Shown one piece after another: positions 1 through 59,311 of a stretch of DNA of 59,311 bases. Below the pieces are notes generated by a model that ran no database searches, was not told the origin of the DNA, and saw only the letters and a list, made by a program, of their open reading frames with translations. Every line of letters starts with the position of its first letter. Within the stretch, counting starts at the first letter, position 1. Source of the DNA: Patescibacteria group bacterium (GTDB taxonomy: Bacteria; Patescibacteriota; Minisyncoccia; Phycocordibacterales; WO2-35-19); assembly GCA_038056395.1 (NCBI GenBank), contig JBBUFS010000006.1:1-59311 (forward strand). Reading direction: 5' to 3'. Both the position numbers and the translations under genes were made by a program.

Positions 1-184
1 TCGGACGGCCCGGAATTTTGGCTGATTGTTTTTCCACTAACTCCTCAATAATGTTTAGATTATTTTGTTTCGCAAAGGCGCGCAATTCTGTGATTTGCGC
101 TTCAATGCTCAAAATTTGTTTATCCTCTACATCAGTGGATTTGCGGGCGTACAAAAAGAATTTTTGCAATTGATTATTGTTCAT
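1..184 (-). CDS. Serine recombinase (resolvase/invertase/integrase superfamily). Only the N-terminal 61 codons are present; the gene runs off the left edge.
   Basis: The minus-strand ATG at 184..182 opens MNNNQLQKFFLYARKSTDVEDKQILSIEAQITELRAFAKQNNLNIIEELVEKQSAKIPGRP. The YxRxS nucleophile motif, SxExQ and SAKxxxRP spacing match the serine-recombinase catalytic domain. It is truncated, so it is absent from the ORF track. Confidence 0.6.
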   Translation of the reverse strand, partial: MNNNQLQKFFLYARKSTDVEDKQILSIEAQITELRAFAKQNNLNIIEELVEKQSAKIPGRP

Positions 185-301
185 AAATTTTGTAAATTAT
201 TAAAACTTAAATGGCCGCCCTTGGTGCGCTCAACTCGATTGCTCAAGCTGAATCCAAAGACGGCCATTAAAATAAGAAATCGAATCGTTGAGCGCAAATT
301 C

Positions 302-310
302 ATTATAGCA
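302..310 (-). promoter_or_regulatory. Extended -10 box (TGCTATAAT on the minus strand) about 110 nt upstream of the recombinase ATG
   Basis: Plus strand attatagca is the reverse complement of TGCTATAAT. The same nonamer precedes the R-M gene, gyrA, clpB and a pilin gene in this window. Confidence 0.35.
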
Positions 311-466
311 AAAATTCTTTTTTGGGGCAAAGCAAATACAAAAATCGCAAGGGATTTCGAACCTCCGCTTGGCCGCGCGCGAAGCGCGCGGAAACCCCCA
401 AAATCAATGGGCGGCGCTGTGCGCCGCCCACGAAATGGTTGGTCAAAAATCCGAAAGTCAAATCTT

Positions 467-761
467 GGAGTATATTTATGATTTCGCTCGAACCTACTTT
501 ATCAAAAATTCCTAAAAAAATCCATTCGTTCCGCCCCGCCGCCCGCCGCCGATTACGGCGGCCTGCCTCGCAGAAAAATTTTCTCTACATTTTTTATTTT
601 GCGCGCGCCGGTTTTTTCTTCTAAAAGGAAAAGAAAATTTTTCTGCTTCGGCTTCCGCGCTCAAAGCGCGGGGCGGCGGGGCTTCGCTTCGGCTCGCGGG
701 CAAAAAGGAAGGGGGTTGGGGGGAAGGAATTTTTGCCCGCTCGCCCGCTCTTTTTGGCGGC
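467..761. repeat. Left copy (IR-L) of a 295-bp GC-rich inverted repeat
   Basis: Its reverse complement equals 3212..3505 apart from one homopolymer-length difference (A7 at 514..520 vs T6 at 3453..3458). ORF-track peptides from the two copies are identical (e.g. RAPVFSSKRKRKFFCFGFRAQSAGRRGFASARGQKGRGLGGRNFCPLARSFWR). Confidence 0.95.
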
Positions 762-806
762 TAAAATTACTTAACAACCCACGCACTATCCGAAATAACT
801 ATTATT

Positions 807-815
807 TGCTATAAT
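807..815 (+). promoter_or_regulatory. Extended -10 (TGCTATAAT) 8 nt upstream of the R-M gene ATG; implies a leaderless or near-leaderless mRNA
   Basis: tgctataat at 807..815, ATG at 824, and no Shine-Dalgarno sequence between them. Confidence 0.4.
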
Positions 816-823
816 ATACATAT

Positions 824-3208
824 ATGGAAACCTCCTCTAAAAAACAAGATCAAAATTTGGCCATCTTGAAAGATTTGCATTCGGAAGAGGATGTCAAGGC
901 AAAAATAGTTATACCTTATTTCAAGAAGCTCGGATATAAAGACGAGCAGATTTTCTTGAATGTACCGATTAAGGCATTTTTAGGGCGGCAATCTAAAACC
1001 GTCTATGCCGATTTGGTTATTAGAGATGGTGCAAATCCAATTATTATTGTTGAGGTTAAGAAACCGGGAATCCAACTTGATGAAATTCACAAAGAACAGG
1101 CAATATCTTATGCTCGACAATCCGAGAGGGTTGTTCCGATTGCTGTAGTAACCAATGGCATTTCTTATAAGATTTATAATGTAAAGACGAAGCAACAGAT
1201 TCCAGAGATTCCGAAAAAATCAGACCTGATTTCCTTCCTCTCGGAAATAAAAATTAGCAAAGAGGAAATCGAAGAAGCTGGCCGTTTCATTATCGAGGGC
1301 TATGAAAATGTACAGGAGATAAAAGTGGCGTTGGACAAGTGTCACGATATTATTAGAGGTAACGACGGCCTTGATCCTATAAGTAGTTTTGACGAGGTTA
1401 ATAAACTTATTTTTGCGAAAATACAAGAAGAAAATCGTGCAAAGAAAACGGGTGTAAACCGCTTTACAAGGGATTTTATAAAAGATAACGCAATTGAGGA
1501 AATAAATCGCATTTTTCAAGATGCTAATGATGATTTCGGAATCAATAAAATTTTTACCAGTGATGAAAAAATTAAATTGAGTTCAGCAACCCTTATATCA
1601 ATTGTTGGGATATTAGAGCAGAAAGCGATTTCTCAAACAAAAGATGACCTCATCGGATTAGCTTATGAATCTTTCTTACCCTCAATTTTCAGAGGTGAGG
1701 GACTGGGGCAATTCTTTACTCCTGACAGGATTAAAGAGTTTATGATCGAGATACTCGATCCGCGAGTTGGTAATCTGATTATTGATCCGGCTTTCGGTAG
1801 CGGTGGTTTTTTAGTATTGTCGTACAAAAGATTGCTTGGAAATATCAAAAGTAGCAACTGGAATCAGACTAAAAAGGACGAAGAAAAATCAAAACTATCT
1901 TCGGAGTATTTGTATGGTATTGAAATAAACTCTCGATTAGAAATTGCGTGCAAAACAAATATGTATTTACACGGCGATGGACGAACAAAAATTTATAGAG
2001 GTAATGGATTATTGGACACGGACGACATAGAAGAAGGAAAATTTGATATTGTTGTTACAAATCCGCCTTTCGGCGCAAAAATAGATAAAGAAGAAATTTT
2101 GAATAAGTTTGAATTAGGAATCAAGCGGAACAAGCAACAATCAGAAGTTTTATTTTTGGAGCGTTGTGTGCGATTAGCCAAGCCGGAAACAGGACGAATT
2201 GGAATAGTGTTACCAGAAAGCGTATTGATGAACACCAACTTTCAACCAGTACGAGATTGGCTTGATCAGAATGTTACGATTGATGCCATTTTTAAGATGC
2301 CGAGTTACGCCTTTAGTCCTTCGGGCGCATCAGGAATTCAGACAAGCTTGGTCTTTTTGACTAGAAGAAAGCCCACCTCTTTTGATTATAAAATTTTCAT
2401 GGGCAATGTAACTAAAATTAGTTTTGACGCAAATAATCGTCCAGACGAAGATTATTTTCCTAACGCCACTTGGCACTATCAAGAATTCAAGGTAAAGAAT
2501 AAGGAAATGTTTGATGATGATAATTATTATGTCATCAAGAGAAATGACGGTGAATTATTGTCAGTAAATTTCTATAAGCCAAAATATCTTAAATTGCTTA
2601 AAAAAATCCGTAAAGAAAAATATTTAAGACTGGAAGATATTTTGAAGAAAGATAAATATTCCATTGTTGATGGTCCGTTTGGCACCCAACTTCATGTTTC
2701 CGATTATAAAACCGAAGGAATCCCAGTCCTTCGGGTAAAAAACATTGGGATAAACGAATTTATCAACAAGGACTTGGTCTATATCTCGAAAGATAAGCAC
2801 AAGGAATTGATTAGAAGTAGAGTCAAAAAAGGCGACATTCTAATAGCTAAAACTGGGGCGACATTCGGTAAGGCGTGTTTATTTCCAGATGATCTTTTTC
2901 CAGAGGCAAACATTACTGCCAGTTGTTGCAAGATTAGTGTTGATCCCAGCAAAGCAAATCCATATTTTGTTGCAGAGCTGATAAACTCCCCAGTCGTTTA
3001 TAGTCAGTTGGAGCGTTATTCTCAAAAAGCCGCACAGCCAGGATTTAATATGATAGAGTTAAGGAAAGTTATCATTCCCGATATTCCACTTGAAAAACAA
3101 AATCAGATAGCGGATAGTATTAAAAAACGGAAAGGATTGATCAAAAAACTTAAGCTACAAATTAACTCCGAATCAAATATGATTAAGGAGGAGATTGATA
3201 ATTTGTAG
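824..3208 (+). CDS. Single-chain restriction-modification enzyme (Type IIG-like). It combines an N-terminal PD-(D/E)xK nuclease-like HsdR_N-type domain, a gamma-class N6-adenine DNA methyltransferase and one HsdS-like target recognition domain.
   Basis: N-terminus YADLVI...IIIVEVKK (D...ExK). Methyltransferase motif I IDPAFGSGGFLV and motif IV VVTNPPFG. The C-terminal ~200 aa (GDILIAKTGATFGKA...AQPGFNMIELRKVIIP) resembles a type I S-subunit TRD. Confidence 0.8.
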   Translation: METSSKKQDQNLAILKDLHSEEDVKAKIVIPYFKKLGYKDEQIFLNVPIKAFLGRQSKTVYADLVIRDGANPIIIVEVKKPGIQLDEIHKEQAISYARQSERVVPIAVVTNGISYKIYNVKTKQQIPEIPKKSDLISFLSEIKISKEEIEEAGRFIIEGYENVQEIKVALDKCHDIIRGNDGLDPISSFDEVNKLIFAKIQEENRAKKTGVNRFTRDFIKDNAIEEINRIFQDANDDFGINKIFTSDEKIKLSSATLISIVGILEQKAISQTKDDLIGLAYESFLPSIFRGEGLGQFFTPDRIKEFMIEILDPRVGNLIIDPAFGSGGFLVLSYKRLLGNIKSSNWNQTKKDEEKSKLSSEYLYGIEINSRLEIACKTNMYLHGDGRTKIYRGNGLLDTDDIEEGKFDIVVTNPPFGAKIDKEEILNKFELGIKRNKQQSEVLFLERCVRLAKPETGRIGIVLPESVLMNTNFQPVRDWLDQNVTIDAIFKMPSYAFSPSGASGIQTSLVFLTRRKPTSFDYKIFMGNVTKISFDANNRPDEDYFPNATWHYQEFKVKNKEMFDDDNYYVIKRNDGELLSVNFYKPKYLKLLKKIRKEKYLRLEDILKKDKYSIVDGPFGTQLHVSDYKTEGIPVLRVKNIGINEFINKDLVYISKDKHKELIRSRVKKGDILIAKTGATFGKACLFPDDLFPEANITASCCKISVDPSKANPYFVAELINSPVVYSQLERYSQKAAQPGFNMIELRKVIIPDIPLEKQNQIADSIKKRKGLIKKLKLQINSESNMIKEEIDNL

Positions 3209-3211
3209 CTG

Positions 3212-3505
3212 GCCGCCAAAAAGAGCGGGCGAGCGGGCAAAAATTCCTTCCCCCCAACCCCCTTCCTTTTTGCCCGCGAGCCGAAGCGAAGCCCCGCCGC
3301 CCCGCGCTTTGAGCGCGGAAGCCGAAGCAGAAAAATTTTCTTTTCCTTTTAGAAGAAAAAACCGGCGCGCGCAAAATAAAAAATGTAGAGAAAATTTTTC
3401 TGCGAGGCAGGCCGCCGTAATCGGCGGCGGGCGGCGGGGCGGAACGAATGGATTTTTTAGGAATTTTTGATAAAGTAGGTTCGAGCGAAATCATAAATAT
3501 ACTCC
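3212..3505. repeat. Right copy (IR-R) of the 295-bp inverted repeat
   Basis: Reverse complement of 467..761. It starts 3 nt after the R-M stop codon and ends 6 nt before the prfB ATG. Confidence 0.95.
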
Positions 3506-3511
3506 CAAACT

Positions 3512-4402
3512 ATGGATAAACAAGAAACCGAGCAAAAAATAAAAGGACTTGAGAAGGCGATGGCCAGCGCTGATTTTTGGGATGATAAGGAAAAGGCACA
3601 GGCTGTTATAAAAGAAATTCAAAAACTCAAAGATGAGTTGGAAGGAATAGGACAATATGATGCGGGGGATGCGGTTATGACAATTTTTTCCGGCGCCGGA
3701 GGAGATGACGCCGAAGACTTTTCGGCTATGCTTTTGAGAATGTACTTCAAATATTTTGAAAAAATGGGATGGGGATATTCTGTCTTGCATGAAAATCAAA
3801 ATGATAATGGAGGGTATAGAAATATAACTGTTGAAATTTTAGGTAAGAGCGCCTATGGAATACTTAAGAATGAGTCGGGTGTTCATCGATTGGTGCGTAT
3901 TTCTCCATTTAACGCTAATGCAAAAAGGCACACCAGTTTTAGTATGGTTGAAATTATTCCCAAGTTTGAAAAGCAAAATGAAAAAGATATTGAATTAGAT
4001 GAAAAAGATTTGAAGGTAGAACTTTCACGCTCATCAGGTCCAGGCGGCCAAAATGTAAACAAAAGAGAAACGGCCGTGCGGATAGTTCATTTGCCGACAA
4101 ATCTTTCAGCACAGGCAGATGGGGAGAGGAGCCAGGCCCAAAATAAAGAAAAAGCTCTGGCAATTTTGAAAGGCAAGATTTATAAAGCTTTGGAAGATAA
4201 AAGAATAGAAAAGCGGGAAAATATGTATATAAGTAAAACCACTGAAATAGAATGGGGCAGCCAAATCCGCTCTTATGTCCTGCATCCTTACAAAATGGTC
4301 AAAGACCACCGCACCAATGTGGAAACCTCTGATGTCGAATCTGTCCTTAACCAAGGCAATCTGGATAAATTTATAGAGGCAAAAAAAAATTTGTCTCGCT
4401 AA
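3512..4402 (+). CDS. prfB: Peptide chain release factor 2, short form (296 aa)
   Basis: SPF stop-codon recognition tripeptide (RISPFNANAKRHTSF), GGQ motif (SSGPGGQNVNK) and C-terminal WGSQIRSYVLHPYKMVKDHRT. Confidence 0.9.
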   Translation: MDKQETEQKIKGLEKAMASADFWDDKEKAQAVIKEIQKLKDELEGIGQYDAGDAVMTIFSGAGGDDAEDFSAMLLRMYFKYFEKMGWGYSVLHENQNDNGGYRNITVEILGKSAYGILKNESGVHRLVRISPFNANAKRHTSFSMVEIIPKFEKQNEKDIELDEKDLKVELSRSSGPGGQNVNKRETAVRIVHLPTNLSAQADGERSQAQNKEKALAILKGKIYKALEDKRIEKRENMYISKTTEIEWGSQIRSYVLHPYKMVKDHRTNVETSDVESVLNQGNLDKFIEAKKNLSR

Positions 4403-4442
4403 TCGAGATTTGTAAAAAAATAAATTGTAGTATAATAAACCT

Positions 4443-5126
4443 ATGTCTATCATCTTTGATAATGTCTCAAAAAAGTATAGTGATAACTGCGTCGCTTTGG
4501 ATAAGGTTTGCTTTGTTGTGAAGCCGAATGAATTTGTTTCCATCGTGGGTCCGTCGGGAGCAGGCAAGACAACACTTTTGAAGATGCTTCTGGCGGAAGA
4601 AAAACCGACGGAAGGCAAAATCATGCTACATGATATTGACATCAATTTTCTTTCCAGCAAGGATATGAATTTTGTGAGGAGGAAAATAGGAGCGGTTTTT
4701 CAGGATTTCAGATTACTGCCGCAAAAAAATGTTTATGAAAATATCGCCTTTGCCATGGAGGCGGCCGGCCGGCCGGATGAGGAAATAGAATCAGATGTGC
4801 CTCATGTCTTGGAACTGGTTGATTTGGGCAATAAAATTTGGAATTTTCCGCACGAACTTTCGGGTGGCGAAAAACAGCGGGTGGCCATTGCTCGAGCAAT
4901 TGTCAACCAACCTGATATAATTATTGCGGACGAGCCGACTGGTAATTTAGATCCGATCAATACTTACGATATTGTCCAGATTTTTAAAAAGATAAATGAT
5001 TTAGGCACGACGGTGGTGCTCACCACCCACAATAAGGGAGTGATTGACTCAATCGGCCGGCGGGTTATTACTATGCAGGAGGGCAAGGTAATTAGAGATG
5101 ATAAAACAGGCAAATACATTTTATAG
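4443..5126 (+). CDS. ftsE: Cell division ABC ATPase FtsE
   Basis: Walker [10 protein letters not shown], signature LSGGEKQR and Walker B IIIADEP. It is immediately followed by ftsX. Confidence 0.9.
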
Positions 5127-5174
5127 TTCAATAGTTCAATCACATTCACTACAAGTAAATTCACTATAAATAAA

Positions 5175-6113
5175 ATGGAAAAAACAGAATTTAAAACAAA
5201 ATTAAGAAGAATAACCAAAGCAGGTTTTTTTAATTTTTGGCGGAGCGGCTATGTTTCTTTTGCTTCAATTTTGGTGATGGTTATCACTCTTTCAGTTATC
5301 GGCTCGGTTATTTTTGTCAGTGCCGTTTTAAATACAACTATGCAGGAATTGCGCAATAAGGTTGATATCAACGTTTATTTTATTACTACTGCCGCGGAAA
5401 ATGATATTCTTTCCTTGAAAACAAAGATAGAGGCTCTGCCTGAAGTAAAAATGGTGGAATACACAAGCCGAGAAAAGGCCTTGGAAAATTTCCGGCTGCT
5501 GCACGAAAATGACCAGATTACTCTGCAAGCTCTAGAAGAATTGGGAGACAATCCGCTCGGAGGATCACTGAACATAAAAGCCAAAGAGCCGTCTCAATAT
5601 GAAGGCATTGCCAATTTTCTGAATGAAGAAAACATTCTTTCCAACGAAGGCAATAAAATAATTGACAAGATTAATTATTTTGAAAACCGAACTGCCATAG
5701 ACAAACTTTCCCGCATCATAGATTCGGCTGAACGCCTTGGTTTGGCCATCTCCTTGGCTTTGGTGCTTGTTTCAATCATCATCACTTTCAACACCATTCG
5801 CCTAGCCATTTATATTTCCCGCGAAGAGATTTCAGTGATGCAACTGGTTGGCGCCAGCCGAAATTATATCAAGGGACCTTTTGTGGTTACCGGAGTGATT
5901 GTCGGGCTTATTTCAGGGCTGATTACCATGCTCTTATTCTTTCCCATTTCCTACTGGCTCGGCAGTACCACCCAAAACTTTTTTATCGGCTTCAATATTT
6001 TTGATTATTATTTAGGCAATTTCTTTGAAATTCTTTTCATAGTTATCGGTTCTGGCATTATCATCGGGGCTCTATCAAGCTTCTTGGCCGTTCGCAAGTA
6101 TTTAAAGTTGTGA
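5175..6113 (+). CDS. ftsX: Cell division permease-like protein FtsX
   Basis: N-terminus KAGFFNFWRSGYVSFASI, a large extracytoplasmic loop and three C-terminal TM helices. Operon partner of ftsE. Confidence 0.85.
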   Translation: MEKTEFKTKLRRITKAGFFNFWRSGYVSFASILVMVITLSVIGSVIFVSAVLNTTMQELRNKVDINVYFITTAAENDILSLKTKIEALPEVKMVEYTSREKALENFRLLHENDQITLQALEELGDNPLGGSLNIKAKEPSQYEGIANFLNEENILSNEGNKIIDKINYFENRTAIDKLSRIIDSAERLGLAISLALVLVSIIITFNTIRLAIYISREEISVMQLVGASRNYIKGPFVVTGVIVGLISGLITMLLFFPISYWLGSTTQNFFIGFNIFDYYLGNFFEILFIVIGSGIIIGALSSFLAVRKYLKL

Positions 6114-6141
6114 TATGTTGATAGTATAAAACTTGAACGGG

Positions 6142-7797
6142 ATGAAAAAAAAGAATCACAAATACATTTTCGTAGTGGGAGGAGTGATGTCGGGAGTCGG
6201 CAAGGGAATTGCGTCATCATCTATCGGAAAGATTCTTCAATCAAAAGGCTTCAAGGTCAACCCCATAAAGGTTGACCCTTATTTAAATGTGGATGCCGGC
6301 AATATGAATCCGACTGAGCACGGCGAAGTGTTTGTGCTGGATTCCGGACTGGAAACAGACCAGGATATGGGCAATTACGAGCGCTTTTTGGAAATGAATT
6401 TAAACAGCGAAGATTATATGACTTCCGGTATGGTTTATAAGCATGTTATAGAAAAAGAGCGCAATATGGGATATCGCGGCAAGTGCGTGGAGGCCATACC
6501 GCATATCACCGAAGAAATTTTGAAACGAATAAAAAGAGCGGCTGACAGCCACGAATCAGACATATCTCTCATTGAAATTGGCGGCACCATAGGCGATTAC
6601 CAGAATATTCTTTTTATTGAAGCGGCTCGAACGCTTAAAATAAAATATCCGCAGGATGTCATTTTTATTATGGTCAGTTATTTGCCGGTACCGGGATCGC
6701 TCGGCGAGATGAAAACTCGTCCGACTCAAAATGCGGTGCGCCAGCTTAATTCTTACGGCGTTCAACCGGATATTATCATTGCTCGCGGGGTTCAGCCTCT
6801 TGATTACAAACGCAAAGAAAAAATCGCCATGGCCTGCGCCATCGCGCCGGAAAATGTCATCTCGGCGCCGGATATTGAAAGCATTTATGATGTGCCGCTT
6901 AATTTTGAAAAAGACAAAATCGGCAGCATTATATTGAAAATTTTTCACCTGCGTTCCAAAACCAACGGCAATTCACTGAAAGACTGGAAAGAATTTGTGC
7001 ATAAAAAAACTAGAGCCAAAAAACATCTGGAAATTGCGGTGGTTGGCAAATATTTTGACACGGGCGATTTTGTTTTATCCGACGCTTATGTTTCGGTCAT
7101 TGAAGCTGTAAAATTTTCCTCTTTTTGGAGCGGCGCCTGTAGCAAATTGACGTGGATAAATTCAAAAGAATACGAAGCTGACCCCAAAAAAGTTTCCGAA
7201 CTGAAAAAATATGACGGCATTATTGTGCCGGGCGGATTTGGAGAATCAGGCATTGAAGGCGTTATCATATCTATTGAATATGCCAGAATCAACAAAATAC
7301 CTTATCTCGGTCTTTGTTACGGCATGCAATTAGCCGTTATTGAATTTTGTCGGAATGTTATAGGATGGAAAGACGCTCATACAGCTGAAATAAATCCGGC
7401 GTCGTCTCACTTGGTCATTAACATTATGCCGGAACAAAAAAAACTTTTGGCGGAAGAAAAATATGGAGCTACCATGCGCCTTGGAGCTTATCCGGCTGTT
7501 TTGAAAGAGGAAACAATCGCCAAAGAATCTTATGGATTAAGTGAAATTTCGGAAAGGCACAGGCACCGCTATGAAGTTAATCCGGAATATATAGCGGACA
7601 TAGAAAAAGCCGGCCTAATTTTCTCCGGCATTTCGCCTGATGGCAAACTGATGGAAATTGCCGAACTGCCCAAGTCTTTTCATCCTTTTTTCCTCGGCAC
7701 CCAATTCCACCCCGAATTCAAAGCCCGCCCGCTCCACCCCCATCCTCTTTTCACCGCTTTCATCAAAGCGGTTATTTCCAGGCGAATAAAGCACTAA
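6142..7797 (+). CDS. pyrG: CTP synthase
   Basis: KYIFVVGGVMSGVGKGI N-terminus, glutaminase Cys in GLCYGMQL, and HRHRYEVN. The ORF track starts at TTG 6133; ATG 6142 is the more likely start. Confidence 0.95.
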   Translation: MKKKNHKYIFVVGGVMSGVGKGIASSSIGKILQSKGFKVNPIKVDPYLNVDAGNMNPTEHGEVFVLDSGLETDQDMGNYERFLEMNLNSEDYMTSGMVYKHVIEKERNMGYRGKCVEAIPHITEEILKRIKRAADSHESDISLIEIGGTIGDYQNILFIEAARTLKIKYPQDVIFIMVSYLPVPGSLGEMKTRPTQNAVRQLNSYGVQPDIIIARGVQPLDYKRKEKIAMACAIAPENVISAPDIESIYDVPLNFEKDKIGSIILKIFHLRSKTNGNSLKDWKEFVHKKTRAKKHLEIAVVGKYFDTGDFVLSDAYVSVIEAVKFSSFWSGACSKLTWINSKEYEADPKKVSELKKYDGIIVPGGFGESGIEGVIISIEYARINKIPYLGLCYGMQLAVIEFCRNVIGWKDAHTAEINPASSHLVINIMPEQKKLLAEEKYGATMRLGAYPAVLKEETIAKESYGLSEISERHRHRYEVNPEYIADIEKAGLIFSGISPDGKLMEIAELPKSFHPFFLGTQFHPEFKARPLHPHPLFTAFIKAVISRRIKH

Positions 7798-7888
7798 GCG
7801 ATATTTAAAGTTATAAACACCAGCTCTTGCACTAAAATATTTTTTGTGATTAAATGAAAGAAGCGGAACTGTTTGCGATGGTTGGGAC

Positions 7889-7922
7889 AGGCCGACGCGT
7901 CATCTAGCGCCGGCCTTTTTTT
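7889..7922 (+). terminator. Intrinsic terminator downstream of pyrG
   Basis: aggccgacgc-gtcatcta-gcgccggcct stem-loop followed by a T7 run. Confidence 0.6.
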
Positions 7923-8075
7923 GTCTAAAATTTACAAACTACGCGATTTATTGAAAAACAAAGATAAATTTGCAAGCCGGCCGTCTCGAGTTAGAACCGT
8001 GTGGTTCCTTATATTGCAATACTATTTTAACAAATTTTTCGACTTAATTTCGACGCGTCTCGAGCGTAACAGTTT

Positions 8076-8669
8076 TTATGAAAATTTCCTTTCACGAACC
8101 GCAACTATTATGGACAATAAAGTCACTACAAGATTAAAATTCATTCTAAATTTTTTCTTTCTATCCTCTATTTTTTGTTCCAGCTCATATCGATTTCCAA
8201 TTTCCTTAACTTTACACACAGGAAATGTAATCTTATCAAAATCTAAATGCGGACAAGATCCAAGAACCGCTAGAGAAAAATCAGTGCCAATAATTAGCTG
8301 CTCACTGCCTGGGTTATTCATATACTTAAGATTCTTATCTAAATCCGGAGGCATATTAATATAAGGAGCATTTTTTATTGCCATTCTTAATATAAATGTA
8401 GGAACAAGAGAATCTATTTTATCTTGATTTGTTAGGACTAGTTTCGTTAAGCTTTTAAATTCAGCTGAGCTTGTGCCAGTATTAAATAATCCATGTTGGA
8501 GACCTGGGCCAGAACTATAAAGTGCATTTACTGCTAACCTCAACTTTGAAGTTCCAGTTATTAAATCGTAGAAAGTAGTTTTTTCTAGATAATCATAGCC
8601 AACTGTCACTAATGGAACTATTAAAGTTGCAAGTAACCAAAATTTATTTCTCTTTATCCAGTTAGCCAT
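8076..8669 (-). CDS. Hypothetical protein with N- and C-terminal TM segments
   Basis: 197-aa ORF from ATG 8669 (MANWIKRNKFWLLATLIVPL...), preceded by GAGGTGTATT, a strong Shine-Dalgarno context that is rare in this window. I recognise no motif. Confidence 0.5.
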   Translation of the reverse strand: MANWIKRNKFWLLATLIVPLVTVGYDYLEKTTFYDLITGTSKLRLAVNALYSSGPGLQHGLFNTGTSSAEFKSLTKLVLTNQDKIDSLVPTFILRMAIKNAPYINMPPDLDKNLKYMNNPGSEQLIIGTDFSLAVLGSCPHLDFDKITFPVCKVKEIGNRYELEQKIEDRKKKFRMNFNLVVTLLSIIVAVRERKFS

Positions 8670-8719
8670 AATACACCTCAAGTGCTCGAGAGTCGTACAG
8701 GTCTCGTGCTAGCTCAAGT

Positions 8720-8793
8720 TGGCTACGGGACTTGGATTCGAACCAAGATTAATGGATTCAGAGTCCATTGTCCTACCATTAGACGATCCCGTA
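8720..8793 (-). tRNA. tRNA-Gln (anticodon CTG), CCA encoded
   Basis: Manual cloverleaf: acceptor TACGGGA/TCCCGTA (U1:A72), D arm GTCT-AATGGTA-GGAC, anticodon arm ATGGA-CTCTGAA-TCCAT, T arm CTTGG-TTCGAAT-CCAAG, then G-CCA. Confidence 0.85.
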
Positions 8794-8890
8794 ATGGCTC
8801 TAAAATAACAGAAAAAAATCGTTTAGTAAATTGATAGTACGCCATTGGGGTGATTTATTTATCATAGGCCAAAAAATACTTGAAATAGAG

Positions 8891-9259
8891 TTAATGATGC
8901 TCGGCGGATTCGGCCTCAATTTTAGTTTTGTGGATTGTGCCGGCGGGATGGTTGGGGGGAGTGTAAATGGTATAAAGCTTCATGGCCTTGTTTTCGGTGT
9001 TTATAATATTATGGCGGGTGCCGGCCGGAATGACAACGGCAAAGCCGTCTTCAATCTGAGTTTCCTCCCCGTTCAAAATCGCTTTGCCTTTTCCTTCCTC
9101 AATTCTTATAAATTGGTCAACATCATGTACTTCCTCGCCGATGTCTTCGTAAGGCAAAAGAGACATCACCACCAGCTGGCTTTTCTCGGTAGTGTTTAAA
9201 ACATTTCTGAAATTTTCATTTTCTTCCGTGTCTTTTTCCAAATTTTTTATATAGGCCAT
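8891..9259 (-). CDS. Cupin domain protein
   Basis: GEEVHDVDQFIRIEEGKGKAILNGEE...VVIPAGTRHNIIN matches the two cupin motifs. Confidence 0.75.
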   Translation of the reverse strand: MAYIKNLEKDTEENENFRNVLNTTEKSQLVVMSLLPYEDIGEEVHDVDQFIRIEEGKGKAILNGEETQIEDGFAVVIPAGTRHNIINTENKAMKLYTIYTPPNHPAGTIHKTKIEAESAEHH

Positions 9260-9340
9260 ATTGTTTGTTATTTAAATGATAATATAAAAATTGTAGCACA
9301 TTTTGTATTTTTTTATTACATGATATTATAATATATAAAT

Positions 9341-9967
9341 ATGAAAAGTTATATTTGGATAGGAGGCATAATTGTCATTTTAATCGCTCTGATGTTTTTG
9401 AGTGCAGGCGGGTCAGATATTAAACCGCTCTTTAAAGTGGATGCGGTCCATCCGCTGGATAATGTCAAAGGCAATGCCAGTTCATCGGTGTTGATAATAG
9501 AATACAGCGATTTTGAATGTCCGGCTTGCCGCACCTATTATACAATAATGAGAGAACTGCTGGTAGAATTCGGAGATAAAACAACTTTTGTTTACCGGCA
9601 TTTTCCCTTGATTGGCATTCACGCTAACGCCGAATTCGCCGCGCGGGCGGCAGAGGCGGCCAGCAAACAAGGCAAGTTTTGGGAGATGCATGACTTGCTT
9701 TTTGAAAAACAAAACGAGTGGGCCAAGGTGGCCGATGTTGAACCGATGTTTGAATCCTACGCCGTTCTTCTGGGAATATCGGTTGAACAGTTTAAAACGG
9801 ATTGGCAATCCAAAGCCGTCAAGGATTTTGTGAAAGTCCAAAGGTCAAATGCTACCAAATTGGGGCTTCAGGGTACCCCTTCATTTTTTATCAATGGCAA
9901 GATAATCCAAAATCCGAATTCAGTTGATGCTTTTAGAGCTGTAATCAAAGAGGCTTTGGGTAATTAA
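9341..9967 (+). CDS. DsbA-family thioredoxin-fold oxidoreductase, membrane anchored
   Basis: N-terminal TM helix, CPAC active site (DFECPACRTYY) and FFINGK near the C-terminus. Confidence 0.8.
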   Translation: MKSYIWIGGIIVILIALMFLSAGGSDIKPLFKVDAVHPLDNVKGNASSSVLIIEYSDFECPACRTYYTIMRELLVEFGDKTTFVYRHFPLIGIHANAEFAARAAEAASKQGKFWEMHDLLFEKQNEWAKVADVEPMFESYAVLLGISVEQFKTDWQSKAVKDFVKVQRSNATKLGLQGTPSFFINGKIIQNPNSVDAFRAVIKEALGN

Positions 9968-10021
9968 AAGTAATCAACATTTTTACTTTCTCCATGCCGT
10001 TGTTGGGTGTAAAATGTGAGC

Positions 10022-10525
10022 ATGAATGGGAGGCTTAAATATTTTTTGTATGTTTTAATTGGTCTGGCCGCGGTCCTTTGGCTGATTGAAAGCTATGGCG
10101 GTTCTTTCCGTTCAAATTCAGCCAACGCCTTTGAATGGGAAAAGTCGGTCAATATTTATTTTGGAAACAGCAACAAAGGCTCATCTGAAGAATGTTCCAA
10201 AGTTTTTCCGGTTGCTCGCACCATCTTGAATGCCGAAACTTTCGGGCCTGGGGCTTTAGAAGCGCTCTTGAACGGAGTTTCAGAAGAGGAAAAAACAGCC
10301 GGATATTTCACCAGTATCAACGACGGAGTTCTGCTCCGGAAATTTGAAATAAAAGACAAGATTGCTTATATAGATTTTGATCCTAGTTTTAATGAGGGTA
10401 TGGGTGGCTCCTGTCGGGTCACCAATGTTAAATCTCAAATTGAAAATACTTTGAACAATCTGCCTGATATTGACTCAGTGATTATCTCCGTGGACGGCAA
10501 AACCGAAGGTGTCTTAGAGCCGTAA
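10022..10525 (+). CDS. GerMN domain protein
   Basis: Signal-anchor followed by VFPVARTI...ALEALLNGVSEEEKTAGYFTSI...IAYIDF. ATG 10022 is preferred over the GTG at 10016. Confidence 0.65.
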   Translation: MNGRLKYFLYVLIGLAAVLWLIESYGGSFRSNSANAFEWEKSVNIYFGNSNKGSSEECSKVFPVARTILNAETFGPGALEALLNGVSEEEKTAGYFTSINDGVLLRKFEIKDKIAYIDFDPSFNEGMGGSCRVTNVKSQIENTLNNLPDIDSVIISVDGKTEGVLEP

Positions 10526-10528
10526 GAT

Positions 10529-11701
10529 TTATCTCGTATCTTTTTTTGGGATAAAAAGCAAACCGGAAAGGGTGAAGAAAGCAAGGAAGTAAAAAGAAGT
10601 GGAATAAGAAAAAAAATAAATAATCGGCAGAACAAAAAGAGGAACGATAACATAAGAGAGCGGGCGAGTCATACGAAAAAGACTGATCAGGCCGGTATCT
10701 TCTTCTTTAACATGTTTGAAAAAATAACTCTCGCTGGAAACTTCAATCAAGGCGGCGCCGATGCGGGTAATAAAAAGAACCAAAGCCCAAATCCAAAAAA
10801 CAGGAGTGGCTAGCATGGGAATTATAAAAGTGGCGAGAAACATTATTATAAATCCGGCGATGAGCAATTCTTTTTCTCCCATTTTTTTATCGCTCAAAAT
10901 GCCGGCCGGCAATTCAAAGAGCAAAAATGGCAAAAGCATAATCATAAACACCCATCCTATTTTGTCCCAGCCAAAACCTATTTCTCTGCTTAAAAGAAGC
11001 GGCAGATATATAACCATCCAGGCATAAAAAAAGTTGAGTATGAACTGGATTGTGATAATTCTAGCCTGATCTTTTTGTTTTGTCAGTGATACAATGGCTA
11101 AAAGAATATTTGAATCCGCTACGTCAGCTCTTTGGGTGTTTTTAAAAAATAAAATGACTATCAGAAAAAGGGGAATTAAGGCCAAACCGGATAAGAAATA
11201 AACTTTGCTAAAGCTGTTTTGATTTATCAAAAAAACCAGAGCCAGAGGCGAAAGCACCCATGCGATATTTGAAATAGCCAAGAGGACGCCCCGCCTGCCG
11301 CCGGTAGTGCCTTCTATTTTTATTTCTTGCTCTAAATTTACATCAAGACAGAAATAAAGCATTGAAGCCGCTCCGATTTGAATAAGAAACAAAGAAATGA
11401 CCAAGTTTGTATCATTGATGCTTCCCATACCAAAGGCAGCCAAAATTTCCAAAGCTATAAAAAACAGGAAAGTCAAAACACTGCCATATTTGCGCAATAA
11501 AAACGGAGCCAGAAGAAGAGAAATGACAGCTAGTAGGGAGCCAAAAATATACAAAACACTTAGAGTATTATTTCCAACAAACTGCCCAAGAAGGGAAGAA
11601 TTGACATAGGAAATCAGGGCAAAATGAACTGCCATCAAAAACCCTCCCAGATACACCAACCACAATTTTTTGTTTGAAGCCATTATTCTATTATACCTCA
11701 T
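10529..11701 (-). CDS. MFS-type transporter
   Basis: About 12 predicted TM helices in two halves with a basic central loop. An alternative start is ATG 11683. Confidence 0.7.
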   Translation of the reverse strand: MRYNRIMASNKKLWLVYLGGFLMAVHFALISYVNSSLLGQFVGNNTLSVLYIFGSLLAVISLLLAPFLLRKYGSVLTFLFFIALEILAAFGMGSINDTNLVISLFLIQIGAASMLYFCLDVNLEQEIKIEGTTGGRRGVLLAISNIAWVLSPLALVFLINQNSFSKVYFLSGLALIPLFLIVILFFKNTQRADVADSNILLAIVSLTKQKDQARIITIQFILNFFYAWMVIYLPLLLSREIGFGWDKIGWVFMIMLLPFLLFELPAGILSDKKMGEKELLIAGFIIMFLATFIIPMLATPVFWIWALVLFITRIGAALIEVSSESYFFKHVKEEDTGLISLFRMTRPLSYVIVPLFVLPIIYFFSYSTSFYFLAFFTLSGLLFIPKKDTR

Positions 11702-11716
11702 ACCTCAGATGAGGTT

Positions 11717-13564
11717 TTAAACTCCCAAGATAACTGGTATTACTATGGGATGCTTGGCGGTTTTTTGGAAGAGGAAACGAGAGACGGCATCAGTAACATT
11801 GTCTTTTATAAAATCAAAATTTATGGGGTTGGCGCCTCGGGTTGATTCTTCAACTGTTTTTTTAATAATCAGCCGAGTTTGCCCCAAAAGTTCCTGGGAT
11901 TCTCTCAAATAAACGAAACCGCGGGAAATAAGGTCGGGCGATTTGCGCAATTTACCGGTTTTCAAGTCAATGATGGCCACGATGACAAACATGCCGTCAT
12001 CGGCCAGCATCTTCCGGTCTCTCATCACCACTTCCTGCACGTCGCCGATAGCAAAACCGTCCACCATCACCAAATCGCTAGGCGCCTTTTCTTTCAATAT
12101 TTTTATTTTATCGCCTCTGTCCTGTATTTCCACAATGGAGCCATTGTCCGGAATAATAACGTTTTCTCGGGGAGCGCCCAAAGATTGGGCCAGCTCAGCA
12201 TGCTGACAAAGCAGATAGTGATTGCCATGCACCGGCATAAAAAATTTATAATTGATTCTCTGATGAATCCATCTCAGCTCGTCACGGTTGCCGTGGCCGG
12301 AAGCATGGATGTCCGAATCAAGATAGGTGATGACTTTAGCTTCGGAGCGGTAAAGATTGTCTTTTAGTTTGACGATGGATTTATAGTTGGTGGGTATAAT
12401 GGAAGAAGAAAGCAGAATGGTATCAGTTTTTCTGATATGGACATATTTATGACTTTTGTTGGCGATGCGCATTAAAGCGGCAAATTCCTCGCCCTGGGAG
12501 CCGGTGACCAGCATCACTATCCTGTCAGGAGGATAATTTTCAATTTCTTCCACTGGAATTATATTTTTTATATCAGAAAGCTTTAGAAACTTGATAATCT
12601 CCAAATTGGTCTTCATACTTCGCCCTTCTACCACTATTTTCTTATTATATTTCTCAGCGGTCTTAATAATGGCAATAATGCGCTCCACTTGGGAGGCGAA
12701 AGTGCCTATAATCAAGCGGCCTTTGGTTTGTTTGATGAATTTCTCTATATTCTCAGTAACCACATTTTCCGCCAGAGAAAAACCGGGCTTCTCAATGCTG
12801 GTGGAGTCCATAGTCAATAGCAGCACTTCCATATTTTTAAATCTTTCATATTGCCTCTCTTCCTCTTCCGTCGGCACCCCCTTTATATTATCCACCCGCA
12901 CATCTTCAATGAAGACAATGTTGCCGTAGGGGGTTTCAATGATAAGCCCCATTGAATCAGGGATAGTGTGAGAAATGGGAAAGGTGGAAACTCTTATCTT
13001 GCCGCAGACAATTGTTTCGTCGCCCTCGATCACTTTTATATCCAAGGGTTTTAGATGGGGAAATTCCTCCTGGCGCTTCTGAATCATAATGGCTCCGAAT
13101 TGGCGAACATAGATTGTTGGATAGCCGATACGATCTATGATATAAGGAATGCCGCCAATATGGTCCAAATGGCCATGAGTAATAAAAAGACCGCGAATTT
13201 TTTCTTTTCTTTCCTCCAGATATTTGGTGTTCGGCAATATGTAATCAATGCCCGGCGAGTCTTCATCCTTGAACTGAAAACCGGCGTCAACGACTATGAT
13301 ATCATCTCCCATTTCTATGGCCGTCATATTTCTGCCAATCTCTTCCGTTCCGCCCAGTGGAATTATTCTGATGCTCTCCCCGATTTTTGGCAGAGACAAA
13401 GTCTCCGTTGTCTGTTTTAACGGAGGTCTTTGATTTTCTGCCGGACGAAATCTGCTGCTTGAATTAGAAAATCGCTTGCGAGAGAAAGGTCTTGGTTTTA
13501 CGCCTCCCCTTGGTCTTTCCGGAGCATGAAAGCTTCTTATTCTATTTCTATTTTGACTAATCAT
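11717..13564 (-). CDS. rnj: Ribonuclease J (beta-CASP metallo-beta-lactamase) with an Arg-rich N-terminal extension of about 60 aa
   Basis: HGHLDHIGG metal motif, beta-CASP region, DIHASGHG. Confidence 0.9.
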   Translation of the reverse strand: MISQNRNRIRSFHAPERPRGGVKPRPFSRKRFSNSSSRFRPAENQRPPLKQTTETLSLPKIGESIRIIPLGGTEEIGRNMTAIEMGDDIIVVDAGFQFKDEDSPGIDYILPNTKYLEERKEKIRGLFITHGHLDHIGGIPYIIDRIGYPTIYVRQFGAIMIQKRQEEFPHLKPLDIKVIEGDETIVCGKIRVSTFPISHTIPDSMGLIIETPYGNIVFIEDVRVDNIKGVPTEEEERQYERFKNMEVLLLTMDSTSIEKPGFSLAENVVTENIEKFIKQTKGRLIIGTFASQVERIIAIIKTAEKYNKKIVVEGRSMKTNLEIIKFLKLSDIKNIIPVEEIENYPPDRIVMLVTGSQGEEFAALMRIANKSHKYVHIRKTDTILLSSSIIPTNYKSIVKLKDNLYRSEAKVITYLDSDIHASGHGNRDELRWIHQRINYKFFMPVHGNHYLLCQHAELAQSLGAPRENVIIPDNGSIVEIQDRGDKIKILKEKAPSDLVMVDGFAIGDVQEVVMRDRKMLADDGMFVIVAIIDLKTGKLRKSPDLISRGFVYLRESQELLGQTRLIIKKTVEESTRGANPINFDFIKDNVTDAVSRFLFQKTAKHPIVIPVILGV

Positions 13565-15311
13565 TTTTAAAAAATTTCCAAACTTTATCTGTTTCTATAA
13601 ACCATTTACTAACAAAGAGAAATCTTTCATTTAAGAAAGAAACATCTTTTAGGGCAATGTTTTTTACTTGGGGCGCTTTTAAGTACAGCAGAGAAGGAGA
13701 AAACAGGAAAATGACTGGCATATCTTTCTTAATTTCCAAAACCACCAATTCTTTTTTAAGCATTTTGATTTGATTGTCTGTTTCTTTTTGAATTTCTTCC
13801 AGCATTTTATCAACCGTGATATTTGCATAAAGCGAAACATTGAGCCCCGGGTCGTTTCGTTCCGAAGAATGCCAAAACGGATAAAGGTCGCTTTCCTCTG
13901 CCACCACTTCTCCAAAAAGGAGGGCGTCATATTTTCTCAGTCTGATTATGTTTTGACTTAGATCTCCAGCCTCAAAAACTTTTATGGAAACATCAGCCCC
14001 TATTTTTCTCCAGGATTCCTGCAGAATTTCAGCTGTTTTTTTGAGTTCCGGCGCATCGGAAGTGGAGATGGAAAAACTGAAAATAACCGTTCCGGTTTTT
14101 GTTTTTTTCTCCAAGATGCCGTCTTTGTTTTCCTTCCAGCCCGCCTTTGATAAAGAAGCTTTAGCCGCTTCAATGTCTTCCCCCGACTTTTGGGAATCTT
14201 TTTCAATATTTGCCGGTGTCGGGCCATCCAAAACTCTGCCAAAACCATAAAGAACTTCATCAACTATTCTTTGCTTGGGAGCAGCCATATTCAAGACCTC
14301 TCTGATTTCTTTGTTTAAAAAAACGGGAGCCGTATTTTGATTAAGAAATACTCCAAAGACTCTGGGCAGAGAAACTTCATTAATAAGATTTTTATCAGGA
14401 CTCATTTTTTTTATGGCCAACGGACTCAGACCGGGGGTGCTTTCCACGGTTTTTTCTTCATAAGCTTTTGCAAGCCCTGTTTCATTCTGGAAAAATTTAA
14501 AAGTAATCGTTTTTATTTTTGGCCGGCCGAGAGCATATTTTTTCCAGGCGGTCAGAATGATAGTGGTTGGTATACCCCCAGAATTTCTGGAAATTTTTTC
14601 CACTTTGTAAGGGCCGGAACCAATCGGGTCTATATTGAATTGGCTGAACGGAAATTCTTCCGAAGAAGCGTTTTCCCATATATGTTTTGGCAAGATGCCC
14701 AAGGTGAGAACATATAAAAATGGAGTGTAGGGTTTATTCAAAGTGAACCTTATTTCCTTTTCATTTATCTTTTCCGCCAGCACCCCTTTCCAGTTTGCAT
14801 TTTTGGGGCTTTTGATAATTGGATCCAAAACTTTTTTAATGGTAAAAATGACATCATCGCTTGTAACCGCTCGGCCGTCATGGAAATAAGCGTTGTCTTT
14901 TATTACGAAATCATAGACAGCGCCACCCTCTTTTACTTCATAGGAACTGGCCAAATCTGGTTCCAAGCCGCCTTTGTCCGAAACCTTCAAAAGTCCGGAG
15001 TATATAAGAGAAGAAAGGTCTTTATCGGTATCTGAAATAGCCAATATCGGATTTATAAATCGGGGAGAGCCAATCAGTCCTTCCGTAAAACTGCCGCCAA
15101 AACTCGGCACCTCTATTAGAAATAAATTGTTGATGCGGAATACAAGTATCAGGCCGCTGACAATCACGATTAAAGAAATCAGAAAAAAAAACATTTTTTC
15201 TGAATATCTCATTTTCTTTTCTATCTCCTCTATTTTTCCAATAAAATTAAAATGGCGAAAATCCACAAATAGGGCATTAAAAAAGGATACAATTTTATTT
15301 TTGGGTTTCAT
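13557..15311 (-). CDS. ABC transporter substrate-binding protein, family 5 (peptide/nickel type)
   Basis: TM anchor followed by an SBP_bac_5-like sequence (LIGSPRFINPI..., GSGPYKV). The ORF track start 15413 overlaps secG; ATG 15311 or 15212 is more plausible. Confidence 0.7.
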   Translation of the reverse strand: MKPKNKIVSFFNALFVDFRHFNFIGKIEEIEKKMRYSEKMFFFLISLIVIVSGLILVFRINNLFLIEVPSFGGSFTEGLIGSPRFINPILAISDTDKDLSSLIYSGLLKVSDKGGLEPDLASSYEVKEGGAVYDFVIKDNAYFHDGRAVTSDDVIFTIKKVLDPIIKSPKNANWKGVLAEKINEKEIRFTLNKPYTPFLYVLTLGILPKHIWENASSEEFPFSQFNIDPIGSGPYKVEKISRNSGGIPTTIILTAWKKYALGRPKIKTITFKFFQNETGLAKAYEEKTVESTPGLSPLAIKKMSPDKNLINEVSLPRVFGVFLNQNTAPVFLNKEIREVLNMAAPKQRIVDEVLYGFGRVLDGPTPANIEKDSQKSGEDIEAAKASLSKAGWKENKDGILEKKTKTGTVIFSFSISTSDAPELKKTAEILQESWRKIGADVSIKVFEAGDLSQNIIRLRKYDALLFGEVVAEESDLYPFWHSSERNDPGLNVSLYANITVDKMLEEIQKETDNQIKMLKKELVVLEIKKDMPVIFLFSPSLLYLKAPQVKNIALKDVSFLNERFLFVSKWFIETDKVWKFFKND

Positions 15312-15340
15312 CCCGTTAGAGATAGGAATTAATTGAAGTT

Positions 15341-15553
15341 TTAGTATAGCAAATTTAGAATGGTGGAAGCAACAAAGAGGCAAGCAATAATGATAGTGGC
15401 TCTGAATATCCAAAGCTCCGGACCGCGTCTGGTTCTAATGGCGCTATCCATGCCGCTGCCGCCAAAAGCGGCGCCCAAAGAGCCTTCGGAATGCTGAATG
15501 AGCACCAAAGCGCTTAACAAAACCGCCAAAATAATTTGAATATAAGGTAGCAT
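15341..15553 (-). CDS. secG: Preprotein translocase subunit SecG
   Basis: 70 aa with two TM helices flanking the Gly-rich GSLGAAFGGSG loop. Start taken at MLPYIQIILAVLL. Confidence 0.7.
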   Translation of the reverse strand: MLPYIQIILAVLLSALVLIQHSEGSLGAAFGGSGMDSAIRTRRGPELWIFRATIIIACLFVASTILNLLY

Positions 15554-15642
15554 TTCGTTATTAAAGCCAGTATAACATATTCTCAAAAGCTTGCAAGAAT
15601 TTGAAAAGCCATTATAATAACGCCCTTAGTCCTTTTCCTTTC

Positions 15643-15681
15643 CCCCTCTCCTGCATCTAGGAGAGGGGTTAGGGATGAGGT
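15643..15681 (+). repeat. REP-like hairpin with GGGATGAGGT tail, copy 1
   Basis: cccctctcc-tgcatcta-ggagagggg followed by ttagggatgaggt, 20 nt upstream of groES. Confidence 0.7.
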
Positions 15682-15700
15682 CATTATTAGTGTTAAACCT

Positions 15701-17714
<2,014 letters not shown>

Positions 17715-17730
17715 TTTTATTAAGAAAAAA

Positions 17731-17806
17731 ACTAAAATAGATGCTGTTCCTGCGTTAGGTCGTAAGGATAAGGCTCTTGGAACAGCACTATTTTAGTTTT
17801 TTTCTT
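17731..17806. terminator. Long hairpin flanked by A- and T-runs downstream of groEL (bidirectional terminator shape)
   Basis: actaaaatag(a)tgctgttcc ... ggaacagcactattttagt, a 19-bp stem with a 1-nt bulge, followed by a T-run. Confidence 0.6.
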
Positions 17807-17809
17807 TTT

Positions 17810-17865
17810 CCCTTCCCCTGCATCTAGGGGAAGGGAAATCCGACGTAAGTCGGATGGGATGAGGT
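17810..17865 (+). repeat. REP-like hairpin with GGGATGAGGT tail, copy 2
   Basis: cccttcccc-tgcatcta-ggggaaggg has the same loop as copy 1 with compensatory stem changes. An extra hairpin tccgac-gtaa-gtcgga follows, then tgggatgaggt. Confidence 0.7.
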
Positions 17866-17938
17866 TTCTATAAAACGGCTCAACGAAGCCATTTTTTGAC
17901 ATCCAAAAAAAGAAAATGAAATTTTAGTGCCAAAAAGC

Positions 17939-17966
17939 TTGACAGATTTTGTGGTTATGCTATACT
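17939..17966 (+). promoter_or_regulatory. Near-consensus sigma-70-type promoter (TTGACA, 16 nt spacer, TGc-TATACT)
   Basis: ttgaca at 17939..17944 and tatact at 17961..17966 preceded by tgc. There is no ORF with a plausible start downstream. Confidence 0.55.
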
Positions 17967-17972
17967 ACTACC

Positions 17973-18217
17973 AGATCAACGCGTTGGTTATAGGCGCGGC
18001 CGAGTGCCCGCTCTAATGCCCGATTGGACCTTTCTAAATAGGCATCGGTACATGGGGTTTCGGAATCCCTCAGTGGGATTCCGCCGGGACTCGGATCCGC
18101 CAAGTGCCGGCCGCCGGGGGGACTTCAACCCCCGACGCGCCAGCCGATTGTACACACGTCCGTTCATCCGAAGCCGCTTTCAATCCTACGGGAAAGAGAG
18201 CGGCTTCTTCATTTTTA
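17973..18217 (+). ncRNA. Unclassified structured GC-rich RNA (about 245 nt) with its own promoter and terminator
   Basis: It contains several perfect hairpins (cggaatccc-tcagt-gggattccg; ggggg-acttcaa-ccccc; ggcgcg...cgcgcc enclosing gcggccg...cggccgc). It ends in the gaagccgct...agcggcttc stem plus ttcattttt. It is far more GC-rich than its surroundings. Confidence 0.5.
18170..18217 (+). terminator. Intrinsic terminator closing the candidate RNA
   Basis: 9-bp stem gaagccgct/agcggcttc followed by ttcattttta. Confidence 0.55.
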
Positions 18218-18284
18218 TAACTTTTTAACTTGCGCCTTTCTAACTTTTTTTATACTATGTATCTATTATAATTAATTAAATCAC

Positions 18285-18842
18285 ATGACATTCTCAACAG
18301 TTATTTTAATATTAGTGGCCATTGCGGTTTTTTGGTTTATTTTTGCTTATAACAAATTTGTTCGGCTTATCACTCGCGCCAAGGAGGCTTGGAGCGATAT
18401 TGAAGTGCAGATGAAAAGGCGATATGACTTAATTCCTAATTTAGTCAGCACAGTCAAAGGTTATGCCACTCACGAATCAACCGCATTTGAAAATGTGACC
18501 AAAGCTCGGGCTATGGCCATGGGCGCCGGCACTTTGGCAGAAAAAGCGGGTGCTGAAAATATGCTCGGTAATGCTTTGAAATCTCTTTTTGCCGTAGCCG
18601 AGGCCTATCCAGATTTGAAAGCCAATCAAAACTTTTTGGAATTGCAAAGAGAACTCTCCGATACCGAAAATAAAATTCAGGCCGCTCGCAGATTTTACAA
18701 TACCAATGTGCGCGACTTGAATATTGCCACCGATACCTTTCCTTCAAATTTTGTGGCCAACCTGTTTCATTTTTCTAAAATGGAATTTTTTGATTTGAAG
18801 GACAATGAAGCGGCTCGCGAACCGGTTAAAGTGCAGTTTTAA
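18285..18842 (+). CDS. lemA: LemA family protein
   Basis: N-terminal TM, YNKFVRL..., EVQMKRRYDLIPNLV, YPDLKANQNFLELQRELSDTENKIQAARRFYN. Confidence 0.9.
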   Translation: MTFSTVILILVAIAVFWFIFAYNKFVRLITRAKEAWSDIEVQMKRRYDLIPNLVSTVKGYATHESTAFENVTKARAMAMGAGTLAEKAGAENMLGNALKSLFAVAEAYPDLKANQNFLELQRELSDTENKIQAARRFYNTNVRDLNIATDTFPSNFVANLFHFSKMEFFDLKDNEAAREPVKVQF

Positions 18843-18856
18843 TTTCGTTAAATCAT

Positions 18857-19366
18857 ATGGCAAAAGAACATACATTATTTGAAGTTGTAATAACGGCCAT
18901 AATTGTTAACAAAGAAAGCAAGTATTTAATTACTCGCCGTTCTCCAAATAAAAAAAGATTTCCAGGCATGTGGACGGTACCGGGAGGGCATTTAGACCCA
19001 GAAGATTTTATGGGATATCCCAAAGATACCGAGCATTATTGGTACAATGTTTTGGAAAAAGCTTTGACTCGGGAAATTAAAGAGGAAGTCGGGCTTGAAA
19101 TAGAGCATGTGAGATATGTCACATCTTTGGCCACCGAGCACCCTTCGACAAGCTCAGGGCAAGTAAAGGCTCATTCAGTAGTTATATCCTGTCTTGCTGA
19201 TTACAAAAGCGGAAAAGTTGAACTTCAAGAAGGAGAAACTGATAAAGCCGAATGGGTAAGCGTAAAAGAAGCAAAAAAATATGATTTAATTGATGGAATT
19301 TATGATGAAATACAAATGGCTGACGCTTTGAGGCGGGGAGAGAAATATGAATGGAAGAGGCATTAA
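18857..19366 (+). CDS. NUDIX hydrolase
   Basis: Nudix box GGHLDPEDF...EKALTREIKEEVGLE. Confidence 0.85.
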   Translation: MAKEHTLFEVVITAIIVNKESKYLITRRSPNKKRFPGMWTVPGGHLDPEDFMGYPKDTEHYWYNVLEKALTREIKEEVGLEIEHVRYVTSLATEHPSTSSGQVKAHSVVISCLADYKSGKVELQEGETDKAEWVSVKEAKKYDLIDGIYDEIQMADALRRGEKYEWKRH

Positions 19367-19385
19367 AATAAAGCAAAGAAATAAT

Positions 19386-19619
19386 ATGAAAAATATAACC
19401 ATATACTCAACTCCGACTTGCCATTTTTGCCATTTGGCCAAGGATTTTTTTAAGGAAAATAATATTGCTTACACTGAACATAATGTTTTGACTGATTTAG
19501 AAAAAAGGCAGGAGATGGTGGACAAAAGCGGTCAGCTTGGCGTGCCGGTAATTATGATTGATGGACATATTACAGTCGGTTTTGACCAAGCGGAAATTTC
19601 TTCATTGCTTGGAATATAA
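19386..19619 (+). CDS. Glutaredoxin-like (NrdH/YruB-type) small redox protein
   Basis: MKNITIYSTPTCHFCHLAK (CxxC) and GVPVIMIDGHI. ATG 19386 lies within ORF 19347..19619. Confidence 0.8.
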   Translation: MKNITIYSTPTCHFCHLAKDFFKENNIAYTEHNVLTDLEKRQEMVDKSGQLGVPVIMIDGHITVGFDQAEISSLLGI

Positions 19620-19667
19620 CTCATCCCTAAATCCCTTCCCTTGTTGTAAGAGAGGGTAGGGTGAGTT
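19619..19667 (+). repeat. REP-like hairpin family, copy 3 (imperfect long palindrome carrying the tail motif in both orientations)
   Basis: actcatcccta...cccttccc-ttgttgtaa-gagaggg-tagggtgagt. Confidence 0.55.
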
Positions 19668-19678
19668 ATAATACTTTT

Positions 19679-19933
19679 ATGCAGCCCGAAGAAAAAGAAA
19701 TGCTCAAAAAAACTCTTGAACTTGCCCAGGAGAATAATAATATATTGCATTCTATTCGTCGGGGCATGTTTTGGGGTAGGGTTATGAGAGTGGTGTATTG
19801 GGTTATTATTATCGGGGTGGCTATCGGCGCCTACTACTATATAACGCCTTACATTGATAGCGCGGTTGGCGCCTATGGCGATATGAAAGGAGATTTGAAA
19901 AATTTCAGTGATTTGTTTAAATTGAATAAGTAA
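19679..19933 (+). CDS. Small hypothetical membrane protein
   Basis: ATG 19679 lies 6 nt after a TATAAT box. One TM helix (VVYWVIIIGVAIGAYYYI). Confidence 0.5.
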   Translation: MQPEEKEMLKKTLELAQENNNILHSIRRGMFWGRVMRVVYWVIIIGVAIGAYYYITPYIDSAVGAYGDMKGDLKNFSDLFKLNK

Positions 19934-19937
19934 TTAT

Positions 19938-20010
19938 GCCTAGGTAGCTCAGTTGGTAGAGCATTCCCCTGAAGAGGGAAGGGTCGGCGGTTCGAGCCCG
20001 CCCCTAGGCA
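19938..20010 (+). tRNA. tRNA-Phe (anticodon GAA), CCA not encoded
   Basis: Acceptor GCCTAGG/CCTAGGC, D arm GCTC-AGTTGGTA-GAGC, anticodon arm TTCCC-CTGAAGA-GGGAA, T arm GGCGG-TTCGAGC-CCGCC. Confidence 0.9.
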
Positions 20011-20083
20011 CCGCTTGACATTTAAAGTGGTAAGCTTTAGTATTAAGATTAAAGTTAGTTTTATAAGCTCTAATTTTATATAT

Positions 20084-20362
20084 ATGCCATCAGAAAATGA
20101 AAATAAAACCGCCAAAATTATCCTATTGGTGGTTGCAGCGCTGGTTGTGGTTTTTGTTTTAGGCCTTTGGATTAAACAAAAAAGACAAACAGAAAACCCC
20201 CCAACTCAACCTACGCCAGTTTCTGAAATTGACGAAATAGCCAATAGTCTGTTCCAAAACGCGGATGCTGCAGCGATCCAGGCGCAACAGGAGGCCTCAA
20301 AAACTTCCGTTGGAGATGACAGTTCCGTTATTAATAGCGCTAACAACACCATTTATGAATAA
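20084..20362 (+). CDS. Small membrane-anchored hypothetical protein
   Basis: MPSENENKTAKIILLVVAALVVVFVLGLWI. Its stop overlaps the next ATG (ATGAATAA). Confidence 0.5.
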   Translation: MPSENENKTAKIILLVVAALVVVFVLGLWIKQKRQTENPPTQPTPVSEIDEIANSLFQNADAAAIQAQQEASKTSVGDDSSVINSANNTIYE

Positions 20363-22088
20363 AAGAATTATCATAGCAGCACTGATTTTATCATTGCCGC
20401 TTAATTTTGCCTCTGCCCAGACTGCTGGCCAAACTAAAAATGAAGCAAATTTTTGCGCCCAGATAAACATCTCTTCCGACAAGATTACAAATGGTATGAA
20501 TGATTTTTCGGTAAAATTATCTGAAAACAACAAGCAAAATAAAGACAAAAACAATCAGCTGCGCAATCAAGAGGATTTGCAAGTAAACCAAAGAAACATC
20601 CAGGAAGACAAACAGCTTGAAGATAAAATTAAGGGTTTAGAAAGTAAGATTACCGATTCCCAGAAACAAGCTATAACCCAATTCAGGCAAACATTGAAAG
20701 AAGCGATAAATGTAAGGCGAAGCGCCACTGAAAAGGCGAGAAAAGATTTTCACAGCCAAGTTGACCAAGCTTTAAATGCTAGGTATCAAGCAGTTTTAGC
20801 CGCTTTTGATGTTTACCGCAACACCAATAATCAAGTTCTGCAGAAAGCCAAAACTGATTGCGCCAATGGAGTTGATCCCAAAAAAGTTCGACAGGATTAT
20901 ACTACTGGCCTAAAAATCTCCCTGGAAACACTCAAGAATACGGTAAATCAGATTAAAACAGCAGATGAAATAAATAAATTAAAAGATGCCGAAATTGCCG
21001 CTATTAAACAAGCCAACGATATTTTCAAGCAAACTGTCCAACAGGCGGTTGAGACTCTAAAACAAGCTCTTTCTTCTCCTGAAACAACTCCTGATAATGG
21101 CGACGGAGGCGCTAGCAACACGGTTGATTCAATCACTTTAGTCACTGACAACGGTGGCAGATTGGACTGGTCAACTACCAATAATTTAGTGGCTTTTGAT
21201 CGACGCAAGAGCAATAATTATTACGCTGTTTACATAGCTTCTCCTGACCTTAAAGACCCTATCTGCCTGACCTGTAAATTCAGCCAGTTTGAAAAACGCC
21301 ATGCCGGCAATCCGGTCTGGACGCCTGATGGCAATTATGTCGTCTTTCAAGCCCAGTCAAATGATAGAAATCCTGATTTAGCCACTCCAGGCAAAGGAGC
21401 TAACAATGATCTATATATTGTTTCCAAAAAGGGCGATCAATTTTGGCCACTGACTGATTTATCTTCGCAAAAAGCTTACGGCATATTGCATCCGAAAGTT
21501 TCCCAAGATGGCAAAAAGCTTTTATGGGCCCAGCTAATTTCTTCCGGCAACACTTTTGGCATCTGGCAATTGAAAGTGGCTGATTTTGCCTTCAAAAATG
21601 ACATTCCAAAGCTTTCCAACATTAAAACTTACACACCCGGAACAAAGCCGGGACTTTATGAAAGCCATGGATTTTCGCCGGATGGCAAATATATCTATTT
21701 CTCCGCCAATACTTTCGATCAGAATCCAGCCGGTTTTGACATCTATAGAATGGATCTGTCCAACGGCAAAGTTCTCAACTACAATAACTCAATCAAAGAT
21801 TGGGACGAGCATGCTCAACTCTCGCCTGATGGCGCTAAAGTTGTTTGGTCTTCCAGCGCCGGCCAAAAAAATGCCAGCAACGACCTTTGGATTATGAACT
21901 CATCAGACGGTAGCGGCAAGACAAAACTGACAGATGTCCACAATAAAACCTCACCATTTTATGTCGGTTCCGGAGGGTTCGGCCCGGCTGACGCTTCTTG
22001 GAGCGCGGACGGCAAGCAGTTGTTAATGTATGTCATTAACAACATGCAAGGCACTGGCGGCAAAATCTATTTAGTCAAATTCAAATAA
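20355..22088 (+). CDS. Secreted protein with an N-terminal coiled-coil region and a C-terminal TolB-like (PD40) beta-propeller
   Basis: Signal peptide MNKRIIIAALILSLPLNFASA. Repeated WTPDGNYVVF, FSPDGKYIYFSAN, LSPDGAKVVWSS and WSADGKQLLMYV blades. Confidence 0.7.
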   Translation: MNKRIIIAALILSLPLNFASAQTAGQTKNEANFCAQINISSDKITNGMNDFSVKLSENNKQNKDKNNQLRNQEDLQVNQRNIQEDKQLEDKIKGLESKITDSQKQAITQFRQTLKEAINVRRSATEKARKDFHSQVDQALNARYQAVLAAFDVYRNTNNQVLQKAKTDCANGVDPKKVRQDYTTGLKISLETLKNTVNQIKTADEINKLKDAEIAAIKQANDIFKQTVQQAVETLKQALSSPETTPDNGDGGASNTVDSITLVTDNGGRLDWSTTNNLVAFDRRKSNNYYAVYIASPDLKDPICLTCKFSQFEKRHAGNPVWTPDGNYVVFQAQSNDRNPDLATPGKGANNDLYIVSKKGDQFWPLTDLSSQKAYGILHPKVSQDGKKLLWAQLISSGNTFGIWQLKVADFAFKNDIPKLSNIKTYTPGTKPGLYESHGFSPDGKYIYFSANTFDQNPAGFDIYRMDLSNGKVLNYNNSIKDWDEHAQLSPDGAKVVWSSSAGQKNASNDLWIMNSSDGSGKTKLTDVHNKTSPFYVGSGGFGPADASWSADGKQLLMYVINNMQGTGGKIYLVKFK

Positions 22089-22098
22089 TCTTGGAATT

Positions 22099-22545
22099 TT
22101 AATTCCCTCTAACTTTGAGGCGAGTAGAGCGGTTTTTGTCCAGTTTGGGCAAGCGAATAATAAGCAGGCCATGTTTTTCGATGGCTTCAGCGGCGTCCAC
22201 ATCTATTTCTTGAGGTAAAACTATGGTGCGGGAAAAAGTGCCCCAATAGAGTTCTTTGTGAAAATAATCATCATCAGCGACGGTTCTTTCATTTTCTCTT
22301 TTGCCTTTTAAAGTGACCATATCGCGGGAAATGGAAACATCCAAATCTTCTGGCTTCACTCCGGCGACCATAGTTTTTATAATAATTTCATTCTGATTTT
22401 GATAGACATCAACATTAAGCTCGCCTTCTTCCGGTGTGTTGTTCATCCAATTTTCTCCTTTTACATCCGGCAACTCACTTTCCACATTGCTTGGTAGAGA
22501 GACAGAGCCGGTTAATCTTTCAAAAAATGATCTTTTATTTGACAT
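22099..22545 (-). CDS. Hsp20/alpha-crystallin small heat-shock protein
   Basis: Alpha-crystallin core: VDVYQNQNEIIIKTMVAGVKPEDLDVSI...GTFSRTIVLPQEID...GLLIIRLPK. Confidence 0.85.
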   Translation of the reverse strand: MSNKRSFFERLTGSVSLPSNVESELPDVKGENWMNNTPEEGELNVDVYQNQNEIIIKTMVAGVKPEDLDVSISRDMVTLKGKRENERTVADDDYFHKELYWGTFSRTIVLPQEIDVDAAEAIEKHGLLIIRLPKLDKNRSTRLKVRGN

Positions 22546-22548
22546 CTT

Positions 22549-23235
22549 TTAAGAATTAACTTTTTTAATTTTTTCAATCAAAACTATTAAGAGAACAATT
22601 AAAACCCAGACTCCGGCAAAAACAAAAAACAAATCATTCTCAAGTTTAATTATAAGCAAATTAAATATTGTGTGCAAGATGATCGCCGTGCATAACCCCA
22701 TCACTAAAAAAATTTTCTTAACTGCAGGTTTTTTGTAATAAGAAAGACCTATCATAACACCGATGGCGGCCGAAGAAGCAACATGAAGAAGAGTGGCTCC
22801 TAAAAATCTGGAATTGCCAGTGATAATGCTTTGAGAAAAAAGACCGACATCAACCAGATTAAAAATAAACAAAGTATTTTCAAAAGCGGAAAACCCCAGA
22901 GCGGCGGTAATCATATAGATAATTGCGTCAATCGGCTCGTCTGTCACCCTGTTTTTTAAGGCGGTAAAATAGGCGACCATGTATTTGGAAATTTCTTCCG
23001 CGCTTGCCCAAAGAATGACGGTTGTTATTGAGATGATTGAAACAGTGGCCGCAAAAATAAACTTTTCAAGCGGTATGACCACCAAAACAGAGGCCATGCC
23101 GCCAAGAAAAACCATTATTATCCTGGATTTTGGTTCCGGATGAAGTTTGTCTTCCTTTAGCCAAAACCAAAGCCAAAGCAAAGCCGGCAAGACACCGCCC
23201 AAGAGAGAAAATAAAATGGTAGTAAAAGAATTCAT
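22549..23235 (-). CDS. PrsW-family intramembrane protease
   Basis: Polytopic membrane protein with SAEEISKY, GFSAFENTLF and LHVASSAAIG motifs. ATG 23235 avoids an overlap with valS. Confidence 0.7.
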   Translation of the reverse strand: MNSFTTILFSLLGGVLPALLWLWFWLKEDKLHPEPKSRIIMVFLGGMASVLVVIPLEKFIFAATVSIISITTVILWASAEEISKYMVAYFTALKNRVTDEPIDAIIYMITAALGFSAFENTLFIFNLVDVGLFSQSIITGNSRFLGATLLHVASSAAIGVMIGLSYYKKPAVKKIFLVMGLCTAIILHTIFNLLIIKLENDLFFVFAGVWVLIVLLIVLIEKIKKVNS

Positions 23236-23236
23236 T

Positions 23237-25441
23237 TTAATATTTTGGCCATTTTTCAATCATCAATAACCCTTTTGAATCAGGCAGGAGCGACCAAATT
23301 TTTTCGGTAATGAACGGCATAAATGGATGCAAGAGTTTTAATTGCTCTTTTAAAAGATAGTAAAGAAGTTGTTTGGCTGAATCAGCCTCTTGATTTTCTT
23401 TAATTCTATTTTTGCAATCTTCGATTATTATATCAGCAAAAGTGTGCCAAAAGTAGTGATATATTTTTTCAGCTGCCAAATAAAATCTGTAATTTTCCAT
23501 ATCGTTAGTTATGTCAATAATAACATTTTTAAATTCCCCAACTATTTTTTTGTCTTCTTCATTTAACCTAGATATGTCAAAGGGCATCTTTGACACTTCA
23601 AAAATATCAGAAATCTGTTCTAATACAAATCGGGAAGCATTCCAAATTTTATTGGCAAAATTTTTATAAGCCTTTACTTTGGCGAAATCAAATTTGCTGT
23701 CATTCCCTGGGCCTATACCGACGGTTAGAGCCATGCGCAGAGCATCTGTACCGTATTGATTAATAACATCTATTGGATCAATACCATTATCCAACGATTT
23801 GCTGAATTTTCTTCCCTTAGTGTCACGCACTATTCCATGGAAATAAACATTTTTGAATGGTATTTGTCCCACGGCATAGGTTGTCATGAGTATCATTCTG
23901 GCAACCCAAAAGAATATAAGTTCATATCCCGGACACATCAGTGTTGTCGGGTGATAATTCTTTAAATCTTCTGTTTTTTCTGGCCAGCCAAGAGTAGAAA
24001 ATGTCCAAGTGCCAGATGAAAACCATGTATCCAATGTGTCTTCATCCTGAGTCCAGCCATCTTCTTTTGGTTCTTCTGCTCCACAATAGATTTTTTCACC
24101 TTTATACCAGACTGGAATTCTGTGTCCATACCAAATTTGTCTGCTAATGCACCAGTCGCGCAAGTTTTCAATCCAGTTTATATATACTTTCTCAAATCTA
24201 TCTGGTGTTATATTTATACTTTTGCTTTCCACTACGGATAGCATCAATTTTTTTAGAGTCACTTTTTCTCCTTTTTTTATGTAGGGAAGAGTATCAAAAG
24301 GATATATAAATTCTTTGCTAACATTTATGAACCATTGGAGTTTTGGTAATGGTTCAACTATTCCTTTGGAACGGTCGGCAATGGAAATGTTTTGAGAAAT
24401 TTCTTCTTCTTTTTCCATCAATTTTTTTTCTCTCAACCATTGCGCCACTACATCTCTCGCCTCAGTCGTTTTTTTATCTTTAAGGAGGGAGGACTCAACA
24501 AACATTCTGGCATATTCATTTATGACTTGTTTGAGGGGTAAATTATGTCTCTGAGCAATTTCCCAGTCTATTTGGCTATGGGCCGGAGTGACACCAAGCG
24601 CCCCAGTTCCAAATTCTGGATCAACCGACTCATCGGCAATTATTTTTATACTGAGTTTTTCTCCAGCAAAATCCTCTATTTCAAATGTTTGGCCAATGTA
24701 CTTTTTGTATCTCTCGTCATCAGGATGAACAGCCACGGCAGTATCGCCAACTTTGGTTTCTGGTCTGGTTGTAGAAATTGCAATGGGGAAATCTGGAGAA
24801 TATTTAAATGTATACATTATTGCTTTTCTTTCTTCGTGTTCAACTTCATCATCGGAAATTGTTGTTTGACCTTTTGGATCCCAATTGACGACTTTGTATG
24901 CCCTGTAAATTAATCCGTCATCATACATTCTTTTGAAAATTGTTTTTATAACCAAATTTCTTTTTTCATCAAGAGTAAATGCTTCTCGTGACCAATCAAG
25001 GGATGAACCAATTTTTCGTAATTGTTTTTGTATAGTTCCTCGACTTTCTTCAACAAATTTTTCAACCCTTTTTACAAACTCTTCCTTTCCTAAGTCATGC
25101 CTATTTTTCCCTTCTTCTTTTTGAATCATCTTTTCAACTTTTGCGTGCGTGGCCGTTGCAGCATGGTCAGTGCCAGGAACCCACAATGTTTTTTTGCCGG
25201 ACATTCTTTGGTATCTTGTTATTGAGTCTTGTATTGTTGTTTCAAATGTATGGCCTATATGTAATGTTCCTGTTGCGTTCGGCGGCGGCAGAACGATAGA
25301 AAAATAATCCGCGTTTTTATTTGTTATTCCTTTTTCAATACAGACATCTGGATTAAAAAAGCCGGATTCTTCCCATTTTTTATAAATGGCATCTTCGTGT
25401 TCGATTGGATTATAAGGTTTTTTAAATTCTTCATTATTCAT
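23237..25441 (-). CDS. valS: Valine-tRNA ligase (short, 734 aa)
   Basis: PPPNATGTLHIGH (HIGH), KFSKSLDN (KMSKS), and WCISRQIWYGHRIP editing/CP1 junction. Confidence 0.92.
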   Translation of the reverse strand: MNNEEFKKPYNPIEHEDAIYKKWEESGFFNPDVCIEKGITNKNADYFSIVLPPPNATGTLHIGHTFETTIQDSITRYQRMSGKKTLWVPGTDHAATATHAKVEKMIQKEEGKNRHDLGKEEFVKRVEKFVEESRGTIQKQLRKIGSSLDWSREAFTLDEKRNLVIKTIFKRMYDDGLIYRAYKVVNWDPKGQTTISDDEVEHEERKAIMYTFKYSPDFPIAISTTRPETKVGDTAVAVHPDDERYKKYIGQTFEIEDFAGEKLSIKIIADESVDPEFGTGALGVTPAHSQIDWEIAQRHNLPLKQVINEYARMFVESSLLKDKKTTEARDVVAQWLREKKLMEKEEEISQNISIADRSKGIVEPLPKLQWFINVSKEFIYPFDTLPYIKKGEKVTLKKLMLSVVESKSINITPDRFEKVYINWIENLRDWCISRQIWYGHRIPVWYKGEKIYCGAEEPKEDGWTQDEDTLDTWFSSGTWTFSTLGWPEKTEDLKNYHPTTLMCPGYELIFFWVARMILMTTYAVGQIPFKNVYFHGIVRDTKGRKFSKSLDNGIDPIDVINQYGTDALRMALTVGIGPGNDSKFDFAKVKAYKNFANKIWNASRFVLEQISDIFEVSKMPFDISRLNEEDKKIVGEFKNVIIDITNDMENYRFYLAAEKIYHYFWHTFADIIIEDCKNRIKENQEADSAKQLLYYLLKEQLKLLHPFMPFITEKIWSLLPDSKGLLMIEKWPKY

Positions 25442-25730
25442 ATCTGTTTTTATAATAATACCCTAAATGGCGATTTTTCCCAAAAAGCAATAGGAATGGT
25501 AGTTTTTAAAAGACAATTCTATAAATACATTTTTGTCCTTTATTGATTTAAGTCCCTTTTATAAGAGCAAAAAAGTTATTTTAAAGACATTTTTTAGGTA
25601 TAAAAGACATTATCTAAAAAATGGCTTAAAATATAGGTATAAATCAAGCAAAAAGCTAGCCCTTTTTGACTTTTTTTGTTAACTATGTAAATATAGAGTT
25701 ATTCTAACTTAATAAAAAATAAATTAATTT

Positions 25731-27824
25731 ATGCTTTCAAAAAATATCAAAAAAACCTATTCAACAATTTTTGTTCTTATCGTTTCTTTGAGCTTTACTT
25801 TTTCCGGTTTTGCCGCTGTGCCTGTTTATGCTGCTGATGAAGTTTCTTCCGGCCAGTGCGTTGCTGATGCCAATATGATTTTAAACAGCGGCTTTGAATT
25901 GCCGGTGGTTGATAATCCTCCAGGCAATTGGACAAGCGTGCCTGTAGGCGATCCAGAACTTTTATGGACTTCAAATGATGCTGGGTATCCATATGTTGAA
26001 ATTCAAGCCGGATATACCGAATATTCTGTGCGGTGGTTGCCTCATTCCGGAGTTCAATACGCGGAAATAGACGGAGGAACAAGTCATGATGTTTCGCAAG
26101 TATTAAATACAATTCCGGGATATTCATACTCGCTTTCATTTTGGTCAACTCCTCGTCCGAACCAGCCAGAAAGCGTCAATATTATGGACATATCTGTTGA
26201 TGGTCAGAAACTTGATACTCTTACCGCTTCAGGCACTGATATGACCAATTGGTCCCAGCATACTTATACATTTACAGCAACGGCAACCTCAACCCGCGTT
26301 TCTTTTAATCAAGGTCAAACTACCTCGATTGGCGAAGGAACATTTCTTGATGATGTCTCCGTTATTTGCGATCCAGAATCTTTACCACCGACTTCACTAA
26401 ACTTTAATGTCGTGGCTTCAAAAATTGTGTGCGATTTCGAATCTGATTTGCCAAACTGGGGTTTGGGCGGTCCTGATATTAACGCCAGCACTACCAGTGA
26501 ATTTTTGAATTCCCACTCAAACTGTCATTTGGAGCCTGGTTGGAGTTTCCAATGGGCAAATGATACGACTGCCGACCCGGGGCATACCTTTATTGGCGAA
26601 GCCGCTGGCTGGAACACTTTTGGCCCAACAGACGGAGGGGGAATAACCACTACTTCATTATCCCTATCTTCTGACGCTCCGTATGTTTGGGTAAGAGAAG
26701 TTTTGAAAGACAATTACCTGCCATTTACATTCACATATCCGTCATCGGGAGATAATAATGCTGTCAGCGCAGAAATGTATTGCAGTGTAGATGTTTTGAA
26801 TTACGACAATTATGACAGAATTGACGGACCGCTTGTTTCTGGGGCCACTTATTACTGCGTAGCGTTTAATGCAGAAACCTCAACTGTTGTAAGTGATGTT
26901 CCTGTCCCTCCGCCCACTCCTCCTGTTCCACCGATCGATAACGGCGGCGGCGGAGGTGGTGGGGGTATTGGCGGGCATAGGCGCGACATAAGCAATCTCC
27001 TTGCTACCGGAGGTGGAGAAATACTTGGTGCCACCAGCTGCTCTTACTTGAGAGATTATCTAAAGATTGATTGGCAAAATGACAAGATTGAAGTTCTGAA
27101 ACTGCAATCTTTCCTAAATGTCTTTGAAAAAGAAAATTTATCCTATACAGGAATTTATAACCAGGCGACATTTGATGCAGTATCCAGATTCCAGACAAAA
27201 TATTCCGAGGATATTCTAGAACCTTGGGGTCCCAAAGTTACCAAGGGGTTCACCTACATTTTAACCAAGAAAAAAGTAAATGAAATTTATTGCAATACTA
27301 TTATTCCAGTTACCCAAACTGAACAAAATGAAATAGACGCTTTCAAATCTTCTGGCGCAAGTGTTTATAATGGGATCGGACAATCAACGGAAAATTCTGG
27401 TCAAGACCAAAATCAAGGCATTTCTATTGAAAACACCAACTTGGAGGCAGAAAGTATTCCAGTTGTAAATCTTACCTCCAGCTCTTCCAATGATTCAGTC
27501 ATCAAAAATGTGGCCATCTCTCTCTTCGCTCTGCCTCAAAAAATATTCAGCGACTGGAAGTACTTACTGGTCTTTCTGATACTAGTGGCTATTATAGTTG
27601 CCATTGTCAGATTGTTTAGAGATTCGGGAGATGGCCATGATGATTTGGATAATCCAATATCTGCTGAGGAAATACCCTCTCAACCGATTGAAGTGGATTT
27701 GATTGAAAATGAAGAATCTCCGGTGATAATATTGCCTAGCGCCAGCGCTTTGCCGGATGAGGAAATAGTAATAGAAAATCCTGAAGAAGAACCAGAGGAA
27801 ATTATAGAAGAAAAAATCAGCTGA
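25731..27824 (+). CDS. Large secreted/surface protein. It has an N-terminal galactose-binding-like (DUF642-type) module, a Pro/Gly linker, a peptidoglycan-binding repeat, a C-terminal TM helix and an acidic tail.
   Basis: Signal peptide; LNSGFELPVV...WTS...AEIDGG...; PPPTPPVPPIDNGGGGGGGGIGG; LKLQSFLNVFEKENLSYTGIYNQATFDAVSRFQ (PG_binding_1-like); LLVFLILVAIIVAIVRLF. Confidence 0.55.
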   Translation: MLSKNIKKTYSTIFVLIVSLSFTFSGFAAVPVYAADEVSSGQCVADANMILNSGFELPVVDNPPGNWTSVPVGDPELLWTSNDAGYPYVEIQAGYTEYSVRWLPHSGVQYAEIDGGTSHDVSQVLNTIPGYSYSLSFWSTPRPNQPESVNIMDISVDGQKLDTLTASGTDMTNWSQHTYTFTATATSTRVSFNQGQTTSIGEGTFLDDVSVICDPESLPPTSLNFNVVASKIVCDFESDLPNWGLGGPDINASTTSEFLNSHSNCHLEPGWSFQWANDTTADPGHTFIGEAAGWNTFGPTDGGGITTTSLSLSSDAPYVWVREVLKDNYLPFTFTYPSSGDNNAVSAEMYCSVDVLNYDNYDRIDGPLVSGATYYCVAFNAETSTVVSDVPVPPPTPPVPPIDNGGGGGGGGIGGHRRDISNLLATGGGEILGATSCSYLRDYLKIDWQNDKIEVLKLQSFLNVFEKENLSYTGIYNQATFDAVSRFQTKYSEDILEPWGPKVTKGFTYILTKKKVNEIYCNTIIPVTQTEQNEIDAFKSSGASVYNGIGQSTENSGQDQNQGISIENTNLEAESIPVVNLTSSSSNDSVIKNVAISLFALPQKIFSDWKYLLVFLILVAIIVAIVRLFRDSGDGHDDLDNPISAEEIPSQPIEVDLIENEESPVIILPSASALPDEEIVIENPEEEPEEIIEEKIS

Positions 27825-28908
27825 TATTTAAATTTCCTTGAGCTTTTAGTTCCACACCTGGTTTTTTGTTTGTCAAATATTCAATATAGCCAGCGGCGGC
27901 TATCATGGTGGCATTGTCAGTAGTTAGCGATTTTTCCGGAATAAGAATCTCCACTCCCGGATAATCTTCTTTCAAATTCAAAAAATTTTCTCTCAAAGCT
28001 TTGTTGGCGATCACTCCGCCGCCAATAATTAAAGTTTTTAGGGTGTCAAAGGGCACCTTCAAACTGTTCCGGTCCCAGAAGGTGCCCTTTGACACCCTCT
28101 CAATCGCCTTTTTTGTTTTTGAAATAAGTGTTTCTATCACAGCATCTTCAAACTCCCGAGCCACTGCTAATTTATTTATTTCTTTTTTATCTCTCAAATA
28201 ATACAAAACAGCAGTTTTTAATCCTGAAAAAGAAAAATTAAAATCCTTGGAGTGAATCATGGGCCTTGGAAACTTAGTTTCCAATTTAATATTTTTTATT
28301 CGCGCTTCTTCAGCCAACTTGCTTATTTCAGGTCCGCCCGGATAGGGAAGTCCCAGCATTCTGGCCACCTTATCAAACGCTTCGCCTACCGCGTCATCTT
28401 GAGTCTCGCCAATTTTTTCTTTTTCTGCCCAACTTTTTAAAAATACCAGCTCGGTATGCCCGCCTGATATCAAAAGCGCCAATGCCGGAAATTCTAAATT
28501 TTTTTTTGGATTTTCTTCTGCCTTGAATAAAACGGAAGCTATATGGCCTTCCATATGGTTTGTTCCAATCACCGGAATATGCCATTTTTTGCCAAGCTCT
28601 TCGGAAAAATTTATACCGGTCCACAATGACGGCTCCAATCCCGGTCCTACCGTCACCGCTATCAAATCTATTTTGTTTAATTCAAAATTGGCTTTTTTTA
28701 ATGTTTCTTCTAAAACAATGGGTAAATTTTTAATATGTTCGCGCTTTGCGAGAGCGGGAAAAACCCCGCCGTATTGCTTATGAATCTCTATCTGGCTGTG
28801 TATCACGCTTCCGAGCAACTTAAAATTAAGGTCTTCTAAACCTCCCTCCGCTTCTACTATACTGACTGCCGTCTCATCACAGCTCGTTTCTATACCTAAA
28901 ATTATCAT
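27817..28908 (-). CDS. tsaD: tRNA N6-adenosine threonylcarbamoyltransferase TsaD, carrying a 19-codon in-frame palindromic insertion
   Basis: MIILGIETSCDETAVSIV, GTNHMEGH, GGHTELV, IIGGGVIANKALR. Confidence 0.9.
   Translation of the reverse strand: MIILGIETSCDETAVSIVEAEGGLEDLNFKLLGSVIHSQIEIHKQYGGVFPALAKREHIKNLPIVLEETLKKANFELNKIDLIAVTVGPGLEPSLWTGINFSEELGKKWHIPVIGTNHMEGHIASVLFKAEENPKKNLEFPALALLISGGHTELVFLKSWAEKEKIGETQDDAVGEAFDKVARMLGLPYPGGPEISKLAEEARIKNIKLETKFPRPMIHSKDFNFSFSGLKTAVLYYLRDKKEINKLAVAREFEDAVIETLISKTKKAIERVSKGTFWDRNSLKVPFDTLKTLIIGGGVIANKALRENFLNLKEDYPGVEILIPEKSLTTDNATMIAAAGYIEYLTNKKPGVELKAQGNLNIS
28041..28097. repeat. 57-bp perfect palindromic element (19-bp arms, 19-nt spacer) inside the tsaD coding sequence
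   Basis: gggtgtcaaagggcacctt - caaactgttccggtcccag - aaggtgccctttgacaccc. It is translated in frame as VSKGTFWDRNSLKVPFDT. Confidence 0.9.
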
Positions 28909-28911
28909 TCA

Positions 28912-28983
28912 TGACCCCACGGAGAGTCGGACTCCGCTTCCAAGCTTGAAAAGCTTGTGTCCTAACCGATAGACGATGGGGCC
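28912..28983 (-). tRNA. tRNA-Glu (anticodon TTC)
   Basis: Acceptor GGCCCCA/TGGGGTC, D arm GTCT-ATCGGTTA-GGAC, anticodon arm CAAGC-TTTTCAA-GCTTG, T arm CGGAG-TCCGACT-CTCCG. The T loop departs from the usual TTCGAAT. Confidence 0.8.
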
Positions 28984-29047
28984 TCCACAAAAATATAACA
29001 TTTTTTGATAATAACGCAAAAAAGTGTTAATTTATAGATATTAGGGT

Positions 29048-29068
29048 TGCCTTCGCTGAAGCTTCGGC
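29048..29068 (+). repeat. 21-nt repeat tgccttcgctgaagcttcggc, copy 1
   Basis: Identical 21-mer at 45322..45342. It contains the wobble-paired palindrome cgctgaagcttcggcg. Confidence 0.8.
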
Positions 29069-29075
29069 GACTGAG

Positions 29076-29162
29076 GGAAGGGTGGCTGAGTGGTTTAAGG
29101 CACTGGTTTCGAAAACCAGCGTCGCTGTAAAGCGACCGTGAGTTCAAATCTCACCCCTTCCG
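29076..29162 (+). tRNA. tRNA-Ser (anticodon CGA), class II with a long variable arm
   Basis: Acceptor GGAAGGG/CCCTTCC, anticodon arm CTGGT-TTCGAAA-ACCAG, variable arm CGTCGCTGTAAAGCGACC, T arm GTGAG-TTCAAAT-CTCAC. Confidence 0.88.
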
Positions 29163-29223
29163 CATTGACAATTTAGTATCGGTGTGTCCCGATTGCTTGA
29201 GGCCTATCTGCGACCCGAGTGCT

Positions 29224-30279
29224 TTATATTTTGGAATACCTCGTCGTTCTACCTTGTCCAACCCTTTTCACCTTTTTAAGTCGCATCAAAACATCCAATG
29301 CTTGGGACACTGTAGGTCTTGTGACTTTCGTTGCTTTTGATATTTCTCCAGGAGTGGCTTCTGATACGGACTCAAGATATTTCCAGACAGCTAGTTGTTT
29401 TGGAGACAAGAGTATTTCAATATTTTCTTTGGATAACAAATCGACAGCTTGTTTAGCTTGCTCAAGCAAAATTTGTAGGAAAAATTCCAACCAAGGAGTA
29501 ATGTCCTCTTTTTCTTTTTTGATCGTCTTTTGGCTTCTTCGCAGGGCTACATAATAATCCGCTTTGTTATCCTCAATCAACTTTTCGTGAGATATATACG
29601 GCATATATGGATAGCCGCTCCTTAACATTAGGAGGTTAGTTAAGATACGAGAAATACGTCCATTGCCATCTTGAAATGGGTGGATATTTAGAAACTCAAC
29701 TAGAAAATTTCCAATAACAAGCAGCGGATGAATTTCCTTTTCAGCCAAAGTTTGTTGTGTCCATTCTGTTAACTCAAGCATTTCCTTTGGAGTCAAGAAC
29801 GCCGGAGTAGTGTCAAAAAGTATGCCGATTGAATTACCGGCCTCGTCAATCATATGAACTTTGTTTTCCACTTTTTTATATTCACCCCTGTGTGATTCGT
29901 CTTTTTTCACATATTTAAGAAGTTCTTTGTGGAAGTGCTTTATTGTACTTTCAGAAAATGGAATATTTTTCCATGCTTCAAACACATTATTTAGAAGTTC
30001 GTAATATCCTCTGACTTCTTGCTTATCTCTATCTGCAAATTTTTGCATTGTAAGACCTCTCATCATTTTTTCTATATCTTCATCTGAAAGTTTCGCACCT
30101 TCAATACGAGTAGAGGCGCCCGTGGAAGTGATGAGTGTGGATTTTTTCAGGCGTCCCAAAGCCTGCGGATTCAAATTTGCTCCGCCTACCCATCTGCCTT
30201 TTATCTCATCAATTTTATTTAAAAGCTCCCAAATTGACTGAGGCAAGTCCTTCAATCTTTTGTTAAATTTGTAATTCAT
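29224..30279 (-). CDS. Fic family protein (AMPylase-type fold) with a C-terminal winged-helix domain
   Basis: Fic motif HPFQDGNGRISR. The C-terminus ATPGEISKATKVTRPTVSQALDVLMRLKKVKR is HTH-like. Confidence 0.88.
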   Translation of the reverse strand: MNYKFNKRLKDLPQSIWELLNKIDEIKGRWVGGANLNPQALGRLKKSTLITSTGASTRIEGAKLSDEDIEKMMRGLTMQKFADRDKQEVRGYYELLNNVFEAWKNIPFSESTIKHFHKELLKYVKKDESHRGEYKKVENKVHMIDEAGNSIGILFDTTPAFLTPKEMLELTEWTQQTLAEKEIHPLLVIGNFLVEFLNIHPFQDGNGRISRILTNLLMLRSGYPYMPYISHEKLIEDNKADYYVALRRSQKTIKKEKEDITPWLEFFLQILLEQAKQAVDLLSKENIEILLSPKQLAVWKYLESVSEATPGEISKATKVTRPTVSQALDVLMRLKKVKRVGQGRTTRYSKI

Positions 30280-30366
30280 ATGGTTTGGTTAATCTAATAC
30301 TACGAATATATGAGATTATATTAGATTGTGATGATTAAAGCAAATGAGATTGTTTGTAATAAGTTA

Positions 30367-30460
30367 GACTTCGAAAATCCCCATATTTTAAGCCAGATGG
30401 TGCCGAGGCTATGTTGAGGGTTCAAATACTCACGCCTCCGCCTTTAGTTTTTAGTATCGG
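30367..30460 (+). pseudogene. Decayed partial copy of tRNA-Ser(CGA): anticodon loop to 3' end plus about 20 nt of downstream flank
   Basis: It shares, in the same order and similar spacing as 29108..29182, the segments ttcgaaaa, gttcaaat, ctcac, tccgc and tttagtatcgg. It has no 5' half and no foldable acceptor stem. Confidence 0.55.
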
Positions 30461-30481
30461 ACTATGCGGAGACATAGAGTA

Positions 30482-31240
30482 TTATTGTGTTTCCCTATAA
30501 AATTTTCGGTTTTCTTTGTTAAAATCTAAGCTAGTCTCTTGGTTGCGATATTTTAATTTCAAGACAGCATCTTGCCCCTGTTCAGACTTTTTTATGTCCA
30601 TGCTCATAACTTCACCATAGGTGGGTCCAATATCGGCTCCAACACCGGGACCATAGCCCTCTTGAAGTAAATCCATAAAAATTTCTTCATGTCCGACACA
30701 AATGAAATGCAGTTTTTTGCCTTCTGGCGGAGTGATATTTCTTGCTATTCTTTCTAGATATGCAACCACTCTTTCAACCCTTTTTTTAACTTCTTCTGGT
30801 GTTTCTGTGCCTTCTGGCAAATCAGATACTGTCCAATATTCCATCCATTTTCCGGAATCCATTTTCATTAGATTTTCTATAAACTCGGGGGTTACTTTTA
30901 CGCCAGTCAATGATTTGATGGTCTTTAAATCCCTTATAACTGGTATACCTTGTTCCTGAAAAACACCAAACAATACTTCTGCAGTCTGTTGGGCTCTTCG
31001 CTTAGGACTAACCCAAAAAACTACCAACTCTTTTTCTTTGTCGATTTTGCCAGCCAATTCTAATGCCCGATTCTTAACCTGCTCAATACCTTCTTCTGTT
31101 AAATTTCCTTCGACTATTGCCAGCCTCATTTCTTCATCGGTATATTCTGGTTTTCCGTGTCTAATAAAGTCAACTTTCATATCTGTTTCAAAGGGCACCT
31201 CTGTCTCAATTTTTTCAGGCGATGATTCTCTGAATTCCAT
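30482..31240 (-). CDS. Histidine phosphatase superfamily protein (phosphoglycerate-mutase-like branch)
   Basis: VDFIRHGKPEY (RHG catalytic motif) and a second catalytic His in FICVGHEEIF. Confidence 0.75.
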   Translation of the reverse strand: MEFRESSPEKIETEVPFETDMKVDFIRHGKPEYTDEEMRLAIVEGNLTEEGIEQVKNRALELAGKIDKEKELVVFWVSPKRRAQQTAEVLFGVFQEQGIPVIRDLKTIKSLTGVKVTPEFIENLMKMDSGKWMEYWTVSDLPEGTETPEEVKKRVERVVAYLERIARNITPPEGKKLHFICVGHEEIFMDLLQEGYGPGVGADIGPTYGEVMSMDIKKSEQGQDAVLKLKYRNQETSLDFNKENRKFYRETQ

Positions 31241-31244
31241 AAAT

Positions 31245-32324
31245 TTATTTTGTTTTTAAAATTTTAATAAATCCTTTATCGGCGTCTACTTCTACCATAT
31301 CGCCGGTTTTTAAAATTTGAGTGGCAATTTTGGTTGCAATAACGCAAGGAATTTTTAATTCTCTTGAAATTATAGCTGCATGACTTGTGATACCCCCTTC
31401 GTCAGTTATTATGGCCGCTGCTTTTTTGCAGGCCAAAATGGTGTCGGGTCTTGTCATTTCTGTGACTAAAATTTCGCCCTTCTTAAAATCTTCTACCTCT
31501 TTTATTATATTCCTTTTATTGTGCAAAATTACTCTGACTTTACCCTTGGCTTTTCCTGTCATCGCAATCCTACCCTCAAGGTGATCTGCTTTAGGTTTCG
31601 TCAAAATAATTTTCTTATAAAGATCTTTAAATTCTGTTCCAACTAGCAGTATTTTTCTATTTTTAAGGCATACCAAAGCGTATCCTTTTTTCCTCCTCTC
31701 AATTTTATCGGATTTTACCTTTTTGCCTTTAAAAAGATTTATTAATTCCTCGAAGGTATAAAAGAATAAATCTGCTACTTTTAATTTAAATCTTTTTGCT
31801 GCTTCTTTCAAAAATACCCCAAACAAGTTGTAGAAAAGCAGTTCACCGTCCTTTCTTAAAGCGAATCGCATTTCTCCAAGTTCTTTGATTAATTCTTTAA
31901 ATCTCTCTTCCTCGGCCTCTATTTTAGATAAAGCAATGGGCTCTGTTTTGCTATAGGTATTGCTGTAATCATCCAAAAAACTTATCAGTTCAAAAACCCT
32001 CTTTTCCAATTCTTTATCCGTCAATTTGTGGACTTTCAATCTGGCATGTGCATTTACTATCTGTTTGATTGAGTCCCTGATTTCATCAACTCGTTTTTTG
32101 TAACTTGCTGCTTTTAGTTTGTCGAAAAAAAATTTGTACTCTCTGTCACTTAATTTTGTTTCGATGTCGTCCAGATGATAAACATGAATAATATTATTTT
32201 TGTAAAGAACCAATGCTCCTTCTTTAACAATATTATGTTTGGAGTCTGTAAGCCAAAAGAGAGGTAATCTTAGCTCTCTGGCCCAAAAATCTATCTTCTT
32301 GAAGTATTTAGTTTTTATATCCAT
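31245..32324 (-). CDS. Protein with a unique helical N-domain and a C-terminal PEP-utiliser phosphohistidine swivel domain (paralog C)
   Basis: C-terminus GKVRVILHNKRN...GEILVTEMTRPDTILACKKAAAIITDEGGITSHAAIISRELKIPCVIATK...VEVDADKGFIKI, with the catalytic His in TSHAAI. Confidence 0.8.
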   Translation of the reverse strand: MDIKTKYFKKIDFWARELRLPLFWLTDSKHNIVKEGALVLYKNNIIHVYHLDDIETKLSDREYKFFFDKLKAASYKKRVDEIRDSIKQIVNAHARLKVHKLTDKELEKRVFELISFLDDYSNTYSKTEPIALSKIEAEEERFKELIKELGEMRFALRKDGELLFYNLFGVFLKEAAKRFKLKVADLFFYTFEELINLFKGKKVKSDKIERRKKGYALVCLKNRKILLVGTEFKDLYKKIILTKPKADHLEGRIAMTGKAKGKVRVILHNKRNIIKEVEDFKKGEILVTEMTRPDTILACKKAAAIITDEGGITSHAAIISRELKIPCVIATKIATQILKTGDMVEVDADKGFIKILKTK

Positions 32325-32333
32325 GAAAAATTA

Positions 32334-33782
32334 TTAGCTCTTTATTTTTTTAATGATTCCATTATCTGCGTCCACTTCTACCAAATCACCAGTTTTTAAA
32401 ACCTTTGTGGCAATTTTTGTAGCTATCACGCAAGGTTTGCCAAGTTCGCGAGAAATTATGGCAGCATGACAAAGTAGCCCACCTTCATCTGTTACAATTG
32501 CTCCGGCCTTTTTCATTGCAGGAACATAGTCTGGAGTAGTCATTCCAGTAACTAAAATATCTCCGTCCTCTACAATATGTGAATCTTGGGCCGTTGGACA
32601 AATTTTAACCTTGCCACGCACTTTTCCGGGGGAAGCAGATTTACCAATAATCTCTTTTACATTTTCTTCTATGCCGATCTTCTCCTCTTGTTTAAGAGAG
32701 TCAATTATTGCTGTCGCTTTATCTCCGAATATCACTTCTACTTTACCATCTAAAATATATAAAATATTGGCCTTTTTCCTTTCCAGAATTTCTTTTTCAG
32801 AAACGACAGATTTTCTAGCTTTCAAAGATTTTGAGATTTCAGAGATAGTAAGATAAACCCAATCTTCATATTTGACTCCTATGGTTTTTGCTATTTCTTT
32901 ATACCAAGGAATACCGCTAGCAAACGTCTTCATAGAATCCTCAACGCTCCAAGTCAGAAGCCAACCAAGGTATCGGGCATCTTTTATGCTCTCATTCAAT
33001 TCATTGTCAGAAGTGAATATTTTTTCTAATTCATCAACCAATTCCTTATCCTTACCTTTTCTTTCTTGTTGTAGTCTATAGGTCTCGTCAGACTTTTCCT
33101 TTATGGCCGCATCTATCTTATCCTCCAACTCTTTTTCATTCAGGGGTTCAACTGGGACCAAAACAAAGGTCTTCATCCATCCGAAATTTTCCAAATACTC
33201 ACTGATGTTTATTTTCTTTCCGGATTTGGTCTGTTCAACCAATTTATAAAACAACTTTTGCTCCTCCTGAAACCCCATCTTTTTGTTTGGAAACAATAGG
33301 ATCATGGTAGCATTGTTCAAATCAGTAATTTTCTCGATCCGTTCCTTATATTTTTCTAGACCTCTTACTACTTTGTCAGAAATAAAATTAAACTCAGTTA
33401 TATACCATGGGATATAGTACCAGGGCACAAGATTTAAAAATTTTTCTACAAAAACATCCCAACTTCTTGAACCAGAAGTCATGAAAGAGTCGAACTCATC
33501 GATAGTATTTTTTGTGCCTTTGAAAATATACTGCAGATATTCCGGATCTTTTTCTAACCTGTCTTTGAATTTTTCAATGATTGCTTCTCTTTGTCCTTTT
33601 TTGTAGTACCCCTTGCTTTCCGAAGTCATCAAATAATCAAACCCTTTTATATTCAGACCAATTTCTTTTGGATAATTAAAACAAAGGGCTTCACACCAAA
33701 AATCTGCCATGAGCAATGGGTGTCCTCCTCTTTGCTGAAACTCATACTGCCAATCTTTTGAATTTATATTTTGGCTATTCAT
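32334..33782 (-). CDS. Protein with a larger unique N-domain and a C-terminal PEP-utiliser phosphohistidine swivel domain (paralog B)
   Basis: C-terminus GKVRGKVKICPT...GDILVTGMTTPDYVPAMKKAGAIVTDEGGLLCHAAIISRELGKPCVIATK...VEVDADNGIIKKI. Confidence 0.8.
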   Translation of the reverse strand: MNSQNINSKDWQYEFQQRGGHPLLMADFWCEALCFNYPKEIGLNIKGFDYLMTSESKGYYKKGQREAIIEKFKDRLEKDPEYLQYIFKGTKNTIDEFDSFMTSGSRSWDVFVEKFLNLVPWYYIPWYITEFNFISDKVVRGLEKYKERIEKITDLNNATMILLFPNKKMGFQEEQKLFYKLVEQTKSGKKINISEYLENFGWMKTFVLVPVEPLNEKELEDKIDAAIKEKSDETYRLQQERKGKDKELVDELEKIFTSDNELNESIKDARYLGWLLTWSVEDSMKTFASGIPWYKEIAKTIGVKYEDWVYLTISEISKSLKARKSVVSEKEILERKKANILYILDGKVEVIFGDKATAIIDSLKQEEKIGIEENVKEIIGKSASPGKVRGKVKICPTAQDSHIVEDGDILVTGMTTPDYVPAMKKAGAIVTDEGGLLCHAAIISRELGKPCVIATKIATKVLKTGDLVEVDADNGIIKKIKS

Positions 33783-34836
33783 TTTTCAAAATTTTTACAA
33801 CTCCATTATTTGCATCAACCTCGATCATATCTCCATCCTTCAAAATTTCCGTTGCGTTTCCAGTGCCTATAATGCAAGGTATATTTAACTCTCGACTAAC
33901 AATAGCTGCGTGGGAAAGCAAGCCGCCCTGGTTAGTGATGATTGCACCGGCTTTTGAACATGCAGGCATAAGTTCCGGCGACGTCGTTTCTGCTACCAAA
34001 ATATCACCTTTGCCCATTTCCTCAAACAATTTTTTGAGGATGGAAAAATCAGCATAATAATTCTGGGGAATGACTTTGACCTTTCCCCGAATAATTCCTT
34101 TATTTGCTATAGTTCCTCGGATTTCTTTTTTATCTTCAAATAAGAAAAATTTATCAAATTCTTCCGTATCGGAGTAAATGTATCTAAGCTCTTTGCCGTC
34201 GCTAAGCATGGCAAAAAACTTTTTCCTATTTGTTATTTCTTTATCACCCAATTCCATCATCTCTGATATTTCCTCTATGCCATACCACTTCAAATCCTCC
34301 TTTGAAATTCTTGTCTCTGTAGAAATTAAAGCGAGTAACCTGTTTAAATAGCAATTTTCAGTAAAAATAAGGGAATTCATAAAAGATCTTCCCTCATTTT
34401 TTATTTGCTCAAGCTCTTTAAGATTGTTTTTCAGTTGGGTATCTCCGGTTTCAATCAACTTGGCAGCCGCTTTATCAGTATAAAAGAACTCTGTTTTGGA
34501 ATAGAATTTCCAGACCCCAGATATTGCCAATAAAAATTCCTTTATGTTCTCCGGCGTTAATTCGTCAGAAAGTGTTTTCTCAAGCTTTTTGGGGGTCAAG
34601 CCTCTATAATTTTCAAATTCTGTTTTGAATTCATTGAATTTATTTGTGTCACCGTAGAGCCCCAGCCCCTCATCCAGAGTTTTTTCCCTAATTTCAACGG
34701 GAATATAGCTCTTCCAGAGCTTGTCTTTGAGGACAAGCAGGCAATGCAGATTTTTATAGTGCTGAGCGAATAAATCTGATATCAGATGGTTTGTTTCTAT
34801 TTGAAAAAGCAATTGGTAATCTTTTGGCTGAATCAT
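33775..34836 (-). CDS. Protein with a unique N-domain and a C-terminal PEP-utiliser phosphohistidine swivel domain (paralog A)
   Basis: C-terminus GIIRGKVKVIPQ...GDILVAETTSPELMPACSKAGAIITNQGGLLSHAAIVSRELNIPCIIGTG...IEVDANNGVVKIL. Its ATG overlaps the upstream stop (ATGA). Confidence 0.8.
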   Translation of the reverse strand: MIQPKDYQLLFQIETNHLISDLFAQHYKNLHCLLVLKDKLWKSYIPVEIREKTLDEGLGLYGDTNKFNEFKTEFENYRGLTPKKLEKTLSDELTPENIKEFLLAISGVWKFYSKTEFFYTDKAAAKLIETGDTQLKNNLKELEQIKNEGRSFMNSLIFTENCYLNRLLALISTETRISKEDLKWYGIEEISEMMELGDKEITNRKKFFAMLSDGKELRYIYSDTEEFDKFFLFEDKKEIRGTIANKGIIRGKVKVIPQNYYADFSILKKLFEEMGKGDILVAETTSPELMPACSKAGAIITNQGGLLSHAAIVSRELNIPCIIGTGNATEILKDGDMIEVDANNGVVKILKNE

Positions 34837-35018
34837 TTTTTTAATAATGTAGTAATTGGTCTGCTTTGGACAATGTAGAATTTTCCATTTTCAAATGCCC
34901 ATTCTATGTCGCAAGGAAAGCCGTAATGATTTTCAATTTCTATTACCAGTTCGGCCAATTCTAAAATTTGTTTTTCGTTTAAAACTTGGGAAGAGGCTTT
35001 GGGTTCTGTGATATTTTT
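34833..35018 (-). CDS. In-frame continuation of the PPDK_N ATP-grasp gene beyond the internal TGA (61 codons). It encodes the conserved C-terminal end of the domain.
   Basis: My own reverse-strand translation directly after TGA 35021..35019 gives KNITEPKASSQVLNEKQILELAELVIEIENHYGFPCDIEWAFENGKFYIVQSRPITTLLKK*. The xxDIEWAxxxGKxYIxQSRPIT block is the canonical end of the PPDK_N domain. Confidence 0.7.
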   Translation of the reverse strand, partial: KNITEPKASSQVLNEKQILELAELVIEIENHYGFPCDIEWAFENGKFYIVQSRPITTLLKK

Positions 35019-35783
35019 TCATTCGTTGCCTCCATTTTGATTTCTAAACAATCCTTTTGTTTGTGTGCTTATATTTATATCAATTATTTTTTTTGAATCT
35101 TTTTCAGCCACATAGCTATCAGGTGTAATTGAACCAGAAACAATAGCCTCTCCTAAACCAAACCCAGCTTCGATAATGAGCTGATTAGGATCTTCGGTAA
35201 TTGGGTGGACAGAAAAAGCAATGCCAGACACTTCCGATTGAACCATTTTTTGAACCACAACTGCCACGGATATTTCAGTACCATAGAGACTTTTTTCAAA
35301 ACGATAAAATATGGCTCGTGGAGTAAAAAGGGAAGACCAACATTTTTTTACATTTTCCAGCAAATTTGTTTCTGTAGTATTTAAGAAACTTTCTAATTGT
35401 CCTGCCCAAGCATGCTCGGAGCCATCTTCGGCAGTAGCTGAGGAACGAACAGCCACAAATTTTGAATCCAATTTTTCAAATTCTTTGTTTATCTCCTCTG
35501 CAATATCTTTAGGAATTTCTTTGCTTTCTACCAATCCTCTAATTTTCTCAGAAGCGTCTTCTACTGTATGTATAGAATTATGATCTACTGTTTTTAAAAT
35601 AGCATCAATTTCTTGAGTTAAATCCGTCTCATGTAAAAATTGGTCAAAAGCGGCCGACAATACAACAAAACCAGGCGGAACAGGTATACCTGCCTGTGTC
35701 ATTTCACCCAAAGAAGCACCTTTACCACCAGCTAAAACCGAGTCTTTTTTGGATATTTTCTTAAAATTTCGAGTTATTTCCAT
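35019..35783 (-). CDS. PEP/pyruvate-binding (PPDK_N) ATP-grasp domain protein with no swivel or TIM-barrel domain; the reading frame is closed by a single in-frame TGA
   Basis: LAGGKGASLGEMTQAGIPVPPGFVV, FVAVRSSATAEDGSEHAWAGQ, VAVVVQKMV, IIEAGFGLGEAIVSG. These are typical of the N-terminal nucleotide-binding domain of PEP synthase and rifampin phosphotransferase. Confidence 0.85.
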   Translation of the reverse strand: MEITRNFKKISKKDSVLAGGKGASLGEMTQAGIPVPPGFVVLSAAFDQFLHETDLTQEIDAILKTVDHNSIHTVEDASEKIRGLVESKEIPKDIAEEINKEFEKLDSKFVAVRSSATAEDGSEHAWAGQLESFLNTTETNLLENVKKCWSSLFTPRAIFYRFEKSLYGTEISVAVVVQKMVQSEVSGIAFSVHPITEDPNQLIIEAGFGLGEAIVSGSITPDSYVAEKDSKKIIDINISTQTKGLFRNQNGGNE

Positions 35784-36007
35784 ACATTCAGTTTAATCCA
35801 AATTTGGACAAAAATAAAGCTCAATTTTCGACCTCAATTACACCCTTGGTAATTTTTAATCTTGATTTAAAACAACCCATAATTTCTCGTTTCTCTTCGT
35901 TAGTACCTTCTTTCAGAATATATTTGGCGTAAACTTTAGGGCTAGTATCTTCGTGTTTAACTTTAGAACAGACCTATGCCGAGGCCTCGGCAGAGCGCTG
36001 GAAAATC

Positions 36008-36068
36008 TGCTAAAATACCCTTACAAGGATTCAACCCTAAAGTTTGAAACGCCAAGACACCGCATTTA
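36008..36068 (+). repeat. 61-nt module R1 (TGCTAAAATAC, 42 nt, CGCATTTA)
   Basis: It has the same terminal 11-mer and 8-mer at identical 42-nt spacing as 36770..36840. Confidence 0.6.
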
Positions 36069-36188
36069 GACTTTTTTATCGGAAGACCCGAAGGTCTTTA
36101 ATTAGATGTAGAATCAAATCTAAATTCGTAACGTAAATAATTATGAACTTAGATTTGGGCGGATGTAAAAAGACATCCGCCAACCAGA

Positions 36189-36698
36189 TTAAAGACCCAT
36201 CTCAAACTCATAGATTCTGCCAAGAGCAACTTCAAGAGAAGTCGCTGCTTCTTTAGCAATAATCCCCGCCTTAATAAATCTTTCGGGGATAATGATAGAT
36301 CCAAATCGCTCGGCAATATACTCAGGGTCTCTTTCGTTAGGCGTTTTTTCCTGCATTACTGGATTAATATGAAGTTCGAGTTCATATTGATCTGGATTCC
36401 AGAGCTGAACTGCACTTTGTTGTCGCACATGTTTGAGTGCTATTTTAAAGGCCAAAAAATCCTCGTCAGACATGGATTTGGCGGCGGCGTGGGCGTTGTC
36501 CACAAAAGGGTCAAGTTCCTGAAGTCCTCGCAACAAGTCTTCTTTTGAACAGACTTTGTCTAAGAAACCAACGTAGTGAGAAAGCTCGAAATCATGATCT
36601 GGCACAGGACCGAAGAGATCCCGACTTAGTTCAAGGCCGTCGTATGACAACTTAGCGAGCCGACGAAGAATGTCCCTCTTTCTTCTTTTGTTTGACAT
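36189..36698 (-). CDS. Hypothetical protein (169 aa), more GC-rich than its neighbours
   Basis: ATG 36698 is preceded by GGAGGTGTATT (strong SD). MSNKRRKRDILRRLAKLSYDG...; I recognise no motif. Confidence 0.5.
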   Translation of the reverse strand: MSNKRRKRDILRRLAKLSYDGLELSRDLFGPVPDHDFELSHYVGFLDKVCSKEDLLRGLQELDPFVDNAHAAAKSMSDEDFLAFKIALKHVRQQSAVQLWNPDQYELELHINPVMQEKTPNERDPEYIAERFGSIIIPERFIKAGIIAKEAATSLEVALGRIYEFEMGL

Positions 36699-36769
36699 AA
36701 TACACCTCCGCATAGTTTTATATCATATCCAAATGTTTGTGTCTAGACCCGAGAGCTTCTGCAGAAGCA

Positions 36770-36840
36770 AGCCAAGCGTGCTAAAATACGCTTATGATTA
36801 CTAATCTTATGGGTACTTAACCCGAGACGCCCGCATTTAA
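36770..36840 (+). repeat. 61-nt module R2 (TGCTAAAATAC, 42 nt, CGCATTTA) plus flank
   Basis: See R1. Together they bracket the orphan gene 36189..36698. Confidence 0.6.
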
Positions 36841-37337
36841 GCTACTAATTTAGAAATTGCCACGAAGAAAAGAATCACAACTATCTGTAAAAAAATTCCT
36901 AAAACCGGTCGGCTATTTAATTTTTCTTTCCCATGAATCCAAATATGAAATCGCTGCAAACTTTTTATCGGTTCGTATCTCCATTTTAAATAAACAAACT
37001 GCAAGGCATCGGGAGTCAAAGCGCCAATAGCGCCCCAAAGCGGCATCCAAATCAGATGTGAATTTGAAAAACCGAATAAAAACAAAGATATTATAATGCC
37101 AAGAGCGGCATCAGCGCCCATCTTAAACAGGTCAAAAATAAAATTTTTGTTGAAAGCTATATCGTTGTTCATCGGGTTATCGGGGTCTTTTTTGACAGAA
37201 GCCAGAAAGTAATCCCAGTGCGGAATGGCATCCAGCAAAAAATGGCTGACAAAACCGGCCGTAAAACCCAGGACCGGATGGCTCGGCAAAATATTGGCTA
37301 TAGATGCTCCGACTATCGCGTGAGTGGTGAGCGTCAT
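36837..37337 (-). CDS. YdjM/DUF457-like membrane-bound metal-dependent hydrolase
   Basis: MTLTTHAIVGASIANIL...GFVSHFLLDAIPHWDY, plus further TM helices. Confidence 0.65.
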   Translation of the reverse strand: MTLTTHAIVGASIANILPSHPVLGFTAGFVSHFLLDAIPHWDYFLASVKKDPDNPMNNDIAFNKNFIFDLFKMGADAALGIIISLFLFGFSNSHLIWMPLWGAIGALTPDALQFVYLKWRYEPIKSLQRFHIWIHGKEKLNSRPVLGIFLQIVVILFFVAISKLVA

Positions 37338-37409
37338 AGGAATCAGTTTAATCAAAATTCGGCAAAAAGAAAAGTTTTTAATTTTGAAATTTCATGCTAA
37401 AATGTCTGT

Positions 37410-38033
37410 ATGATTATTTCATATCAGGGCGCGCAATCGTTTAGGGTTCAATTTGGGGACACGGTTTTGGCTTTTGATCCGGTCTCAAAAAAATCCAAGT
37501 TCAAGACGGGCAATTTTGGGGCGGATATAGCTCTTATCTCCTTGAATCATCCCGATATGAACGGTATTGATCAAGTAAATAGGGGAGAAAAGCAAGCTTT
37601 CATTACTAACGGTCCGGGCGAATACGAAATACGGGGGGTTTTTATAAAAGGATTAATCAGCTCTTCAAACTATGGCGGTTCAAAATTCATCAACACCATA
37701 TACACTGTCAATTTTGAAAATATGAATTTATGTTTTTTGGGGGCTTTAAATAGCGCTGAAATTCCGAACGAAACCAAGGCGGGCATTGATGGCGTTGATA
37801 TACTTTTTGCGCCTATTGGCGGCAATGGGACATTAAATCCAGCCGAAGCCTATAAATTTGCAGTCTCTCTTGAACCGTCTATAATTATTCCCATGAACTA
37901 CGACGAAAAATCTCTCAAAGCTTTTCTGAAAGAAGGGGGAGAAGAAGGAGTAAAAGCCATTGAAAAATTGACTGTAAAAAAGAAAGATTTGGAAGGTAAA
38001 GAAGGAGAAGTTGTGGTGCTGGAAGCGCAGTGA
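37410..38033 (+). CDS. MBL-fold (UPF0173-like) protein with a degenerate metal-binding motif
   Basis: The overall pattern MIISYQGAQSFRVQFGDTVLAFDP...DIALISLNHPDMNG...GVDILFAPIGG matches UPF0173. The HxHxDH block is replaced by SLNHPDMNG. Confidence 0.5.
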   Translation: MIISYQGAQSFRVQFGDTVLAFDPVSKKSKFKTGNFGADIALISLNHPDMNGIDQVNRGEKQAFITNGPGEYEIRGVFIKGLISSSNYGGSKFINTIYTVNFENMNLCFLGALNSAEIPNETKAGIDGVDILFAPIGGNGTLNPAEAYKFAVSLEPSIIIPMNYDEKSLKAFLKEGGEEGVKAIEKLTVKKKDLEGKEGEVVVLEAQ

Positions 38034-38053
38034 AGTCGGAATAATTAGAAATT

Positions 38054-38377
38054 ATGTTTAAAGATATTTTACAAAAACCAGAAAAATATAGAAATAGAAT
38101 GGCCCTGGGATTAGCAGTAACACTTTCTGTTTTTATATTTATTAGTTTTGCTTTTTATAGAGGTTTTATAAGTTTTGGAAATGATAATGCAATATCTAAA
38201 AATCAAGCGGCCAACGTTATTTCAGCCAAATCAGTTCCTTCACCAATCCAAAATTCAAAGGAAACATTTACCACCGCTTTTGATGAAATAGGCAAACAAT
38301 ATCAAAAATTTAAAGACTCAATGTCGGCCGTTTTTGTGCCGTTTATTACCAGCATCGAGGTTTATGAGAGGAAATAA
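38054..38377 (+). CDS. Hypothetical membrane-anchored protein
   Basis: One TM helix (MALGLAVTLSVFIFISFAFY). No motif recognised. Confidence 0.45.
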   Translation: MFKDILQKPEKYRNRMALGLAVTLSVFIFISFAFYRGFISFGNDNAISKNQAANVISAKSVPSPIQNSKETFTTAFDEIGKQYQKFKDSMSAVFVPFITSIEVYERK

Positions 38378-38396
38378 AAGATATCCATATTTCGAT

Positions 38397-38439
38397 TTGA
38401 CACTAGTATTGCTATAGTATATACTATGGCAATACTAGT
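38397..38439 (+). promoter_or_regulatory. Promoter (TTGACA, 17 nt spacer, TATACT) overlapped by a 38-bp near-perfect palindrome; probable antitoxin operator
   Basis: actagtattgctatagtata|tactatggcaatactagt (38402..38439), with one mismatched pair, 16 nt upstream of the antitoxin ATG. Confidence 0.6.
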
Positions 38440-38455
38440 TTAAGATTTAAATAAT

Positions 38456-38734
38456 ATGTCAAAAGTTGCTGTTAGTATAAAAATAGATAAAGGAATAAAG
38501 GAAAAAACTCAAAAAATGCTAAAAAAAATGGGTCTGCCTTTTTCTACTTTTATAAATGCTCAACTCCATCAATTTACTGAAAACAAAGGTGTTTATTTTG
38601 GCGAACCTTCTTATCCAATGTCTAAAAAATTAGAAAAAATTATTAAAGAATCTGAAAAAAATTGGAAAGAAGGTAAAAATCTATCACCAATATTTAGTAA
38701 TGCTAAAGATGCTGTTCGTTGGCTAAATTCATAA
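38456..38734 (+). CDS. RelB/DinJ-family type II antitoxin
   Basis: SIKIDKGIKEKTQKMLKKMGLPFSTFINAQLHQF is a DinJ-like ribbon-helix-helix N-terminus. It lies 8 nt upstream of the toxin gene. Confidence 0.75.
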   Translation: MSKVAVSIKIDKGIKEKTQKMLKKMGLPFSTFINAQLHQFTENKGVYFGEPSYPMSKKLEKIIKESEKNWKEGKNLSPIFSNAKDAVRWLNS

Positions 38735-38741
38735 AAATTTT

Positions 38742-39005
38742 ATGCATGCGATCTTTGATGCCAAATTCAAGAAGATGTATGCAAAAGTTTCTAAAAAGAT
38801 TAAAATTGCTTTTAACAATAGATTAGATTTATTTTTGATAGACCGAAGACATCCATTATTGGATGACCATGCTTTGTCTGGTAAATACTTAGGTTACAGA
38901 AGTATAAATATAACAGGTAATTTCAGAGCTATTTATACCGAAGTAAGTAAGAATATCTTTAGATTCGTGGCCATCGGAACCCACCCCCAGTTGTACGGAA
39001 AATAA
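38742..39005 (+). CDS. RelE/YafQ-family type II toxin (mRNA interferase)
   Basis: HPLLDDHALSGKYLGYRSINITGNFRAIY...VAIGTHPQLY matches the YafQ/RelE pattern. Confidence 0.75.
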   Translation: MHAIFDAKFKKMYAKVSKKIKIAFNNRLDLFLIDRRHPLLDDHALSGKYLGYRSINITGNFRAIYTEVSKNIFRFVAIGTHPQLYGK

Positions 39006-39061
39006 AAAAGTAAAGCTCCGGTTCGCAAGGGCAAACACAGAGCTTAATGTTTTTTATTTCT

Positions 39062-39094
39062 CCCCCTTGATTATAAGGGGGTTAAGGGTGAGTT
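39062..39094 (+). repeat. REP-like hairpin with GGGTGAG tail, copy 4
   Basis: ccccctt-gattat-aaggggg followed by ttaagggtgagtt, upstream of gyrA. Confidence 0.6.
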
Positions 39095-39141
39095 ATTTTT
39101 GTTGATTGTGCTGGCAAATTTTGCTATAATATAAAGTATAA

Positions 39142-41619
39142 ATGGCCAAGAAAGAGGAAAATAACAGCATAGAAACAAGCACCCACACGGGTGTTATTTC
39201 GCGCTCTATTGTCAGCGAGATGAAAAAGTCTTTTATTGACTACGCCATGTCTGTTATTACCGACCGGGCTTTGCCTGATGTGCGAGACGGCTTGAAGCCG
39301 GTGCATCGCCGCATTCTTTACGCTATGCACACCATGGGGTTGACCGCCTCCGCCAAAACCAGAAAATCGGCGGCTGTAGTCGGAGAGGTATTGGGAAATT
39401 ATCACCCGCACGGCGATACCGCCGCCTATGAAGCCATGGTCAAAATGGCTCAAGACTTTAGCATTCGCTATCCGCTGGTGATTGGTCAGGGCAACTTTGG
39501 CTCAGTAGACGGCGACAGCGCCGCCGCCATGCGCTATACCGAAGCCAAAATGAGCAAAGTAGCCTCCGAACTTTTGCGCGATATCAATAAAGAAACAGTG
39601 GCCTGGATTCCCAATTATGATGCCACCAAAAAAGAGCCGTCGGTTTTGCCAGCCGCCGCGCCCCAACTTCTTTTGAACGGCACCTTGGGTATCGCAGTTG
39701 GCATGGCCACCAACATTCCGCCCCACAACCTTCGGGAAGTGGTGGATGCCGCCGCTTATTTGATAGACAACAAAGAAGCCACCACTGAAGATTTGTTGCA
39801 ATTTGTACAAGGCCCGGATTTTCCGCTGGGCGGGATTATTTTCAATGCCAAGGATATTCATCACGCTTATGCTACCGGCCGAGGCGGCATCGTGGCTCGC
39901 GGAGTAGCTGAAATAGCGGAAGATAAAAATAATTCGCAAATAATTATCACCTCCATTCCTTATAGGGTGAATAAAGCGGACCTTATAATGAAGGTTGCCG
40001 AGTTGGTTCGGGACAAAAAGATAGAAGGCATCAAAGGTATCCGCGATGAATCAACCAAAGACATCCGAATAGTCATTGACCTTAAAAACGGCAGCTATCC
40101 GCAAAAGATTTTAAATTTTTTGTACAAGCACACCCAGCTGGAAGACACTTTTCATCTGAACCTGGTGGCTTTGGTTGACGGAGTGCCCCAAACTCTTTCT
40201 ATTAAAAGCATTTTGGAAGAGTTTATAAAGCATAGGCAAATAGTAGTCAAAAGAAGGACTGAGTTTGACCTTTGGGAAGCAGAAGCGCGAGAGCACATTT
40301 TAATCGGCCTTAAAAAAGCTCTTGACCATATTGACGAAATCATAAAGCTTATAAAGAAAAGCAAAGATGTTGACACTGCTCGGATAAATTTGATGCAAGC
40401 TTTCAGATTTTCGGAATTACAAGCCAATGCCATTTTGGAAATGCGCCTGCAAAAACTTGCCGGTCTGGAAAGGCAAAAAATTGAAGACGAGCTTTTTGAA
40501 GTCCAAAAGCTAATAGAAGAACTGAAAAGTATTTTGGCCAACCCCAGAAAAATTCTTTCCATAATAAAAAAAGAATTATCAGATATTTCAGAAAAATATG
40601 GAGATGATCGCAGGACTAAAGTGGTTAAAGGCGGTGTTAAAGTTTTATCAATGGAAGATTTGATTGCCGATGAAGAAAATACTCTCATCTTGACCGCTGG
40701 CGGCTATGTAAAAAGAACCAGCCCGGATGAATATAGAAAGCAAAAACGGGGCGGTGTCGGGGTGATTGATTTGGATACCAAAGAAGAAGATTTTGTCACC
40801 AATTTCTTGACTGCCAGCGCTCATTCCGACCTGCTTTTTTTCACTGACCGAGGCAAGGCCTATCAGATAAAAATGTATGAATTGCCGGAAGGCAAACGAG
40901 CCACCCGCGGCAAATCAATTATGAACTTCATCTCGCTTTCGGAAGGAGAGCGGGTCACTTCTATTTTGCCGATGCCTAAAAATTTGAAAAATTCGCCAAT
41001 GGATGGGAAAAACCTTTCTCTGATGATGATTACTGAAAACGGCACCGGCAAAAAAGTTTCAGCTGCCAGCTTCCATGATGTACGGGCCAGCGGCATCATT
41101 GCCATTAAACTTTCAAATGGGGACAAATTGATTTCTGTTTCTGGAATGGCCAAAGGCGATTCCTGCATGATTGTTACTTCTAAAGGCCAGTCGATAAGAT
41201 TTAAAGAATCCGATGTCAGAGAAATGGGTCGTACTGCCGGAGGTGTCAGAGTTATAAAACTTAAGAAGGGAGATAGAGTTATTGGAGCCCATCCTGTTCC
41301 CAAAGAAACTGAAAAGACGGCGGCGCTCTTGACTATGGGGGCAAACGGTTATGGTAAAAAAACATCAATAAAAGAATATAAAATCCAAAAACGCGGCGGT
41401 TCAGGCATCAAAACCAGCAAGGTAACCGCCAAAACCGGCGAAATTATCGCCTCGGCTGTGGTCACTGGTCAGGAAGAAGAAGCAGTCGCCATGTCAAAAA
41501 AGAGCCAAGTCATCCGCCTCGGTCTTTCCGAAATACCGTCTCTCGGCCGTTCCACCCAAGGTGTCCGCATTATGAAGCTCCACCTTGGCGACTCCATCGC
41601 TTCCTTCATTTGTTTATAA
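39142..41619 (+). CDS. gyrA: DNA gyrase subunit A
   Basis: [24 protein letters not shown], active-site Tyr in AAMRYTEAK, and C-terminal beta-pinwheel repeats. Confidence 0.97.
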
Positions 41620-41623
41620 TAAT

Positions 41624-41660
41624 CTGCCGAGAAGATGCCCATCTCGGCAGTCCACTTTTT
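41624..41660 (+). terminator. Intrinsic terminator after gyrA
   Basis: ctgccgaga-agatgccca-tctcggcag followed by tccacttttt. Confidence 0.6.
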
Positions 41661-41698
41661 AAGGTGCAGAGGTTTTGGAGTTTCTGTATAATATAAGC

Positions 41699-42982
41699 AT
41701 GACGAAATTTCAAATAATTTTAATGGGAGTGTTTGGGGTATTTTTAATCGGAGGCGTTATAATTTTTTCGGCTTACCGGGGCAATACGAAAAATGCGGTT
41801 AATGTTGTTGTTTGGGGTACCATTCCTCAAATCAGTTTCAGCAATATTATCCAGTCAACTCCTCTGTATCAAAGCAAAGAATATAATGTCCAATATGTTG
41901 AAAAATCGGAAGATAATTTTGACGCCAATTTTATAGAATCGCTGGCCTCCGGAGACGGTCCGGATATTTTTATGCTGCCGTCTGAAAAGATATTAAAGCA
42001 TCGCAACAAAGTCTTTCCCATTCCATATAATGTGTTTACCGAAAGGCAATTCAAGGATTCCTTTATAGAGGGGGCCGAAATTTATATGGCTCCAGAAGGA
42101 GTACTGGCGCTGCCGGTATCAGTTGATCCTTTGGTGATGTATTGGAACCTGTCTTTATTTACCGAAGCTAAAATTACCCAACCGCCAAAATATTGGGACG
42201 AATTTTATAATCTGGCCAATGTTATATCCAAGAAAGACGGCGCTTTGAACATTTCAAAAAGCGCGGTAGCATTCGGGGAATTTACTAATATTTCTCATGC
42301 TAAAGAAATAATTTTAAATTTGGCTATGCAAGCGGGCACACCGGTTACTATTTGGAGCGGAGGCAAAGTGCAAAGCGTTTTTGGCGATTCTTTCAGTAAG
42401 CCGACTATGCCGGCGGAAGCGGCGGTTAATTTTTATACCGAATTTAGCAACCCGGCCAAACCTTCCTACTCTTGGAACCGCTCCTTATCCAATTCCACCA
42501 GTTATTTTTTAAGCGGCGACTTGGCTTTGTATTTCGGCTTTGCCAGCGAGATAGCAAACTTGCAGCTAAAAAATCCAAACTTAAATTTTGATGTGGCAAA
42601 TATGCCGGTTTCTCGCGAAGGCGGCATCAATGTTTCTTTTGCCAAATTTAACGCCTTTGCCATCACTAAATCGTCAAAAAATCCAAACGCCGCTTTTGGC
42701 GTTATCTCCATTCTGGCAGGAGCGGACGGCGCCAAATCTTTCAGTAAAGTTCTACGATTGCCGCCGCCGAGGCGCGACCTCTTAAATCAAAAACCGGCAA
42801 ATGCTTATGAAAGCGTTTTCTACGACAGCGCCATTAGAGCCAAAGGCTGGCTGGATCCGTCACCGGACGAAACGAATGCAATATTTAAGAACATGATAGA
42901 ATCAATCACAAGCGGCAGAGCCAGAACGGGAGGAGCGGTAAATCAAGCCAGCCGAGAACTTGCGGATTTATTATTAAAATGA
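41699..42982 (+). CDS. Extracellular solute-binding protein (ABC family 1 type), membrane anchored
   Basis: TM anchor followed by an SBP_bac_1-like sequence (GDGPDIFMLPSE..., DPLVMYWN...). A TATAAT lies 6 nt before ATG 41699. The stop overlaps the first pilin ATG. Confidence 0.7.
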   Translation: MTKFQIILMGVFGVFLIGGVIIFSAYRGNTKNAVNVVVWGTIPQISFSNIIQSTPLYQSKEYNVQYVEKSEDNFDANFIESLASGDGPDIFMLPSEKILKHRNKVFPIPYNVFTERQFKDSFIEGAEIYMAPEGVLALPVSVDPLVMYWNLSLFTEAKITQPPKYWDEFYNLANVISKKDGALNISKSAVAFGEFTNISHAKEIILNLAMQAGTPVTIWSGGKVQSVFGDSFSKPTMPAEAAVNFYTEFSNPAKPSYSWNRSLSNSTSYFLSGDLALYFGFASEIANLQLKNPNLNFDVANMPVSREGGINVSFAKFNAFAITKSSKNPNAAFGVISILAGADGAKSFSKVLRLPPPRRDLLNQKPANAYESVFYDSAIRAKGWLDPSPDETNAIFKNMIESITSGRARTGGAVNQASRELADLLLK

Positions 42983-43410
42983 CACAAACATTAAAAAAAT
43001 TTCTGCCATTTCTAATTTTATTCATTTTAATAATGCCTGTTTTAATTTTTGCTCAAGGACCGTTTGTTCCTTGCGGTGGCAACATAATTGATGCTAACGG
43101 CAACATAACTGGTAAGCAACCAGAGTGTGGTTATCAGGATCTTCTAAAATTAGTGAACAATATAATAAACTGGATTATAATGATTTCGGTGCCGGTGGCG
43201 GCGGGAGTTTTCGCTTGGGCCGGGTTTATTTATATGACAACCGGCATTTCCGATCAAAAAAGTTACGCCAAAGATATGATGTGGAAAGTTGCCAAAGGCC
43301 TGGTCTTTATTCTGGCCGCTTGGATTATTGTTAATACCATAACAAACACCCTTTTGACCGATAAATACGGCTTCAGACAAGCTGTGCCGGTTGAGGGAGT
43401 TAAAAAATAA
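42979..43410 (+). CDS. TrbC/VirB2-like (T4SS-pilin-like) small membrane protein, paralog 1
   Basis: Signal peptide, then two hydrophobic helices separated by a charged loop (AAGVFAWAGFIYMTTGISDQKSYAKDMMWKVAKGLVFILAAWIIV). Confidence 0.65.
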   Translation: MTQTLKKFLPFLILFILIMPVLIFAQGPFVPCGGNIIDANGNITGKQPECGYQDLLKLVNNIINWIIMISVPVAAGVFAWAGFIYMTTGISDQKSYAKDMMWKVAKGLVFILAAWIIVNTITNTLLTDKYGFRQAVPVEGVKK

Positions 43411-43853
43411 TGAAAAATTTTATGAAAAAAATTATGCGCGGGGATATAAAAAATATTTCTAGTATTCTCACACTGATTTTAATGATTATAATATTTATCG
43501 CTCCGTTTTCAATTATTGCACAAGATGCTAAAGTGACCACTCCATCACCTGATGCTACGGTTACCACTCCTTCACCAATAAACATTGAAATAAAAAATCC
43601 GTTTAAGCAAGACACCATAGAAGGCCTGATAGAAACCATAGTCAATGATATTCTGATACCAATCGGCGGGGTAGTGGCTGTAATGATGATAATATATGCG
43701 GGGTTCATGTATGTAACAGCTCGGGGCGATCCCGGCAAAATCAAAACGGCTCACGACGCTTTGCTTTGGGCTGTTATAGGCGCGGCCATACTTTTAGGGG
43801 CTCGGGTGATTTCAGAAGCGATTCAAGAGACTATTGACCAATTAAGAACATAA
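43410..43853 (+). CDS. T4SS-pilin-like small membrane protein, paralog 2
   Basis: IGGVVAVMMIIYAGFMYVTARGDPGKIKTAHDALLWAVIGAAILLGA. The start overlaps the previous stop (TAATG). Confidence 0.65.
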   Translation: MKNFMKKIMRGDIKNISSILTLILMIIIFIAPFSIIAQDAKVTTPSPDATVTTPSPINIEIKNPFKQDTIEGLIETIVNDILIPIGGVVAVMMIIYAGFMYVTARGDPGKIKTAHDALLWAVIGAAILLGARVISEAIQETIDQLRT

Positions 43854-43873
43854 ATTAAAAATAATAAAACAAA

Positions 43874-44182
43874 GTGGCGGCAGTTGCAAAACCAACAGAT
43901 TTAACAGAAATTATAGTTCTATTCACCAATATAGGATTAAGTCTTATTCCATTTTTAGGCGCGATTGCTTTTTTAATGTTTGTCTGGGGGGTGGCGCGAT
44001 TTATAAAATCAGCCGGCAGTGAGAAAGAAATAAAGGAAAGCAAAAATCTGCTTATTTGGGGCGTTGTCGGAATGTTTGCCCTTATCGCCATTTGGGGAAT
44101 TATTTCCTTTTTGCAAAGCGAGTTTGGTTTTGGAACAAAAGACGGGATTCCTCTAATACCTCAAATAAATTTCAAAAAATGA
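43874..44182 (+). CDS. T4SS-pilin-like small membrane protein, paralog 3
   Basis: FLMFVWGVARFIKSAGSEKEIKESKNLLIWGVVGMFALIAIWGIISFL. GTG start. Confidence 0.6.
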   Translation: MAAVAKPTDLTEIIVLFTNIGLSLIPFLGAIAFLMFVWGVARFIKSAGSEKEIKESKNLLIWGVVGMFALIAIWGIISFLQSEFGFGTKDGIPLIPQINFKK

Positions 44183-44451
44183 TTGAGTTAATAAACACGG
44201 CGTTTGGCATAGTAACCAGCACATTGATACCACTAGCTTTCGCTTTGTGCCTATTTTATTTTTTCTGGGGTGTAGCAAAATATATAGGAAAGGGAGCTAG
44301 CAGCGATAGGGCAGCCGAAGAAGGCCGTCAAATGATGCTCTGGGGCATTGTAGGCATATTTGTGGCTTTTTCTATATGGGGTATAATCAGCTTTATCCGA
44401 AACGAGCTTACCTTGCCGGCTATAGAAAAAATAGACAAACCTTATCAATAA
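44179..44451 (+). CDS. T4SS-pilin-like small membrane protein, paralog 4
   Basis: LFYFFWGVAKYIGKGASSDRAAEEGRQMMLWGIVGIFVAFSIWGIISFI. ATGA overlap with paralog 3. Confidence 0.65.
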   Translation: MIELINTAFGIVTSTLIPLAFALCLFYFFWGVAKYIGKGASSDRAAEEGRQMMLWGIVGIFVAFSIWGIISFIRNELTLPAIEKIDKPYQ

Positions 44452-44460
44452 TTAAAATTT

Positions 44461-44817
44461 ATGCTGAATAGAATTTACAAAATTTGTTTTGCTTCAATAA
44501 TTTTAATCTCGCCTCTTTTTGCCTCCGCTGCCGGGTACTTAACTGATACTAGCGGTTTACTTCAGCAAGTCAAGCTTATAGTAACAGATTATCTCATTCC
44601 CATCGCTTTTACTTTAGCTTTGGCAATTTTCTTTTACGGAGTGGCAAAATATATTTGGTCCGCCGGCACAGACAAAGACGAGGGCAAGAAAATAATGGTC
44701 TGGGGAGTGGTGGCTCTTTTCGTAATGTCATCAATCTGGGGCATTGTAACTTTTCTCAGGGGGGAATTAAACATTACAGGAAGTGATGCCACAATGAAGA
44801 TACCGACTATAAAATAA
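44461..44817 (+). CDS. T4SS-pilin-like small membrane protein, paralog 5
   Basis: FFYGVAKYIWSAGTDKDEGKKIMVWGVVALFVMSSIWGIVTFL. Confidence 0.7.
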   Translation: MLNRIYKICFASIILISPLFASAAGYLTDTSGLLQQVKLIVTDYLIPIAFTLALAIFFYGVAKYIWSAGTDKDEGKKIMVWGVVALFVMSSIWGIVTFLRGELNITGSDATMKIPTIK

Positions 44818-44837
44818 TTTATCAATAATTGAAATTT

Positions 44838-45227
44838 ATGCTGAAAAAAATTTATTTTGCCGTCATATTAACCGCTCTGCCGGTTCTCTCTAACGCCCAA
44901 AATCTATACAAAACCAGAGGTTTGCTTGAACAAGCCAGTTATATAGTGACACGCGTTCTCGCTCCTTTGGCTTTCACTTTGGCTGTTCTGTACTTTTTTT
45001 ACGGAGTGGCCAAATATATCTGGTCCGCCGGCACTGATAAAGACGAGGGCAAGAAAATAATGGTATGGGGAGTGGTGGCTCTTTTTGTAATATCATCAAT
45101 CTGGGGCATTGTTTATTTTATAAAAACCGAACTTGGTGTCACTGAAATTCCTTCTGTTCCAATACCGACTGTAACTGGCGGTTCGGGTGGTGGTGGAGGG
45201 GGATTCATTGATACTGGTAATTACTGA
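44838..45227 (+). CDS. T4SS-pilin-like small membrane protein, paralog 6 (Gly-rich tail)
   Basis: FFYGVAKYIWSAGTDKDEGKKIMVWGVVALFVISSIWGIVYFI. ATG 44838 is preferred over TTG 44829. Confidence 0.7.
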   Translation: MLKKIYFAVILTALPVLSNAQNLYKTRGLLEQASYIVTRVLAPLAFTLAVLYFFYGVAKYIWSAGTDKDEGKKIMVWGVVALFVISSIWGIVYFIKTELGVTEIPSVPIPTVTGGSGGGGGGFIDTGNY

Positions 45228-45321
45228 TTAGCTGTGGATTACCGATTGAACTTGAGCGCGAAAAATGGTATTTTAAAAGAAATTAAAAATGGTCGTTTAT
45301 TTTAATAAATTATTAATAACC

Positions 45322-45342
45322 TGCCTTCGCTGAAGCTTCGGC
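45322..45342 (+). repeat. 21-nt repeat tgccttcgctgaagcttcggc, copy 2
   Basis: Identical to 29048..29068. Here it is embedded in the hairpin tgcctt...aaggca. Confidence 0.8.
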
Positions 45343-45367
45343 AAGGCAAGAAAATAATATTATAAAT

Positions 45368-45706
45368 ATGAAAAAGTTAATGATAACAATTGGCGCTCTG
45401 GCGCTGCCCCTCGTTTCTTTTGCCGCCCTTGGCAATGTGGAGGGACTGGTTGTCGATATAGGCACCATAGTGAATAAAGTCATTCCAATTTTGTTTGCTA
45501 TAGCCCTGCTCGGATTCTTCTATGGTTTGGTAAAATATATATTTGGTGGAGAGGAGAGCAAAATTGATGCAAAAAAGACAATGATTTATGGCGTTGTAGC
45601 CCTCTTCGTCATGGCTTCTGTTTGGGGATTGGTAAGATTCATCGGCACTGCTGTCGGAGTTACGGAACAAGGCGCTCCCTCGGTGAGTCCTCTTATCCCA
45701 AAATAA
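45368..45706 (+). CDS. T4SS-pilin-like small membrane protein, paralog 7
   Basis: LLGFFYGLVKYIFGGEESKIDAKKTMIYGVVALFVMASVWGLVRFI. Confidence 0.65.
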   Translation: MKKLMITIGALALPLVSFAALGNVEGLVVDIGTIVNKVIPILFAIALLGFFYGLVKYIFGGEESKIDAKKTMIYGVVALFVMASVWGLVRFIGTAVGVTEQGAPSVSPLIPK

Positions 45707-45782
45707 TTCAGCCTGGCATGTGTGGTAAAAATGCGGGGGATAAGACTTTCGCATTTTTATTTTGACTTGCTATAATGCAACT

Positions 45783-46061
45783 ATGCTTGCCGCAGTAGCA
45801 TCAGTGACCGACCTTTTGGGAAAAATAGCCAATCTTATTTTGAACCCGCTTATTGTGCTTGGTTTTACCGTTGCCACTATTTATTTATTTTACGGCATAG
45901 CGGAAATGATATGGAAATCGGACAGCAAGGATGCCACAAGCAAAAATAATGTCAAATACGGAATCATCGGTCTTTTCATAATGTTTTCCGTCTACGGCAT
46001 TTTGCGTTTAGTCTTGGCCACTTTCGGCATTGATTGCGGAGGAAGATTTTTCTGTTTATAG
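45783..46061 (+). CDS. T4SS-pilin-like small membrane protein, paralog 8
   Basis: TVATIYLFYGIAEMIWKSDSKDATSKNNVKYGIIGLFIMFSVYGILRLV. TGCTATAAT lies 6 nt before ATG 45783. Confidence 0.6.
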   Translation: MLAAVASVTDLLGKIANLILNPLIVLGFTVATIYLFYGIAEMIWKSDSKDATSKNNVKYGIIGLFIMFSVYGILRLVLATFGIDCGGRFFCL

Positions 46062-46111
46062 ATGTTTTAGTTATATAAAAAAATAAGGGAGGCGCGAATG
46101 ACGCGCTCTCC

Positions 46112-47143
46112 CTAGAAGAGTTTTACTGTTATTGGCACAGCTTCCAGCTCCCTCGACTTGAGTTGAAAGCTGTAAGTGATAGGTGGGTTTTTTGGTTTTA
46201 CACCTTCGGGCCTGGGCAGATCCTCATCAACCTGATCTGGCCGACCCTTATTCCATCTTACTGTGTACTTCTTGCCAAAGCCGGTGAAATCAGCTGTTGT
46301 CCCTTTATGTTGCAAAGGGATACTGGGATTGCTGAATTCTTTAACTGGGGCAGATACTACTATGGCTACCGCTTCTCCACCCCAGGCATAAGCCCGGAGC
46401 TTTGGTTCCCAGCAAGCGACCGAACGTGGATCCGCTTCCCAATGTTTGGTCTTGCTCTCGCTGTAGAGATGCGCGAAGTACAGGTCCTGATCTTCCTCCG
46501 TGTTAAGGTCAAAGCCGAGTTTCAAAGCTGGTTCCCGATGCGACTCCAAAAACCCGTACTTGCCGAAGGCCGTCGAAGCCTTTTCTTTATTCCTTGTCGG
46601 AATTTTGGTTCCGGGCTCAAACTGTCTGCAGTTGGACTCGCAGCCGCAAATCACCAATCTGGCAATTTCCACCGGCGCGCTGTGGGATAGATTGACGGTT
46701 GATGTCCTACTTATGATACTTCTATTAGAAGAAGAGAAGTACTCATAAATACCAGACCCCATCCACAAAACTAGCCCTACTCCCGCAACCCACAATATCC
46801 ACTTCCACCAAATGCCTTTGGAAGACACCTTTTCTTGTTCTTTTTTTCCGGCGGCCTCTTTTGTGGTACTATCATCGATGTTTGTTTTTTTTGTATCTTC
46901 TTCTTTTTTGACGCGTTTTAAAATACTCCAGGAAAGAAGAGATACCCCCACCAAAAGAACAGTCGTGGCGACACCCAACCCCCATGAAAATGGGACAACC
47001 CATTGCCACGAAAATCTCGGCCAAGAGAGTTCTTGGAAAAACCCAAATGCTATGACGGAGACATTGAGAACAAACCCAATGAGTGAGCCAATAAGAACAG
47101 CCCACAAGAAGAGACGAGCCGTTTTTCTTAATGCTATTCGCAT
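46112..47143 (-). CDS. Membrane protein with a C-terminal lysozyme/transglycosylase-like domain (tentative)
   Basis: Four N-terminal TM helices, then CGCESNCRQFEPGTKIPTRNKEKASTAFGKYGFLESHREPALKLGFDL...YFAHLY...HWEADPRSVACW. The CES...FG...W...CW pattern recalls small lytic-transglycosylase-like domains. More GC-rich than its neighbours. Confidence 0.45.
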   Translation of the reverse strand: MRIALRKTARLFLWAVLIGSLIGFVLNVSVIAFGFFQELSWPRFSWQWVVPFSWGLGVATTVLLVGVSLLSWSILKRVKKEEDTKKTNIDDSTTKEAAGKKEQEKVSSKGIWWKWILWVAGVGLVLWMGSGIYEYFSSSNRSIISRTSTVNLSHSAPVEIARLVICGCESNCRQFEPGTKIPTRNKEKASTAFGKYGFLESHREPALKLGFDLNTEEDQDLYFAHLYSESKTKHWEADPRSVACWEPKLRAYAWGGEAVAIVVSAPVKEFSNPSIPLQHKGTTADFTGFGKKYTVRWNKGRPDQVDEDLPRPEGVKPKNPPITYSFQLKSRELEAVPITVKLF

Positions 47144-47259
47144 CTATTACTCCTTTCTGTTGGAACTAAATCCTATTGTATTATATCAAATTATATTAAA
47201 AAGTAAAGAGTATCTGCATTTTTCAGCAAATACCCCTTGATTATGGCTTTTAAGGCCTG

Positions 47260-48318
47260 TCAGTCTTTTTTTGGTCCTCCAACGGACACATTCACCGCCC
47301 CCTCTTGAACAAGAGTTTGGAGAGTTTTTGGTAGGGCTTGAATAGCTGCTATCTTTGCGGCCTCTGGGTTTGTGGCAAGGTGCATAGTTGTTGAATCCAA
47401 AAAAGCCTTTTCTCCTTCGGCCTCCTTTTTTCTCGCCATCGCCTTTTTTTCGGCGATTTGTACATCAAGTTCAACGGCGGCCAATCTGGCCTGCGCTTCT
47501 CTCTCCGCGACAGCTTTCTTTTCTAGAGCGTCAATCGCCTTTTGGTCTTCGGCGTCTATTCTCTGAAAATTGGTCGTGACGATCCTAACTCCGATAATGT
47601 CTTCCATTCCGGGATTAGCATCATCATTTTCTCTCTTATTCAAGTCAAGGAGATCTTTGACAAAGTTGTCTTTTTCCAAAGTTTTTTCCGTTTTCAATCC
47701 GCGAATCTCCTCAAAAGTTTTGCTTCCAACAAAATCTCTCACTTTTGATTCAATTGCAGCTTTGAGAACATTTAGCCAATTTCTGGCCTTGAACCGTGCC
47801 AATTCTGGGCAGAAAACCTCAACCAGAACTTGTATAACAACAGTCATCTTGAAGTTGTCTGAGGTTTCCATCCCCTTAAACTCCAAGGGGTACTCAAAAC
47901 GGAAAAAGATAGTATTTACCTTTTTGCTCTTTCTTTCAATTTCCTCTTTTTCGCCCCTAGTGATTGTTGGCCAATCAAATTGATAGTATGGGACTTTGTA
48001 AAGTGGCCATGGACCAATCCAATAGATACCCAAACGACGTTGTCGCCAACTCCGTCGGTCTTTCTCCCCTTTTTCAAGGAGTACAAGTTTATTATCAACT
48101 TTTTTGTACCCGGTGACCGAGTGAAAAAAATCATGATACGATTCTCCCACTGTAATCACTTTTATTTGTCCCTCGGGACAAGTCCCGAAGAATATGTCCG
48201 AGAGTGCGAGTCGATACAAAACAAGCACCAAAAAAACCAAAGACAGAACGATGATCAAAAGCATTGTGTAAAGTTCCTCTCCGCTATTACTTATATCACA
48301 TCTCATATAAAAAAGCAA
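47260..48318 (-). CDS. SPFH/Band-7 (stomatin/prohibitin-like) domain protein
   Basis: N-terminal TM, SPFH core (FRFEYPLEF...MTVVIQVLVEVFCPELARF...) and a C-terminal Ala/Glu-rich coiled coil (AVAEREAQARLAAVELDVQIAEKKAMARKKEAEGEKA). An alternative start is ATG 48264. Confidence 0.7.
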   Translation of the reverse strand: MLFYMRCDISNSGEELYTMLLIIVLSLVFLVLVLYRLALSDIFFGTCPEGQIKVITVGESYHDFFHSVTGYKKVDNKLVLLEKGEKDRRSWRQRRLGIYWIGPWPLYKVPYYQFDWPTITRGEKEEIERKSKKVNTIFFRFEYPLEFKGMETSDNFKMTVVIQVLVEVFCPELARFKARNWLNVLKAAIESKVRDFVGSKTFEEIRGLKTEKTLEKDNFVKDLLDLNKRENDDANPGMEDIIGVRIVTTNFQRIDAEDQKAIDALEKKAVAEREAQARLAAVELDVQIAEKKAMARKKEAEGEKAFLDSTTMHLATNPEAAKIAAIQALPKTLQTLVQEGAVNVSVGGPKKD

Positions 48319-48320
48319 GC

Positions 48321-48346
48321 AAAAACTGCCATTGCGGGCAGTTTTT
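48321..48346. terminator. Hairpin with flanking A/T runs between rnpB and the SPFH gene
   Basis: aaaaactgcc-attgcg-ggcagttttt. On the minus strand it is followed by a T-rich tract after the rnpB 3' end. Confidence 0.5.
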
Positions 48347-48356
48347 GCACATGTTA

Positions 48357-48775
48357 GGTTTTCATTCTCATAAGCCGAATTCTGGTTTTAACAGCAATTT
48401 ATCTAGGTCCTAAATTACTCTAGGACTCAAGCGGCACAAACTAGTATTTCTACTAGAATACGGCCTTGCACAGAAGTAAGAATTTAGCGCGTTTCAGCCG
48501 GACTTAACCGGGTCGTTTCTGTTCGCATCTCTACCAAATTTGTCCACTAAAGGTGGTTACAAATTTGAGTATCCTGAGCCTGTCGAAGGATTGTTCCTCG
48601 ACTTCGCTCGGAACGCTCAATTTTGTATTCACTTTCAGTGAACAAAATTGGCGATGGGCGTTACCCACTACTCTTTCCCTCGATTTAACTCTCGGGATCT
48701 GTGTTCGGACTTTCCTCTTTCACCAAGCCGAAGCTTTAGCGTAGGCTGGCAAAAGCTGCTGTCGGAATGAAAACC
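48357..48775 (-). ncRNA. rnpB: RNase P RNA, bacterial type A
   Basis: The minus strand carries the P4 5' strand GAAAGAGGAAAGTCCGAACAC, GGGTAACGCC, and the P4 3' strand ACCAGAATTCGGCTTATGAG. P1 pairs GGTTTTCATTC with GAATGAAAACC. Recognisable P12, P13 and P14 hairpins. Confidence 0.88.
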
Positions 48776-48870
48776 TGTTCTCATTATATCATCAATATTT
48801 TTTAACACAATATTAGACGCTCAGCGTCTAATATATATTTTTAAAAAAATTGTTTTCTAATTTAGAATGT

Positions 48871-48954
48871 TGGTGGGCAGGGGGAGACTTGAACTCCCAT
48901 GCCTTGCGGCGCCAGCTCCTAAAGCTGGTGTGTCTGCCATTTCACCACCTGCCC
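48871..48954 (-). tRNA. tRNA-Leu (anticodon TAG), CCA encoded
   Basis: Acceptor GGGCAGG/CCTGCCC, anticodon arm CCAGC-TTTAGGA-GCTGG, long variable arm, T arm GGGAG-TTCAAGT-CTCCC, then A-CCA. Confidence 0.88.
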
Positions 48955-49146
48955 ATTTGTGCCACTTGTCGTCACGGATAATTTCGTTTTTGTCAAAACG
49001 AAATTTCCGCGACCCCCACCCACATCGCCTTGCGAAGCATGGCGGGTAGGCCGCCTCGCCATTTTTACCTTTGCTTCGTAAAACAAAAATATAGCTCCGG
49101 CTCGGACAAGCCAAAAAATTCAAAGCAGTTTGATTTTTTTGGCTTG

Positions 49147-49219
49147 TCCGCCCACCAGGAATCGAACCTGGGACCGTCTGCTTAAGAGGCAGCTGCTCTA
49201 CCAGCTGAGCTATGAGCGG
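49147..49219 (-). tRNA. tRNA-Lys (anticodon CTT), CCA not encoded
   Basis: Acceptor CCGCTCA/TGGGCGG (C1:G72), D arm GCTC-AGCTGGTA-GAGC, anticodon loop CTCTTAA, T arm CCAGG-TTCGATT-CCTGG. Confidence 0.8.
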
Positions 49220-49261
49220 ATACTTATTATTTTATTTTCAAATTATTTTTTAAATAATTCG

Positions 49262-49287
49262 GTGTCTCTATTGTACCAAGCTCGCAC
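49262..49287. repeat. 26-nt repeat gtgtctctattgtaccaaRctcgcac, copy 1
   Basis: 25/26 identical to 59250..59275. The minus strand reads TTGGTACAAT (extended -10 shape) about 35 nt upstream of tRNA-Lys. Confidence 0.8.
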
Positions 49288-49432
49288 TTACTTTAGCAGA
49301 AATTTGTGAGAATGAGAAATGAAAGAATGGCGGTTGAAAGATTGACCGAAATGACTTATACTTAAGATGCTCAAAGCTGGCGGCGGCAAAAATTATTAAG
49401 GTAAAGAAAAATTAATTTTTTAATTTAAATAT

Positions 49433-50233
49433 ATGAACCAAAAAGGATTTTCGAGCATCGTTATAATCTTAGTTGCTGTGGCGCTGGTCGCGGGCGCTTA
49501 TATCGCTTGGCGGCAAAATAAATTGCCCTGGGCTGGAAACTCGGCGCTGACGACGCCGGCGGCTGGGCCTATCGCGGTTAATGGCACAATAACCTGTTTG
49601 CCCAAATTAGGATCCGGACCGCAAACAATGGAGTGCGCTGTTGGAATAAAAGCGGAAAGCGGCCAGTATTATGGGTTAAAAAATCTTTCCCAATTCAGCT
49701 CAAGCAATGAATTTTCTGAAACCGGAACGCAGGTTGAGATTTCCGGTGTATTTAGCCCCAAACAGTCATCCGGATCGGAAACGCAAGCATATGATGTAGC
49801 CGGGACAATTGACATAAATTCCATACAGGAAGTCGCGGACGCTGGTTCTGAAACGGTCCAGCCTGAAAACCCGGACCAAACGGGGCTGGCTTCATACCCT
49901 GATTTGTCCATAACTTCAGATCCCGTTCAGCCGATTTCAGTAAAATTTGCCGTAGAACACCGTTCCGCTTTAAATAGCAAAACAATATCGGTGCGCGGTG
50001 TTGTCGTCAGCACTCTTCTCGGAGAAAAAGCCTGTCCTCCCGACCGCGGCGCCTGCGCCCAGCCGAGCGTATTTTTGGCTGATACAGCGGATCAAAGCAG
50101 AAATAGTCTTTATGATTTGAGAGTGATTGTGAGCGAAGAAGAGCAAGAAAAAGACTACCCGGTCGGAAAAACCGTGGAGTTGCAGGTTTCCATTGATGGT
50201 AATAAAACTTCTATTGTCGCGCGAAAAAATTAA
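49433..50233 (+). CDS. Hypothetical membrane-anchored extracytoplasmic protein
   Basis: N-terminal TM (FSSIVIILVAVALVAGAYIAW). No recognisable motif. Confidence 0.5.
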   Translation: MNQKGFSSIVIILVAVALVAGAYIAWRQNKLPWAGNSALTTPAAGPIAVNGTITCLPKLGSGPQTMECAVGIKAESGQYYGLKNLSQFSSSNEFSETGTQVEISGVFSPKQSSGSETQAYDVAGTIDINSIQEVADAGSETVQPENPDQTGLASYPDLSITSDPVQPISVKFAVEHRSALNSKTISVRGVVVSTLLGEKACPPDRGACAQPSVFLADTADQSRNSLYDLRVIVSEEEQEKDYPVGKTVELQVSIDGNKTSIVARKN

Positions 50234-50253
50234 TATTACTAACATTAAAAATT

Positions 50254-50478
50254 ATGATTAAAGCAATTTTAGGAATAATTTGGCTTAAAGCGGTTTTAGG
50301 CATTTTGTGGCTGGTGTTGCTCATTTTAGCTCTGGTTGATATTTTAGGCAGTGTAAAAAAGAGCGCCGGCATTAAGTTTCTCTGGATAATTGTTTGTCTT
50401 ATTTTACCCTTAATTGGCGTATTAGCTTATTTTCTTTTCGGCAGAGACGAAGAAAATAAGATTTATCCCCAGCAATAA
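50254..50478 (+). CDS. PLD-nuclease N-terminal (PLDc_N) domain small membrane protein
   Basis: ILALVDILGSVKKSAGIKFLWIIVCLILPLIGVLAYFLFGR. Confidence 0.7.
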   Translation: MIKAILGIIWLKAVLGILWLVLLILALVDILGSVKKSAGIKFLWIIVCLILPLIGVLAYFLFGRDEENKIYPQQ

Positions 50479-50486
50479 TCATATCT

Positions 50487-51809
50487 ATGACACGCAAGAG
50501 CAAAATCATCGTTTTTGTATTAATTTTTTTGTTCGCAGCAGCGCTTGTTATCGGAGCGGCGAATAGAAAGGGCAGGGAGGGAGGAAAATTCCTGTCTTGG
50601 CTAAAATTTCAAAAATCCCAGAACCAGCCGGCCGCGCCCACTCCGCCCAACGGCGGCTCGCCGAACCCTTCCCAACCAGGGTCAATCCCAGGCCAACACC
50701 AAGCTCTTTATGACCGGTTGGAGGGGAAACTTGATAATTTCATAGCCAAGGTTGAGGCAAGAGGAAACAAATCCAATTCCTCGGTCATATATAGCGCCGG
50801 CCTGATTACAGCCAATCCCAACTATGGCGATCTTCTGCTGACTCCCGACATTTACGATATGTCCATTAAATATATAGACCAGCTTAAAAAAATTGGAGTA
50901 ACGGGCATCACAGTGGATATCAACTTTCCTCTACTCGACCCAAATTTCAGGAACGGCGAAAAATACCAGCAATTTTTGGATTTTTACAAAAAACTTAGCA
51001 ACGAAATAAAGAAGCGGGGTTTAAATTTAAACATAGAAGTTCAACCTATTTTCCCGGACTACTCCACCCTGCCGGTCAAGCAATATTATCAAGGTCTTAC
51101 CTTTGACACTTATAAACAAAGAGTGGCTGATATGCTTGTAACGATTGCCAAAGAACTGCAACCTCATTATTTGACGGTGGCGAACGAACCGGATACGGCT
51201 CAAGCCAACACCGGTTTCCCCATTGGCAGCCTGGATAATTCTTTGGGTATGGTTAATTTTTTCCTAAATAAGCTTAAAGATTCGGGCGCCAGTAACATCA
51301 AATATGGAGCTGGCTTCGGCACCTGGCAGAAAGATTATCAGACCTGGACAAATCGCTACACTAAAGAAACCTCTTTGGATTTTCTTAACATCCATATCTA
51401 CCCGGCGGATGGAGACTTTTTGGACAGGGCTTTGGCGATTTCGGATACGGCAAAACAGAACGGAAAAAGCGTGGCCATTCATGAGGCCTGGCTGTATAAA
51501 TGGCAGTTAGGCGATGCCGCCGGCATTGCCGTGTCAAAAGAAGTTTATTCGCTCGATGCCTACAGTTTTTGGGCACCCTTGGATCAAAAATTTATTCAGG
51601 CCCTGGTTTATCTTGCCCGTGAAAAACAATACGAGTATGTTTCGCCATTCTTTTCCAACTATTTCTTCGGTTATCTGGAATACGAACAAGCAAAAGATAT
51701 GTCCGCTCCGAATCGGTTAAGCGCGGCTGTCAAACAGGGGATTAAAGACGCGCTCTCGGGTAAAGTCTCTTCCACCGGCGAGTTTTACAAAAAGCTGATT
51801 GCTCAATAA
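50487..51809 (+). CDS. Membrane-anchored TIM-barrel glycoside hydrolase (GH5-like, tentative)
   Basis: HYLTVANEPD (acid/base NEP) and SVAIHEAWLY (nucleophile Glu) are spaced as in clan GH-A enzymes. Confidence 0.5.
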   Translation: MTRKSKIIVFVLIFLFAAALVIGAANRKGREGGKFLSWLKFQKSQNQPAAPTPPNGGSPNPSQPGSIPGQHQALYDRLEGKLDNFIAKVEARGNKSNSSVIYSAGLITANPNYGDLLLTPDIYDMSIKYIDQLKKIGVTGITVDINFPLLDPNFRNGEKYQQFLDFYKKLSNEIKKRGLNLNIEVQPIFPDYSTLPVKQYYQGLTFDTYKQRVADMLVTIAKELQPHYLTVANEPDTAQANTGFPIGSLDNSLGMVNFFLNKLKDSGASNIKYGAGFGTWQKDYQTWTNRYTKETSLDFLNIHIYPADGDFLDRALAISDTAKQNGKSVAIHEAWLYKWQLGDAAGIAVSKEVYSLDAYSFWAPLDQKFIQALVYLAREKQYEYVSPFFSNYFFGYLEYEQAKDMSAPNRLSAAVKQGIKDALSGKVSSTGEFYKKLIAQ

Positions 51810-51833
51810 GAGAAAGTTTTTTCCAAAAATTTG

Positions 51834-51914
51834 TGCTTGAGGTGGGAGTCGAACCCACAACCCTTTCGGGACAACATTTTAAGTGTTGCGTGTATACCAT
51901 TCCACCACTCAAGC
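51834..51914 (-). tRNA. tRNA-Leu (anticodon TAA)
   Basis: Acceptor GCTTGAG/CTCAAGC, anticodon arm CAACA-CTTAAAA-TGTTG, variable arm TCCCGAAAGGGT, T arm GTGGG-TTCGACT-CCCAC. Confidence 0.88.
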
Positions 51915-51918
51915 ATTG

Positions 51919-51990
51919 AGGCCTGGGCGGGAATTGCACCCGCGTATGAGAGTTTTGCAGACTCTTGTCTTGCTACTTGACGACCAGGCC
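51919..51990 (-). tRNA. tRNA-Cys (anticodon GCA)
   Basis: Acceptor GGCCTGG/CCAGGCC with discriminator T, anticodon arm AGAGT-CTGCAAA-ACTCT, T arm GCGGG-TGCAATT-CCCGC. Confidence 0.85.
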
Positions 51991-52004
51991 AGATGTAAAT
52001 GATT

Positions 52005-52367
52005 TTAGCTTTTATTATCTAAATTTTCAACGGGAGATTCATTTAGAAGTTCATCTATTCTTTGTCTATTATGCTCGCCTTCATCAATGGCGAAATCAAC
52101 CATTGGAGCAAAGCCGAAAGATTTTTTGGACATCACAAATCGGCGAAAATCTTGCCGGCGGCGCTTGGCAAATTCCAAAGCTTGAGGTTCTTTTTCTCTC
52201 GGCCAGGCAGTGAAAAAAATAATGGCTCTTTTGCCTTTATTAAGAATATCTGTTTTGATTATAGTCATCAGGGAATCTTTATTTGATTCAGCGCTAAAAT
52301 ATTCAGCGGCAAATTGGCAAATCAAAGAAGCCATCTTTTCGTCCTTGTGTCTAATTGGTATTCTCAT
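52005..52367 (-). CDS. rbfA: Ribosome-binding factor A
   Basis: Position immediately downstream of infB, RbfA-like length and KH-type pattern (MTIIKTDILNKGKRAIIFFTAWP...). Confidence 0.7.
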   Translation of the reverse strand: MRIPIRHKDEKMASLICQFAAEYFSAESNKDSLMTIIKTDILNKGKRAIIFFTAWPREKEPQALEFAKRRRQDFRRFVMSKKSFGFAPMVDFAIDEGEHNRQRIDELLNESPVENLDNKS

Positions 52368-52381
52368 AAAGTAAAGATAAA

Positions 52382-53902
52382 TTATTCCTGTTTTACGAGA
52401 GATATTACTTTTATGATATCCCCTGGCGCCAATTCTGTTTTGGATTCCAGCATTATGCCAAATTCCTGCCCCTCTTTTACCATATCAGTTTTTATTTTTT
52501 GAATTTGAATTTCTTTTATTTTACCGCTGCCAATCTCAGCGTCTCGACGGAAAATTTCAGCCACGCCTCCAGATTTTATTTCTCCCTCTGTTACTCGGCC
52601 GCCAACCACTTGTTTGTCTTTGTTTTTGCTAAAAATTCTGATTATTTTGGCGGAGCCGGTCGTCATTTCTATGGTTTCCACCGGGGTGGCCTCTTTTATT
52701 TTTTGTTTAACAAAATCCGCCAGCTCGTATATTATTTTATAAGTTTTTATCTCTATCTTGTCCCGCATGGCAAGCATCTCGGCGCTTTTGTCGGCGTTTA
52801 CATTAAAGCCCAGCACCAGGGATTTTTTTACACTTGCCGTTTTGATGTCTCTTTCAGTGATGCCGCCAACTCCTTTTGAAATTATTTTGACCATTATTTT
52901 TTCATTGCCCAATTTTTGGAGTTCATGCTCTACGGCATCCAATGACCCGAAGGCATCCGCTTTGATGACTATGCCCAAAAGAACTCGTCCATCTTGGGGA
53001 TTTTTTGGATTTTCTTTTGTCTTTTGGTTAATATCCTCAGCCGCGAATTTTATAGCCTCTTCTTTTTTTGATAATGTTTTAAATTGATTGCCGACTTTGG
53101 GCTGGGCGCTCCAGCCGACTATGCGGACTGGACTGGAGAAGCTGACCTCCAAAATATTTTCTCCTTTGTAATTTTCTATGGATCTGACTGGGGCGTAAGC
53201 TCCCTCGGTAGCCACAAACATACCTATTTTTAAGGACCCGTTTTTTATTATAAGAGTGGCTGAAATGCCTTGTTTAGAATTTAAACCGCTTTCTATGACA
53301 AAACCTTCAGCGGGGATGGAGGGGTCGCCTTTTAATCCTTCAATATCGGATTGCAAAGCAATCATTTCCAAGAGGTCGGGAACACCTTCTCCGGTTTTAG
53401 CCGAAATGGATACCACTGGCACTATGCCGCCCCAGCCTTCCATCAAAATCCCGTTTTCCGCCAAATTTTGCTTTGTTTTTTCTATGTTTGCTCTGGCTCT
53501 GTCTATTTTGTTTAAGGCCACGATAAATGGCATGGCATCTTTGTTGATGCAGTCAAGGGCTTCAATAGTCTGCGGTTTTACCCCATCTTCGGCCGAGACC
53601 ACTAGCACGGCGATATCCGCCGCGTTGACGCCACGCTCTCTGATAGAACAAAAAGCTTCGTGTCCGGGAGTATCCAAAAAAGTTATTTTTCTTTTTTCAT
53701 TGCCGATATTACACTCTGCTTCATAGGCGGAAATATGCTGAGTGATGCCGCCCGCTTCCTTCTCGGCGGTATTGGTTTTTCTTATATAATCAAGAAGGGT
53801 AGACTTGCCGTGGTCAATATGCCCCATAATAACCACCACTGGCGGGCGGATTGTCAAATTTATTTTTTCTGTTTTATTTTTTTTATTTCTAGCGGGATTC
53901 AT
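52382..53902 (-). CDS. infB: Translation initiation factor IF-2, short form lacking the N-terminal region
   Basis: G domain RPPVVVIMGHIDHGKSTLLD, DTPGHEAF, NKID, and C-terminal domains conserved. Confidence 0.93.
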   Translation of the reverse strand: MNPARNKKNKTEKINLTIRPPVVVIMGHIDHGKSTLLDYIRKTNTAEKEAGGITQHISAYEAECNIGNEKRKITFLDTPGHEAFCSIRERGVNAADIAVLVVSAEDGVKPQTIEALDCINKDAMPFIVALNKIDRARANIEKTKQNLAENGILMEGWGGIVPVVSISAKTGEGVPDLLEMIALQSDIEGLKGDPSIPAEGFVIESGLNSKQGISATLIIKNGSLKIGMFVATEGAYAPVRSIENYKGENILEVSFSSPVRIVGWSAQPKVGNQFKTLSKKEEAIKFAAEDINQKTKENPKNPQDGRVLLGIVIKADAFGSLDAVEHELQKLGNEKIMVKIISKGVGGITERDIKTASVKKSLVLGFNVNADKSAEMLAMRDKIEIKTYKIIYELADFVKQKIKEATPVETIEMTTGSAKIIRIFSKNKDKQVVGGRVTEGEIKSGGVAEIFRRDAEIGSGKIKEIQIQKIKTDMVKEGQEFGIMLESKTELAPGDIIKVISLVKQE

Positions 53903-54380
53903 TTTCTTTGGCTTTATTTATGGTTCTTTTCTCTTCTTCCGATAACTCATATTCACTTTTCCAATTTTTTAACGGTTTGGCAAATACATTAGTCCGTTCC
54001 CTGGTGTGCATACTGGTGATAACCACCCCATTGCCTTCTTCATCTGCAAAAACCGAAGAAAAACTTTGATTGCCCCCAATGCCTTCTCCTTGAAATGGAT
54101 TAAATCTTAAAGTGGCGGCATTGGTTGTTTTCTTTTTTAGCCGGCTGTCCAACCGCTTCATATATTCTGTCGACTCCGCTTGAAATCTGATAAAATCCTC
54201 AAGAGTTTTGGTATGAAGCTTCAAAAGTCTTTCAATGTCCGGCGTATTGGTGCTTCTGAAAATTTTAGAAACTCTCAAATGCATCAATGTTGAAAAAACC
54301 AAAGCAATCAAAGAAATCGCTAGAGCGATAAATGGCAACAAAAAAACAACTAAATTCCAATCAATTGACATAATCAACAT
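53889..54380 (-). CDS. DUF4446 family protein
   Basis: N-terminal TM and LRFNPFQGEGIGGNQSFSSVFADEEGNGVVITSMHTRE. Confidence 0.65.
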   Translation of the reverse strand: MLIMSIDWNLVVFLLPFIALAISLIALVFSTLMHLRVSKIFRSTNTPDIERLLKLHTKTLEDFIRFQAESTEYMKRLDSRLKKKTTNAATLRFNPFQGEGIGGNQSFSSVFADEEGNGVVITSMHTRERTNVFAKPLKNWKSEYELSEEEKRTINKAKENESR

Positions 54381-54410
54381 TATACACTAAATTATGATAT
54401 TATCCAAAGG

Positions 54411-55613
54411 ATGAAAAACAAAGGAAAAAGAGTGTTTTTAGATTATGCCGCTATTACCCCGATTGACCCCCGGGTGGAAGCAAAAATACGAGAGGTCCAG
54501 AGAAAATTTTGGGCCAATCCGTCTTCTTTGCATTTGGAAGGAGAAATGGCAAAAAATATTTTGGAAGAGGCAAGAATAAAAATTGCCTGCATTTTACATT
54601 GCCGGGCTGGCGAAATATTTTTCACCAGCGGCGGCACTGAATCGTTAAATTTGGCTATTTTGGGAATTTGCCGAGAAGATGCCCATCTCGGCATTCCTCA
54701 TATTATTTGCTCGTCAATGGAACATCCTGCCGTTTTGGAACCCATAAAATATTTATTAAAAAATAAAGAAATAGAGGCCTCTTTTATTTCTCCGGATAAA
54801 AATGGAATTATAAATCCGGAATCAATCAAAAAAGAAATCAAACCAAATACTGTTTTGGTTGTAATTCAACATGCTAACAATGAGATTGGTGTCATTCAGC
54901 TGATTAGAGAGATTAAAAAAGTTATTGAAAATTGTAAATTGAAAATTGAAAATTCAAGCAAACCATATTTGCTGGTAGATGCCAGCCAAAGCGTTCTTTA
55001 TGAAAATATTTCTCTGGAAAGATTGGGTGCCGATATTTTAGTTTTAGATGGAATTAAAATGTACGGGCCGAGAGGCGTGGGAATTTTAGCGGTCAAACAT
55101 GGTACCAACATTTCTCCCATTATTTTTGGCGGTGGACAGGAAGGCGGTCTGAGATCTGGTACGGAAAATGTGCCGGGTGCCATTGGTTTAGCCAAAGCTC
55201 TTGAAATAGCAGTTCAAAAAAAAGATAAAGAATCAAGGCGACTTACTGAATTACGCAATTACGCTATTCAAAAAATTTTGAAAGAAATTCCTAATTCTTC
55301 TCTCAATGGCGATTTGGAAAACAGGTTGCCTAATAATATAAATATATGCCTTGCCACACCGAAGCTTTCTGCGAAGGCGGGTTTTCAAAAAATAGATTCA
55401 GAATTTTTGGTCATAAAACTAGACACACTTGGTTTTGCCGTTTCCGCCGCCTCCGCCTGCCACACCCTTTCTTTAGAGAATGGCTCATATGTCATTGAGT
55501 CGCTCGGCAAGCCCGAATGCTCTTCTTCATCTCTCCGTATCACTCTCGGCCGTTCCACCAAAAAATCAGATTTGGACAGACTTATCTCTACTATCAAAAA
55601 GATAATTGAATAA
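54411..55613 (+). CDS. Cysteine desulfurase (class V aminotransferase, NifS/IscS-like)
   Basis: VFLDYAAITP, FTSGGTESLN, GPRGVGIL, and the active-site Cys loop SAASACHT. Confidence 0.85.
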   Translation: MKNKGKRVFLDYAAITPIDPRVEAKIREVQRKFWANPSSLHLEGEMAKNILEEARIKIACILHCRAGEIFFTSGGTESLNLAILGICREDAHLGIPHIICSSMEHPAVLEPIKYLLKNKEIEASFISPDKNGIINPESIKKEIKPNTVLVVIQHANNEIGVIQLIREIKKVIENCKLKIENSSKPYLLVDASQSVLYENISLERLGADILVLDGIKMYGPRGVGILAVKHGTNISPIIFGGGQEGGLRSGTENVPGAIGLAKALEIAVQKKDKESRRLTELRNYAIQKILKEIPNSSLNGDLENRLPNNINICLATPKLSAKAGFQKIDSEFLVIKLDTLGFAVSAASACHTLSLENGSYVIESLGKPECSSSSLRITLGRSTKKSDLDRLISTIKKIIE

Positions 55614-55651
55614 TTGTTTTTTGTTTTGTAATTTGATATTATATTTACATC

Positions 55652-56470
55652 GTGGAGGATTTAACCAAACATCAACTCATACTTATCGTGCTACTGGTCA
55701 CCTTCGTGACATCTATTGCCACTGGCATTATTACTTTTACTTTACTTTCCGAAGCGCCAGTGGAGGTAACTCAAAATATAAGCAGAGTAGTAGAAAGAAC
55801 CATTGAAAGAGTGGTTACGGAGCCGGGCAAACCGGACAAAGTAGTTACTACTGTGGTGGTTAACGAAGAAGACCGGGTGCTGGAGGCCATTGCTAAAAAC
55901 GAAAAATCAATAGTTAGACTTAAAACTGCCGGAGCTGATGGCTCTGAAATTTTTTCCGGTATCGGTGTTGTGTTGTCTGCCGATGGCGTTATTGTTGCCG
56001 ACTTGCGAAGCTATAATGCCGCCTCTTCCTTTACAATTTTGTTCCATGACGGCAAAACATATCCTTCCGGAAAAGTTTTTATTGATAATGAAAAGGGACT
56101 GGTTTTTATGAAAACAACTCTTCCTCAAAATGAAAACCCCAAATACACTTTTTTTCAGGCGGTTTTTGGAAATTCTGACAGTTTAAAAATCGGCCAGACT
56201 CTGGTGGCTATTAGTGGCCGAGATTCTAATGCCGCCTCTATCGGCAGAATTTTCCAGCTTGCATTGGCAGATGACAAAAAAACCGTAAAAAATATTTTAT
56301 CTGATATAAAGGTTTCTAAAAATCATTTAGGTAGTCCGGTTCTTAATCTTTCTGGCGAGGTAGTTGGCCTAGAAGCGCCTCTAATTGAAACCGATACTGA
56401 ATATTCTTTTGTTCCCATAAACATAATAAAATCAGCCACCACCAAAGCTCTGGAAGAAATAAATAAATAA
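55652..56470 (+). CDS. Trypsin-fold (HtrA/S1C-like) protein with all three catalytic positions substituted; membrane anchored, no PDZ domain
   Basis: S1C-like blocks GIGVVLSADGVIVADLRS (His position is Leu), EKGLVFMK (Asp position is Gly) and SKNHLGSPVLNLSGEVVGL (GNSGGP Ser position is Leu). GTG start. Confidence 0.6.
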   Translation: MEDLTKHQLILIVLLVTFVTSIATGIITFTLLSEAPVEVTQNISRVVERTIERVVTEPGKPDKVVTTVVVNEEDRVLEAIAKNEKSIVRLKTAGADGSEIFSGIGVVLSADGVIVADLRSYNAASSFTILFHDGKTYPSGKVFIDNEKGLVFMKTTLPQNENPKYTFFQAVFGNSDSLKIGQTLVAISGRDSNAASIGRIFQLALADDKKTVKNILSDIKVSKNHLGSPVLNLSGEVVGLEAPLIETDTEYSFVPINIIKSATTKALEEINK

Positions 56471-56528
56471 TCTTCTATAAGTCAATTAGCTTGATTTAAG
56501 CCAGTTTTCTGCTATAATGGTATAATAT

Positions 56529-59222
56529 ATGACGCCGTTTAATCAATTTACAACCAAAGCCAAAGAAGCCATCAGAAAGGCCCATGAGCTGGTTATTGAA
56601 CGCGGCCAAAATCATGTGGGACCATTGCATCTTTTGGCGGCTTTGATATTGCAAGAAGAAAGTATGGTTGCTTCAATTCTTGACAAGATAGAAGTGGATA
56701 TCATTCTACTGACCGATTCTATTTTTGAAGCTATGGAAGGTGGTATTAGTGGCAATACTATGACGGCTTCTTATCAAATTTTTATTACTCCTGAACTGGC
56801 CCACATTATTGAGCATTCCTCAAAAGTGGCTTCTTCTATAAATGACGAATTTGTTTCCACTGAGCACCTTTTTATTTCCTGTTTGGAAGTGCCCAGCCAG
56901 GCCAAGGATATTCTTTCTCGCTTTAAAATTGAAAAAGAAAAAGTTTTGTTTTTGATCCAGGAAATAAAACAAGGCAGAATGGTGGATAATAAAAGCACTC
57001 AAAAAAATAAAACTCTTATAAAATACACCCGCTCCTTGACCAAATTGGCTCGCGAAAACAAACTTGACCCGGTTATCGGCCGAGACGAAGAAATTTCCCG
57101 CATCATTCAAATTCTTTCACGCCGCACCAAAAATAATCCGATTTTAATTGGAGAAGCCGGAGTTGGTAAGACCGCTATTGCCGAAGGTTTGGCCATGAGA
57201 GTAATTTCCGGCAACGCGCCGGAATCCCTGAAAGACAAGGAAATTGTTTCCCTTGATCTTGGTCTTTTAGTGGCTGGCACAAAATACCGGGGAGAATTTG
57301 AAGAGCGGCTCAAAAATATAATAAAAGAGATAGAAAAGTCAGAAGGCAAAATTATTCTTTTTATTGATGAAATTCATACTTTGGTTGGCGCCGGATCGGC
57401 CGAAGGATCGCTTGATGCCTCCAATATGTTAAAGCCATCATTAGCCAGAGGAGAACTTAGAGCCATCGGCGCCACCACCATTAAAGAATATCAAAAATAT
57501 ATTGAGAGAGATCCAGCGCTCACTCGCCGTTTTCAGCCGGTTTTTATAAGTGAGCCTTCCATAGAAGACGCTATCACCATACTTCGCGGGCTCAAGGAAA
57601 AATATGAATTATATCATGGAGTGCATATCACCGATGATGCCATTAAAGCGGCCGTCAATCTTTCTGCCCGGTATATTGCCGACCGATTTTTGCCGGACAA
57701 AGCGGTGGATCTCATTGATGAAGCCGCGTCGCATCTTAAAATTTCACTTGAAAATATGCCGCCTATTTTACAGGAAACAAATTCAAAAATAATGAAGCTG
57801 GAAATTGAGAAAGAAGCTCTCAAGAAAGAGGTGGAAAACAAAAATGACAAAGTGAAAGTCCGTTTGCAGGATATTGAAAGGGAAATTGCCGACCTCAAAG
57901 AGAAAACATCCGAGATTGATTTAAAATGGAAAAATGAGAAAGAAAGCGTCGGAGAGATAAAAAGAATTAAAAAAGAGCTTGAATCTGCCAGATTGGAAGC
58001 CGAAGCCGCAGAAATACAAACCGACCTGGCCAAGGCGGCGGAAGTCCGTTACGGCAAAATTCCGGCGTTGGAAAAAAATTTGGACCTTAATGTTAAAAAA
58101 CTAAAAAAACTGCAGAGTTCCCGCCGCATTTTGAAAGAAGAAATAACCGAAAATGACATTGCCAACATTGTGGCTAAATGGACCAATATTCCGGTTTCCA
58201 GAATGCTTGAAGCGGAAGCCGAGAAGCTGGTCAGAATGGAAGCCGATTTAAAAAAACGCATCATTGGCCAGGATGAAGCCGTTAAAAAAATTGCTGATAC
58301 CATTAAACGATCCAGAGCCGGCATTGCCGACCCTAACAAACCAATCGGCTCCTTCATCTTTTTGGGCCCGACTGGAGTTGGCAAGACCGAGCTGACCAAA
58401 GCTTTGGCCGAGTTTATGTTCAATGACGATAAAGCTCTGATTAGAGTGGATATGTCTGAATTTATGGAAAAACATTCTGTTTCCAAATTGATTGGCGCTC
58501 CTCCCGGCTATGTCGGCTTTGATGAAGGCGGCGGACTGACTGAAATGGTTCGGCACCGGCCGTATTCCATAGTTTTGTTTGATGAAATTGAAAAGGCGCA
58601 TCCGGAAGTGTTCAACGTGCTTCTGCAGGTTTTAGATAATGGCCGGTTGACCGATGCCAAAGGCCGAACCGTCAATTTCAAAAATACCATTATCATTATG
58701 ACTTCAAACATCGGCGCCAATTACATAGATAAGATGGAAAAAATGGGCTTCAGCGACCGGGAAAAAGAAGGCGGGGAATACGCCGATGTCAAAGAAAAAG
58801 TGTTGGAAGCGATGAAAGATTTTTTCCGTCCGGAATTTTTGAATCGAGTAGATGATATCGTCATTTTTGATATTTTACCCATGTCCGCTATCCGAGATAT
58901 TGTCAAAATCCAAATTGATTTGGTGCGCGAAAGGATGGCAATCAAAGAAATTTCTTTGGAGCTTACAGATGAGGCTTACGAATATTTGGCCAAAGAAGGC
59001 TACAATCCCCAATATGGCGCCAGGCCCCTAAAAAGAGTCATTCAAAATAAAATATTAAACCAAGTGGCGTCCCTCATAATTTCCAAAGGTATTATGAAAG
59101 GCGGCTTAGTTTCTATTTCCGTGAAGAATGGCGAATTGGTTTTTGACATTAAAAAAGGCAGGAGGGGAGCCATCATTGAAGCCTCAATGCTTGATGCTGT
59201 TCCGGCTGAAGTTGGAGTTTAA
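56529..59222 (+). CDS. clpB: ATP-dependent chaperone ClpB
   Basis: Clp N repeats, two AAA+ modules (GEAGVGKT and GPTGVGKT) and a long middle coiled-coil. Confidence 0.96.
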
Positions 59223-59249
59223 TTTTGTTTACACTGAGTTTGTCGAAGT

Positions 59250-59275
59250 GTGTCTCTATTGTACCAAACTCGCAC
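59250..59275. repeat. 26-nt repeat gtgtctctattgtaccaaRctcgcac, copy 2
   Basis: 25/26 identical to 49262..49287. Located 28 nt after the clpB stop. Confidence 0.8.
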
Positions 59276-59311
59276 CTATTTCCAAAACAAAGTGAGGTAA
59301 TGACTTCGCAC

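Follow-up and report, generated by a model that had tools for sequence, protein, structure and literature searches.

Large serine recombinases (LSRs) of ~500 aa, which combine resolvase, recombinase, and zinc-ribbon domains, are found in islands and prophages (A118/phiC31/Bxb1, SPbeta SprA, SCCmec CcrAB, XisF, and TnpX/TndX) that insert site-specifically with a very short core and, as in the SCC elements, bring along variable cargo. The serine invertases Hin, Gin, Cin, and Pin are much smaller, at roughly 190 aa; they act on 26-bp sites with the help of a Fis-bound enhancer, and switch promoters or gene ends. In the yeast 2-micron plasmid, a eukaryotic replicating plasmid, two 599-bp inverted repeats divide the circle into two unique segments, and inversion by FLP, a tyrosine recombinase, serves copy-number amplification. 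Integrons use a tyrosine integron integrase and an attI site to collect promoterless cassettes, each ending in a hairpin-forming attC.

The window analyzed here is a stretch of 59,311 nt from a Patescibacteria (CPR) genome, and its left 3.5 kb is probably the distal part of a small LSR-mobilized CPR integrative island located at a tRNA gene. The island would share with the LSR elements the ~500-aa recombinase with its three domains, the insertion at specific sites through a very short core, the variable cargo, and a shared motif that lies further from the center in the element site than in the host site (PMC3783163). It differs from them in that a 200–500-bp inverted duplication contains the att site, one copy of which, inverted and intact, stays inside the integrated element, and in that the recombinase gene stands between perfect inverted repeats that take in the 3′ end of its coding sequence. 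The targets are tRNA genes of many kinds, and the islands, only 3–9 kb long, have neither further mobility genes nor a recognizable directionality factor. Islander-type islands and the tycheposons of Prochlorococcus (bioRxiv 10.1101/2020.12.28.424599) likewise insert at tRNA 3′ ends, have a tRNA-like sequence at the far end, and spread accessory genes as small islands in streamlined genomes; here, however, no displaced tRNA fragment stands at the far end but a conserved mimic offset by 4 nt, and the cargo repeats are inverted, long, and near-perfect rather than short and direct. Our literature search found no published description of this island architecture, att-site structure included, in agreement with an earlier note on this DNA, made from the sequence, which knew of no described system of this kind.

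Comparison of the window with itself showed that positions 467–761 and 3212–3505 are reverse complements of 295 and 294 nt, as the earlier note had claimed. The sole difference is one homopolymer (A7 at 514–520 against T6 at 3453–3458), and the identity breaks off sharply at both ends; a 295-bp match at 99.7% cannot be a matter of chance. We call these repeats the U arms: the inner copy, IR-L (467–761, minus strand), and the distal copy, IR-R (3212–3505, plus strand). At the outer end of IR-L (467–520) lies a pseudo-tRNA 3′ end (t*), TTGATAAAGTAGGTTCGAGCGAAATCATAAATATACTCC as read from the minus strand, and the t* end of IR-R faces prfB (3512–4402, plus strand), which encodes an RF2 of 296 aa with PCRF and RF-1 domains and belongs to the chromosomal flank outside the island. 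Two contigs from other samples (L008 and L009) begin within IR-R and run on into prfB. Both arms are crowded with hairpins and rich in G+C (up to 0.69 in segments of 100 nt, against 0.40 for the whole window), and TATACT is read at 3498–3503 with its mirror image at 469–474; these features had been described correctly. Of the terminator proposed within the arms, the gcgcgcgccggtttttt stretch (601–619) is present, but the terminator scan made no call. The arms may serve as outward promoters or insulators.

Between the arms lies a cargo segment of 2450 bp (762–3211, plus strand), with a single long open reading frame (ORF) at 824–3208, whose stop codon (3206–3208) is followed 3 nt on by the right arm. 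An extended -10 box, TGCTATAAT, is read directly from the sequence at 807–815 (plus strand), so that the view of one complete enclosed gene with its own promoter holds. The 794-aa product is a fused restriction-modification (R-M) and specificity protein, with a PD-(D/E)xK-type HSDR_N_2 nuclease-like domain (residues 21–126), a gamma-class N6-adenine methyltransferase domain (N6_Mtase, residues 273–531) with an NPPF motif, and one HsdS-type TRD (residues about 600–785). RM.BsaXI is its best solved structural relative, and the domain content is that expected of a single-chain Type IIB/IIG-like enzyme. Homologs with 78–87% amino-acid identity are present in MAGs from four different phyla, and the close homologs in four other genomes are without the repeats. 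The repeats are thus not the R-M gene's own ends, the more so as similar arms surround unrelated cargo elsewhere, and the gene is best modeled as interchangeable cargo with its own promoter. The same segment is a free-standing contig of 2450–2673 bp in seven other Hainich groundwater assemblies, all of which stop at, or just within, the repeats, and the orientation of 762–3211 is therefore not fixable by short-read overlap alone.

On the other side of IR-L, an ORF on the minus strand starts with an ATG at 184, 283 bp from the repeat, and runs off the left window edge after 61 codons (1–184). It matches the Pfam Resolvase domain (PF00239; 2–184) and has the catalytic motif YARKST, which confirms that a serine recombinase gene adjoins the left repeat. 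Its relatives are ORFs of 470–580 aa, or pairs of 107 and 377 aa with Recombinase and Zn_ribbon_recom domains, and those with 81–97% identical N-termini have the recombinase and zinc-ribbon C-terminal part. The L015 and L016 recombinases match PF07508 and PF13408; the L018 ORF matches CcrB over residues 1–459, as well as the A118 and SPbeta integrase structures, and the closest full-length relative matches CcrB/XisF models. Judging from these relatives, from which its C-terminal part is predicted, the window recombinase is most likely an LSR of ~500 aa of the A118/SPbeta/Ccr type, and the Hin/Gin/Cin-type invertase of ~190 aa that had been considered is discarded. A putative LSR promoter, TTGCCC-17-TATAAT with a TG extension, was picked up by a consensus scan at 302–330 (minus strand). 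No relatives of the LSR were found among IMG/VR viral contigs, and no phage genes in the islands examined. The note had named, as a case against its own reading, a recombinase belonging to a prophage with its own att sites; an integrative element with att sites is essentially borne out, although one att-type junction coincides exactly with the outer boundary of IR-L.

The stretch between this gene and IR-L contains the T arm (T1; 357–470, minus strand), the inner copy of a pair that brackets the LSR gene. T1 is ~114 bp, has GC hairpins at 407–431 and about 365–385, and its partner T2, at the LSR 3′ end, falls outside the window. Positions 1–470 are 95.5% identical to locus L014, in which the similarity ends at the CCA/3′ end of tRNA-Thr; this end point, the boundary of the recombinase unit, is the outer edge of IR-L. 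The plus strand of 357–476 encodes a copy of LSR residues 468–507 (82.5%), so that T1 repeats the LSR gene's 3′ end in inverted form.

The LSR is encoded in >533 GTDB species-level genomes, nearly all of them CPR, and we fetched and examined 84 of its loci. The recurrent layout is flank, U – cargo (1–7 kb) – U′, T – LSR – T′, and tRNA gene 3′ end, in which U and T are two abutting near-perfect inverted-repeat pairs. A near-perfect T pair (51–219 bp) brackets the LSR gene in 61 of the 84 loci, and a tRNA gene 3′ end abuts T2 in 49; at least 21 loci with enough upstream DNA have the second near-perfect pair (U, 119–324 bp) around 1–7 kb and abutting T1. Contigs typically end one k-mer length into U, as a repeat longer than k would lead one to expect. 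The two arms of a pair are 98–100% identical. The recombinase is functionally tied to the repeats, as the note had assumed, and the mobile unit is larger than the R-M cassette with foldback ends proposed there, since it includes the recombinase and a second repeat pair. The cargo in 21 other loci is unrelated between loci, and comprises R-M genes, a reverse-transcriptase (DGR-like) module, radical-SAM genes, aminoacyl-tRNA synthetase-like genes, ABC transporters, and membrane proteins; L021, L041, and L072 have near-identical U arms with different cargo, and the direction of the cargo genes varies between loci. The LSR 3′ end adjoins the tRNA in about 49 loci and its 5′ end does so in L014, L046, L049, and L065, so both integration isomers exist.

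In L108, whose prfB is 85% identical to that of the window, and in at least 16 other relatives, a tRNA-Thr(CGT/GGT) gene ends 0–15 nt before the prfB ATG. Because tRNA-Thr(CGT) stands directly before prfB in these relatives, which provide the empty site, the window unit is an insertion at that tRNA gene. The earlier suggestion that mobile DNA had landed upstream of prfB is thus right as to the insertion, but the insertion targeted tRNA-Thr(CGT) at its 3′ end rather than prfB. In tRNA arrays (L031, L097, and L095), the distal U arm is flanked by the 5′ end of the next tRNA. About 40 loci conserve the t* sequence beside the T arm; it changes with the target tRNA in the last ~5 nt alone (CTCCA, CACCA, or TACCA). 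From GTTCGA to the CCA end there are 28 nt in t* against 24 nt in real tRNAs (32 of 34 loci), an offset of 4 nt that agrees with the published rule by which the zinc-ribbon-domain motif is shifted outward by ~5 bp in attP relative to attB (PMC3783163). GTTCGA was not found on the T-side half-site in the loci compared, so that the proposed attP would be asymmetric and obey the spacing rule at one half-site only. As the crossover core we propose GGAG on the plus strand (CTCC on the tRNA strand) at 467–470, which is common to the U and T pairs: the U repeat begins at 467, the T-arm similarity to L014 reaches 470, and in other loci the two pairs likewise overlap by 2–6 nt. Target genes for tRNA-Thr/Gly have CTCC at their 3′ end, and the crossover would fall within these four positions.

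In the mechanism that we propose, the island would carry a long inverted duplication, R, to which U contributes 295 bp and T about 114 bp, with an attP-like site at the U|T boundary, where the t* half-site on the U side would be joined through the core CTCC to the T arm opposite. In the circle the order would be R, LSR gene, inverted R, and cargo. Neither a circle nor an excised form was seen, but the circular junction would be identical in sequence to the internal U|T junction, which hides it from searches of contigs or patterns. Recombination by the LSR between the tRNA-Thr(CGT) 3′ end and one of the two R copies would split that copy, its T part coming to lie against the tRNA and its U part against prfB, as IR-R; the other would remain whole inside the island, as IR-L joined to T1. 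With one R split and the other intact, the cargo would be bracketed by the U pair and the LSR gene by the T pair, the pairs abutting. We infer both the circular form and the use of either R copy. Such a circle would resemble the 2-micron plasmid by analogy, its recombinase segment and its other segment being set apart by two site-bearing inverted repeats, but there are no replication genes here, and inversion is hypothetical. For the window itself, the case rests on homology with other loci, which predicts T2 and tRNA-Thr to the left of the window.

The island model gives no account of hairpin H, of the near-100% identity of the R copies, or of the variant junctions in L001 and L005. Hairpin H lies at 696–740 in the left arm and at 3233–3277 in the right arm, with the stem GCGGGCAAAAA / TTTTTGCCCGC and a homopyrimidine mirror-repeat loop that is C-rich on the minus strand in the former and on the plus strand in the latter. 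It is present in most U arms examined, with a conserved loop and stems that vary between loci, and is enriched 28-fold in LSR loci (38 copies in 756 kb, 5.0 per 100 kb) over control CPR DNA (one copy in 565 kb, 0.18 per 100 kb). A tentative and rather unlikely reading is that the U arms, the hairpins, and the LSR form an integron-like platform that exchanges self-promoted gene modules at the hairpin, the R-M gene being one cassette, and that the intact internal site re-targets tRNAs and inverts chromosome segments. The Hainich variant contigs, which combine the hairpin loop and the promoter module with a different gene, would then be snapshots of exchange: in L001 the R-M promoter module with ATGGAAAC stands before a different ORF, and one variant junction lies within the hairpin loop. 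Only two contigs speak for hairpin-site exchange. As in integrons, variable single-gene modules adjoin a recombinase and a conserved hairpin marks the module boundary; an integron as such was rejected, because the only recombinase is a serine recombinase, not a tyrosine integron integrase, and the cargo, unlike integron cassettes, carries its own promoters.

In L019 and L036, the T-LSR-T unit stands alone between two convergent tRNA genes, with perfect terminal inverted repeats. This is explained more simply by two nested elements, a U-cargo-U element with tRNA-mimicking ends and a separate 1.8-kb T-LSR-T element that inserts into tail-to-tail tRNA-like half-sites, whether between the cargo element and a tRNA or between two convergent tRNAs. 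The single-element model needs the intact internal site to have mediated a secondary inversion, an event like the chromosomal inversions between tRNA genes that a plasmid tyrosine integrase drives in the archaeal Thermococcales (PMC5495485), and which, as read from the end states only, would explain these two loci. At either end, T-LSR-T invariably borders on a tRNA-type half-site, whether genuine or pseudo, as nested elements would have it, but T1 never abuts ordinary flank DNA, and none of the 316 tRNAs in the fetched DNA directly adjoins a U arm without the LSR unit, so that the predicted intermediate was not seen. Moreover, the attP formed by T′|T would be without the GTTCGA common to the targets, and the spacings of the target half-sites would be mismatched (PMC3783163). 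On this evidence we consider nested elements unlikely.

That the LSR flips 762–3211 as an invertible, phase-variable R-M cassette, and thereby alters read-through into prfB or the recombinase gene, is distinctly unlikely. As with Hin, Gin, Cin, and Pin, a serine recombinase gene adjoins a segment bounded by inverted repeats; an att-like half-site ends each arm, and the intact internal site and the distal junction point in opposite directions, which makes inversion geometrically possible. Across genomes the LSR segment is found in either orientation relative to the tRNA and cargo genes face either way, and the 98–100% identity of the arms implies ongoing recombination between them. Here, however, the enzyme is an LSR, of a class that normally joins attP to attB and not identical inverted sites (PMC3783163), the repeats are 295 bp, and the same arms hold unrelated cargo, housekeeping-like genes included. 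The motifs at the cargo ends are asymmetric and keep a fixed side in three subfamilies (6/6, 2/2, and 2–3/3 loci), a polarity that argues against free flipping. An expression-switching segment was rejected, because the single gene in the segment is complete and has an extended -10 box to itself, and flipping would not switch a gene that has its own promoter. A contig in the opposite orientation was not recovered, though assemblies that break at the arms could not show one.

A composite or foldback transposon, in which two dispersed MITE-like repeats mobilize the R-M gene, is very improbable. Long, structured, G+C-rich inverted repeats around a horizontally transferred gene would suit it, but the 59-kb window holds two copies of the 295-bp unit and one short remnant, with no third U copy, rather than the many copies of a dispersed repeat; the hallmark hairpin is virtually absent from the 565 kb of control CPR DNA, the placement of the arms with respect to the LSR unit never varies, and R-M homologs occur elsewhere without arms. 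A mis-join of the inverted repeat or of the R-M gene, to which repeats longer than the k-mer might have given rise, as they break all other assemblies and leave the orientation of the middle segment unfixed, is scarcely credible, because independent contigs give the U outer end two neighbors (the LSR side and prfB) and the inner end two (both ends of the R-M segment), so that an inverted repeat is the only graph solution, and because at least 21 independent genomes, put together by different assemblers, show the same architecture.

The design of the island is unusual for serine integrases, with an att site in an inverted duplication, an intact inner copy, the LSR 3′ end in a repeat, and a tRNA mimic offset by 4 nt. 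Natural attP/attB pairs with many tRNA targets bear on how LSRs tell attP from attB, a discrimination of importance when they are employed as genome-engineering tools. CPR bacteria (Patescibacteria) have tiny genomes with few recognized mobile elements, and yet horizontal transfer among them is clear; the R-M gene, 78–87% identical across MAGs of four phyla, is an example. A recombinase island that is present in more than 500 species-level genomes and delivers 1–7 kb of interchangeable cargo to tRNA genes would be a major, as yet unnamed vehicle of such transfer, defense genes included.

The inverted repeat that an earlier note had described in the window was reproduced: positions 467–761 (IR-L) and 3212–3505 (IR-R) are reverse complements of 295 and 294 nt, the sole difference being an A7/T6 run, with a sharp loss of identity at both ends and no third copy within the 59-kb window. 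These arms, here called the U pair, enclose a single long ORF as claimed (824–3208, plus strand; 794 aa), which stops 3 nt ahead of the right arm and is preceded by a TGCTATAAT box recognized by sequence inspection at 807–815. The encoded restriction-modification (R-M) protein begins with an HSDR_N_2 nuclease-type domain, followed by an HsdM-like N6-adenine methyltransferase and one HsdS-type target-recognition domain; RM.BsaXI is its best solved relative. The serine recombinase gene reported beside the repeat was also found, as a minus-strand ORF from 184 that represents the first 61 codons of such a gene. The arms are G+C-rich and laden with hairpins, as had been noted, against 40% G+C in the window. 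Their single-strand folds beat shuffles modestly (z = −2.4 and −3.3), and Rfam searches at gathering thresholds (whole window) and at E-value thresholds (200–3600) gave tRNAs and chance matches only, with no family for the arms.

The identical R-M protein is encoded on seven Hainich groundwater contigs of 2450–2673 bp each, which consist of the unique segment plus at most one k-mer of arm sequence, and the prfB-bearing contigs begin within the right arm. Because the former end at the arms and the latter start in the right one, the repeat is real and present in two copies. Short-read assemblers are unable to cross such arms, so the orientation of 762–3211 in the window is not fixed by overlap; the inner junction sequences of the cargo are the same in either orientation. 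An exact-pattern scan for the R-M promoter module in the GTDB species representatives, of which the source genome is not one, found nothing. R-M homologues with 78–87% amino acid identity were present in MAGs labelled Saccharibacteria, Moraniibacteriota, Parcubacteria, and Omnitrophota (L010 6001–8367, L011 6001–8352, L012 4057–6387, and L013 4473–6821), a distribution that, judging from sequence comparison, is indicative of recent horizontal transfer. At these loci only the ORF resembles the window at the nucleotide level, and no long inverted repeats flank the homologues in the four other MAGs; the 295-nt repeats are not a property of the R-M gene. L010 and L011 have in common ~100–150 nt of upstream promoter region, and each has a hairpin with a C-rich loop right behind the homologue's stop codon, similar to hairpin H described below. 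In L011 a 36-nt inverted repeat (83%) surrounds the homologue (5737–5772/8437–8472).

The relatives of the 61-aa recombinase fragment are large serine recombinases (LSRs). The first protein search with this fragment returned only proteins of 56–107 aa among the best 120 matches; these are contig-end fragments, frameshifted copies (L014–L017), and one IS110-disrupted copy. A truncated or split gene family was ruled out, as most GTDB copies are intact ORFs of 470–580 aa. The closest full-length copy, L018, matched the CcrB and XisF models and the structures of the A118 and SPbeta integrases, and the frameshifted copies comprise a Resolvase ORF followed by an ORF with Recombinase and Zn_ribbon domains. 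Decay has taken several forms: a 1-nt deletion in L014 (7017–7340), a frameshift that splits the gene into 107 + 377 aa in L015–L017 (L015 1439–2940), and an IS110 inserted after codon 85 in L098–L107, a variant present in many samples, on no fewer than 24 contigs (94 index blocks). The widely sampled variant P0006 has a dead LSR and shows one arrangement in all ten places, a uniformity that is uninformative about alternative arrangements.

A scan in which each species was represented by a single genome found the LSR in more than 533 genomes, almost all of them CPR/Patescibacteria, and 84 loci were analysed (80 fetched ones and L014–L017). A near-perfect inverted pair of 51–219 bp, here called T, surrounds the LSR gene in 61 of them, and in 49 loci the 3′ terminus of a tRNA gene lies directly against the arm on the 3′ side of the LSR gene; the tRNAs cover a dozen amino-acid specificities. 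A second near-perfect pair of 119–324 bp, equivalent to U, surrounds 1–7 kb in at least 21 loci, that is, wherever enough upstream DNA was assembled, and its inner copy meets the other T arm, the two overlapping by 2–6 nt. Most of the remaining contigs end one k-mer's length into U. The window has an identical layout, with IR-R as the distal U arm, the R-M gene as the bracketed DNA, IR-L as the inner U arm, and a T arm at 357–470, and the plus strand of 357–476 encodes a copy of LSR residues 468–507. Window 1–470 is 95.5% identical to L014, where the similarity stops exactly at the CCA end of tRNA-Thr, indicating that the recombinase unit ends at window 466–470, the outer edge of the left arm. 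The bracketed DNA is unrelated from one locus to the next, differs even within near-identical U arms, and includes other R-M genes, a reverse-transcriptase module, and radical-SAM, aminoacyl-tRNA-synthetase-like, transporter, and membrane-protein genes. In L098 two junctions of a pseudo-tRNA end with a T arm (5240–5423 and 9763–9889) share one orientation at a spacing of 4.5 kb and enclose an IS1595 transposase, an arrangement that looks like an older decayed island and a younger one accreted in tandem at tRNA-Phe.

The LSR ORF usually runs through the 3′ arm into the antisense tRNA. As seen in L018–L097, it crosses the att junction on the way, so that its C-terminal tail would differ between the integrated and excised states. 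A mirror copy in the window, ORF 322–624 on the plus strand, runs from T into U.

The target site in the window could be recognized from relatives of prfB (3512–4402, plus strand), whose start codon lies 6 nt beyond the end of the right arm. Among 80 prfB relatives, at least 17 genomes have a tRNA-Thr(CGT), sometimes a tRNA-Thr(GGT), that ends 0–15 nt before the prfB start on the same strand; in the closest relative (L108, 85% identical) the tRNA/prfB join reads ...GATGGCTCCA-AAT-ATGGATAAACAAG. At tRNA arrays (L031, L097, and L095) the distal U arm is flanked by the 5′ end of the next tRNA. Judging from the empty sites and these flanks, a single insertion at the 3′ end of a tRNA accounts for the entire stretch from the distal U arm through the tRNA-side T arm. 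The contigs of about 7 of the 80 prfB relatives end within ~250 nt upstream of prfB, and in L120 a U end abuts prfB, which suggests recurrent occupation of the site. Since tRNA-Thr(CGT) lies so close upstream in many genomes, transcription from the tRNA promoter may normally extend into prfB. RF2 is ~296 aa long in the window and in the relatives L108–L187, and the upstream frameshift segment is absent.

Every U arm terminates on its outer side in a conserved pseudo-tRNA 3′ end, ...TTGATAAARTARGTTCGAGC-N-GTAAAnAnA-CWCCA, and covariation with the actual target tRNA is confined to its final few bases (CTCCA, CACCA, or TACCA). GTTCGA is the T-loop motif of tRNAs, and in 32 of 34 loci its distance to the CCA end is 28 nt in this mimic vs. 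24 nt in the authentic tRNA. In serine integrases a motif bound by the zinc ribbon occurs in both attP and attB, and is ~5 bp nearer the centre in attB (PMC3783163). From the offset and this rule we infer that the mimic looks like an attP-type half-site, and that the T-arm and acceptor end of the tRNA look like the attB half-site of the enzyme. A promoter scan of the same end gave TTGATA-16-AATCAT at 478–505 (minus strand) and 3467–3494 (plus strand); a promoter here is a weak proposal, as other loci do not keep this spacing. The outer end of a U arm also survives as a solo remnant at window 49261–49310 (GGTGTCTCTATTGTACCAAGCTCGCACTTACTTTAGCAGAAATTTGTGAG), upstream of tRNA-Lys(ctt) (49146–49219, minus strand) and 42 nt from its 5′ end; the first 20 nt of the remnant are identical to the pseudo-tRNA end of L066/L060-type elements. 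No hairpin H, partner arm, or recombinase was found near it, nor a partner near the tRNA-Leu at 51833, so it is probably the scar of a second island.

The simplest account of these arrangements posits an element that carries a long inverted duplication, R, made of U and T, with the attachment site at the U|T boundary. Its circular form would be R, recombinase, inverted R, and cargo; integration through one copy of R would split that copy, leaving T at the tRNA and moving U to the far end, and the second copy would be left intact within the island. The junction of the circle would match the internal U|T junction in sequence. Splitting one copy and sparing the other would yield two adjacent inverted-repeat pairs and a far-end tRNA-like sequence in direct orientation to the tRNA. 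Either copy should be usable, which predicts two integration isomers, and both occur: the 3′ end of the recombinase gene is beside the tRNA in about 49 loci, and its 5′ end in L014, L046, L049, and L065. A T-LSR-T unit alone, with no U arm, lies between the 3′ ends of convergent tRNAs in L019 (41–1992, Tyr|Leu) and L036 (7757–9584, Val|Leu), which suggests either a chromosomal inversion, through recombination of the intact internal site with a second tRNA, or independent mobility of the unit. An element-borne site recombining with a second tRNA has been described for an archaeal integrase (PMC5495485). Were the T-LSR-T unit instead a separately mobile element, cargo units beside tRNAs without a recombinase would be expected, and none was found among 316 tRNAs, a sample biased towards LSR loci.

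That the R-M cargo is a freely invertible cassette is not supported. The R-M gene is complete and self-promoted, which argues against a free switch, and recombinases of this class are normally directional. Moreover, in three subfamilies the two cargo ends bear different conserved small motifs that keep to a fixed side despite unrelated cargo (6/6, 2/2, and 2–3/3 loci). In L030, L055, L072, L041, L021, and L031, the cargo ends just inside the perfect repeat carry different small hairpins and then GCGCCGC, with GCCAGCGAAGCTGGC always distal and ATTTCGCTTTGCGAAAT always on the recombinase side. On the other hand, the arms are 98–100% identical within genomes and strongly divergent between them, indicating recombination or conversion between arms, and cargo inversion at some rate is possible. 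A prophage origin was rejected, since IMG/VR viral contigs contain no relative of the LSR.

Each U arm contains a conserved hairpin, H (window 696–740 and 3233–3277), the stem of which differs between loci while the loop is a conserved homopyrimidine mirror repeat (TTCCTTCCCCCCAACCCCCTTCC) of variable orientation. Compared with 565 kb of control CPR DNA, recombinase loci are 28-fold enriched in hairpin H. A variant junction located inside the loop of H was found in two Hainich contigs from different assemblers, at the 3′ end of L001 (2527–2673) and the 5′ end of L005 (1–75): the inner part of the arm is cut within the loop (..GGGCAAAAATTCCTTCC) and fused to the R-M promoter module (CACGCACTATCC..TGCTATAAT..ATGGAAAC); in L001 the ORF behind this module is a different one (METNDITNWLTRVEARVIKLE). 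In L002 (2527–2602), another contig of the same R-M gene, the right-hand loop is not inverted relative to the left-hand one. Hairpin H may serve as a protein site, as an RNA element, or in cargo exchange.

Taken together, the element behaves as a genomic island of the serine-integrase class located at a tRNA gene, with those defining features of this class that can be tested; it lacks the features that define Hin-type invertible segments, dispersed foldback repeats, and integrons. The proposal in the earlier note of a mobile R-M cassette was right in spirit, but the mobile unit is the island including its recombinase, and the target is a tRNA 3′ end. Full-text literature searches, in one case on att-site structure instead of CPR elements, gave no description of such elements in CPR bacteria, and a 2025 study of groundwater Patescibacteria and their genomic islands, which was among the results, mentions neither recombinases, tRNAs, nor inverted repeats. 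Unlike in the serine-integrase elements described so far, the attachment site lies inside a long inverted duplication, an internal site is retained, the 3′ end of the recombinase gene itself is within the repeat, and the tRNA mimic is offset.
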